Part shown: positions 1 through 64,000 of the stretch, one piece after another
Layout: each line of letters opens with the position of its first letter
Numbering within the stretch: position 1 is the stretch's first letter
DNA from: Eledone cirrhosa
Taxonomy: Eukaryota
Direction: 5' to 3'
NCBI GenBank assembly: GCA_964016885.1
Contig: OZ024741.1
Span: 306,776,001-306,840,000, forward strand
Length of the DNA stretch: 64,000 bases
The notes under the pieces: generated by a model
Seen by the model: only the letters and a program-made list of their open reading frames with translations
What the model was told of the DNA's origin: nothing
Databases searched by the model: none
Program-made: the position numbers and the translations under genes

Positions 1-116
1 ATTTTATTATACTACACTCTGTCTAGCTCTACACCTCGATACAGAAGTGAACCTAAACACCGAGTGCTCACCCAGGTGAGCCTACAGTAACTCCACGTTA
101 CACTCCCTGGATATCA

Positions 117-965
117 TCATCATCACTGTTTTACGTCCATTCTTCCACACTAGCATGGGTTAGACGGGTTGTCTTGTTGTGGGCAGTGTCCAATCGGCTG
201 ACCTTGTCTTGTTCATACAGGAACTGATTTTGGCTTGATTTCTACAGCTGGATGCCCTTCCTAACACCAACCTCATTTACAGTGAGTGCTGGGTGCTTTT
301 TCCATGGCGCCTACACGTCCACTTTACAGTGTAGGCTGGGTGCTTTTTTGCCATGGCACCTCCACGACCACTTTTAAGTGGGAGAGGGTGGGGGCATATT
401 GTCTACATGCTTTAGCTTCAGCTTGTACCTGTGGGAAGTCGAATCTTCTGTATTACTGTATGACGCCAGCGGTCACAGTCGTGTGTCATCACCCTTGAGA
501 GGTGCAGTTGGGTTAGATCGGCTTTTATCACCTCATCGCAGGTCTTCTTGGGTCTCCCCACTCCGCGGCTTCCATTGACTTCTAGTGCTCTGCACCTTTT
601 TATGCAGCTGTCATCCTTCATGCGCATCACATGTCCATACCAACGCACCTTCCTCTCCTGCACATAGAATTTGATTCCTCTTATGCTCAGTCTCTCTCAA
701 TTCGTTTATGCTTTGCCGTTCGTGTATATTACTATTACACATCCATCAGAGCATGCAAGCTTCATTTCTTTCTAATCTATGCAAGTCTTCAACAGACAGT
801 GCCCAGGTCTCACTACCATGTAACATTGCTGTTCATATACATCATCATACAGTCTGCCTTTCATTTTGAGGGGAAAGCCTTTTGCAGCTTGCAGTGGCAG
901 TAGCTCCCTGAACTTCTTCTATCCCATTCTTACCCTAGTTATTGTACTTTCCGAAAACCCATCTC
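117..965 (-). mobile_element. RTE-clade LINE, 5'-truncated 3' fragment
   Basis: ERKVRWYGHVMRM..GRPKKT C-terminus; (GAT)n tail at ~117-125. Confidence 0.85.
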
Positions 966-1549
966 CTCTATACATGGAGGAGATGACCCATAAAAAAAGA
1001 CATGATAATAACTAGAGCTCTAGCCTAATATTGTTCTCCACAATCGCATATCAGATTGATTCTAATGTAGAGAAAATGAAACAAGATTATAGCCATTAGT
1101 CTCTTAATCATTTTGATACAAAACAGCCTGAAACTACCCTGGTTCTATGCTACAAAATTGTTTATTTTAAAGGGTTTATATTTATCTAAAAACCTTCCCC
1201 TATAATTTTCTGTAAGAACATTTGTTAACACTTTTGATACCAAACAACATAATTTTATATATGAGCATTTATTAAGTGATGCTCCTAAAACCAGCTTAAT
1301 AATGAGAAAGTTAGTGATATTACTAAAACCCTGCCTAAATAATAGGCAGTCTTTTATTAGAAATATATTAATGAAAACATTGAGATGTTACACTTCCTAA
1401 TAACCAAATTTATACTATGAAAGATTAATAATTTTGTATTCAATATCATAGTGTGTCATTAACATCACACCCTTTTTTCTATTTTAAATTTTAAGCATAA
1501 CAAAAATAAAAAAACAAAACAAAACAAGTTACACTTAATTTCTAAAGAA

Positions 1550-4500
1550 ATGACGATCATATTTAAGAAACACTAGCAGAAGAAATACTTTTGTTTATAT
1601 TTTTGTGCGAAATAAATACTTTTGTTTATATTTTGCTATTGTGTATGCAAAAATATATGTACACGGATATATAATTATATATATATATATTAAAATAACA
1701 GATTAAAGTTTAAGCAAAGAATCGCTGCTTTCACCCTTAACGGGATCTTCTGAAACTAAAAAAAATCAATCTGTGAACGCAGAAGTAAATATTTCGAAAA
1801 ACGTTACACACTATCATCATCATCATCATCATCATTATCATCGTTTAACGTCCATCTTCCACGCTAGCATGGGTTTGGACGGGAATTGTCCCACTTGAGG
1901 CAAGATTGGTTGTCTTGCTCAGGACTGTCTGGCGGGTTTTCTACGGCTGGATGCCCTTCCTAACGCCAACCACGTTTACAGTGTGGACTGGGAGGTTTTT
2001 ACCGTGTTACCTACATGGCCACATTACAGTGTGGAATGTGTGTTTTTTGTCGTGACACCTACACACCCTCATTTGTTTCGGACTGGATGCTGTGGTACCA
2101 ACATAACTTTACATTGGAAGGGGTGGTGTGGATGGGGTGGGGGTAGTGGGGCCGGGGTGTATTTTGTTAGAGGTGCCTACTGACTGTAGGTTTCGCTTTG
2201 TACTTAGGCAAGGCGGGTCTTCTGTATTATTGTGTATCACCAAAGATCTCGGTCCAGTGACATTGTCTTGGAGAGGTGTAAGTGTGTGAGGTCGGAATTT
2301 AGCAAGTCGTCCCAAGTTTTTCTGTGTCTGCCTACTCCGTGGCTACCGTCTATTTTTATCGCCCTGCACTTTTTTATACAGCTGTTGTCTTTCATGCGCA
2401 TCACGTGACCGTACCAACGTAGTCTTCTCTCGAGTAAACAGCATCTGATCCATCTTATTCCTAATTTCTCCCTTAGTTCGTTTATGCTTTGCCGTTCACG
2501 TATATTACTATTACACATCCAGCGGAGCATGCAAGCTTCGTTCCTCTCCAGTCTGGGTATATCCTCTGCACACAATGCCCAGGTCTCACTGCCATGCAAC
2601 ATTGCTGTTCGTATGCAGGCATCATACAGCCTGCCTTTCATTTTTAGTGAGAAACCTTTAGCGGCCAATAGTGGTATAAGCTCTCTGAACTTTTCCATCC
2701 CGTTCTGACTCTAGCTACTGTACTTTCGGAGCACCCTCCACCACTGCTGATTTTGTCACCCAGGAAACGAAAGGTGTCCACTATTTCTATAGAACCATCT
2801 GTGCAATGGAATGAGCTAGTATTCTGTGGGCACTTGCTGCTACTTATTGCACCAGAGCACCGGTCACATATAAAATCTATATTCTTAGTTAGCTTACCTG
2901 TGATCCCACTACATTTTTATGCACCCATACTTTGCATTTGGGACATAAAATGGAGTTTCTGCCTACTCCTTTCCTACACACTGAGCATGGCCATTTCCCA
3001 GATGGGACTGGTGCCCTATTTTCCTTCCTACAAACTAGAACTTTAGTGTTAAGCAGGTTAATTTTAAGGCCTTTTGATTCAAGGCCATGCTTCGATATTT
3101 GGAATATCTTCTCTAGTTCCGCCATTGATTCAGCTATGAGCATTAGATCATCTGCATATAGGAGTTCCCATGGGCAGCCAGTCTTGAACACCTCTGTTAT
3201 AGCCTGAAGGGCAATAATAAATAAGGATGGAGCCCTGATGAACACCAACTTTTACGCTAAACTGTTCACTATATTCGTTGTTAATTCTAACCTTGCTGAC
3301 TGTTTCTTTATACATGGCTTGTATAGCTCTCACAAGCCATTCATCAACTAGTTTTCTAAGAGCTCACCAGATAATGGGGCATGGGACTCTGTCAAAGGCA
3401 TGGGACTCTCCAAGTCAACAAAAGCTAAGTATAGGGGTTTACTTTTAGCTAGGTACTTCTGCTGTAGTTGTCGTAAATGAAAAGAGTGTCTGTGGTACTT
3501 TTACCTGACACAAACCCGAACTGCATTTCATCTAGATCAATTCGCTCTCTGATTAGTTGCACTATTACTTTTTCTGTGACCTTCATGACCTGGTCGATTA
3601 ATTTAATGCCTCTATAGTTACCCCTATCTAGGGCATCTCCTTTACCCCTGTGGCAGTTATTGATGATGCTGCTGCACCAGTCCTTCGGAACTACCCCATT
3701 CTGTATGACTTGGTTTACTATCCGGGTGACCATAGTGTGTCCCACCGTTCCAGATGTTTTCAGCATTTCAGCAACTATTTCCGAAAGCCAAGCCGCCTTA
3801 CCCATCTTCATATCTTTGATTGCCTTACTTATTATACTACCTTCAACTAGCACTGCTGGTCCCTCTATTGGATCGATGTGGGGGTGATTGTCTTTCTCCC
3901 ACTTATTCTCTTCATTTAGTAGCCTTTCGTAGTGACACTTCCAAGCTACCTTCTTATCAGCATCAGTGATGGCAAGTACACCATCATCATTAAGGACACA
4001 CTTCTCCCCGACAATATCACTGTTTTCCTTGACACATTGCCTAGCAATCCCGAACACCTCACGTTTTTGGTCCTCGCATTGTAGAACATTGTTAAACGTT
4101 CTTTCCTCTGCTTCCCTTCTTGCTAAGTACACTTGTCTCCTAGCTTCCCTCCTGGCCACTTGATAGTCCTCTCTACTTCCCCCATCCCGCCATACTTTCC
4201 AAGCCTGCTTTTTGGCCTTAATTGACTCCTCCACCTTACTGTTCCACTACCATGTTACTCTCCTCCTGCCTATAGGCCTGCTCTAGCCACAGACATCATC
4301 TGCCGCCTTCAGCAGGTTAGCTTTCAGGAATTCCCACTGTTCCTCTATATTGTACGACTCTATTTGCTCTTCCTTACTGTCAAAAGCATCAAGTAATATG
4401 CTTTTAAATTTATTTCTGGCTGCGGGGTCCTTTAGCTTCCATATTTTTCTCCTGAGGATAGTCCTCCTCTGTTGTCGAGTACGTCTTGTCCTGACTACGA

Positions 4501-6096
4501 GGTCGCTGACTATGAGTCTATGTTGGGAGGTGCATTCTTCATGGGGGAGGGATTTAGTGTTTACGATAGAGACTCTATCACGTCTTCTGGTAAGGATATA
4601 ATCTACCTGGCTTGTGTCTTCCCCAGATCTATAGGTGATCAAGTGATTGTCTCATTTTTTGAAGTTAGTGTTACAGACAGTTAGGTTATTTGCATCACAG
4701 AATTCCAGGATTCTGGCGCCTTCCTCATTTCTAGTACCAAACCCATAGTCTCCATGGATTCCATCATAGCCATCACAATGTTGTCCAACGTGACCATTTA
4801 GGTCGCCAGCAATAATTATGTAGTCACTGTCGGTTATTTGGGAGGTCGTGAGCATCAATGTCTCATAGAATCTGTCTTTTATAACACCATGCAGTCCGGA
4901 TTGGGGTGCGTACACAGATATTACTGTCACAGTAGTTCTATTTAGGACAAGTCTTATTTTAATTATTCTGTCGTTCACTCTTTTTACATCTATTATCTTA
5001 TCTACCCATTTTTCTGCTAACATGAATCCTACCCCACCCAGCCCATTGTCATTTCCCACCCAGAAAAGCTTATAGCATCGTTTTTTATCCACAATGAATC
5101 TAGCAGACCCACCCCTCCACCTGGTCTCTTAGATACAGCAAACATCAACCTCCTTGCGTTCAATCATTTCTACAACCTCGTTAGAGCGACCTTTTAAGGT
5201 GCCTACATTCATGGTACCAACTCTGAAGTTTTGGATTGCGTTTGGTGCGTGGGAATGGTGGGGCGTGGGGAGGGGTAAGGGGGCTGGGGTTGGGGTTATG
5301 TTGGCCATCCACGGCCGAAACAAAGAGGAGGAGTCCTTGCCTTTTCGTTCAGCAGCATGAGGTGAATTTGTCTTTATCTTTGGCATTGTCACTCAGTGTC
5401 CAGATTTTTTCAGACTCTCCAGAATTTCCTAGTCCATCCATCATATCGAAAGGCAACCGGAAGAAGTGATAGCATAGGCCGTTGACTTATGATTGGTCGA
5501 AATAATAATAATGGTGGTGAGTGGGGCGGGTGGAAGGGGTATGGGGTAGTTAGCGTGAAGGTTTAAATAAAATCCTCGAAATTTGGGCATAATTTGACAA
5601 GCATATAACAGTAATAAGCGAATAATATTTAGTACAACCTGACAGAATTATAGAATAGCATATAACAGTAATAAGCGAATAATATTTAGAACAACCTGAC
5701 AGAATTATAGAATAGCATTGAGATGGACGGGGAAATGGAGAGAACGAAAGAAAATGGCATTCTACATTACATTTTCACAGGAGAACGAACAGTGTGACCA
5801 TTAATAAGATTTGACAAATTCTGAGATTCGTACCTCGTAACAGGTTTATTTTATATTTGGTGAGAGAATGAAGGGGTGGGGGGGGGGGGGGTAGTAAAGA
5901 TTAGGAGGGGCAAGGAGGCCATTTTATAAACCCTAGGATTTTCGGCCAAAATTAAACAGCGTGATTGTTATTTTAGAAAAACAAACAAGGTTTAAATAAA
6001 TCCTCGAAATTTGGACATAATTGGACAAGCATATAACAGTAATAAGCGAATAATACTGTGATATGCTTGTTCAATTATGCCCAAATTTCGAGGATT

Positions 6097-6139
<43 letters not shown>

Positions 6140-6423
6140 AGCGTCATAACGTTGTAATGCAGACAGCCAGACATACAGACAGATATTATAAGGGCGCAAC
6201 GTTATATCTATGTATCTATCTAAAAAGAAAGACTAAGAATTATAGAGAGAGATCGCTAAATCGCCTAATGCGGTCCCTAGGGCATTGAAAATTTGTTTTT
6301 CTCAAAACACTCACAGGACCATAAGTATTACATGTGGAAAGTTTGAAAATAATCGGTTGGGTGGTTCTCGAGTTTTAGGGAGTCAAACAGACAGACAGAC
6401 ATTCTCTGTTTTAGATATATAGA
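1550..6423 (-). mobile_element. Helitron-family non-autonomous element interrupted by the LINE at 1813-5560 (3' boundary uncertain)
   Basis: 6150-6423 matches the 5' part of the element at 27756; 1690-1806 is the reverse complement of 58380-58490. Confidence 0.55.
1813..5560 (-). mobile_element. Near full-length RTE LINE (APE endonuclease + reverse transcriptase), frameshifted
   Basis: TMNVGTL, YAPQ, GDLNGH and VDYIL endonuclease motifs; QFGF and YADD RT motifs; (GAT)n tail. ORF broken into about 7 pieces; 5' end approximate. Confidence 0.93.
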
Positions 6424-6436
6424 TTATTACTATTAC

Positions 6437-6604
6437 CTTGCATTTTTGAGGGAGAGCAATTCTTTTTAGATCAGTTTACATGGCCATCACTCTTGCAATT
6501 GCACACACTACATTTATCCCTATCCTCGAATGTCCGACCAGACATGTATAGTTTTCCCTCGTAACGGCACACTACAACAAAATTATTCTCTTTTGTTGCA
6601 GTTT
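6437..6604 (-). pseudogene. Module N, damaged paralog of L (TATKENNFVVVCRYEGKLYMSGRTFEDRDKCSVCNCKSDGHVN*SKKNCSPSKMQ)
   Basis: Ancestral acceptor lost (tgtcaa versus tgtag in module L); TGA at the Cys5 position (6471-6473); donor intact. Flanking intron is homologous to that of module L. Confidence 0.78.
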
Positions 6605-7920
6605 TTGACAGATAGTATTTACACATACCCCAAAAGTATTCAATAGATATTTAAGATATTTTTAAAGAAAGGACTCCCTCCTTAACAAATATGCACACTT
6701 ATATAAGTAAGATTCTGAGAGAATATCTACCAGTTTGAGACAATTGCACACAGTATCACACTAAAACAATTACATACAATTACACATGAAGACAGTTACA
6801 CACAATCACACGAAATCGCTCACTAAGATATTTACACACAATTACAAATGGAATGGGGCTCCATTAGTTTCTACAATGAATGTTCCATTTGTTCCATCAG
6901 TACCTGCTCTGGAAATTAAGATGTCAGTGGCTGAGTATTCCACCCATAAAATAATTATCTCAGAGTTACATCATGACAGTGTGTGACAAGGCTGGCTCTT
7001 TGAATTAGAGGTAAACTTTATTCAATAGTCTAATAAATAATATCAATCCACCCAATTCCACTTTCAATGCATGGGTCAACCCATGATGACACTTGCCCAA
7101 GTTGCCATGCAGTAGGATCAAAATAGGGGCATAATGATTGCAAAGTGAACCTAACCATTTGGCCATGCTGCATCCACACAATTACAAACATAATTTGTTT
7201 ACTTTAGTTCTATCAGAAAAGGCTCAAAATATAATCATTGATAACAGAAAAGGCACAAAATATGAATCATTGATAACAGAAGAGACATAATATATGAATC
7301 GTTAATATGACCCAATGCCATGAGAGTAGAGAGAAATATGTTTATAAGAAGCACTGAAGTCAGACTCAAAATGAACTTAAAGTAAAACTCTCACAATCAC
7401 TTTAAATACTAGGCATCACCATTACTGAGAGTCTCACTTCAACTCAGCTTCTTCCAACTAAATCGCCATTGTCATCTCATTATCATTATCATGATCTTTG
7501 TTTTATGTTTGTTTTCTATGCTAGCATCAGATAGATAGGTTAGCATAATTTGAGACTAGATGGTTGGGTTAGGAGACCACATCTTGCTCATATGCCTCAA
7601 TCTTTGGCATGGTTTCTAAAGCTGGATGCCCTTCTTAATGCTAACCATTATACACTGTACTGGGCTGGATGGGTGACATGGTCTGAGACTAGATGGGTCA
7701 GGAGACTTCTTGCTCATCACTGGCATTGTTTTACAGCTATATGCCCTTCTTAGTGCCAACCATTATACAGTGTAGTGGGTGCATTTATTGTAGCATCATC
7801 ACTACCACTTACAGTGTAGTGGGTAAATGTTATCATCACACTAACACTGCTATCTTACCAATAAAAATTCAGGCATAAACAATAATATAATAATGTGTGG
7901 GTATATATATTTATATATTA

Positions 7921-8726
7921 CTAGCAGCAGGACCCGGCGTTGCATGGGGTAGGGAATGTGAAATAGCAACACGCATATGCAAAGGTTGAGGAATGTAGAT
8001 GTGTACTTTTTGAATTCCCTTATTCTCAGGGAATGATTGTTCATCTAGTGGAAATGTAAAACACCAGCAGGCCTGAATCATGAAACATCTGCATGCATGT
8101 GCAAAATCTGAAGAAAATCAGCTGGATACTTTTTAAGTGTACTAAATCTTAGAGTACAACTTTTCTTCCATTTGGAGAAAATCAGTTAGGTACTTTTCGA
8201 GTTTTATAGATTTGCACCCAGTCATCTGGACAGACATCATCAGTTATGTCTATTGCACCTGCATGCATACTGTACAGAGTAAAACCTGCAATGCTTGAGT
8301 AAGACATGTCATGCAACCGCACAGCATGTTGGGCCTTCCCCACAGGAGACCATAGCCTCTTCGTAAATCTATCCAATCTGATATAGACCGAACTGTTATA
8401 TCGGATGCCGAATGCTTCGGAGTTACTATTGGGGTCACCATCAACAATTTCAAGAAATGTACGTTTAAGTAGGGATAATATAGTCTATACTAAAGAGTTG
8501 TCTCTCTTGAACATTGTAGACAAAATTGCATAAATGAAAAAAATGCCTTTAACAAGAGAAAATTGAAAAATATAAGCTGCAGTTAATATCGTTAGACCGC
8601 AAGGAATATATAAATGCAAGTTTGAAGTCAATCGGAGTAGAAATGTGGATTTGTATAGACTTTGCCAAAATTAGGACACACACACACACACACACAGACA
8701 ACTTCAGTTTTATATATATGTATAGA
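7921..8726 (-). mobile_element. Non-autonomous Helitron
   Basis: Minus strand starts TCTATACATATATATAAAACTG and ends ...GCAACGCCGGGTCCTGCTGCTAG; inserted between A and T. Confidence 0.78.
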
Positions 8727-8750
8727 TGAAACAAACAAATCATCATTATT

Positions 8751-8942
8751 GGCGGTGGATTGACAGTATCGGTAGAGAGTCGGACGCCATGCTTTGCAGC
8801 AAAGAGTTACGGCCCTTTATGGCCTGAGTTCAAATCCCGCCGAGGTTAACTTTGCCTTTCATCCTTACGGGGTCGATAAAATAAAGTACCAGTAATGCAA
8901 TGGGTAATTGCTGGCCTTGTGCCAAAAGTAGAAACAATTATT
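8751..8942 (+). mobile_element. tRNA-derived SINE
   Basis: B-box-like GAGTTCAAATCC followed by the conserved core ctttgcctttcatcc..gggtcgataaaataaagtaccag; many copies in this window. Confidence 0.8.
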
Positions 8943-8950
8943 AGTATTAC

Positions 8951-9100
8951 CTGGAGTTGAAGATCTGGAACATACTTTTAGGGTACAAATCACATTTCCT
9001 TTGACCTGGCAATTACAGGTATTACAATTGTCTTCATCTAAGAATATCTCCTTAGGCTGGAATTTTTTTCCATGGTAGTCACACCCCTTGCTTCTCTCTG
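8951..9100 (-). CDS. Module M exon (AERSKGCDYHGKKFQPKEIFLDEDNCNTCNCQVKGNVICTLKVCSRSSTP)
   Basis: 150 nt, NAGNAG acceptor (acag|CAG), CAG|gtaata donor, phase 1-1. Confidence 0.9.
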
Positions 9101-9418
9101 CTGTTGTTAAAATATAAATTTTAGACAGAATCAAGAGAAATTTGTTCCTCAGAAAAAAAAATGATCAGCTCATAATGCTTTTATATGAAACTGACTCCAT
9201 TGAAATTCTACAACTTAATTAGAAATAGCAACCTAGTATGAAAGATCAATATGACATTTTAAATGGAAGAAGAAGAAGATATATATATAGAAGGTTTATT
9301 TACAAAATTTTAAGCAAGACAAAAAAAAAATGAAAGGTTACATTTATTTTTGAAGAAACAATAACCAAATGTAACATAATTTAGTGCAACCTATTTTAGA
9401 AACATCATTTACTATTAC

Positions 9419-9580
9419 CTTGTGATTTTGAGCAAATTCTTCTGGAACAGTTTACAAGTCCATCATTTCTGCAAGTGCAGTTATTACATTTATCTTTAGC
9501 CTCAAATACCTGACCAAATATGTATAGTTTTCCTTCATAGTGGCATACTGCAATAAATTCATTTTCATTTACTGCAGTTT
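9419..9580 (-). CDS. Module L exon (ETAVNENEFIAVCHYEGKLYIFGQVFEAKDKCNNCTCRNDGLVNCSRRICSKSQ)
   Basis: 162 nt, tcttgtag acceptor, AAG|gtaata donor, phase 1-1. Confidence 0.9.
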
Positions 9581-10274
9581 CTACAAGACAAGATTTACAT
9601 ATTCAATATGTATCTAAAGAAAGGACTCCCTTCTCAACAAACATGCACACTTTTATAAGTACTAAAATATTTTTCAACACGCTGACTCGTATGAGTATAT
9701 GTGTCTGCATGTGTGTATGTGCGTATGCATACATTTATATGTAAGAATATATAAATATAAATGCGCAAACATACACACATTCATTCACACAAACACACAC
9801 AGACATAAATTTACACAAACACAGCTTAGCAAAATGAATGTTTTGCTATAGATTTTCATCATCCCCTTCCTTTTACACACACATACATTCACACAAACAC
9901 ACACACATTGTGTAACAGATGGACGGAAATTGCTCAAATTTATATATAGAAGATTCTGAGAGAATATCTCGCATCAGTACTTGTCTACCAGTTTGATGCA
10001 ATTACACACAATTATACAAAATCACACACATGCTATTAAACACAATTACACACAAACACATGCAATCACAGACAATTATAAACAATCACACACACACAAT
10101 TAAGCACAATTACACACAACCACACACACACAATTATACACAATCACGCATACAATTACACACAATCACACACGATTATACACAATTATACACAACCACA
10201 TGCAACCACAAATGGAATGGACCTACAATGGGTGTTCTGATCATTCTGTCTATGGAACAGCCTCCCTGATATTC

Positions 10275-11827
10275 AGGCTATATATGGTGGTGTCATACCC
10301 AAAAACTAGTGCAGTAGTATTTTCATAAATTGCTACAAAGGTAAAGGGGATGCTCTGGAAAGGAGAAATTATAGGGGCATAAAACTGATGGATCAGGTCA
10401 TGAAATTGGCAGAAAGGATATTAGCGCAACTAATTAGAGAAAGGGTCAAACTAGACGAGATGCAGTTTGGTTTTGTGCCTGGGAAGAGTACAACAGATGC
10501 CCTCTTCTTGGTGAGACAATTGCAAGAGAGGTTCTTAGAGAAAAATAAGCCACTATACTTAGCTTTTGTTGACCTACAGAAGGACTTTCATAGGGTACCC
10601 CAATCTGTCATCTGGTGGTCCCTAAGGAAGCTGGGTGTTGAGGAATGGCTTGTGAGAACAGTGCAAGCTTTGTACAGAGGTGCTGTCAGTAAAGTGAGGG
10701 TAGGAATGGAGTTTAGTGAGGAATTCCAGATACAAGTAGGAGTACATCATGGTTTGGTCCTCAGCCCGCTCTTGTTCATTATAGTCCTCCAAGCCATAAC
10801 AGAGGAGTTTAAGACTGGCTGTCCATGGGAACTTCTCTATGCTGACGATCTGGTTCATATAGCAGAATCAGTAGAGGAGCTGGAGAATAAATTCTGGCTA
10901 TGGAAACAGCAGTTGGAATTAAGAGGACTGAGAGTGAACCTAGCTAATACAAAAGTATTGATGAGTAGAAAAGAGGACAAAACTCTGATTCCATCAGGGA
11001 AATGGCCATGTTCGATATGCAGAAAAGGAACTGGCATAAATTCTATAAAATGTACACAATGCAGATCTTAGGTACACAAGAGATGCAGTGGGATAGCAGG
11101 CAAACTAACAGGTAGGGAGAAATACGTATGCAGTAGATGTACAGGGAAATTTGACAGTAGAAGTCACATTGATAGACACATGTTTCAAATGCAGGTGGGT
11201 GCTATAGGAGTGGTTGATAGCTTCCGGTACCTAGGTGATCAGATTAGCATGGGAGGGGGTGTTCCGAGGCCATACTATCTAGAATAAGGATGGGTTGGAA
11301 GAAGTTAAGGGAGTTGCTTCCTCTGCTGACGAAGAAGGGTTTCTCCTTACATATGAAAGGCCGGTAATATGATGCCTGTGTGAGGTGCGTGATGCTGCAT
11401 GGTAGTGAGACATGGGCAGCAACTGCAGAGGATATGCGACGGCTGGCGAGAAATGAGGCAAGCATGCTCTGTTGGATGTGCAATGTCAATGTGCGTGAAT
11501 GACTGAGCATGGATGTGTTGAGAGTGAACCTATGTCTGAGAGGGATAACTTGTGTGCGGGAGAGGAGACTGCGATGGTATGGACATGTGATGCGCATGGA
11601 GGATGATTGATGGGTGAAGAAGTGCCAAGAAATGCCAGTTGAAGGAAGACGTAGTAGAGGAAGACCACGAAAAACATGGGCGGAGGTGGTGAGAGGAGCA
11701 GACCTCAGATCGCTGAAGCTCACGGTGGAGATGACAAAGGACCGTGATAAGTGGAGAGATGCTGAATATGACCCGTCCCACCCTTGCAAGCAGGGAAAAG
11801 CAGACGTAAAATGATGATGATGATGAT
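10275..11827 (+). mobile_element. RTE LINE, 5'-truncated (RT region)
   Basis: ORF 10388-11071 with QFGF and YADD; (GAT)n tail. Confidence 0.92.
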
Positions 11828-12319
11828 GTGTACAACCAAGGCTGGCTGTTTGAATTACATGACATCTTGTGTTCTTGAGCAAGACACTTTATTTTATGTT
11901 GCTTTTCATGATAGGACAAGAGTCCTTATCACTGAAACACTGGAGAAACCTCCTCTGATATGCAAACTCCAAGAAGGTCATAGGTATGAGCTGTAAATTT
12001 CATTTCATTTAATGTTTCAAGCGTTACATTACATTTCAGTTAAGGTAACAAAATATGTCAATTCGCCATTCCTATTCAAATCTAACTAGAATAATCAGCT
12101 TCAAATGCTATTGGAGACCCTAAGAAGCATTTAACTTACTATCAATATAATTGATAGTTGTCTCTCACAAACTAGGGATAACAGACATAAGTTATCATCA
12201 TAGGATAATATTTTAGTTAATAATTTATTAGACATTACAACTTGGGGCTGGGCAGGCTATCCAACATTCATTTCTTTCCATGAGACTGAACCAAAGAATT
12301 TACATGTAGAGTTTCTGGA

Positions 12320-13577
12320 GGCAAAATTAACCTGGCTAAGACTAAAGTTCTAGTTTGTAAGAAAGAAAATAAGGCGGCGGTCCCCTCCGGGAAGTGGCCA
12401 TGCGAAGAGTGTAGGAAAGGCGTAGGCAGAAATTCCATTTTGTGCCCCAAATGCAAAGTTTGGGTGCATAAAAGATGTAGTGGGATCACAGGTAAGCTAA
12501 CTAAGAACATAGATTTTACATGTGGCCGGTGTTCTGGTGCAATAAGTAGCAGCAAGTGCCCACTAAATACTAGCTCTTTCAACTGCGCAGAGGGTTCTAT
12601 AGAAATAGTGGACAGCTTCCGTTACCTGGGTGACAAAATCAGCAGTGGGGGAGGGTGCTCTGAAAGTACAGTAGCTAGAGTCAGAACTGGGTGGAAAAAG
12701 TTCAGAGAGCTTATACCACTATTAGCCGCTAAAGGGTTCTCCCTAAAAATGAAAGGCAGGTTGTACGATGCCTGCATACGAACAGCAATGTTGCATGGCA
12801 GTGAGACCTGGGCATTGTGTGCAGAGGATATACGCAGACTAGAGAGAAACGAAGCTTGCATGCTCTGCTGGATGTGTAATAGTAATATACGTGAACGACA
12901 AAGCATAAACGAACTAAGGAAAAAATTAGAAATAAGAGGGATCAGATGTTGTTTACTAGAGAGAAGGCTACGTTGGTATGGTCACGTGATGCGCATGAAG
13001 GACGATAGCTGTATAACAAAGTGCAGGGCAATAAAGATAGACGGTAGCCATGGAATAGGCAAACCCAGAAAAACCTGGGACGAGCTGATAAACTCCGACC
13101 TCACACACTTACACCTCACCAAGACAATGTCACTGGACCGAGACCTTTGGCGGTACTCAGTAATAGAGAAGACCCGCCTTACCTAATACAAAGTAAAACC
13201 TACTACAGTCAGTAGGCATCTCTAACAAAATACACCCCCGTCCCAGCACTCCCACCCTATCCACACCACCCACTCCTATGTAAAGTTATGTTGGTGCCAC
13301 ACCATCCAGGCCGAAACATATGAGATCGTGTAGGTGTCACGACAAAAAACACACAGTCCACGCTGTAATGTGGCCGTGTAGGCAACACGGTAAAAACCTC
13401 CCAGACCCACACTGTAAATGTGGTTGGTGTTAGGAAGGGCACCCAACTATAGAAAACCTGCCAGACAGTCCTATGCGAGCAAGACAATCACTCTTGCCTC
13501 AAGTGGGAAAACCCCCGTCCAAACCCATACAAGCGTGGAACACGGACGTTAAACGTTGATGATGATGATGATGATGA
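12320..13577 (+). mobile_element. RTE LINE, 5'-truncated
   Basis: ORF 12440-13186 is nearly identical to the C-terminus of 61043-62602; (GAT)n tail. Confidence 0.92.
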
Positions 13578-13820
13578 TTCAACTGAGTTGTTTCAAATAA
13601 GGACAAAAAGCAAAGGCCAGCAATACAATATACTCTTATTCATTACCTACATATTCCTAATAATACCACACTAATAACACCACCTAATAATACCACACAA
13701 TTTTCATCTATATAATATTTTGTGTATGCTTCAAACATGCAGAATATTTTCACTTAGACATAAGCAATCATAAATCTTTATTTATAAAAAGGGAATTTAG
13801 AAAACATATTTTAGTATTAC

Positions 13821-13991
13821 CATTCCCTCCTGAGCTAGCACAAATTTTTTTGCTACATATAACTCTTCCCATGAGTGTGCAATTACACATATTACAGCCA
13901 TCTGTAGCCTTGAATGACTGCCCATTACTGTACCCTTTTCCGTTATAGCTGCAGATTGGAAAAAACTCAGACTTTTGTACTGCAGAATCAT
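13821..13991 (-). CDS. Module K exon (DDSAVQKSEFFPICSYNGKGYSNGQSFKATDGCNMCNCTLMGRVICSKKICASSGGN)
   Basis: 171 nt, ttttctttcag acceptor, ATG|gtaata donor, phase 1-1. The ORF track shows a different, wrong frame here. Confidence 0.9.
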
Positions 13992-14489
13992 CTGAAAGAA
14001 AAGCTTTACAAAAAAAATAAAAAGAATTTCATAAAAATTTGAAGGCTTTCAGAAAAAAACGTACCACAACAAAATTCACCTAGTCCACTCTGTTATAGTA
14101 CTGGTATCATGATAAAATACACCCTGTCCTCTCTGTAAAGAGGTAGAGCTGGTCATGGTGAAATGCACCAAGTACATATTGTAAAATGGTTGGTGTTAGG
14201 AAGGGCATTCAGCCATACAAAACATGCCAAAATAAAATGCACAAACAGGACGAGGTCATCTGACTTGTTTAATTTCAGGACATGACAACCTCTCCAACCC
14301 ATGCCAGTATGGAGAATAGTCAAATAAAACAACAATGATGATAATGATAATGATCCCATTTCTATATATGACATGATGAGACAATTTCACATCTGAAATT
14401 ACTTTCAGGATGGAGGCAATTGTTTACTTTTTCTGTAATGTTCAGCACTTTCAGTTTCCTAAATACCTTTCTTTACCTTTGACTATTAC

Positions 14490-14655
14490 CTTGAATTTTT
14501 GGGAAATGGTATTTGTTTTTGGTACATATTACAATTCCTTTAGTTTGACAACTGCATTGATTGAAGCTCTCTGCAGCTGCGTTAATCTGCCCTAGTACAC
14601 ATATTTTCCCATTGTAGTGACATTTTACAGAAATATTGTTCTGTGTTTAAAGGTT
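14490..14655 (-). pseudogene. Module J, decayed pseudo-exon (NNISVKCHYNGKICVLGQINAAAESFNQCSCQTKGIVICTKNKYHFPKIQ)
   Basis: Splice sites retained (gttcag / AAG|gtaata) but the length is 166 nt, so it shifts the frame; Cys2 is now Phe (TTC) and Cys6 is now Tyr (TAC). Confidence 0.8.
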
Positions 14656-16889
14656 CTGAACAAGAATCCACCATGAATATTTATCAGATCAATCTTCAAT
14701 GTGTCTTGTTTTTGAGTTTCAATTTTAAATTATATTTTCAAAATAGCTTCATTTATTAGAATGTGTGTTGTGACAACAAGAATTCCAATTGATTTCATCA
14801 ATGGAACAATCTGCTCATGAACTCAACATGCAAGTGGCTCAGTATTCTACAGATACACGTATACTTAACAAAATTCTTAGGGAGATTCAGTATGACACAG
14901 TGTATGACAAGGTTGGCCCTTTGAATTACAAATACAACTCAATTTTTCCAGTTATGTGGACTGGAGTAATGTGAAATAACGGGCTTTACAGCAATTGAAC
15001 TCACGGCCTTGTGATTGTGAGCTGAACACCCAAACTACTTAACCATATTTATCACAATAACATATTTTAAAATAGAATTTAACTTGTTTTATTCAACAAA
15101 TAACATTTTAAAGCTGAAAGTGTTAAATGAATAGAATGTTGAATTATTACAAGACTCATTGGACACTTGATAGGGCATTATATACCTTGAGGATCCCAAG
15201 GTCTGATCCAGATCTGAACACAACTGATTTCTGTGTGATAGAGGGGTAATGTTCAAGGAGAAATCAGTACTTATTTTATCTTTCAAGCGCAAAAGAATGA
15301 AATGCAAAGTAACCTCAGAAAGTTTTGAACAGACTATAAAAAACTGGAACATATACTGCAGATCAGTATATCTGATGCCCTCACGACTTTACCAATTCAC
15401 TTCCTTAAGTCCATATAAAGTACATGTAAAGTAATGTACCAATATACCATTTCATGCCAAATTTTATATGCCATAGATTGAACAAAGGAGTGAACAAAGT
15501 TATTGCTAATCAATGAGATTGGAATAATGGATCAGCTTTTATAGTTTACTGGTGGCACTTACCTTATAAGTTATAATATTGATAGTTGTCTGTCATAGGC
15601 TAAAGACAGAACGTATAAGCCACCAATTCAGTATATGTTGTTTTAAAAGTGATATAGCATTTCAGCTATACATTTAGAAGCATACAAAAAGAAATTTAAT
15701 ATTGTATGCAATAATGGATTTCATTACATTCCTCACTACTACATTTCATACCTACCCATTCATCCAAGGGCCCTGAACTCCAAAGGGAGTTATAGAGGAC
15801 CAAAACAAACACTGAAGTATTCTATTGCCTATTTGTTGCTTGCACATTTGTAGTGAAAGAAATGTTCCCACAGTTCCTCTCACTGACATGGCCAATAAAA
15901 GTTGACCTTCGACCCCACTGAGAGGAAAACACATAAATTCTCCGGATGCTAGCTTTAACGGCACCAAAGAAGGAAAAGATAGTGGGAGGCCATAGGTCAA
16001 TATAAATAGCCTGTCCTGAAATCTTGAGACAGAGAGAATTTTCTATCACTAAAATAAAATGTCACCTTCCCTTGTCACTGAGCTTTTGATATTTACTGAT
16101 ACTACTAACAAATGATAGCTTACCACTCTCTATTTCAGCATAACGAAAAAAGAACAAAACCATTTCCAACCTTTATAATTTGTAATAATCATATTCCCTT
16201 TTACTTTATTCACTGAAGTGAAGTAAATTTTATATTTAAATGAAACTACTTATTTTGTCGTGTTATTACATCTCTAACATCACTTACTAACTTTGCTTCA
16301 CATTTCCTATACTTCACATTAAAGACTGACATGACAGTCACAAGGAAATGGTCAAACAAACTAAGTATAGGAAATTAAAACAGAGAGAAATATGAAAATG
16401 AAGAGAGGAAATTTAAGACAAATAGAAGGAAGACAACAGAAAGTGAAAGAAATCTGATGTTAAGAAAAAAGCAGATAAAACAGAGCACTGGTAATGCACT
16501 GGGGTCGATTTAATTGTGTTTCCCCTCTCCTTCAAATTATTGGCCTTGTGCCTAAATCAGAAAAAATTATTAAGAATGTTGTTAAGACCATAACAAAAAT
16601 TCTCGCATAAAATTATGACTGAAAGTTTTAGATAAATATTTATACTTTAAAACTTTCTGTTGCTGTATTTCTAGTGAAAGGTACAACTTATGATTTTAAA
16701 ATCAGTTTGAAAATAATCAAGAATATGGATGAATTTAATTTTCTCATTAAGCTTTTATCATTTAAACCAGCTGTATCCGGCCAGAATTCTCTCATCTCTT
16801 TCTGTTCAAACTGACCATAACCAGCTGCTCATTCGTATGTTAAGGTATTATTTTCAAAATAAATGATATAAAAATCTCGTAGATTTATT

Positions 16890-17190
16890 ATTATGTGAGA
16901 TAAAGTGTTTACTGTGAAAATACATTAGTAAATATAGGGTAATGTAAATGTTATTTGAAATAAAGTGTTTACTGTGAAAATACATTAGTAAATATAGGGT
17001 AATGTAAATGTTATTTGAAATAAAGTGTTTACTGTGAAAATACATTAGTAAATATAGGGTAATGTAAATGTTATTTGAAATAAAGTGTTTACTGTGAAAA
17101 TACATTAGTAAATATAGAGTAATGAAAATGTTATGTGAGATAATGTGTTTACCGTGAAAATACATTAGTAAATATAGAGTAATGTAAATA
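16890..17190. repeat. 60-bp minisatellite, about 5 copies, inside a piggyBac-like MITE remnant
   Basis: Unit ttatttgaaataaagtgtttactgtgaaaatacattagtaaatatagggtaatgtaaatg; a single related copy lies in the element at 37771-37990. Confidence 0.9.
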
Positions 17191-18614
17191 CTAAAGCGTT
17201 AAGCTGTTGTTTGGAACATAACTTAACATAAAATTATGTTGGGAAGTTTAAACAAACAACTTTGTATTTTCAAACCAGGAGCAGTTTCAGGCAGTTTGAT
17301 ATCAAAAGGGTTAAAACATCTAATTGTTTGAATAAGTTTCAATAAGTCTTCTTTGAGTCTAGAGGCTCAAATAGCTATAATTTATCCTGTTTTCATATGG
17401 CCTTAAGTTACTGTAAATGCACGAGTCCATTACAAGGTTGAACCCCAGCTGTTGGTGTTTATTTTCAGTTGAGTGGGCGGCAGCATAGGTAAATGATGTG
17501 CCTTGCTCAAGGACATAATGCACTGACATAATGCACAGACATAATGTCTGGGGATTAAACCCATGTCCTTATGAATGTGAGACAACTACCCTACTCTTGG
17601 TTTTCAAATAATGAGTGGGGGTGGAATAAGGGTGTGTGTGTGTGTGTGTGTTTGGAAAAACAGTAATTTTTCTAGGTTGTCTCCATTGATTTTTTAAAAA
17701 CCAGAATTAGTTGTTTAGTTCATTGTTGTATGAAAATAATAGACATGAAATCATATACTTTAGATTTTCAGAGTACACAGTAATCAATCAATAATTCACA
17801 CTGCTTGCACGGATTCCCTTAACTCTCTATTGCCATCCAATTATATTGTTCATCATATTCGGCAAGTCTGAAGATTTGCAGTTTATGTCATCACAAATCT
17901 GCTTGATATAGGCCTTGGTTTGTCATCCTCTGCTAGCTCTTCTTTGTATAGCATCCCACAAAAGAGAGATTCTATCTTATGTCAACACAAATCTTCTTGA
18001 TGTAGGTTTTTGTTTGTCGTCCTCACTAGCTCTTATATATGTATTATGTATATCAATAGATTGCACTTCTTGTACAGATTCCCTTGATTCTCTGTCACCA
18101 TCCAATTCCTTTGTTCATCATGTTCATCACAAATCTGCTTGATACAGGTCTTGGCTTGTTCTGCTCTGCTGGCTCTTCCTTGTGTAGGCTCCCACAAAAG
18201 AACTTCATTAACAATTTCATCTTTAGCTCCCCAGCAATGCCCTGCGAATCTAACTCTAAGGTCTTTGAGGATGTCTGATGTTTGATACTAGACAAATGTT
18301 GCTATTCAGTCACTCATTGGTCAGATGATCTCTCCAAGTGACATTCAAAGCCATTCTTCGTATGTAAATTTCTTTCTAGTTTTAAGGTGAGGGTCCATGC
18401 TGAGCAGTATTTTAGTAACTGAATAATCATCATAAGGAACTACCATCTTGTAAAGATTCTTGTACAGCTGTTATGTTCTGTGACTAAGTGCAATACATGC
18501 ACAATCTATTGCACTTTGTCAAGGGGTACAACTTGCACCACTTTCAGCTTATTTTCTGACACAAAGGTTATCTGCTGATGAAAACAACATGCACTTTTGT
18601 AGATTTGGAGATAT

Positions 18615-18905
18615 ATCATCATCATCACCATCACCATCGTTTTTACATCTGTTTTTCCGTGCTTTTATGGGTTAGATGGTTCCTTTTCAGCATGGCATCT
18701 CTCTTCTTGGCACATTACTTTGACATTTCCTCTATGAGTCTCAGTGATTTGAGGTCAGCTCTCACCACCTCTTCCCGGGTCTTCCTTGGTCTACTTCTAC
18801 TGCAGCTTCCTCCCACCTCTCTCTTGTACACTACAATATCAGCTCTCACCACCTCTGCCCAGGTCTTCTTTGGTCTATCTCTACTGTGGTTTCTTTTCAC
18901 TAGTA
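18615..18905 (-). mobile_element. RTE LINE 3' fragment with an internal duplication
   Basis: RPKKTWAEVVRAD / RPRKTREEVVRAD repeated; (GAT)n tail. Confidence 0.75.
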
Positions 18906-19395
18906 AGTAATATTGATAAGAAGGATACTGTGGGATATATATGTATTTTCATTTTACTCTTTAGTAAGAATGAGAAGGTCAGTGGCCTTGATCATTTCAG
19001 GTTCACTGAGACTGGTGTAAGGGATGAAGAAAGGTTTCTTTATACTTCAGACTTGGTCATAGCAGAATAGAATCTGTTATGGTTCAGGTGGTGGTGCCAA
19101 ACCTGGTAAATGATTAGGTCTACTACTCAAGTAAGGTACAGTGGGGTTTGAACTCAGAAAGAGATGGGACATACATGGCAACTATTTTGTCAATCTACTG
19201 CCTTGCTTTTCACTTTTGTGACCCTGAAGGGATAAAAGGCAAAGTTGGTCTTGGAAAAATGTTAGAATCGTGTTGGAAGGCAGAGCAAAAATAAGCGAAA
19301 TTTTCAATTTCCTGATTTCTTTCGATGGATATATATATATATATATATGTGTTGTTGTCTATGATTATATATAGCTGTATATATGGGTGTTGTGT

Positions 19396-19429
<34 letters not shown>

Positions 19430-19939
19430 ACATATATGTAACGTAATCTCTTATATAGAATAGCGATATATCTGTATGATAAAAAGATATGCTAGGAAAT
19501 CGCTATTTCCCATCCCACCTCCATCACCTTCCAGTAAACATGCCTGATGCTGTATGCTAATCACTCCCTCGTGCATATAGCACCTTAAACGAAGTTCTGC
19601 TCAGAGCAGACATGGGGCTGATGGAGGCTCCATAAGCCGTAGAGTAGGCAATCTGTCTAGGAGAGCTACCACTCCAAATAAATTGATGCGGGGTAGAGAA
19701 GTCACCTAAGTCCAGTAAGATGACTTCCCTAGTGTTGGTGGCACAAATAAAACCACCCAGTCGATGCTGTAAAGTGGTACTGGCATTAGGAAGGGCATCC
19801 AACCAGTGTATTAATGCCAAAACAATTATGAGTACAACAACAAATATATATCGCAATAACTGTGTGAACAGCAATAACACTACCCATGTTAGAACCCCTA
19901 TGTAGAACCCCCTATGTAGAACCCCTCATGCATGTAAGT

Positions 19940-22900
19940 ACCCCAAACAATTATGTGGCCCTCCTAACCCTGAAACCTAGGAAAAGAGAAAGACAGCCAT
20001 GTAGCCCCTTTTCCATCAAGTAAGGACTCTCAAATTTGTCTCTATAAATGTTGGATCAATGAAAGGTAAATGCAGTGAGATTGTGGAGATGTTAAAGAAG
20101 AGATAAGCTGATGTGTTCTGTGTGCGAAAAGTGAGATGGAGTGGCACCTTGGCAAGATTCATCCCAGGCAAGGAATACAGTACAAATTCTTCTGGGTGGA
20201 TAGTAAAAATGGGGTGGGTGGGGCAGACCAGGTAATTGAGGTAGTCAGAGTGTGTGATAGAATAGTTAAACTATCCTTAGGTAAATCAACAGTCATTATA
20301 CTATCCCTTGTTTTGTTCCACCAGCTTGGCTGGTAGTCAAGCAGAAAGACCACTTCTATGAGGTTCTCCTGCAGACTACTTCAATGATAAATGACACTGA
20401 TCTCATCATCACAGCTGGTGACTTAAATGGACATGTTAAACACTATAATGGATTTTCTAGATTTCCTGTGAACAAAATATATCCAGCACACACTGCAAAG
20501 TGGTTGTGTAGGTGTCACAACAAAAAGCATCCAGCCCACACTGTAAAGTGGTCGTGTAGGAGTCATGGCTAAAAGCACCCAGCACACACTGTAAATGTGG
20601 TAGGTGTTAGGAAGAGCATCAAGCCAGAAAAAGTCTTATACAAGACACAGTCACCTGACCCAACTTACCTCAAATGGGACAAACCGTTTAACCCATGCTA
20701 GCATGGAAAATGGGTGTTAAATGATGATGATGAAATGAAGACCATCAAATGAAGAAATAAAGCAGTGTCTAGGCCTCTGGAATTCAAGCTCTTGACCTAA
20801 CAATCTGTAAAACATACTTCAGGAAATCAGTCAGCCACCTGATCACTTACCAATCAGGATGACACACAAGCCAAATAGACTCTGTTTTCACCAGTAAACG
20901 AGTTGTAAATAGCTGTAAAAGCCAAGTCGTTTCCTGGGGAGGAATGTACATTGCATCATAGATTAGCTGTAAGTGACCTCAGGGTAAGGGTTAGGTAGAC
21001 CAAGAGACAAAGCCAGTCTGGAGAAGGAAGACATGGAAGCTGAGGGAGCCCTCTATAGGTAACAAATACAGAGAAATTCTTCTCGACAGTAAGAAAGAGG
21101 AGTTAGGGTTATATAAAATAGAGGATTTCTATGGGACAATCTGCTGTGGCTGGAGCAAGGTCCCACCATGATGGAGGGTGATGTGGTGGTGCAATGACAA
21201 TGAAGAAAGAACAATTAAAGCAAAAAGACAAGCCTGGAGAGATTGGAGCAATGGATGAGACAAAAAGTGATACCAGGCTTCTTGAAGAGAGGCCAGGCAC
21301 CAAATATTTCTAGTGAGGGGGAGAGGTAAAAAAGAAGTTTGCATATGTACTACATTGTGAAGATCAGAGGTGGAAGTGTTCAGGATTGTGAGACAGTATG
21401 CTAGAGAAAATCATGATGTGGTTGGGAAAAAGTGTGTCTGAAAAGATAGTGGAGTAATTTCCCTGTCTGATACCAAAAAGAAGGAATCATGGAAGACTTA
21501 CCATGAGAGGCTTCTGAACGAGGAAAATAAATGGGACAGTGAGGGCCTACTCCATGCAGATCATACTGACAACATAAAAACTGACAACAGTATGATAGAT
21601 AAAGCAATTAAGGACATGAAAGTAGGGAAAGCAGTTGGACCATCCATTACAATCGCTGAGATGCTAAAAGCGTTTGCATGGTGGAATACGAGCTAGTTAG
21701 ATGCATAGTTAATCAAATAGTATAAGATGGTGTCATACCTAATGACTGGTTCAGCAGTATCATTGTAAATTGCTACAAGGGCAAAGGAAATTCACTAGAG
21801 AAGTTACAAGTTGATGGACCAGATCATGGAAGTTGTTGAAAGTGCTATAACACAACCAATTAGGGAAAGAATCAAGTTAGTTGAGATGCAGTTTGGATTT
21901 ATGCCAGGTAGGGTACTACTAATGTTCCCTTTCTGATGAGACAACTACAGGAGAGAGATTTAGTTTTGAGTCAGCCACTGTATCTAGCATTTGTAAATCT
22001 GGAGAAGGCCTTTTTACAGGATTCCACACTCTATAGTCTGGTGGGGACTGCAGAAGATAGGTGTAGATGAATGGATTGAGGGCCAAACACACGATGTATT
22101 GAAGAACAGCCACCAGAGTGAGAATTGGCCATCACTGAGAGGTTTAAAACTGGCACTCCATGGGAGCTCCAAAATTCTGATGACCTAGTCCTCATAGCTG
22201 AATCCATAGGATAGATAGAGGCAAAGTTTCAAGTATGGAAGAAGTAAACTTCACAAAGATGAAAGTCTTAATAAGTAGGAAAGTATGTGGGAGGGTGATA
22301 TTGTTTGATATGTCAGAAGGGGGTTGGCAGTGTAATTTATGGATGCATAAGAGATGTAGTAGGATTGCAAGCAGGCTAATGGAAAAATGGACTTTATATG
22401 CAACAGATGCGCCGGAGAAGTAAGCACAAAAAGTAGATGTGATTCCTTCAGTTGCCAGGAAGACTCCCTAGAAGTAGTTGACAGCTTTTGCTACCTAAGC
22501 ATTCAATTTAGCAATGGGAGAGGATGTGTTGAAAGTGTGATAGCTAGGATAAGAATTTAGGCTGGAAGGAATTTAGCGAGCTGTTACTACTGTGTGTGAA
22601 CTGCAATGCTACATGGAGTGAAACATGGGCCTTGACTGCAGAAGACATGCTGAGACAAGAAAGAAATAAGTGAAGTATGCTCCGATGGATGTGTAATGTT
22701 AGTGTGCAGGAGCAGCATAGCATAAGCAAACTGAGGGAAAAACTTAGCATAAGAGGAATTGGTTGTAGTGTGCAAGAGAGAAGACTGTTTTGGTTTCCAC
22801 ATGTGGTATGCATGGAAGATACCAACTGCATAAAGAAATGCAGAGAAACCCAGTGGCTAGGACCCATGGAAGAGGCAAACACAGGAGGGTCTAGGATGAG

Positions 22901-23000
22901 GTTATGGAAACCAACCATAAAAAACTAAATTTCACTACAGAAATGACAAAGGACTGTGAGGACTGGCACTATGCTGTGATGGTGAAGACCTGGCCTACAG
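19940..23000 (+). mobile_element. Old, heavily decayed near full-length RTE LINE with a nested 3'-end fragment at ~20470-20732
   Basis: Remnants GDLNGH, QFGF, LRWMCNV and ERRL in the expected order. Confidence 0.85.
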
Positions 23001-23421
23001 CATACAATGTGGCATGACTTATCCCCCATGTCACTCTTTTCCACTAGCACTCTCTAACAGCTATTCTCATCATCACTACACCGTCCCTCTGCACTCACTC
23101 CATTGCTGCTGTCTCCTCAAATGCCTCTAGACTCCCTCGCTATCACATTTTAATGTCAGCATCTTTGCTAGATTATGCGACAAACACCAGCTTAATACTG
23201 AGAAAGCTGGTTGTATTGCTAAATCACTACAAATTTTGGATTATTTTCAAAATTAATCATAATACATTGACAATGTCTTTCATTAGATATATGGTACTGA
23301 AAAGGTTTAACAAATAAGGTTCACTAAATAATAAAGGCATTGAAAACAAATTATAAAAAGTGATAAAGGTTATCAAATAATGTCTAGTACAAAATGTTTA
23401 AGAAATAACTTTTATTACTAC

Positions 23422-23580
23422 CTTCATATGTTGGGGAAGAGCATTTCCTTTTGGTACATATTATAATTCCTTTGGTCGTGCAATTGCACTTATTACAGTT
23501 ATCTTCAGTTGTGATTGTCTGCCCAGCTTTAAATATCTGTCCATGGTAGCGGCATTTTAAAGTAACAGTGACTTTACGTA
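23422..23580 (-). CDS. Module I exon (VRKVTVTLKCRYHGQIFKAGQTITTEDNCNKCNCTTKGIIICTKRKCSSPTYE)
   Basis: 159 nt, pyrimidine tract followed by tgtag acceptor, AAG|gtagta donor, phase 1-1. Confidence 0.88.
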
Positions 23581-24779
23581 CTACATTGGTTGGAAAAGAA
23601 AGTGATATGAATTCAATAAAAAAAGAAAAAAAATGAAAGCCCCCAAAAAACAAACAAAAAATCATTTGGTCAGGTCATTATGCTTTTATACGTACAATGT
23701 ATAATATGCACCCAGTACACTCTGTAAAGTGACAGTTCTGGTGCCATGAAAAAACGTACCTAATATTCTCTGTAAAGTGGTAGTGCTGTTTCATGATAAA
23801 ATGCACCCAGTACACTGCAAAGTGTTTGACCTGAGAAAGTGTGTCTTGCTGTAGAAACCATGATATGGAAGATATGGGCAAAAGGTGGTTCTCCAGTCAG
23901 TTTTATCTTAGACCAAGACAATGTGTTTGACCTTTTCCAGCATGGAAAGTGGACACAAAATAATAATGATGATAATATTAATGATACCTGTTGTAGAGTT
24001 TGAGACGAGTCATAGATTAAAAAATTACAATTCTTTATATTAGATCTATGTCCACAAGAGCATCTAACAGAGTTGTTCCAAACATTTTTATTACCAAGGA
24101 CTCCTTTTAGGGGGATTTTTCCAAGAACCACCCCATTTCTCACTATAATTACTCCCCTCCCAGATTATTAAACAGCAAGAATAACAATCAAAAGAGAAAA
24201 ATGTTTATTCTTAGAGAAGAATGGATATCAAATAGTGTGTATATTAGGCTTTTAATAAAGTATTTGAAATTTTTAACTTAGCTCACAAACATTCCATACA
24301 ACCCTTGCAGACACCCAAGGGTCAGCAGCTCCCATGTTGTGAACCATTGATTTAGCAGAAGACACGAGATGTATTAATGGTAAATATGATTCAATGACTT
24401 GACAGTATGCTTGTGAAGTCTAAGTCTGGCAAAGAAATGTAGGGATACTGTCAAGTCCAAGCTAGTTGACGAAGAGGTCTTAGAGAAATTATGGGAATAT
24501 TGCCTAGAGGTGTATTTTTGATTTGTATACCTTGAAAAGGTATATGAGCACATTCCACAGGACCTATTGTGGAAGGTTCTGCAGGAGTATGGGATCAATG
24601 GAGAGCTTCTTGTTGCCCTGATGTCTCTATGTCAATCCCAAGTATTTGTGTTTGGATAAACGGTGCTATCATTTTCTTAAGATGTGAAAATTATTTTTGT
24701 CTTGCTAACAAAACTTGTTCAATCCTAAAACCATTCTCCACAATAAAATATATATAACACAAAATTGTGAAAAGAAAGA

Positions 24780-24970
24780 TAATTGTTTCTACTTTTGGCA
24801 CAAGGCCAGCAATTACCCAGTGCATTACTGGTACTTTATTTTATCGACCCCGGAAGGATGAAAGGCAAAGTTAACCTCGGCGGGATTTGAACTCAGATCA
24901 TACAGGGAGGTAACTCTATGCTTCAAAGCATGGCATCCGACCCTCTACCGATACTGCCAATCCACCGCCT
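24780..24970 (-). mobile_element. tRNA-derived SINE
   Basis: Reverse complement of 8751-8942. Confidence 0.8.
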
Positions 24971-25169
24971 GTGAAAAGAAAGATAATGCAAGATAATACA
25001 AGAGTGTGCTGCTAATAGAACCATATTATTTCTATATTATACAATTTAGACAATATTTAAAAACACAGAATACTTTCTTATAGACTTAAGCAATTATATA
25101 TTTTGGTGCCACAATAATATGCATCCAGTATACTCTGTAATGACATGCCAAAATGTATTTAGTGCACCA

Positions 25170-27173
25170 AGACGGTAGCTTGGAAGTGCCATTACGAGAG
25201 ACTACTAAATGAGGACAATGAATGGGATAAAGATAGCTTGCCCCAAGTTTATCCAACAGAGGGACCAGCTGTGAGAGTTAATGCTAGTATAGTATAGTCG
25301 GGGGTAGTTGCTAAGATGTTGAAGGCATCTGGAATGGTGAGGCATACCATGTTCAACTGGAGAGTAAACCAAGTAATACAGACTGGTTAATCATTGTTAA
25401 CTACTAGAAGGGCAAAGGAGAGGCTCTAGATAGAGAAAACTATAGCAGCATTAAGTTAGTTGACCAGGTAATGAAGGTCACAGAAAAAGTTATTGCACAG
25501 CTCATTAGGGACCGAATTGATCGAGATGAAATGCAGTTTAGGTTTGTGCCAGGTAAAAGTACCATGGATGCTCTCGTCCTTGTACGGCAACTACAGGAGA
25601 AGTACCTAGCTAAAGGAAAACCCCTCTACTTTGCTTTTGTTGACCTGGAGAAAGCCTTTGACAGAGTCCTCAACTCCATATTCTGGTGAGCTCTTAGAAA
25701 CTAGGAGTAGATGAGTGGATTGTGAAAGCTAAACAAGCCATGTATAGAGGAACAGTCAGCAAGGTTAGAATTAACAATGAATATAGTGAAGAATTTAGCG
25801 TAAAAGTAGTTATTCACCAAGGCTCCGTCCTTAGCCCCCTCCTGTTTATTATTGCCCTACAGGCTATAAAAGATGAGTTTAAGTGTGGCTGCCCATGGGA
25901 AATTATGTATGCAGATGATCTAACTCGCATAGCTGAATCTATGGCTGAACTAGAGAAGAAATTCCAAACATGGAAGCATGGCCTAGAATCAAAAGGCCTT
26001 AAAGTTAACTTGTCTAAGACTAAAGTTCTAGTATGTAAAAAGGAAAATAGGGCACAGGTCCCTTTGGGAAATGGTCTTGCTCTGTGTGTAGGAAAGGAGT
26101 AGGTAGAAATTCCATTCTATGTCCCAAATGCAGGCTACGGGTACATAAAAGATGTAGTGGGATCACAGGCAAGTTATCAAAGTATGTAGGTTTTATATGT
26201 GGCCAATTCTCAGGTGCAGTAAGTAGCAAGTGTCCACAGGATACTAGCTCCTTCAACTGCCCAGATGGTTCTATATAAATAGTAAACACTTTCCGTTACC
26301 AGGATGAAAATCAGCAGTGGAGGAGAGTATTCTGAAAATACAGTAGCCAGAATAAGAATGGGATGGAAAAAGTTCAGAGAGCTAATTCCGCTGTTGGCCA
26401 CAAAAGGTTTCTTTCTAAAAATGAAAGGCAGATTGTATGATGCTTGTATATGAACAGCAATTTTACATGGTAGTGAGACCTGGGCATTGTGTGCAGCGGA
26501 GCTGTGCAGATTGGAAAGAAATGAAACATGCATGCTCCAATGGATGTGTAATACACAAACAGCAAAGCATAAGGGAACTGAGTGAGAAATTAGGCACACG
26601 AGGGATCAGATGCAGTTTACTAGAGAGGAGATTGTGTTGGTATGGTCATGTGATGCGTATGAAGGACGACAGCTCTATAAAAAAGTGCAGGGCGATCAAA
26701 ATTGACAGATTAGGTAGACCCAGAAAGACCTATGATGAGGTGATAAAAGCTGACCTTGCACACTTGAACCTCTCCAAGACAATTAACAAATGATCGAGAA
26801 CTTTGGTACTATGCAGAAATACAGAAGACCCGCCTTCTCCTGCACATGGATTTAAACTTACACCCAGTACACACCTCTTAATCCAATATACACCCTACAC
26901 TCCCACATCCCCTACACCACACTTACTATGTAAAGTTATGTTGGTACCACAAAACATCTAGCCCACACTGTAAAGTGGTCGTGCAGGAGACATGGCAATA
27001 TGCACACAGCACACACTGTAAATGTGGTAGGCATTAGGAAGGGCATCCAACCATAGAAAACCAGCCAGAAACAGTCCTATATGAGCGAGACACAGTCACT
27101 CAACCAAACTTGCCTCAAATGGGACAAACCCGTCTAACCCATGCTAGTGTGGATGATAGATGATGATGATGAT
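25170..27173 (+). mobile_element. RTE LINE, 5'-truncated, frameshifted
   Basis: ORFs 25471-26793 with FVDLEKAFD and YADD; (GAT)n tail. Confidence 0.92.
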
Positions 27174-27755
27174 GCACTCTGAAAAATGGCTGGCATTAGG
27201 AAGGCCATTCAACTATAGAATTAATGAGCAAAATGTGGTCCCAGGACCTGTCTTGTCTAAGACTGTGCCAACCCCTTCAACCCATGCCAGCATAGAAAAT
27301 GAACGTAAAATGAAAAAATACAATTAGCTATAATAATATGTGTGTTTATATATTTATATATAACAGTCTGGAACCCATTAGAATTTATACACACATGCAT
27401 ACATACAATGCATTTCCTATCTCAATACGTAATTCACTTTCCAGTCAGAAGGTCCTATGTTCTCACCCTACATTTGTTCCAGTAAATAGTTATTTCTCCA
27501 AAGTTACTTGTATGTTTAATCCTCATGTCATTTATACATATATACTGTACATTTATGCAATTATATCCTAGACATAAATTTATTAATATATTCTTATTTT
27601 TAATTACTCCCATATGTCAGTAATCAATATAAATTTAGTAAAATGCAAATTTCAAAGTTTGTATGATTCTACATATATCCAGTAATCCTGGTATATATGG
27701 CGTACCAATACATTCAACACTATTGTCATCCTTATTGACAACATTGATCCACTAA

Positions 27756-28329
27756 TCTATATATATAAAACTGAGGATGTCTGTCTGTGTGTGCGTGAGT
27801 TTGAATCCCTAAAACTAGAGAACCACCCAACCGACTGTTTTCAAACTTTACACATGTAATACTTATGTTTCAGGGAGTATTCTGAGCAAAAATAATTTCA
27901 AATTTTCAATGCTCTAGGGACCGCATTTGGCGATTTAGCGATCTCTCTCTATAATTCTTAGCCTTCCTCTCTTTAGATAGATACATACATACAACGTCGC
28001 ACCCTTATAATATCTGTCTGTATGTCTGGCTGTCTGCATTACGTCACTTCCTACAATTCGCTCTGCGTCCAGAACACGCCCTTATAATATCTGTCTGTAT
28101 GTCTGACTGTCTGCCACCCTTGCTCAAGACAAATCTCACACTCATTCCCCAAACAGTTGGTAAGTGCACACAACTTCTTCCTCACGTTTTAAGCCACAGT
28201 GTTGCTTACTTACGTACCACCAGACCCTTACTTCTTTGCCAACCGTGGTTGTGGCAATACTAAGCTTAGCTAAGGTGGTTATATATTTCACAATACCTTA
28301 TCCCGTGCAACGCCGGGTACCACTGTTAG
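27756..28329 (+). mobile_element. Non-autonomous Helitron
   Basis: A^TCTATATATATAAAACTG start; CCCGTGCAACGCCGGG subterminal hairpin; ends TTAG^T (degenerate CTAG). Confidence 0.75.
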
Positions 28330-28621
28330 TGATAATATAAAACAGTAATCAATTTTAACATAATTCAGGGCATCATGTAGCTAACATATCTTTTAACCCT
28401 TTAGCATTTACATTATTCTATATTTACTATTTTATTTTCATGGTAAATACATTATTTCACATAATTATCTCACACAATATCAAATCTATGAAATTTTGAT
28501 ATTATTTATTTTGAGAACAATACCTTAATATCAGCATGAGCAGCTGGTTATGGCTGGTTTGAACAGAAAGGGGTGAGAGAATTCTGACTGATGATTTAAA
28601 TGCTAAAGTGTTAAATATTAC

Positions 28622-28777
28622 CTTTTGTAGAGCATGACCATTTGGTACAATCTACATTTCCATTGTTCTTGCAGCTGCACCTATTACATTTATCTGCAGA
28701 TTTGAACTGCTCCCCAAAAATATACACCTGTCCATTGTAGCGACATACAGTGATAGTTTCTTCTGTACTCTTTTTTT
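28622..28777 (-). CDS. Module H exon (EKKSTEETITVCRYNGQVYIFGEQFKSADKCNRCSCKNNGNVDCTKWSCSTK)
   Basis: 156 nt, cttctttcag acceptor, AAG|gtaata donor, phase 1-1. Confidence 0.9.
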
Positions 28778-28963
28778 CTGAAAGAAGAGTTTCACACAAA
28801 TTCGATATGACTTTAAAACACTTTTACTGGTTTAAGTCATTAGACTATGACCATGCTGAGGCACTGACTTATTTTAGTCAAACCTGCCAACCCCAGTACT
28901 TATGTTTCAAGTGCGGTGCTTATTTTATCGATCACCTTTCTATTGAACCATTAAGTTACAAGA

Positions 28964-28978
28964 CACACACACACACAC

Positions 28979-29067
<89 letters not shown>

Positions 29068-29086
29068 TAGATAGATAGATAGATAG

Positions 29087-29155
<69 letters not shown>
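28964..29155. repeat. (CA)n/(GA)n/(GATA)n compound microsatellite
   Basis: Directly visible. Confidence 0.95.
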
Positions 29156-29156
<1 letters not shown>

Positions 29157-29603
29157 GCATTAATTTGTAGAACAATATTAAAATCAATAACAAGCTATTG
29201 GAAACCAAGCTATTTCTGTCTATTTTACACAGAAAACTTTAATTCAAATGCAAACAATATATTTTTATAAGACAGTAATGAAATTAATATATAATTTTCA
29301 ATGCATTAAACTTAATGAATAATTAAAGTAAAATTTGAAAATGCCAGAGTTCCAAATGCAGAAAATAACTGTAATAATAGTCAATCACATTATATAAAAG
29401 TTGAGAAAATTGGATAATTTGAGGGAGAAAAGAGAGAGAAAAAGTGTACTTTTGTCCACTTTTTTTCTGTCTCTGTGGTAATTTACCCAATTCTTTTCCC
29501 CTTTTATAGGGATTTACTGTTATTACAGTTACATTCTGCATTTGGGATTCCCACATAATTCAAATTTCAGCATATTATTTCAAACTTAACATTTATTATT
29601 TAC

Positions 29604-29777
29604 CTGATTTTATGGCAATTGTACATTTCTTTTTGACACATGATATGGTTTCTTTTGTCTTGCATTTGCACACATTACATTTATCCAGAGCTGTGAATGT
29701 CTGCCCGATCTGATATTTTCTTCCATTGTAGGTGCATTCTATGGAAATGTTGATGTTTATTGAAGTTTCAATTAATC
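29604..29777 (-). CDS. Module G exon (GLIETSININISIECTYNGRKYQIGQTFTALDKCNVCKCKTKETISCVKKKCTIAIKS)
   Basis: 174 nt, aatttag acceptor, CAG|gtaaat donor, phase 1-1; translated by hand. Confidence 0.85.
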
Positions 29778-29899
29778 CTAAATTGTGACAAGAGTTAAAA
29801 CATTGAAAGAAAATTTCTTACATCTATTCATCAAGACCATCATCATCACTGCTCAAGAGATGAGTATCTACAGGATATATAACTGATGTATCAAGTTAT

Positions 29900-31230
29900 G
29901 AAAGTGAGAGAGTTTTAGCACAACTAATTTGAAAGAGAGTCAAATGAGAAGAGACGCAGTTTGATTTTGTGCCTTCTTCATAGTGAGACAACTGAAAGAG
30001 AAGTTCCTGGCTAAGTGTTGGCTGCTATATATAGTTTTTATTGATCTGGGGAAGGCTTTTCACAGAATACCATGATCTACTATAAGCTTAGCAAAGACAA
30101 AAGTTTTATTAAAGAGGAAAGAGAACAAGACTCTGATACTGCAAGAAAATCTGATATAGACAACATAAAATTATAGGTATATAAGAGGTATAGTGGGATA
30201 GCAGGTAGGTTAACAGAAAAAAATAGTCTTTGTATATGGCAAGTGCACAGAGATAGTTGGTAATAAAAGTACCAGTAACAAACTTTTTCCAATAAATAGG
30301 GGTAGTTAATAGCTTTTGTTATCTGTTTTGGGGTCGAATAATCGTTCCCATCCACTTGTCAATTTTTCAAACCTCCCCACCCCCACTTATTAAATTTTGC
30401 TAATCTATCTCCAGCAAAATTTTATTTTAAGTGGTAGCAATCTTGTGACAATTTTCTTTAGACATTGAAAAACATTATACATGACAAAAAAAGAACATTA
30501 CAAGAAATCCCATATGTTATACAATAAATAGGATGGGTTGAGGTCTCAATATGTAAACTAAACAACTAATTCTGGTTTTTAAAAAAAGTCAAAGGAGACA
30601 ACCTAGAAAAATTACTGATTGTCCAGCCCCACCATTATTTGGGACCTGAGAGTAGGTGACGTAATTAGCAGAGGAGGAGGTTGTTCTGAAAAGATGGTAG
30701 CCAGAATAAGAACAGGGTGGAAAAAGTTCAGGGAGCTACTGCCCATTGACAACAAAGACATTTTCTCTCCAAATAGAAGGTAGGTTGTATGATGCCTAAG
30801 TGCAAAGCTGCATGGTAGTGAGACATAGACAGTGAATGCAGAGGATATGTGGAAAGAAATGAATTGAACATGCTCCAATGAATGTGTAATGTTGGTGTGC
30901 ATGAAAGTCAAAACATGGTGAAGCTGAGAGAAAAACTAGGTGTAAGAGGAATCAGATGTATGCAGGAGAGAAGATTACATTGGCATGGATATGTAATGTG
31001 TATGGATAAGAAATGTTGGGTGCTAAACAATTCTAGTAGAAGGAAAGTGAGGCAGAGGAAGATAGAGGAAAACCTGATCTGAAGTGGTGAGAGCTGATCT
31101 TAAATAACTGAATCTCAGAAAAGAGATGAGGAACAGTCTCAGCAGGTGGAGGGAAGCCTTGTCAGAAAAGTCACATCCAACATGTGCAAACATGGAAAGT
31201 TAGATAAAAAAATTATGAGGATGTAAAGAG
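29900..31230 (+). mobile_element. Decayed RTE LINE fragments
   Basis: LREKLGVRGIRC..ERRLHWHG remnant. Confidence 0.7.
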
Positions 31231-31778
31231 ATGTTAAGATTAAACAATTTAATATGCATGGACAACTTGGTAAGAGATCAGCAACAAATTGATATACATT
31301 CAGAGATAATGCTGAAATCAATGCAAGGGCTCTATTCATTAGATCAACATTTAAATAATCATTTTGTAAAGTTCCAATTCTTATATATTTATGGAAATGA
31401 TTTGAATATTATATGAATGTCATATAGGCTTCAGTTTATTCTGTAGTTTTTTCACACAATAGATTGAGTTGTAAAAAAAGAAAAGATAGAATATCAGTAC
31501 CATTTCAATATGAAGAAAATAGCTGCAAGTTTAAGAAGTCATCACCTCATAATAATCCAATCTATGTTATAATAGGGAATATATTGTAGAACAATATTAA
31601 ACTCAGTTGCAGGGTGTGTTACTAATGAAACCATGCTAGTTCTATTATACATTTTATGGGCAATTAAGAAGCACAGAAAAGTTTCATTTAGATGTATATA
31701 ACATTCTTTATAAAACAGAGATCAAGATTATCATAACTTTCAGTACACTTTTTCTCAAAACTAATGTTTATTATTTAC

Positions 31779-31934
31779 CTTTTTTGGGAGGAGAGCATAG
31801 CTTGTTGGCACACACTACAACTCCTTTTGGCTGGCAACTGCACTCATTACATTTATCTTCAGCTATGAACTTCTGTCCAGTTTTATATTTCATTCCATTG
31901 TAATGACATTTAATAAATATTTTGTTCTTAGATT
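31779..31934 (-). CDS. Module F exon (ESKNKIFIKCHYNGMKYKTGQKFIAEDKCNECSCQPKGVVVCANKLCSPPKK)
   Basis: 156 nt, ttttctttcag acceptor, AAG|gtaaat donor, phase 1-1. Confidence 0.9.
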
Positions 31935-32799
31935 CTGAAAGAAAAGCTAAAAGAAATTCGATAAGAATTTGAAGATAGAAAATACTTCCAAATAAAACAT
32001 TCACTTAGCACATCACTATCATTATAAGTAAAACAACGAAGGAATATCATATGGCTTATCCATACACATTACATATCCATGCCAATGTAATCTTCTCTCC
32101 TGCATACATCTGATTCTCTTACACCTAGTTTTTCTCTCAGCTTCACCATGTTTTGAATTTCATGCACACCAACATTACACATTCATTGGAGCATGTTTAA
32201 TTCATTTCTTTCCACATGAGAATATTGAGAAAAGACATACATGAAAAGTTATTTGTTTACCTTAGTCCTGTGTCCTTCAGAGTATCTAACACAATAGACA
32301 GAATATATAAACAGCTACCATAATTCAATGCCCAATGTGTGTGGGTCATAAGAAAGACAATAAAACTATAATATCCATATTGTGCATTGAAATGCTGGAG
32401 AGATAGGTAGGGGGTACAGGAAGAGTAAGAGGTAGGGGTAGCTAATTAGTGTAGGGGAGAGGGGTTGTAGTGGTCTAAATCAGAATACCTCATTATTTCC
32501 TTTAAAGTCATGTATAAAATGTAAATCAAATGAAAACAGTATGGTGTCATTCATACCAGAACATGGTACCAACTACAAATGTATTTTGCTATATATTTGT
32601 TTTTGTAATATTTTGTTGCCTAAATTAAACAGTTTTGGAAAATAAATGAGAATTGAAACTCATAGAAATGTTCCTTTGAATATTGATTATCATCATCCTC
32701 TCTTCCTCCTTCTCCTTCTTCTCCTCCTCCATCTTCTCGATCTTCTTCTCCATCTCCTTCTCCTCCTCCTCATTCTTCTCCTACTTCTTCTCTTTCAAC

Positions 32800-35700
32800 A
32801 ATCTTGTTTGGCATCTATCGAATAATGTTACTCAAAAGACCATTCAGAGCTACCCAATTTTGGTCGCTTGTATTTGAAATCATATTCTTTCAGTCATTAC
32901 TCAAGATTCATGAGCATAAGTAAGGGTTGGCATGAATTCTGAATTGAAGATAGCAGGTTTGGCTTTTACACCTACTGCCCGTCTTCTGATGAACGAATGC
33001 TGAAGTTTGTGCATTACTGCACCAGCTCCTGCATTTCTTGCATTTAATTCAACCTCCAACCTTAAATCACTTGTGAACATGTTTCTGAGATACTCAAACT
33101 TCTCCACCTGCTTCAGTGGAACTCCATTCACATGTAGAGTGCACTGAACAAGCTTCTTTGAGAAGATAAGTGCCTCAGCCTTCAGATTTATCAGCAGACA
33201 GTGGGGTGAATACACCCCCCCTCACTTCATTAAACAGATCTCCTTCATCAAGCAGAGCTTCTGCTACCTTTTATGCCAATTTTATGCCTTTTATGACAAT
33301 TTGTCAAGATTTCTTTACATTAGCAACACCAGTAGGAAAAAGTAGGGGGAGCTGCTGTATATGGTTTATATGTATGCTTGTGTATGAGTGTATCATCATC
33401 ATCATCATCATCATCATCATTTTACGTCCGCTCTTCCCTGCTCACAAGGGTGGGACGGGTCTTATTCAGCACAGCATCTCTCCACTCGTCACGGTCTTTC
33501 ATCATCTCCACCGTGAGCTTCAACGATCTGAGGTCTGTTCTCACCATCTCCGCCCATGTTTTTCGTGGTCTACCTCTACCACGTCTTCCTTCAACTGGCA
33601 TTTCCTGGCACTTCTTCACCCATCGGTCATCCTCCATGCGCATTACATGCTCTAACAAAGTATTCATAATCTTGTTCCTCATACATTCACATTACTTATA
33701 AACATATATACATCACATCAATCTATTTTTTCTGTATGTTACTTATTTTTTATTTCCTTATGTTATGTCATTGAAGATAGCGAGAATGCAGAAGCTGGTG
33801 TATTACTGCACGAGCTCCTACTATTCTTGCATGTAATTTATCCTCTAGCCTTCCATCAGACATGAAAATGGCCCCCGTGATGAATTTCTCCACCTGCTTT
33901 AATGGAACTCCACCCAAATGTAGAGTGCATTGTGCAAGCTTTCTTGAGAGGACGAGTGTTTCAGTTTCCACAACACTGATTTTCATTACTGCCATGCAAC
34001 ACTTGACAGCAAACCTATCATGTGCATGCCAGAGATCACCTTCTGACGAATTAAGTAGTACCATGTTATCCATAAATTCCACCCAATTAATCTTCTACCC
34101 AACAGTCTTGATACCACTTCTGGCCTGGCTGCACATATCAATCTTGTCCATAAAGATTATGAACAGGAAAGGGAACAGTTAGCACCCTTGGTGCAGTCCA
34201 GCAACTGCATTGAATGGTTTTGATTTACCTCCATTTGTCCAAACATAAATACTAGAGTATTCATATAGAGACATCAGGGCACCAAGAAGCTGTCCGTCAA
34301 TACCAAACTCCTACAGAACCTTCCATAACAGGTTCCGTGGAATGTGCTCATATACCTGCTGTAGTATGAATATTTGGTCGACTGTGTTGCAGCCAGAATG
34401 AAAACCACACTGTAAGCTAGCTTTGATTCGACAATATCCTTAAATCTCTTTGTCAGACACTTAACATAGACTTTAACAGGAGACTTAACAAGGGATCCCT
34501 CCATAATTGGAGTAATCTCTCTTGTCTTCTATTTTGAATATTGGGATTATGACACCTGATTGCCACAGCTTAGATGCCTTTCCAAAGATTCAGGCCATCC
34601 AGCACACATGAGTCAGCGAGAGAACACCTTCTCTACATAAGGGTTTTAACATCTTGGGCTGAATTGCATCCCCAACAGCCTTGCCACATTTGAGCTCTTT
34701 AATTGCTTTTGTGACCTCAACATCAGAGATTAGTCATCACTCCCGGATGCACCTTGTGTATATCAGAAGATGGCATTGTGACTGGGATTAGGAGATCAGC
34801 AAAGTATTCTTCCCACCTCATGAGAATGTGCCTCTCTGAAGAGTGGAGAACTCCAAATGCATTCCAGATAGTAGGAGTGGTGGAGGGCTTCTTATTACAA
34901 AGTCGGCAGATGGTCTGCTAGAACACTTTATTTGCTGATCTGAAGTCGGATTCCAGCTTAACTCCAAAATTTTTCAATGTCTTAAATTTGGATGCTTTTA
35001 CTGTCTCTGCTGTGACTGATTGTGCCTGCTTGTACTGCAAGTGTAAGAAGGAGGACTTATTTCGAAGCCAAGCTTTTTAAGTCTCCTTCTTTGTTTGGAT
35101 GACATCTTTGACCTTCTGCTTGAACCAAGGAGTCCTCTTGCCACCCGGTGCCATGTCAAGCCACTATCAACCACAGCCATTAACAGCAAAAGCAAAAACT
35201 GGTGAGCTGAACAGTCCCCGCCCCATTTCAACATCCTCAATTTACTCAGGCAGTTCCCTCAATTTGGATGCAATAATATCCAAAACCCGTTCCTGACTTC
35301 CTTATCTGCCAGCACTTCCCACTTTATCCTATAGGTCAAGCTGGACCTGCAAGTTTTGTAGGATGTTTGGCTTTAGGTAGCCTCAGATTGCAGATAACTA
35401 AATGGTGATTTGTTGACAGTTCAGGCTCTCTTTTAACACAAACATCCAGCACAACATCAAAGAGATCAGAGACAATAACAAAATCAATTAATGAACACTG
35501 TCTCCTTTATACCATGTGTATTTATGGATGTCTGTGCTGGAAGAGGGTGTTCAGAATAGAGATCCTTTTACTAGAACAGAACACTAATATGTTCTTTCCA
35601 TTCGTATTTAGATCAGATTTGCAGTTTCTTCCAATCACTCTTTTCCATGTCAGGTGGTCAGTGCAAACATGTGCATTGAAGTTTCTCATTAGGCTATATG

Positions 35701-36350
35701 TCACAGATCTGACAGCCAGGGGAATGTGAGTAACCCAACTCCTGCCTGTGCAATCTTTTCTGGCATAAAATCTGAATAGTGGAGTTTCCATCCTCCATTC
35801 AAATCGACAGTGCCAGAGTCATAGAACTTTGTTGAGAAAACCCTCAGTATATTTAGCCAGTAGCATCTGACATCCTCCACTAGTTCTTTATCTTTGTCTG
35901 TAAAAGATGTAATGTTCCAGTCAGCAATTGTCAAGGTTTGCTCCATTCTGGACTTTCTCTGGGTTCTTGTGATATGTAACCTTTGCGCTTCCATCCCACA
36001 ACTTCTGGACAGATCACAGGCCCATCATGAGTTTTTGCAGCATCAGGTGGAGACTGCAATTTCAAACATGCTCTTCTCCTAACATCTGAATACATTCTTT
36101 GTTATCCCACATGAAGGATGATGCAGTGTGATTGCCTTTGTTGTGTCTAGCCATATTGCAGTGTTTTGGTGGTTTCATTCGCATTAGTTACCAATTTGGT
36201 ACTTTTCTCAAACCTGCAAAGATTAGGCTTTTTCAGAGGCTGGTCTTATTTGGGATGCCAAGCAGGATCAATTGGGTTGCGTCTGACAAGACATCCTGGA
36301 AAGTGTGTTTGAGGACACTGCCACAACAATCTCCAGGAATAAGTGGGTGA
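32800..36350 (-). mobile_element. Decayed LINE of a second RTE-like family, with a nested RTE 3' fragment at 33393-33650
   Basis: WNITSF, FNAHV and ILNTLFQHR endonuclease remnants; LKQVEKFEYL and PTLTYAHES RT C-terminal remnants. Confidence 0.8.
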
Positions 36351-37130
36351 AGAAGAAGATGAGAAGACTATATTATGTTAATTTTACGTACAATAAATTA
36401 AAAAGGGATATTGTATCATACAGCTCTTCCTGCTATTTGATAAGCCATATTTTTGATTTTCTAAATTGTTTCTACACATTTATAATTTAATGCACCAGTT
36501 TACAACTCCAACTCAAATTTTACTTGCAAAAGATTGACATCAACACTAAGACAGAGGAATGTTTAAATTATGGGATGATTATGTTCAAAGGTGATAAAGT
36601 GTTGTAATGTTTCTTTATATGAGCAGAGCTTCTGTTTTGTTTTTGAATAAGACAAGATTGGAACATGCTTTCAAGGTCTCTTTTGATGTAGCCATTGCAG
36701 ATTTAGCATATGGTGTCCAGGTTTCATGAAGAGAATGTTTGGATGGAGAAGATTAGAGAAGAATGAGGAGTGGTATCATCTGTGAATGAGTATGAGTGAG
36801 CATTGCAGGAGAGGATGGCAAATAAGTAATTACTGTATAGGAGAAAGAAAATGTAGGGCAGAACAGAACATTGGGGCATGATGGACTTCATAGAGTGTGT
36901 GTCAGAAAGAGCTTCAATCATGCAAGCCATGTTACGTTAAAGGTGACTAAAGAACAAATGGTTGTAGTAAATGGGAGGAGGGATTATGTGTACTGCTCAA
37001 AGGGTTTATCATGATTATAAATAAAATTGATAATTGTGTCACATAACAGGCATAAGTCATCATTACTAAATGATATTTTTGTTATTATTTCAGTAAAATA
37101 ACGAGACACTTAAAAAATTAACACTCTAAA

Positions 37131-37640
37131 TAATTGTTTCTACTTTTGGCACAAGGCCAGCAATTATCCCAGTACATTACTGGTACTTTATTTTATCGAC
37201 CCCGTAAGGATGAAAGGCAAAGTGAACCTCGGCGGAATTTGAACTCAGATCGTAGAGCATGGTGTCCGAACCAACACCGATATTGACTGATTTCTACTTT
37301 AGGTACAAAGCCAGTAATTTCTTTTGTTGGGGAGGGAGAAGCTGATTAATTTGACCCCAATACTTGAGTGGAACTTTATTTTATCAACCCTCGAAGCATG
37401 AAAGGCAAAGTTGATTTCAGTAAGATTTGAACTCAGAACATAAGAGTTATAATCAAATAATTGTTTCTACTTTTGGCACAAGGCCAGCAGTTACCCAGTG
37501 GATTACTGGTACTTTATTTTATCGACCCCCATAAGGATGAAAGGCAAAGTTAACCTCAGTGGGATTTGAACTCAGAATGGCAAGGGTTGTAACTCTATGC
37601 ATCAAAGCATGGCCTCCGACCCTCTACCAATACTGCCAAT
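37131..37640 (-). mobile_element. Cluster of three tRNA-derived SINEs (duplicated at 41055-41390)
   Basis: Repeated core ggtactttattttatcgacccc..ggatgaaaggcaaag..gatttgaactcag. Confidence 0.8.
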
Positions 37641-37770
37641 CAACAAATAATATGAAACATTTTGTCCAGCACTCTAATGACTCTGCCAATACACAGTCTT
37701 AACACTGTAAATAGTAATGGAATACAACAACAGCAAGAACTTTCCTAATATTGCATAAACAACATATTAA

Positions 37771-37990
37771 CCCTTAAATGTTCAAACCGGCCAAAACCGG
37801 CCAGAATTCTCTACCGCTTTCTGTTGTAACTGGCTGTAACTGGTCGCTCAAACTGATATTAAGGTATTGTTCTCAAAATAAATACTTTCAAAATCTCATA
37901 GACTCGATATTATGTGAGATAATTATGTGAGGTAAAGCCTTTACCATGGAAATATAATCGTATATATAAAATAATGTAAATGCTAAAGGG
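37771..37990. mobile_element. piggyBac-like MITE
   Basis: TTAA|CCCTT...AAAGGG|TCGA; absent from the duplicate at ~41551, which has a single TTAA. Confidence 0.75.
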
Positions 37991-38381
37991 TCGATGACTG
38001 ATCTGGCTACCACAAGTAAGCATTTAAAAAAGTACAATGATTTGAGATGACCTATGTCATTAAACATATAATACAGATTCTATACTTAATAGAATCCATG
38101 TCACAATGAATTTAGGTACCTCAACTGTTTAACATATTTTATACACTGAATTTGTTCATTGAAGTTGTGTGTTCTGATCTTATTTTCATTTTCCTAAGTC
38201 AAATTTTATAATACATGTGTTTCATTAACAAAACATTGCTGCCAGTTCCAGTATTATTTACAACATTCAAATATTGGCCTTGTTAATGATATAAAGCAGA
38301 ATAATATAAAAAAAAATATAAAATCATAGCCATAGGTCTGTTAAAATGTTATCACTTCATAAAAATCCTCTCTATATTACT

Positions 38382-38384
<3 letters not shown>

Positions 38385-38413
<29 letters not shown>

Positions 38414-39335
38414 GTTTAACGTCCATCTTCCACGCTTGCATGGGTTTGGACGGGAGTTTTCCCGTTTGAGGCAAGATTGGTTTCCCTGCTCGTATAGGAC
38501 TGTCTGGTGGGTTTTCTACGGATGGATGCCCTTCCTAACACCAACCACGTTTACAGTGTGGACTGGGAGGTTTTTACCGTATTACCTATACGGCCACATT
38601 ACAGCGTGGACTGTGTGTTTTTTTTTGTCATGACACCTACACAGCCTCATTTGTTTCGGACTGGATGTTGTGGTACCAACATAACTTCACATTTAAGAGG
38701 GGTAGTGTGGATGGAGTGCGGGTAGTGGGATGGGGGTGTATTTTGTTAGAGGTGCCTACTGACTGTAGGTTTCGCTTTGTACTTAGGCAAGGCGGGTCTT
38801 CTGTATGACTGTGTAGCGCCAAAAATCTCGGTCCAGTAACATTATCTTGGAGAGGTGTAAGTGTGTGAGGTCGGAATTTATCAAGTCGTCCCAGGTTTTT
38901 CTAGGTCTGCCTACTCCGTGGCAACCGTCTATTTTTATCGCCCTGCACTTTTTTATACAGCTGTCATCTTTCATGCGCATCACGTGACCGTACCAACATA
39001 GTCTTCTCTCGAGTAAATAACATCTGATCTCTCTTATTCCTAATTTCTCCCTTAGTTCGTTTATGCTTTGCCATTCACGTATATTACTATTACACATCCA
39101 GCGGAGCATGCAAGCTTCGTTTCTCTCCAGTCTGCGTATATCCTCTGCACACAATGCCCAGGTCTCACTGCCATGTAACATTGCTGTTCGTATGCAGGCA
39201 TCATACAGCCTGCCTTTCATTTTTAGAGAGAACCCTTTAGCGGACAACAGTGGTATAAGCTCTCTGAACTTTTTCCATCCCGTTCTGACTCTAGCTACTG
39301 TACTTTCAGAGCACCCTCCCCCACTGCTGATTTTG
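38385..39335 (-). mobile_element. RTE LINE, 5'-truncated
   Basis: ORF 38783-39335 is the RT C-terminus; (GAT)n tail. Confidence 0.92.
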
Positions 39336-39506
39336 TAAATATTTTTTAAAATAAATGTATTACAGAACAATGTTAGAATCATGATCAGGGTGTTGCACTG
39401 AGGAAACCACACACTATTTCAATCTTTTTACAGTTTAGAATCTCTGAAAATTTTCCTTCAAAAATAAACAATGTTTTCTTATTTTTTAAAGTAAACGTTT
39501 ATCTAC

Positions 39507-39671
39507 CTGCTTTCTGGCCACCACATTTCTTTTCTGAACAAGTTACAGAACCTTTTCCTTGGCAACTGCACGAATTACATTTATCTAAAGCTTTGAATGT
39601 CTCTCCAATTTTGTGTACTTTTCCTTCGAATATGCATTTTACCATAACAGTTGAAAAGTGTGTGACTGATG
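39507..39671 (-). CDS. Module E exon, recent duplicate of D (ASVTHFSTVMVKCIFEGKVHKIGETFKALDKCNSCSCQGKGSVTCSEKKCGGQKA)
   Basis: 165 nt, same splice sites and flanking introns as module D. Confidence 0.9.
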
Positions 39672-42119
39672 CTGAAATATAATTTAAACACAAATCCATG
39701 AAAGACTTTTAATACCCTTCCTTTTACCAAAAGAAAATATTTTGTTCAATTCATCACACAATTTTATATATAGAGAATATCATATGTAATTTCTCTCTTA
39801 AGTTGAGACGAAAAATAAACAGGAAAATCAGTTATTTCTATCTGCTCTATGTCCCTAAAGTGAATCTAACAAAAGTCACGTAAAGAGAGTTTACACAGAA
39901 ATACATTCATATGTAATACTGAAATAAAAACCAAGTAGTGAGAGTTAATCTCAAATAACTGAATCTCAGAGAAGAGATGAGGGATAGTTACAGCTGATAG
40001 AAGGAGGCTGTTTTAGAAAAGACACATCCAACCCATGCAAGCACGGAAAGATAGGTGTAAAAAAAAAACGTTAAGATGAAAATATTTAATATGAATGGAT
40101 AACTGGTTAAAATATCTACAACAAATATCTTAGTTAACATTGAAATACATTCAGAGGCAATGCTGAAATCAATACACAAGATCAATATTTAAATAATCAT
40201 TTTGTAGAGTTCCAATCATCATATATTTATTGAATTCGTTTTGAATATTAAATGACTACCATATAAGATTCAGTTCACTTTGAAATTATTTCACAAAACA
40301 AACAAAAACAAAAAAGCTTGTTAAACAAAAACAGATCAGTGGACACAATACTGGACTACTTTTTGATTGGTGGTAAAATCATATTAGCTGAAGCATTGTT
40401 GTCTAACAAGGAAGAAAACATAATGCACCAGTTTACAACTCCAACTCAAATTTTACTTGCAAAAGATTGACATCAACAGTAAGACAGAGGAATGTTTAAA
40501 TTATGTGATGAAGTGTTGTAATGATTTCTTTATATGAGCAGAGCTTCTGTTTTGTTTTTGAATAAGACAAGATTGGAACATGCTCTCAAGGTCTCTTTTG
40601 ATGTAGCCAGTGCAGATTTAGCATATGGTGTCCAGGTTTCATGAAGAGAATGTTTGGATGGAGAAGATTAGAGAAGAATGAGGAGTGGTATCATCTGTGA
40701 ATGAGTATGAGTGAGCATTGCAGGAGAGGATGGCAAATAAGTAATTACTGTATAGGAGAAAGAAAATGTAGGGCAGAACAGAACATTGGGGCATGATGGA
40801 CTTCATAGAGTGTGTGTCAGAAAGAGCTTCAATCATGCAAGCCATGTTACGTTAAAGGTGACTAAAGAACAAATGGTTGTAGTAAATGGGAGGAGGGATT
40901 ATGTGTACTGCTCAAAGGGTTTATCATGATTATAAATAAAATTGATAATTGTGTCACAAAGCAGGGATAACAGGCATAAGTCATCATTACTGAATGATAT
41001 TTTTGTTATTATTTCAGTAAAATAACGAGACACTTAAAAAATTAACACTCTAAATAATTGTTTCTACTTTTGGTACAAAGACAGTAATTTCTTTTGTTGG
41101 GAGGGAGAAGCTGATTAATTCGACCTGACTTCTAGAGTGGAACTTTATTTTATCAAGCCTGGAAGTATGAAAGGCAAAGTCGACTTCAGTAAGATTTGAA
41201 CTCAGAACATAAGAGTTATAATCAAATAATTGTTTCTACTTTTGGTACAAGGCCAGCAATTACCCAGTGGATTACTGGTACTTTATTTTATCGACCCCGT
41301 AAGGATGAAAGGCAAAGTTAATCTCGGCCGGATTTGAACTTAGACCATAAAGGGACGTAACTATGCTGAAAAGCATGGCGTCCAACCTGGACAAAATGTG
41401 TCATATTATTTGAGCTATAATCAAATAATATGAAACATTTTGTCCAGCACTCCAATGACTCTGCCAATACTGCCAATACGTCTTAACACTGTAAATAGTA
41501 ATGGAATGCAACAAAAGCAAGTACTTTCTTAATATTGCATAAATGACATATTAATGACTGATCTGGCTACCACAAGTAAGCATTTAAAAAATTACAATGA
41601 TTTGAGACGACCTATGTCATTAAACATACCAGCAGAAGAACCGCCCTTCGAGCAGTTTCTGCTAGCATATATAGTGTGCATATTGATATATGCAAATATA
41701 TATGCACATAGATATGATACTTAAATTGACAATATGCACATAAACTAAACAAAGACTGTGTTACACTTACTTCTGTAATAAGTAAAGTAATCCATGATAC
41801 ATTTAAAAAAAGTCGATAATGGAGATGGAAATGCGATGAAACTGTTGACGGAAAATGTTCATGAATCTTCACTTGAGAATGTCGATGGGAAGCTTCAAGC
41901 AGTGAATTTGAAAATAGATGCTGCTGGTATGAATGAATGAATTACATTTACCAATATGAAGAGTTGACCTTCGCTATATTGTTGTTTTACTGTATTCACA
42001 TATAGACTTCTTAAATTTTTGTAGTGTTCCTTTTCTAGCAGTTAAAAAGTAACTGAAATGCATTTCAACTAAAAGAGAGTGATAGCTGTTTCACATCACT
42101 GTAGAATTTCTTTGTAGAC

Positions 42120-45100
42120 TCAGTTGTCAGCAAACAGACCCCTTTCATTTAATATTTTTATATTTTCTTTTTTTGTAACTCGTGATAATGCAACATACAT
42201 CTGACCATATGAGAAGAATTGTGTTGGTAGATATACACCTATCTTTTCAAATGTCTGCCCTTGTGCCTTGTTACATATAAGGGCAAAGGCTGGTTTAACA
42301 GGAAATTGCTGGTGAGTAAAGGTGAAAAGGAAATCAAGCTCTTGAGATACATATGGTATCCTTGGGATTAGAAACCTTGTTCCAGCATTGGGACCCAATG
42401 CCACTTCAGCTTCAATTACATGATTATGTAAACTGATGATGATGTAGCGTGAACCATTGCAATGCCCGTTTAGAGGATCCAGATTTCTCAGAAGCATGAT
42501 GCAACTGCCTTTCTTCAGTTTAAGTATGTGTGTTGGGAAGCCTGATGGGGTAAGTTTGTTGATGGACTCAATTGGATATTGCAGTTCATTATCTTCTGTA
42601 TCAGAGCTTCTGTAGATTATTTCATGACCAGGGAACTTGTTGACCATAAACTCATTCACCAATCATGCTGCATCATTTGTTGGAGTGATAATGGCTTTAT
42701 TTGCAAGCCATAGTGAGTTTGTGTAGATTCCTGGAAGATTTGTACACACAAAATCACACAGTCCAGACACATTACCACATTCCAGACAAAGTTCATTTGG
42801 CAGAAGAATTGTGAATGCACCTACAGTTGGAATGTTACCATTTTCCACATCAAGAAGGTAGTTTGAAAACTGTCTTTTATCAGAATCCTCAGCATTAATT
42901 AACCGTTGATTTGTTGTCATCTCCATGGTTCCAGAGATAGGATCTCTTGATGGTTGCCTCAACTATTTGTGGTCTAGAACCATTACATACAACTGGAAGA
43001 ATTTGCTTCCAGTCACCAGATAGTAATACTGTTAGACCACCAAATGGCTTTTTGAAATCTCGAACATCTTTGAAACTCCTGCCAAGGCATTCAAAGATAT
43101 GCTTATGTCCCATATCTATCTCATCAATGATTAGCAGGTCAGCTTGCTGCATAAGTTGACCTGTGGCATCCCTCTTTGTGAAGAAGCAAGTTGATTTAGC
43201 AGTCACATTGAGAGGAATCTTGCACTTGGAATGAAGAGTTCTACCCTTGTGAAGCAAAGTCGCTGCTATTCCAGATATGGCAGTGGCAAGAGCAATTTTT
43301 TTTTTTAGATCGGAGGTAATCCAATAGGATGTTTATGACATAGGTCTTTCTTGTACCTGCACTTGCATTCAAGCAGAAAATTCTGCCTTCATTTTCACTT
43401 ACAGAGGTGATTACTTTGTGAAAAGTAACCAGTTGCTCAGGATTTAATGTTGGCAGAAGTTCATTTATGTTTGCTTGCAGTTGGTGTGTATTGAAATCAG
43501 TTTCTGCCATAAGAACCCTGTTGATTTCTGGTATGGCTACAATAGTTGGGTCTGGCCGAGGAAGTCCATAGTTGGCATGAATGTCCAAGCCATCATGTTG
43601 AAGTCTTTGTTGGATCTTCTGTAGAACAATCTGCACGGTTTGCATGGACATGACTTGCTCATGATGTTCATGCATGATATCCTCTGCAAGACAATTCTTC
43701 CATTTCTCCCAGAACTGCAGAGGGTCATTTGGCACGCTGTACAATAAAATGATGCAGAAGATCTCTCACAGCTGAGGACCAAGCGTAATGGATGAGGCGT
43801 CTTCCATAGCTTTGTCTTTTTCTCCATCTTCATCTAACAGACCAAGTTTTCTGCATGCTTCTTGGAATGTTGGAAATTAAACTCCTTCAATTGTCCTCAA
43901 ATCTTTGTATGAAGTTGACCTAGCCTTGTGATGTAGGATCATCCTGACGTAATATAATTCAGATTGATGTCTACTGAGAGATACTGTTGGAATGTGTCCA
44001 AGAGATTTACTCATAAATTGTTGATCACCATCCAGATGTCCCTTTTTTCTTCTTTGCCACTTTTTGTTTGTCCAAGTGATATATTTAGGAATATCAATAT
44101 ACAATGTTTTGTGCCAGTGGGTCTCTAATATTCAGTTGAAAATATTCCGTCAACTTAGTCATTGGCTGCCCCCTAGAAACAACACTTTCTTTCTGCCCTC
44201 ACTCATACAAGGTCATTTGTTCCCGAGGTAAATGGCAAGGCAACTTTTCAACTGGTGGTTTTAGATGATGTAATGGAAATTGATAGATTCTCCAGAATGC
44301 TTCACTGGCTGAGATGTACCGTGCATTGATATAGGTCTCAATCTCATTTTGGGCATGGACACAATTTCCTTGATCATCCTTAATAGTGAAAGTGATCTTG
44401 TCTGATCCTTTTGTGATGTACTTATATAAATACTTAACAGCCTTGACACTGTGGACAACCTCAAAACTGATGTGGCACTGATATCTCAATGAGAGGAAAG
44501 GGTTGTATGGAACAATCCAACGATTAACAACAGTAAATTCTTTACCTTTAAGTTGGATTGTATGGGTGTGACCACCATGCTGTCTATCCCTTCTTCTATA
44601 CTCCGGAAAGAAATTTTCAGCAACAAATGTGGTTTTTCTGAATGCCTTGGGATAACCTTTGTTGTTGTCCTAGCCCTTCCATACATGGGCACATCATATT
44701 AGCTTGTCCCCATGGGCCATGAATGTTGCAGGATGTGATGATCTTATGCAGAATTGGATTAGTCTCTTTATCAGGAATCTCACAGTACACTACCTGATCA
44801 ATGGCATCAGCAGTTTGGGGCTTGCTATCTTCAGCCATTATCAGCAGAATATGAGCATGAGTGAGGCCTCGTTTTCTGCCACTCTATTGTAGCAGAATGA
44901 GCCACAACTTTTCCTAGGACATTTTTTTTTTCAGTATGTCATCCATTAGGCTATCATACTTGATCTTGAAGACTCTTGCACAAATATCAGGAAGGTCTCA
45001 AGGTTCTTCACCAGGGTGCAAACTATTTTTTATTTCATCCCAGTTAGGGTTAGTTGTTACCGTGATGAAATAAGATGGCTTTCCCATGTGTCGAACCATA

Positions 45101-46155
45101 GTCATCGAATTCTGAAAGCACTCACTGTAGAAGCAAAGGAACCATAGATTGAAGGAGGAAGAACAATTCTCCGGCCTGCATTTACTGAATCTCCTTCAGC
45201 CACAGCATCTTACAAACCCTCACACTTTTCAGCTCGTATCATGGTTTGATTGTTGCGGGCCCATTTGAGGCAACAATGTTCAATTTTTGCCTGGGCATCA
45301 ACAGCATATTGCTGCATCAGCCGCCTGTTCTTCATGATAATGTTACAGTCACCTTGCATAACCTGAAACCGATAACAATAGAAATCAATGGGTGTGAGTG
45401 TGTCGTTATTGTCAATCCTTTTCAAACCAACCTGAAACCCATCATTCCCCCAAGGAAACAGTAGCACATAATGCAGAAGATCATAAGAACGGTGCAACTG
45501 ATGAATCCTCTAAAGACCACCATCTCTTTTATGAATGATGACAACTAAAAGACCTAATGCTGAATAACAGCAATCTCAGATGCTATGGGAAGATTATATG
45601 TGCGATAATGAAAATCAGTGGGTTTTACTTTGTCAGCATGTAGGACAATATTCACATTTTCAGAAACTGGCATTTCAATTACTGCCTTGAAGCTTCTTAT
45701 ATAGGTGTTGCAGTAGTGCAAGTCTTCTTGCAGGTCCTGCAGGACAGCAGCATCTAAATTAGCATGATGCAGCGATTCTGAAGCTCATGATCTGTATCAT
45801 AGAAGTAAAGCTACGCAAACTTGGGTGATGCATCACTTGGAAGTAGTGATCCAATACTATGACAAATCTTATCTTGGATCTTAAATGTGGGACTAAATCC
45901 TGGTGCTTTAATCTCTTTGCAACCAACTGAAGCTAAGGCAAGCACATTGTTATATGCCCGTATCTTATGGAGAAAAGAATTTCCTGCTTGAGTGATATCG
46001 AAATATTTCAGTATATTTGGTGGAGGAGGAGGAAGTTGAGGGATTTTCACTTTTCCCTGGAAGCAACACAGAGATTTGGGTTCATGTGGCCAGCGATAAG
46101 CTTTGCAGTGCAGACAAACAGAGGCAAAGAGACTCCCTGCATTATGTTGTGGCAT
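42120..46155 (-). pseudogene. Helitron Rep/PIF1-helicase gene, multiple frameshifts and stops
   Basis: Zn finger (CLHC..CCFQGKV); Rep motifs FITVTTNPNW, RGLTHAHILL and KYLYKYITKG; helicase motifs AGTRKT, IIDE, GDWKQILP, NKAQGQT and YVALSR. Confidence 0.93.
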
Positions 46156-46523
46156 TATGGAAAGAACAGTTTGCTCTTGGAAAAGTTCATCTATAGGATT
46201 TTTTGCCAGACCTTCACTTGACCTGTTCCTTCCTCTCTGAACATTTGGTGTATTTGTTGCAAGTTATTGTTGGTGTGTTAACTGAATTACATTTGTAGAA
46301 ATTTGTTGGGATGTTGTAGAGCGATTATTGTTTGATTGATTTGCCCTCATCTCTCTTTGTCATTGTGTGTCTGCTGCCATGTGTTAGGATTTAGATGAGA
46401 AATGTTTTCTGCGTCTCATGCTCACTTTCTGTCATGTATGTATAAATATATATTATATCTACGGTGAAATCTTAGAAATAAATATATGTTAATACAAAAA
46501 ATAAATATATATATATATATATA

Positions 46524-47330
46524 TCTATATATATAAAACTGAGGATGTATGTTTGTGTGTGTGCGTGTGAGTTTCAATCCCTAAAACTAGAGAACCACCC
46601 AACCGACTGTTTTCAAACTTTACACATGTAATACTTATGTTTCAGGGAGTGTTCTGAGCAAAAATAATTTAAAATTTTCAATGCTCTAGGGACCGCATTA
46701 GGCGATTTAGCGATCTCTCTCTATAATTCTTAGTCTTCCTCTTTTTAGATAGATACATACATACAACCTCGCACCCTTATAATATCTGTCTGCATTACGT
46801 CACTTCCCTGAGGATGTCTGTCTGTGTGTGTGTGTGTGTGTGTGAGTTTGAATCCCTAAAACTCGAGAAGTACCCAACCGAACTTTTTCAAACTTTACAT
46901 GTGTATTACTTATATTTCAGGGAGTGTTATGCAATAAAAATATTCAACCTTTTGATCTCCTAGGACCCGCATTAGGTGAAAAACTACGTTTTTTTAGGTT
47001 TTTAGGGGTTTTTTGAGGCGTTACGTCAGACCGATTTCCTTGAAATTGTAACTATGTATTAGTCAGTCTCTTCTTCATATCGTGAGCAAAGAAAATCCAA
47101 CTTTTTATGGCCTACGGGCCCCGCATTAGATGAAAAACTTCATTTTTTTCAGCTTTTTAGGGCTTTTTTTAGGCTTTTTTGAGTCTTGCCGATTTTCCCG
47201 AAATTTTAAGGCATATTATGCACATAAAAACAATTCATTTTCTTAATCCCTAGGGCCCACATTAGGTGAAAACCTGCATTTTTCCTGCTTCATCGAGGAA
47301 AGTCTTAAAGATTATTCAGAGAGAGAGAGT
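46524..47330 (+). mobile_element. Non-autonomous Helitron 5' portion (internally duplicated), nested in the large Helitron
   Basis: Near identical to 27756-28050; 3' end not resolved. Confidence 0.7.
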
Positions 47331-47739
47331 AGTATGAGGTAGTCATAACAACAGTGGTAGCAACAAAACGTGTATGAAAACAAAAAATATATATATATAA
47401 GCAGAAGGGATATTCAATTTGTTGGTAATTCAATAAATATAAATGTTTATAACTGATTCAGAGCACTCGACAAGTTTTCTGGAGTATAATATTCAATGAT
47501 ATTAAATAAACGGAAACTATATTTATGAAACCATATTTATTCTATTATATATATTTCAAGGGTACCAAAATTTTGGTACGCTATCATCAGATAAAATACA
47601 AAATGTCTTATAAATATTTGACATAACCAAGGATAATATACCTTAACGGTTCAAGTCACACATACAATCTCTCTTTCTCGCTTTACCAATTTGATAAAAT
47701 CAAAGATCAACAACATACACACAAGCACACATAGACATC

Positions 47740-50700
47740 AGCGTCATCATCATCGTTTGGACGGGAATTTTACCAGTTGAGGCAAGATTGGTTGTTTTGC
47801 TCGTATACGACTGTCTAGTGGTTTTTCTACGGCTGGATACCCTTCCTAACAGCAACCACGTTTACAGTGTGGACTGGGAGGTTTTTACCGTGTTACCTAC
47901 ACGGCCACATTAGAGCGTGGACTGTGTTGTTTTGTCGTGACACCTACACGACCTCATTTATTTAGGACTGGATGTTGTGGTACCAGCATAACTTTACATC
48001 GAAAGGGGTGGTGTGGATGGGGTGGGGGTAGTGGGACGTAGGTGTACTTTGGTTAAGAGGTGCCTACTGACTGTAGGTTTCGCCTTGCATTTAGGCAAGG
48101 CGGGTCTTCTGTATTACTACGTAGCGCCAAAGATCTCGGTCCAGTGACATTGTCTTGGAGAGGTGTAAGTGTGTGAGGTCGGAATTTATCAAGTCGTCCC
48201 AGGTTTTTCTGGGTCTGCCTACTCCATGGCTACCGTCTATTTTGATCGCCCTGCACTTTTTTATACAGCTGTCGTCTTTCATGCGCATCACGTGACCATA
48301 TCAACGTAGTCTTCTCTCGAGTAAACAGCATCTAATCCCTCTTATTCCTAATTTGTCACTTAGTTCATTTATGCTTTGCCGTTCACATATATTACTATTA
48401 CACATCCAACGGAGCATGCAAGCTTCATTCCTCTCCAGTCTGCGTAGATCCTCTGCACACAATGCCCAAGTCTCACTGCAATGTAACATTGCTGTTCGTA
48501 TGCAGGCATCATACAGCCTGCCTTTCATTTTTAGAGAGAAACCTTTAGCGGCCAATAGTGGTATAAGCTCTCTGAACTTTTTCCATCCCGTTCTGACTCT
48601 AGCTACTGTACTATCAGAGCACCCTCCACCACTGCTGATTTTGTCACCCAGGTAACGGAAGGTGTCTACTATTTCTATAGAACCATCTGTGCAATGGAAT
48701 GAGGTAGTATTCTGTGGGCACTTGCTGCTCCTTATTGCACCTGAGCACCGGCCACATCTTTTATGCACCCATACTTTGCATTTGGGACATAAAATGGAGT
48801 TTCTGCCTACTCCTTTCCTACACACTGAGCATGACCATTTCCCGGATGGGACCGGTGCCCTATTTTCCTTCCTACATACTAGAACTTTAGTCTTAGACAG
48901 GTTAATTTTAAGGCCTTTTGATTCTAGGCTGTGCTTCCATGTTTGGAATTTCTTCTCTAGTTCAGCCATTGATTCAGCTATGAGCGTTAGATCATCTGCA
49001 TATAGGAGTTCCCATGGGCAGCCGGTCTTAAACTCCTCTGTTATAGCCTGAAGCGCAATAATAAATAGGAAAGTGCTTAGGACAGAGCCCTGATGAACAC
49101 CAATTTTTACGTTAAACTGTTCACTATATTCGTTGTTAATTCTAACCTTGCTGACTGTTTCTTTATACATGGCTTGTATAGCTCTCACAAGTCATTCATC
49201 AACACCTAGTTTTCTGAGAGCCCACCAGATAATGGGGCATGGGACTCTGTCAAAGGCTTTCTCCAAGTCAACAAAAGCTAAGTATAGGGGTTTACTTTTA
49301 GCTAGGTACTTCTCCTGTAGTTGTCGTACAATGAAAAGAGCGTCTGTGGTACTTTTACCTGACACAAACCCGAACTGCATTTCTTCTAGATCAATTCGCT
49401 CTCTGATTAGTTGCGCTATTACTTTTTCTGTGACCTTCATGACATGGTCAATTAATTTAATGCCTCTATAGTTTCCCCCATCTAGGGCATCTCCTTTACT
49501 CTTGTAGCCGTTAATGATGATGCTGCTACGCCAGTCCTTCGGAACGGCCCCATTCTGTATGACTTGGTTTACTATCTGGGTGACCATAGTGTGTCCCACC
49601 ATTCCAGATACATTCAGCATTTCAGCAACTATTTCCGAAGGCGCAGCCGCCTTGCCCGTCTTCATATCTTTGATTGCCTTACTTATTATACTACCTTCAA
49701 CTTGCATTGCTGATCCCTCTATTGGATCGATGTGGGGGAGACTGTCTTTCTCCCATTTATTCTCTTCATTTAGTAGCCTTTCATAGTGACACTTCCAAGC
49801 TACCCTCTTATCAGTGTCAGTGATGGCAAGTACACCATCATCATTAAGGACATACTTCTTCCCGACAATATCACGGTATTCCTTGACACATTGCCTAGCA
49901 ATCCTGAACACCTCACATTTCTGATCCTCGCGTTGTAGAATATGCTGGAACTTTCTTTCCTCCTCTTCCCTTCTTGCGAAGTACACTTACCTCCTGGCTA
50001 CTTGATAGTCTTCTCTACTTCCCCCATCTTGCCATACTTTCCAAGCCTGCTTTTTGGCCTTGATTGACTCCTCCACCTTACTGTTCCACCACCAGGTTAC
50101 TCTTCTCCTGCCTATAGGTCTGCCCCAGCCACAGATTTCATCTGTCGCCTTCAGCAGGTTAGCTTTCAGGAATTCCCACTATTCCTCTATATTGTATGAC
50201 TCTAATTGCTCTTCATTACTGTTAAAAGCATCAAGTAATCATCATCATCATCATCATCATCATCCTTTAACATCCATCTTCCACGCTAGCATGAGTTAGA
50301 CGGGAGTTGTTCCACTCGAGGCAAGGTTGGTCGGGTGACCGTGTCTCGCTCCTATGCTTTTAAATTTATTACTGGCTGTGGGGTCCTTTAGCTTCCATAT
50401 TTTTCTCCTGAGGATAGTCCTCCTCTGTTGTCGAGTACGTCTCGTTCTGACTATGAGGTCGCTAACTATGAGTCTATGTTGGGAGGTGCATTCTTCAAGG
50501 GGGAGGAATTTAGTGTTTACAACAGACACTCTGTCACGTTTTCTGGTAAGGATATAATCTATCTGACTGGCGTGTTCCCCTGATATATAGGTGATCAAGT
50601 GATTATCTCGTTTTTTGAAGTTAGTGTTACAGATAGTTAGGTTATTTGTGTCACAGAATTCCAGGATTCTGGAGCCTTCCTCATTTCTAGTACCAAACCC

Positions 50701-51146
50701 ATAGCATCCATGGATTCCGTCATAGCCGTCACAATGTTGTCCAACATGACCATTTAGGTCACCAGCAATAATTATGTAGTCACTATCGGTTATTTGGGAG
50801 GTAGTGAGCATTAATGACTCATAGAATCTGTCTTTTATAACGCCAGGCAGTCCGGATTGGGGTGCATACGCAAATATTATTGTCACAGTAGTTCTATTTA
50901 GGACAAGTCTTATTTTAATTATTCTGTCGTTCACTCTATTTCCGTCTATTATCTTATCTACCCATTTTTCTGCTAGCATGATTCCTACCCCACCCAGCCC
51001 ATTGTCATATCCCACCCAGAAAAGCTTATAGCATCGTTTTTTACCCACAATGAATCTAGCAGCCCACCCCTCCACCTGGTCTCTTGGATACAGCAAACAT
51101 GAACCTACTTACGTTCAAGCATTTCTACAACCTCGTTAGAGCGTGT
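47740..51146 (-). mobile_element. Near full-length RTE LINE nested in the Helitron, with a short 3'-end fragment inserted at ~50238-50352
   Basis: Endonuclease ORF 50296-51096; RT ORFs 48091-49986. Confidence 0.93.
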
Positions 51147-51715
51147 TAAAAAAAATCCAAATCACTTCATCTTTCTCTCTCACTCTCTCTCTCTATATAT
51201 AGTGTAGATATATCAGAAGTATTGACATTTGAATCTTTTAAAAGAAGTGAATCTTGAACTATGCAATAATATTTTTAATATATATTTATGAAATTTAGTA
51301 GATAAATTATGTAATATTCATTCATTATTTATTCAAAGTAATCCAACTTATTTTACAAACAGGATAAAAAATTATTTTCTGGATGCAGTCCCACACTCCT
51401 TTCCTTATTCTAGTTAAGATAATACAGATTCTATACTTAATAATAGAATCCATGTCACAATGAATTTAGGTACCTCAACCATTTAGCATATTTAACATAT
51501 AATAAATGTATTACAGAACAATGTTAGAATCATGATGAAGGTGTGGTACTGAGGAAACGACACACTATTTCAATCTTTTTACAGTTTAGAATCTCTGAAA
51601 ATTTTCCTTTAAAAATAAACAATGTTTTCTTATTTTTAAAGTAAACGTTTATCTACTTGTTTTCTTATGTAATGATAAAGAAGTTATTAATTTTTTAAAG
51701 TAAACGTTTATCTAC

Positions 51716-51880
51716 CTGCTTTTTGACCACCACATTTCTTTTCTGAACAAGTTATAGAACCTTTTCCCTGGCAACTGCACATATTACATTTATCTAAGGC
51801 TTTGAATGTCTCTCCAATTTTGTGTTCTTTTCCTTCGTATATGCATTTTACCGTAACAGTTGAAATTTGTGTGGTTGATG
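51716..51880 (-). CDS. Module D exon (ASTTQISTVTVKCIYEGKEHKIGETFKALDKCNMCSCQGKGSITCSEKKCGGQKA)
   Basis: 165 nt, atttcag acceptor, CAG|gtagat donor, phase 1-1. Confidence 0.9.
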
Positions 51881-52306
51881 CTGAAATATCATTTAAACAC
51901 AAATCCAGAAAGACTTTTAATACCCTGTCCTTTTACCAAAAGAAAATATTTTGTTCAACTCATCACATATTTTTATATATAGAGAATATCATATGTAATT
52001 TCTCTCTTAAGTTGAGACGAAAAATAAACAGGAAAATCAGTTATTTCTATCTACTCTATGTCCCTAAAGTGAATCTAACAAAAGTCACGTAAAGATAATT
52101 TACACAGAAATACATTCATATGTAACACTGAAATGAAAACCAAGTAGTGAGAGGTGATTTCAAATAACTGAATCTCAGAGAAGAGATGAGGGATAGTTAC
52201 AGCTGATAGAAGGAGGCTGTTTTAGAAATGACACATCCAACCCATGCAAGTATGGAAAAATAAGTGTAAAATGATGTTGATGAAATATTTCAATAAATGG
52301 ACTAAC

Positions 52307-52459
52307 CTGGGCATTCGATTTTGCTACATGTTACCGTTCCTTTTGCATGGCAATTGCACTTATTACATTTATCTGTAGCTATGAACGTCTCTCCCATTTG
52401 ATGTGTCTTACCATTGTAATTGCATTCAGTAGTTAAGCTGCTCTTTCTTATCGTTTCTT
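52307..52459 (-). CDS. Module C exon (EETIRKSSLTTECNYNGKTHQMGETFIATDKCNKCNCHAKGTVTCSKIECP)
   Basis: 153 nt, atttcag acceptor, CAG|gttagt donor, phase 1-1. Not in the ORF track; translated by hand. Confidence 0.88.
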
Positions 52460-53604
52460 CTGAAATAGCATTTCAAAACAAATTCTTCCACGAAAAGAAA
52501 ATATTTTGTTCAACTTATAATACATTTTTATGTATAATGAGATAATATCATATGTAAATTTTCTTTTAATTCAAGATGAAAGATAAAACATCAAAACATC
52601 AACTGTTTATGCCTAAAATGCATCTAGCAAGAAAAGACATCATTAACAAAGTCCTTAGTTTACATTGAGATACATAAAAAGACAATGCTGGAATCAATGC
52701 TAATATATATTCACTAGATCAACAGTTAAATAAATATTTTGTAGAGCTCCAATCGTCATATATTTATTGAAGTTATTTTGAATATTACATAATTGTTATT
52801 TTGAAGTTATTTCACAAAAATAGAATCATCATCATCGTCATCATCATCATTTTACGTCCGCTTTTCCCTGCTTACAAGGGTGGGATGGGAACTGATTCTG
52901 GGAACTGATTTCTACAGCTGGATGCCATTCCTAACACCAACCTCATTTAAAGTGAGTGCTGGGTGCTTTTTTTCGTGGCGCCTACACGTCCACTTTACAG
53001 TGTGGGCTGGGTGCTTTTTTGCCGTGGCACCTCCACGACCACTTTGCAGTGGAATGATAGGGACCCCAGTCCTATCATCTCATTTCTACAGCTGAGTAAA
53101 CTGGAGAAATGTGAAATAAAGTGTCAAGGAAACAACACATCACCCAGTCTGAGAATTGAACTCACAATCTTTCGATTGCAAAGCCAATGTTCTAACCACT
53201 AATCCATGTGCCTCCAAGTTAAACTGTATTGCACTACATTTTCATTGGTGGTAAAATCATATCAGCTGAAGCACCATGATTGTGTGTTACAAGGAAGATA
53301 ACTTAATGCACCAGTGCATAACTCAAATTTTACTTGCAAAAGATTGACATCATCACTTAGACTGCACTGAATCATTGGTTTCAAGAGTTTCCAAAGATTC
53401 TAAAATGTTTATGTTACTCACAATAATATTTTTCTAACAGTGTAGTCAAAGAGGGAAGGTCAGCATCTGTAACCCTTCATATTGTAAGCACTTCTTAGTT
53501 TGCTAAAAGGAAGTAGGAAAGATGCTCTGAATGTTTGCATCACAGAGTGAAAATGTTAAAGGCCACTAATGACCATGTAGTTGGATTAAATGAGAGAAGG
53601 GTTT

Positions 53605-53965
53605 CATCATCACCGTTTTACGTCCGTTCTTCCACGCTAGCATGGGTTAGACAGGTTGTCCTGTTGTGGGCAGTGTCCAGTCGGCTGACCTTGTCTTGCT
53701 CATACAGGAACTGATTCTGGTTTGATTTCTACAGCTGGATGCCCTTACTAACACCAACCTCATTTACAATGAGTGCTGGGTGCTTTTTTTCCGTGGCTCC
53801 TACACGTTCACTTTACAGTGCGAGCTGGGTGCTTTTCTGCCGTGGCACCTCCACGACTACTTTGTAGTGGGAGGGGTGGGGGCATATTGTCTATATGCTC
53901 CAGCTTCGGCTTGTTCCCGTGGGAAGTCGGGTCTTCTGTATTACTGCGTGACACCAGAGGTCATG
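53605..53965 (-). mobile_element. RTE LINE 3' UTR fragment (same family as 117-965)
   Basis: Matches 120-480. Confidence 0.8.
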
Positions 53966-54022
53966 GTTTATTTATACTTTCTCTGAAAAGAAACATTGTT
54001 TAAGTTAATGTTTAATATTTAC

Positions 54023-54187
54023 CTCGACTTGTTGTTGAAGAGCATACTTTTTTGGCACATGTTACCACTCCTTTTTCCTGGCAATTGCACTTATTACAAT
54101 TATCTGCAGATTGGAACGACTCCCCAATTGTATATGTTTTTTCTTGGTAAATACATACTTTAGACACTGTCTTCTCTACCGCAACCT
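54023..54187 (-). CDS. Module B exon (EVAVEKTVSKVCIYQEKTYTIGESFQSADNCNKCNCQEKGVVTCAKKVCSSTTSR)
   Basis: 165 nt, tttttcag acceptor, G|gtaaat donor, phase 1-1, six Cys. Confidence 0.9.
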
Positions 54188-54608
54188 CTGAAAAATTGTT
54201 TAAACCCGAATTCAAAAACATGTTTAATACACTGTCCTTTCCCCAAAGGAAAATATTTTGTTCAACTCATCACACATTATTATGTATAATATATAATGAT
54301 GAGAGAATATCATATCTAAAGTTCTCTCTTAAGTCAAGACAAGATAAAACACCAGAAAATCCCTTATTTAAATCTTTTTAGTGTCTCTAAAGTGCATCTA
54401 AAATAAGAGCTGTTAAAATGAAAATATTCCATATGAATGGATTACTGGGAAATGCTGGTCACAAGAAAAGTCATCAATTACATTTGATGAACAACTGAAA
54501 AACCGTGACACTTTCATTTAAACATAAACTATATATTTTAGTAAATCAGTGATACGGTTAACGGATAATTCTCAGTACATTGCTTCGAAATTAACATTTA
54601 CTATTCAC

Positions 54609-54730
54609 CTTGACTTGTAAAAGAAGGGCATCTGTTCATGGTACAGGTTATATTTCCTTTTGTCTTGCAATTGCACTCATTACATTTATCTACAGCTATG
54701 AATGTCTGTCCAATTGTATATGTTTTCCCA
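54609..54730 (-). CDS. Module A, 3' half (GKTYTIGQTFIAVDKCNECNCKTKGNITCTMNRCPSFTSQ)
   Basis: Cys2-Cys6 pattern intact; donor CAAG|gtgaat, phase 1. Confidence 0.8.
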
Positions 54731-57293
54731 TCTAAACTATAATAAAGTAAGGACTGCGAGACTGCATACGGTTTATTCTTTTAATCCAGTTAGTAAAATA
54801 AGTTGGATTACTTTGAATAAATAATGAATGAATGTTACATAACTTATGTACTAAATTTCGTAAACATTAATAATTTAAAATTGACTTCTTTTCAAAGTTT
54901 CATTCACATTTCTACACTTCCGGTATATCGTTGCCAACACCACCACTTCAACTACCATATATATAGAAAGAGAGAGCGTGTGATGAGAGAGATAGAGAGA
55001 TTATGATTTTCTACACGCTGACGCGTATGAGTGTGCACATACATACATCTCTATGTATGAGTATATAACTATAATCACGCAAACACAAACTTATAAAAAT
55101 AGACGCTCACAGACATATTTTCAGATAAATATACATACATTCACACATACTTTCACCCAAACATACATACATTCACACATATACATTTACACAAACACAT
55201 ACATAGTCATGATAGCAGCGTTCGGTGAATTGGAAATGGGAGGGTAAAACAAGTATAACGTTTTATTTATTCATTAACTCTTTATTTATTTATTAACTTT
55301 TTTTTAAAAACTCATTTCATATAATGGTTACAGAACGAAAACACTAACAAATATAATTGTTTCTACTTTTGGCACAAGGCCAGCAATTACCCCAGTGTAT
55401 TACTGGTACTTTATTTTATCGACTCCATAAGGATAAAAGGCATAGTTCACTTCAGTGGCATTTGAACTCAGACATTTGAACTCGGTGGCATTTGAACACA
55501 AAGCATGGCAACCGACCCTCTACTGATACTGCCAATCCACCACCCTTTTAATAATTGTTTCTACTTTTGGCACAAGGCCAGCAATTATCCCAGTGCATTA
55601 CTGGTACTTTATTTTATCAACCCCATAAGGATGAAAGGAAAAGTTAACCTCAACAGGATTTGAACTCAGATCGTAAAGGGACGTAAATATGTTGGAAAGC
55701 ATGGCGTCTGACCCTCTACCGATACTGCCAATTCAATATAATATATACAAAGGAAAGGGAAAGGAAAAAAAGAAAGAGAAAAATACACAAGCACATAATA
55801 CACACATCTTAGACCACATAGAACAAAATGCAGGCGAAAGAATTGAAAAACGAGCTGCTACTAGAGCAAAAGATAGCAATATAGCGAGAAGCACTGGGAA
55901 ACTTCTCTAATAATTTTTTAGGCAACCCAGCACAGTCGCAGCGTTACCTAGAGTGATGGCGACGCTGGAACAACCAAGTGCCCTCACAAGCATCACCAGT
56001 TACCTCTATTTGGTGAGCCGCCAGTGAAGATAAGAATCTCGCTGTCAGTAGCCCGACTCCCCCAAACGTTCGAATGCCACAGGCTGGATAATATAGTTAG
56101 CTGACAGAACACGGTATTTTAGGATTTTGTTTCATTCAGTTGTGGATGCTGTAGCCCTCGCCCTTACCTTTGCATCCAGAATGTGGGAAGTAGCAAAAAT
56201 TCACTAACTGTGACGTACTAGGTAAGGCACCTGCCTCTTGACCAGGAGCACAGAGTAAGACCGTCAAGTCTTTTCCCATCAATTGAGGACAACCCAGATG
56301 GTTCCAAAATTGAGGGGATGTTTGCCCGGGCCAAAGCTCTTGAGTGGTAATAGGACAGTGTGTGTATGTGCGCGCGCGTGAGTTTATCGGTGTTCTTAAA
56401 TTAGAGACACGTGTGTGTCACTGTTTTTAAGTTAGAGACAAATATGTGTGTATCCCTTTCCTTCCTTTTACACACACATACACATTGCATGATGGACGGG
56501 TGGACAGAAGTCCCTCAAATTTATATACATATGAATGGAGTTCTACTGAAGCAGTTAGAGAAGTTCAAGTATCTTGGAGCCGTGTTCAAGAGTGATGGAA
56601 TGCAGGAGGCTGAATTAAGTGCAAGAATTGCAGAAGCTGATGCAGTAATGTGCCAGCCTCAGCATTCAGCAATCAGATGAAGGGGAGTAGGTGTAAAAGC
56701 CAAACTCACTGTCTTCCTGATATTCCTGCCAACTCTTACTGAGGGTCATGAATCTTGAGTAATGACCAAAAGAATACAATTGCAAATAAAAGTGTCAGAA
56801 ATAGGATTCCTCCGAAGGGTCTTTGGAGTAATGTTACTCGATAAAGTGTATAGTTCAGAGACCAGAGAGTCACTCCTGGTAGAGCCGCTACTTCTCTGAA
56901 TTGAGAGATCACAACTCCGATATTATGAGCATGTGGTTAGAATGTCTCAGTAAAGAATCGCTGGACACATTTTACAGGCAAAACCAACCGGCAAGAGACC
57001 CAGGGGTAGACCCTGAGCAAGATAGTTGGATAATATCCATGAGCTTGGCTGGTCACGCTTTGGGATCCAGCTGGATCAGTTACAGATGTTTGCTACTGAC
57101 AGACTCCCTGGAAGGAGTGTTTGAGAAGGACTCTGTCCCCCACGACCCTCTCAGAAATAAGTGGGTGAAGAAGATATTGTCAATTTACTTTTCTATTTAC
57201 ATATATCTATATGCATATATATTTGAGTATAATACCAATATGCACACCACATAAGCTAGCAGAAAACCACCCGAAGGGCGGTTTTTCTGCCAG
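54731..57293 (+). mobile_element. Non-autonomous Helitron of the same family as 41629-51419, inserted in module A; carries SINEs (55354-55730) and a LINE fragment (56520-57175)
   Basis: 5' end TCTAAACTATAATAAAG..GACTGCAT..GTAAAATAAGTTGGATTACTTTGAATAAATAATGAATG matches the reverse complement of 51280-51419; 3' hairpin CTAGCAGAAAACCACCCGAAGGGCGGTTTTTCTGCCAG; A^T target. Confidence 0.9.
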
Positions 57294-57342
57294 TTGTAAT
57301 AGCAATTGATGATAACGTCAAGCTGATATATGGTAGTACTTT
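57294..57342 (-). CDS. Pacifastin/VWC-like repeat gene, module A, 5' half of an exon split by a Helitron (ESTTIYQLDVIINCYYN)
   Basis: Acceptor ttttttcag|AA, phase 1. Reads into Cys1-Y-Y and joins exactly, via codon AA^T, to 54730 when the insertion 54731-57293 is removed. The restored exon is 171 nt. Confidence 0.8.
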
Positions 57343-57768
57343 CTGAAAAAATGTTTTCTACTTAAAAAAAAGACAATTCATTGGAATCTTCGATACCATA
57401 ATTTATTTTTGGTGATTAAAGCATTGACTTGGTGTGAAAAGACCAAGTTTTGCACCTACAAAGTTCTTCTCTGAAGCACAAGCCTAAGTAAGGTGTTTTT
57501 CGTCTATACATATTAGACTGCTCCTTCCACACAACCAATGTTAACCAAGAGAAAGGCTAAGGATGATAGAGCTTATCATTAGTGATGTCACGACAAATTT
57601 CTGCAGCTGAGTGAACTAGAGCAACGTGAAATAAAGTGTCTTGCACAAGAATGCAACACATGACCTGGTAAAAGAATCAAATACCCAGCCTCAAGAATGT
57701 GGATCCAATGCTCTAAACACTAAGCCAGTCACCTTAATATATATAGATACATATATTTATACACACAA

Positions 57769-57800
<32 letters not shown>

Positions 57801-58065
57801 GTATATATGATGATGATGATATAGCTTTATTATATATATAAATGACTTCTACAGAACAAAAATTATTTCATTCATATGATAATTCATTCCTGATGATTTT
57901 CACACAAATATAACAGTGCAAGACATATAGAAGACATTTCGATATATAATAAAAATGCCTGTATTCTACCAACATATATTTTTACTGTGGTTACACCCCA
58001 ACACCACATGGAAACATACAAACACACTCACAAATATATGTGTATGTGTACAAGTATACAATATA

Positions 58066-60015
58066 TCTATAATATAAAGCTGACGGCCGTATGTATGTAA
58101 CAAACTTTTCGCCAAACGGCTGGACCAAATAGCACCATGTTTGCACCATAGATGTAACTTTTTCCAAGTAAAAAAGGAGGGTATTCTTCTCTACTGAATT
58201 TTGTTAAAAGATTAAAGACATTATTTAAATATACACTTCTTTAAAATTTCAAATGTCAACACTTCCGGTTATACAACATTCCTCACTTTTTCTTAGTCTG
58301 TCTTTTTAGATAGATACATAGCTATAATGTCGCACCCTTATAATATGTCTCTGTATGCCTGGCTGTCTGCATTAGATAACGTTTTTCGAAATATTTACTT
58401 CTGCGTTCACAGATTTGATTTTTTTAGTTTCAGAAGATTCCGTTAAGGGTGAAAGCAGCTATTATTTGCTTAAACTTTAATCTGTATTAATTCGTGTACA
58501 GATAGTTTTGCATACACAAAAACAAAAACCTATTTATTTCACGAAAGCACAGACGGCTTATCGTCATTGTTACTGCCGATATGCCACCCAAAAAGTCCCA
58601 GCCTGGCCACAAGATCAGATTTTCCAGTAGAATAAATGTTACTAGATCAAGAGAGTCTGAAGATGATCAATATTTGTTTGCCTACAGTAATCAACATGTC
58701 ACAGATTTTATATCAGGTCAACAATGTTAACCTGTACATTAATTGTTCTGGTAAGTATATATAAATGTGTTTCATCAAACAGCGCTATCAACAGTTCAGT
58801 TCAGCTATCAATAGAAAGCTTCTCCATGCGCTTCCACATTAGATTTTTGTCGAACTGACCATTGATCGTTTAACAGTGCATCTTGAGCCCCAATCTTTCG
58901 GCACAACAAAATATTTGATTCCAAAATGGACTTTTCCAAAGGTATCTCCTTTAAAAGTAAATAGATTTGCCGTGTTTCAACCAAAGAATATGAATCAGAC
59001 ATACAACAGTTTCATTTGTCACGATATTTTCAGTTTTTTCTACAGATATTCGGTAAAACTGTAGAACTTCAGAGGTATCATTTTGCACAGCGCCTACTTG
59101 AGCTTGGAAGAGGGACAAGTGCTGGCGATGGACTCATTGATGTGGATCGAATTAGAATGGTCGTCCAGACAGAAGAAGAACTTTCATCCAAAGTCTTCCC
59201 ACGGCTGTCTGAGAATTTTACTTGCCGTGATTGGCTCTGTGAAAGAGCAATACTTGCACCAAGAAATGACAGTGTCAGAGACATCAACGATAGGCTGCTT
59301 AAGCAGATCCCCAGGCCTGTTTACACATACCAATCAATCGATTGTGTGGTTGACACAAATGTGGCAGTTCAATACCCAGTGGAATTTTTGAACGCTCTTG
59401 ATTTTCCAGGAGTTCCTCCACACAGGTTGGAGTTAAAGCTTGGTGCCCCTATCCTCCTGCTGCGAAATCTGGACCTACCAAAGCTCTGCAATGGCACACG
59501 ACTTGCAGTGAAGCAGATGCTGCGTCATGTCATTGAAGCCACAATCATGACTGGAGTTGGTAGGGGAGAAGATGTATTTATTCCTCGCATCCCGTCACTG
59601 CCAGCCGACTTACCCTTTGGGTTCAAGCGACTTCAGTTTCCAATAAGACTAAGCTTCGCAATTACCATCAACAAAGCTCAGGGTCAAACCCTACAAGTGG
59701 CTGGCCTTCATCTTGGAAAACCATGCTTCTCCTATGGTCATTTGTATGTAGGATGCTCTAGGGTGAACTCGCCAAACAATCTCTTCATCTTTGCTCCGGA
59801 GGGCCGAACAAAATATATTGTATACTCTGAGGCTCTAACAATGTAATTTAAATATTTTCTGTTACTTGCAATTTCCATTATGGTTGTACAAATTATTGTT
59901 TGTTAAAAAATGTGTTCTCTGTTCAGCCTTTATTGTTGTAACTATCAATTTTCTTGAACGTACTGGCTGCTGAACTGGGGAATCCTAAAAACTATTCAAA
60001 CCCAACATCAGAGCA
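58066..60015 (+). mobile_element. Internally deleted Helitron with the C-terminal half of a PIF1 helicase (ORF 59016-59846)
   Basis: TCTATAATATAAAG start; ERAILAPRN, LLRNL..LCNGTRL, FAITINKAQGQT and LYVGCSRV motifs. 3' end not found. Confidence 0.88.
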
Positions 60016-60017
60016 CG

Positions 60018-60034
60018 TTATATATATATATGTA

Positions 60035-60090
<56 letters not shown>

Positions 60091-60215
60091 TAGATAGATG
60101 CTGATATATATATATATATAGATATATATCAGCATCATCTACATATATATACACATATGCATATTACATATATATGTACATATATATATGTATATATATA
60201 TGTAAATATATATAT
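60018..60215. repeat. (TA)n-rich microsatellite
   Basis: Directly visible. Confidence 0.95.
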
Positions 60216-60647
60216 TAGAAAAGGGAAGTGAGGTTCTATACAAAACAGTGGGTATAGAGAAAAGATAAAGTTGGAAATAGCACGGGAGATATGTTTAAGG
60301 GTCTGGGTTTTTTTTCATTCGTCAAAGTGACATTATTGAAATGATAGTGTTATTAAAAAAAGAGGGACAATTCTTCTCTCCCCAAAATTCAAAAAATTGG
60401 CAAAAGTTAAGAGTTGAAATCCAAAAATTAAAAAATTAAAAAAGTTAAGAGAACTCTTCCAAAAAACGGCAAAAAATACCTTCCTATAAAAAAAATATAT
60501 ATACATGTTATACATATAAACAAATATATATACATGTTATATATATATATATATATAACATGTTCTAAGGGCTAATAAATGCTTCATTCATTCAATACTT
60601 TATATAAATATACATATATATATATTACATACATATATATTACATAT

Positions 60648-63111
<2,464 letters not shown>

Positions 63112-63339
63112 CAATTAAATAGCTCTAAGAAAAAAGCTTTTCCGAGCCGTAAGGATATTTACATATATATATATATATATATATATTTATTAAAATAACA
63201 GATTAAAGTTTAAGCAAAGAATCGCTGCTTTCACCCTTAACGGGATCTAATAAATATTTGCTCTTCGGTTCTTATATATTTGATATATATTTTCCTTATC
63301 GAGCCCTCTCTGGATTTTAGTCTTCAATTTTATTATTAT

Positions 63340-63374
<35 letters not shown>

Positions 63375-63619
63375 AATATCCTTACGATTCGAACACATGA
63401 ATGTTTATATTAGTGTTCATCTTTCTTGTTTGTTAAATTATATTGTACAGCTCGGAAAAGTTTTTTTCTTAGAGCTATTTAATTGTAAGAGACTACTCTG
63501 AGTTCTTAACTTAATATATATATATATGTAAATATATATATATAGATATATATTACATATATATATATATCACATGATGGCTGCAAACTCGTATTCAAGC
63601 ATTGCCATTGCCTGATAAA

Positions 63620-64000
63620 ATGTTAAAAAATGTGAGGCACGAATGTGGCTCTTTAAACCAGCCAAAAACTTGCACCCTCTGGCACATATATGGCAACTGT
63701 AGGCTCCTCCGGGATTTCTGTTGCTTTGTTCTGGCTGTGTCTCATGTGTCTTTTGAAACCTCCCTTGCTAACACATTCCGTACCACATTCTTTACACCTT
63801 TTCAGATCATAATCTACATAAGGTCTACTGATATGACTTTGTTCGTGTCTAGTCAAATCAGCTTTACTCAAGAAGACTCAACCACAGTGCTGGGCAAACT
63901 AGATGATGTTCAACAGCAGGCAGTTTAGAACAGTCTCCTTTCCTTACCTTCCATTTCAGTGTAAGGTGTCCTCTCCGATGAGTTTCAAAGTGTTCACTAC
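63620..64000 (-). mobile_element. Decayed C-terminus with three C2H2 zinc fingers, probably the 3' end of a LINE ORF
   Basis: Across frameshifts: C.QHCG*VFLSKADLTRHEQSH, CKECGTECVSKGGFKRHMRH and CHICARGCKFLAGLKSHIRASH, preceded by FETHRR..LKWKVRK; no TGEKP linkers. Confidence 0.6.

What the first reader, a model, noticed from the sequence alone, without database searches (positions are those of the whole stretch)
54609..57342. Helitron inserted into a coding exon may be spliced out as a new intron
Seen: the 2563-bp Helitron 54731-57293 splits the Asn codon (AA^T) of module A. On the gene strand its 5' terminus reads ...ttatagtttag|A, giving an AG acceptor in phase 1 (exon 54609-54731, 123 nt). 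Its other end reads on in frame (N W Q K N R P S G|gtggtt), with a weak phase-1 GT donor at 57270 inside the terminal hairpin. Inference: a GT-AG intron at 54732-57270 would restore all six Cys with an 8-aa insertion (CYYNWQKNRPSDGKTY). Alternatively only the 3' half is used, giving a 5-Cys module with a free thiol, or the module is skipped. This would be a case of Helitron-driven intron gain.
Basis: partly seen in the sequence, partly recalled or inferred. Interest (0 to 1): 0.75.

Follow-up and report, generated by a model that had tools for sequence, protein, structure and literature searches.

The report
Helitron splits an octopus module exon
A 2.6-kb rolling-circle transposon sits backwards inside one exon of a giant repeat-module gene of an octopus-like animal; the broken module is likely just skipped, and the proposed rescue as a new intron is possible but unlikely because the needed splice donor is weak and is predicted to be buried in the transposon's own hairpin.

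Summary
Observation confirmed. A non-autonomous Helitron (54731-57293; TC start, A|T target, no duplication, hairpin; high-copy family) splits a 171-nt phase 1-1 exon in an octopod gene of at least 67 intact six-cysteine VWC/pacifastin-like modules. The copy is 3.4% from its family majority. The in-frame GT-AG pair (57270/54732) exists and would add 8 residues. For rescue: this copy lost the family's in-frame TAG and gained the GT, a pair seen in frame in 0 of 70 unbiased and 1 of 22 close copies; both halves are intact (neutral chance 0.20-0.34). Against: the donor scores 3.5 bits (2 of 26 real donors lower) and costs 16 kcal/mol to open (real donors 1.7-7.5); a better donor 82 nt on follows a stop; 4 other modules are already dead, and relatives' gene models skip modules freely. 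The acceptor is family-built (18 of 19 copies), so keeping only the 3' half is the main rival. Odds: skipped 0.48, 3' half 0.27, new intron 0.13, poison exon 0.12. No RNA could be tested. Helitron-derived introns are already in print; this scan noted similar unproven cases on other DNA, one in this genome.

The parts
57294..57342 (-). 5' half (49 nt) of module exon A, with Cys1; frame open
   Evidence: single copy in the assembly
57343..57357 (-). native splice acceptor of exon A (AG at 57344-57343), strong
   Evidence: 9.3 bits, 18 of 26 real acceptors lower
54731..57293 (+). non-autonomous Helitron, 2563 bp, antisense to the gene
57255..57293 (.). terminal hairpin of the element; -25.1 kcal/mol as RNA on the gene strand
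57290..57292 (-). first full codon inside the element: TGG here, TAG stop in the family (private change at 57291)
57269..57270 (-). candidate phase-1 GT donor, GC in most copies (CpG decay); weak, in the 3' arm of the hairpin
57187..57199 (-). in-frame TAA (57199-57197) and the best-scoring donor after the 5' half (GT at 57188-57187); use would give a 154-nt stop-carrying exon
55338..55750 (+). short dispersed repeats (SINE-like; label recalled) inside the element, part of it missing from many copies
56507..56845 (+). decayed coding fragment shared by family copies and by a repeat at 32814-33146 (LINE-like 3' end; label recalled, no Pfam hit)
54789..54795 (-). TACTAAC branch-point-like motif carried by the family, 59 nt before the terminal AG
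   Evidence: 18 of 19 other copies
54732..54779 (-). element-borne acceptor region: terminal AG 54733-54732 (phase 1) plus four competing AGs (exon starts 54736, 54753, 54761, 54777; phases 2, 0, 1, 0)
54609..54730 (-). 3' half (122 nt) of module exon A, Cys2-Cys6, frame open
54607..54608 (-). native donor of exon A, intact; 421-nt intron to the next module
   Evidence: 7.3 bits, 9 of 26 real donors lower
54023..54187 (-). next intact module exon (B), phase 1-1

Best explanation
A non-autonomous Helitron landed antisense inside one symmetrical module exon of a giant repeat-module gene, and the cell most likely skips the broken exon whole, which would keep the frame and cost one module out of about seventy. 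Shown: the insertion, its family, its age, the phase 1-1 design, the splice-like sites. Inferred: the 2.7-kb interrupted exon is too long to be defined; the 5' half finds no usable in-frame donor because the GT at 57270 is weak and folds into the element's hairpin as soon as it is made; the 3' half has only a crowded acceptor; so upstream exon joins exon B directly in most transcripts. The stop loss and the new GT are read as neutral decay.
For: Donor 57270: 3.5 bits, 2 of 26 real donors lower, 13% of 3559 random GTs as good; opening cost 16.2 kcal/mol against 1.7-7.5 for 26 of 26 real donors; still 10.7 when the transcript ends at the donor, 11.3 with all five stem A's unpaired. A 7-bp hairpin already masks the tau exon 10 donor (PMC6720520, passages). 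Acceptor 54731 has another AG 5 nt upstream; real acceptors have at least 12 nt in 25 of 25 with an upstream AG within 60 nt (26 tested). 4 of 71 other modules on this contig are already broken. Four modules come and go across 20 Octopus bimaculoides gene models. Each change alone is common: stop lost in 12 of 70, GT in 12 of 70 copies. Intact halves are expected by chance in 0.20-0.34 of neutral runs. No internal five-cysteine module in 26 octopod sequences; Cys1-Cys2 spacing of 26 in 0 of 807 modules.
Against: Both rescuing changes together and in frame: 0 of 70 unbiased copies, 1 of 22 close copies. All six cysteines, the frame and both native splice sites survive, 3-5 times likelier under constraint. 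The 3' half is the best match to an octopus module among window modules (26 of 34 residues, others 16-24). The element acceptor scores in the real range (6.9 bits, 7 of 26 lower, top 2.4% of AGs) and the native donor faces a short 421-nt intron, so the 3' half may well be kept. The splice model rests on 26 paralogous exons only; the relatives' isoforms are gene models whose read support I did not see.
Confidence: 0.48

Rival explanations
1. Only the 3' half is kept: the family's built-in antisense acceptor (AG one base from the terminus) pairs with the native donor and gives a 123-nt in-frame exon, a five-cysteine module whose Cys4 would lack its partner (pairing recalled from pacifastin/VWC). 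The element is then not an intron of its own but the donor of a new 3' splice site.
For: Acceptor 6.9 bits, within real range; TTTAGA end and TACTAAC each in 18 of 19 copies; native donor intact, next intron 421 nt; exon length typical; 3' half well kept.
Against: Four competing AGs within 50 nt, three of them out of phase; the perfect branch motif is 59 nt away and fits the upstream AGs better; 8 other AG-GT pairs of equal score lie in the window outside the intact modules; no five-cysteine internal module in 26 octopod sequences; intact 3' half has neutral chance 0.28-0.45.
Confidence: 0.27
2. One reading: the element became a 2539-nt GT-AG intron after two point changes in its end, and both halves are joined with 8 extra residues in the first beta-turn. 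Weaker in-frame pairs (57235/54753, 57200/54736) are variants that would add a longer, hydrophobic insert.
For: Stop loss plus in-frame GT in 0 of 70 and 1 of 22 other copies; both halves and both native sites intact; predicted U1 pairing -6.7 kcal/mol, near the median of real donors; the break lies in the predicted turn between strands 10-13 and 16-19, and one homologue has a 14-residue insert there (P0113); Helitron-derived and codon-adding introners are in print (PMC12130899, PMC9860276, passages).
Against: Donor weak and buried, 16.2 vs 1.7-7.5 kcal/mol; the two changes only turn pairs into G-U and loosen it from 18.1 to 16.2; a stronger open donor at 57188 follows a stop; 5 changes in the last 99 called columns against 3.4% overall is no excess; the 5' exon would be only 72 nt; losing a module looks cheap, so selection for a two-step rescue would be weak.
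Confidence: 0.13
3. The strong native acceptor pairs with the donor at 57188 and makes a 154-nt stop-carrying (poison) exon, or transcripts end at poly(A) signals in the element; the insertion then lowers the gene's output or cuts the protein short.
For: Acceptor 9.3 and donor 6.3 bits, donor open (2.9 kcal/mol), exon length typical; only 2 other such pairs in the window; 6 AATAAA in the element on the gene strand against 1.0 per kb.
Against: 67 intact modules downstream with intact splice sites argue that full-length message is made; such an allele should be purged, yet this copy is 3.4% old.
Confidence: 0.12

Closest known systems
Non-autonomous canonical Helitrons (hallmarks as stated for Helibat1/Helraiser, PMC4778049, passages)
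   Same: 5' TC, family 3' CTAG, insertion between A and T, no target duplication, GC hairpin 12 nt before the 3' end
   Different: No RepHel frame; this copy ends CCAG; the stem runs on to the very terminus; it carries repeat cargo and sits in a coding exon
Introners, including Helitron-derived ones (PMC12130899, passages: about 1% of classified families, example Suillus subalutaceus family 5) and codon-adding ones of Aureococcus (PMC9860276, passages)
   Same: Exonic insertion; element carries a 3' splice signal; removal would add codons in frame
   Different: Introners splice on arrival and in many copies (5 to over 2000; median length 30-654 nt). This family arrives with an in-frame stop and no GT donor, is 2.5 kb, and one exonic copy is known; rescue needs later mutations
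Octopus 'kielin/chordin-like' VWFC proteins (XP_052827937-939, CAI9730160)
   Same: Tandem six-cysteine modules with 18-residue Cys1-Cys2 spacing; same order of recognisable modules; one module per phase 1-1 exon here
   Different: Module number and identity differ by lineage; no one-to-one orthologue of module A; no split or five-cysteine internal module in those models
Tau exon 10 splice-site hairpin (PMC6720520, abstract and passages)
   Same: A stem that holds the 5' splice site and masks it from U1
   Different: Tau's stem has about 7 pairs and tunes inclusion; this one has about 17 pairs and is a transposon end

Membership tests
Helitron (non-autonomous) | 5' terminus TC | tested here: met
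   (18 of 19 other copies)
Helitron (non-autonomous) | 3' terminus CTRR | tested here: met
   family CTAG in 55 of 70; this copy has decayed to CCAG
Helitron (non-autonomous) | subterminal hairpin about 11 nt from the 3' end | tested here: met
   GC core ends 12 nt before the end
Helitron (non-autonomous) | insertion between A and T without target duplication | tested here: met
   17 of 18 5' flanks A; 69 of 70 3' flanks T
Helitron (non-autonomous) | autonomous RepHel partner with the same ends | tested here: inconclusive
   0 of 4 internal frames hit Pfam; a Pif1-coding neighbour shares a diverged 5' stretch (score 75, 200 shuffles max 65); no search for a full partner
Introner | element is spliced out of the mRNA | not testable with these tools
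   no RNA run available
Introner | both splice sites present or co-opted at insertion | tested here: not met
   family end gives an in-frame stop in 58 of 70 copies and no GT at this site in 58 of 70; acceptor is family-borne
Introner | many similar introns at independent coding sites | tested here: inconclusive
   short flanks printed are mostly AT-rich and look non-coding; no annotation, not tested systematically
Pacifastin inhibitor domain (PF05375) | six cysteines with Cys1-Cys2 spacing 9-12 (pattern recalled) | tested here: not met
   spacing 18; 10 of 11 modules hit PF05375 at E up to 0.1, module B and the 3' half score below the curated cut-off
Pacifastin inhibitor domain (PF05375) | serine-protease inhibition through the Cys5-Cys6 loop | not testable with these tools
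   loop length fits; no assay
VWC domain (PF00093) | ten cysteines in two subdomains (recalled) | tested here: not met
   six cysteines only; 8 of 11 hit PF00093 weakly
VWC domain (PF00093) | fibronectin-type-I-like fold of the first subdomain | tested here: inconclusive
   model pLDDT 76.6; top PDB rows are FnI and VWC, none at E up to 0.001

The most novel reading that the evidence does not exclude
A Helitron that at first broke an exon was turned into a working 2.5-kb intron afterwards, by two point changes in its own terminal hairpin (stop to Trp, GC to GT) together with a branch point and AG that the family already carries: intron gain in steps, caught in a cephalopod, with the donor used from inside a strong hairpin, perhaps loosened by the RNA editing for which these animals are known.
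Probability: 0.13. Interest if true: 0.6.

Novelty: new member of a known kind. Interest (0 to 1): 0.3.

Why it matters
As read here it is an ordinary transposon hit in a dispensable module exon. It still offers a clean test: one RT-PCR across the site tells skipping, half-exon use and intron gain apart. If the intron is real, it would show that a non-introner Helitron can become an intron by later mutation, and that a donor inside a 25 kcal/mol stem can be used. The family's built-in antisense branch motif and AG suggest that its many copies often offer new 3' splice sites in octopod genes.

Tried and rejected
Empty allele: none seen. A 373-nt contig spans the right junction without differences in 3 of 3 runs of one sample, which may be the assembly's source; no joint or loose end at 54730 in 2 of 2 contig runs, but no listed piece spans the left junction; 3 of 3 RAD runs give no usable cover. 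No second copy of either half in the assembly. No protein of this species came up: best identity to module B 54% among 25 hits; the 150 representatives gave no match to the read-through peptide. First splice matrix (52 acceptors) was dominated by near-identical distal paralogues and scored the element acceptor -3.95; it was replaced by a 26-exon set (2 doubtful acceptors and most distal copies left out), which scores it 6.9: the acceptor's rank depends on the training set. One search's pattern found only 6 copies; one search's found 210, of which 90 were read, 15 lacked a full end and 5 were duplicates. Idea that module A is the gene's first module: rejected, the N-terminal-type modules lie on unplaced contigs C810 and C1469, so its upstream neighbour exon is unknown; 6 of 85 upstream frames tested (of 179) hit Pfam, all transposon domains. 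RNA editing as a way to free the donor: opening cost stays 11.3 kcal/mol. Literature: helitron+intron gain+splice site (11 papers), helitron+exonization etc., helitron+cephalopod+exon (13), helitron+spliced out+insertion+exon (18), pacifastin+octopus (8): listings showed no report of this locus or of a cephalopod Helitron intron; supplements of the introner papers were not read and could hold one.

Full report
Setting. The window is G000:C2:306776001-306840000 of a 3.0-Gb genome. The minus strand holds single-exon, phase 1-1, six-cysteine modules. In 624 kb around the window there are 67 intact ones and 4 broken ones besides module A (at window positions 14655, 6602, -3478, -191729). The closest proteins are Octopus 'VWFC domain-containing' or 'kielin/chordin-like' proteins, so the animal is octopus-like. 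Pfam gives weak pacifastin (10 of 11 modules) and VWC (8 of 11) hits at E up to 0.1; a model of module B (pLDDT 76.6) resembles fibronectin type I and VWC folds, none at E up to 0.001. The modules fail the recalled cysteine patterns of both families (spacing 18, six cysteines), so I call them VWC/pacifastin-like. Module A is the 5'-most module on this contig; none lies in the 460 kb upstream that I read, where a 200-N gap sits at +390,855 and the 6 of 85 tested frames that hit Pfam are all transposon domains. The modules that start the Octopus bimaculoides protein have their matches on unplaced contigs C810 and C1469. Module A is therefore likely internal, and its upstream neighbour is not known.

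The insertion. 54731-57293 starts TC, ends CCAG and lies between A and T with no duplication. Both ends are high-copy (40 scored of 2483 and of 1533 candidates). 17 of 18 other intact 5' ends follow A. Of 90 3' ends picked by an upstream motif (of 210 matches), 15 lacked a full end and 5 were duplicates; of the 70 left, 55 end CTAG and 69 are followed by T. These are the hallmarks given for bat Helitrons (PMC4778049, passages). No internal frame hit Pfam (0 of 4), so it is non-autonomous. Against the majority of 38 other loci this copy differs at 77 of 2282 columns (3.4%; other copies 2.6-6.7%): 2.8% outside CpG, 16.9% at CpG, 4 single-base indels. No empty allele was seen, but only one DNA sample covers the site.

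Removing 57270-54732 leaves 24 element bases, 8 codons, in the predicted turn between the first two strands. In the family the end reads as an in-frame TAG; this copy has TGG. And the GT is GC in most copies. Stop loss occurs in 12 of 70 unbiased copies, the GT in 12 of 70 (5 in frame), both in 1 of 70, both in frame in 0 of 70; among the closest copies the counts are 4, 8 and 1 of 22 (25 examined). So the pair has a chance of about 1-6%. Both halves keep their frame, six cysteines and native AG and GT; under neutral decay at the element's rate that happens in 0.34 of 20,000 runs, or 0.20 if seven more conserved residues are required. The 3' half matches an O. vulgaris module at 26 of 34 residues, the 11 intact window modules at 16-24.

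Against it stands the donor. In matrices from 26 module exons it scores 3.5 bits: 2 of 26 real donors are lower and 13% of random GTs are as good. Predicted U1 pairing is ordinary (-6.7 kcal/mol), but the site lies in the 3' arm of a -25.1 kcal/mol hairpin. Opening it costs 16.2 kcal/mol, against 1.7-7.5 for all 26 real donors; 10.7 even when the transcript ends at the donor; 18.1 with the family bases, so the two changes barely loosen it; 11.3 if all five stem A's were unpaired, a generous stand-in for RNA editing. A 7-pair stem is enough to mask the tau exon 10 donor (PMC6720520, abstract and passages). The best donor after the 5' half is at 57188 (6.3 bits, open) and lies behind the stop at 57199-57197. 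Two other in-frame pairs (57235/54753, 57200/54736) are weak at both ends, and show that some in-frame GT-AG pair is easy to find once the stop is gone. The last 99 called columns hold 5 changes, no excess over 3.4%. A Cys1-Cys2 spacing of 26 occurs in 0 of 807 homologous modules, though one has a 14-residue insert in this turn.

The acceptor is better: 6.9 bits, 7 of 26 real ones lower, top 2.4% of AGs (a matrix dominated by distal paralogues gave -3.95). It is a family trait: TTTAGA at the end and a TACTAAC 59 nt upstream are each in 18 of 19 copies. With the native donor (7.3 bits) and a 421-nt next intron, a 123-nt exon is plausible. But another AG lies 5 nt upstream and three more within 50 nt, while real acceptors have at least 12 AG-free bases (25 of 25); 8 other pairs in the window score as well; and none of 26 octopod sequences has an internal five-cysteine module.

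Skipping is cheap. Every module exon is phase 1-1, four others are dead, and four modules are independently present or absent across 20 O. bimaculoides gene models (read support not seen). My odds, by judgement from these counts: skipped 0.48, 3' half kept 0.27, new intron 0.13, poison exon or early end 0.12. Splicing is inferred throughout; no RNA could be examined.

Known kinds. Helitron-derived introners are in print, about 1% of classified families (PMC12130899, passages), and some introners add codons (PMC9860276, passages). This family fails the introner test of carrying or co-opting both sites on arrival. In search listings I saw no report of this locus or of a cephalopod Helitron intron; supplements were not read. 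Pacifastins are named among octopus salivary-gland components (PMC7693380, passages); nothing ties this gene to them beyond the weak Pfam hit. Earlier notes of this scan describe similar unproven cases on other DNA, among them an antisense Helitron offering an acceptor in this genome (e1-10328393); I did not check those loci. Verdict: real insertion, ordinary most likely outcome, one cheap test away from a 13% chance of stepwise intron gain. Interest 0.3.

Noticed in passing
window 58965-59846 (+): 293-codon open frame with a Pif1 2B domain (E 1.4e-17): a second, RepHel-derived Helitron piece 1.7 kb from the first; its stretch 58135-58273 resembles the element's 5' part.
   Followed up: partly
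window 54789-54795 and 54732-54779 (-); 18 of 19 other copies: The Helitron family carries an antisense TACTAAC and a terminal AG, a ready-made 3' splice signal in a family with at least hundreds of copies.
   Followed up: partly
G000:C2 about 306.55-306.83 Mb: Giant array of at least 67 intact single-module exons; over 40 distal ones are near-identical 135-nt copies, many with tandem CAGCAG acceptors. Further hits lie beyond the stretch read. Could be a cassette or mutually exclusive array.
   Followed up: partly
G000:C1469 and C810: Unplaced contigs hold the modules that begin the O. bimaculoides protein; the gene's 5' part seems missing from C2.
   Followed up: partly
window 14655-14489 and 6602-6436 (-); -3478 and -191729 outside the window: Four dead modules: stops or lost cysteines; the one at -3478 has lost its acceptor and Cys1 at nearly the same point where module A is split.
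   Followed up: partly
window 51183-51370: Piece related to the element's 5' part in the opposite orientation.
   Followed up: no
window 51880-51716 and 39671-39507 (-): Two module exons are close duplicates, a recent internal duplication.
   Followed up: no
window 16891-17189: Five copies of a 60-nt tandem unit, 96% alike.
   Followed up: no
window 61046-62998 (-): Long open frames (524 and 126 codons) of a dispersed LINE-like repeat with several copies in the window (label recalled).
   Followed up: no
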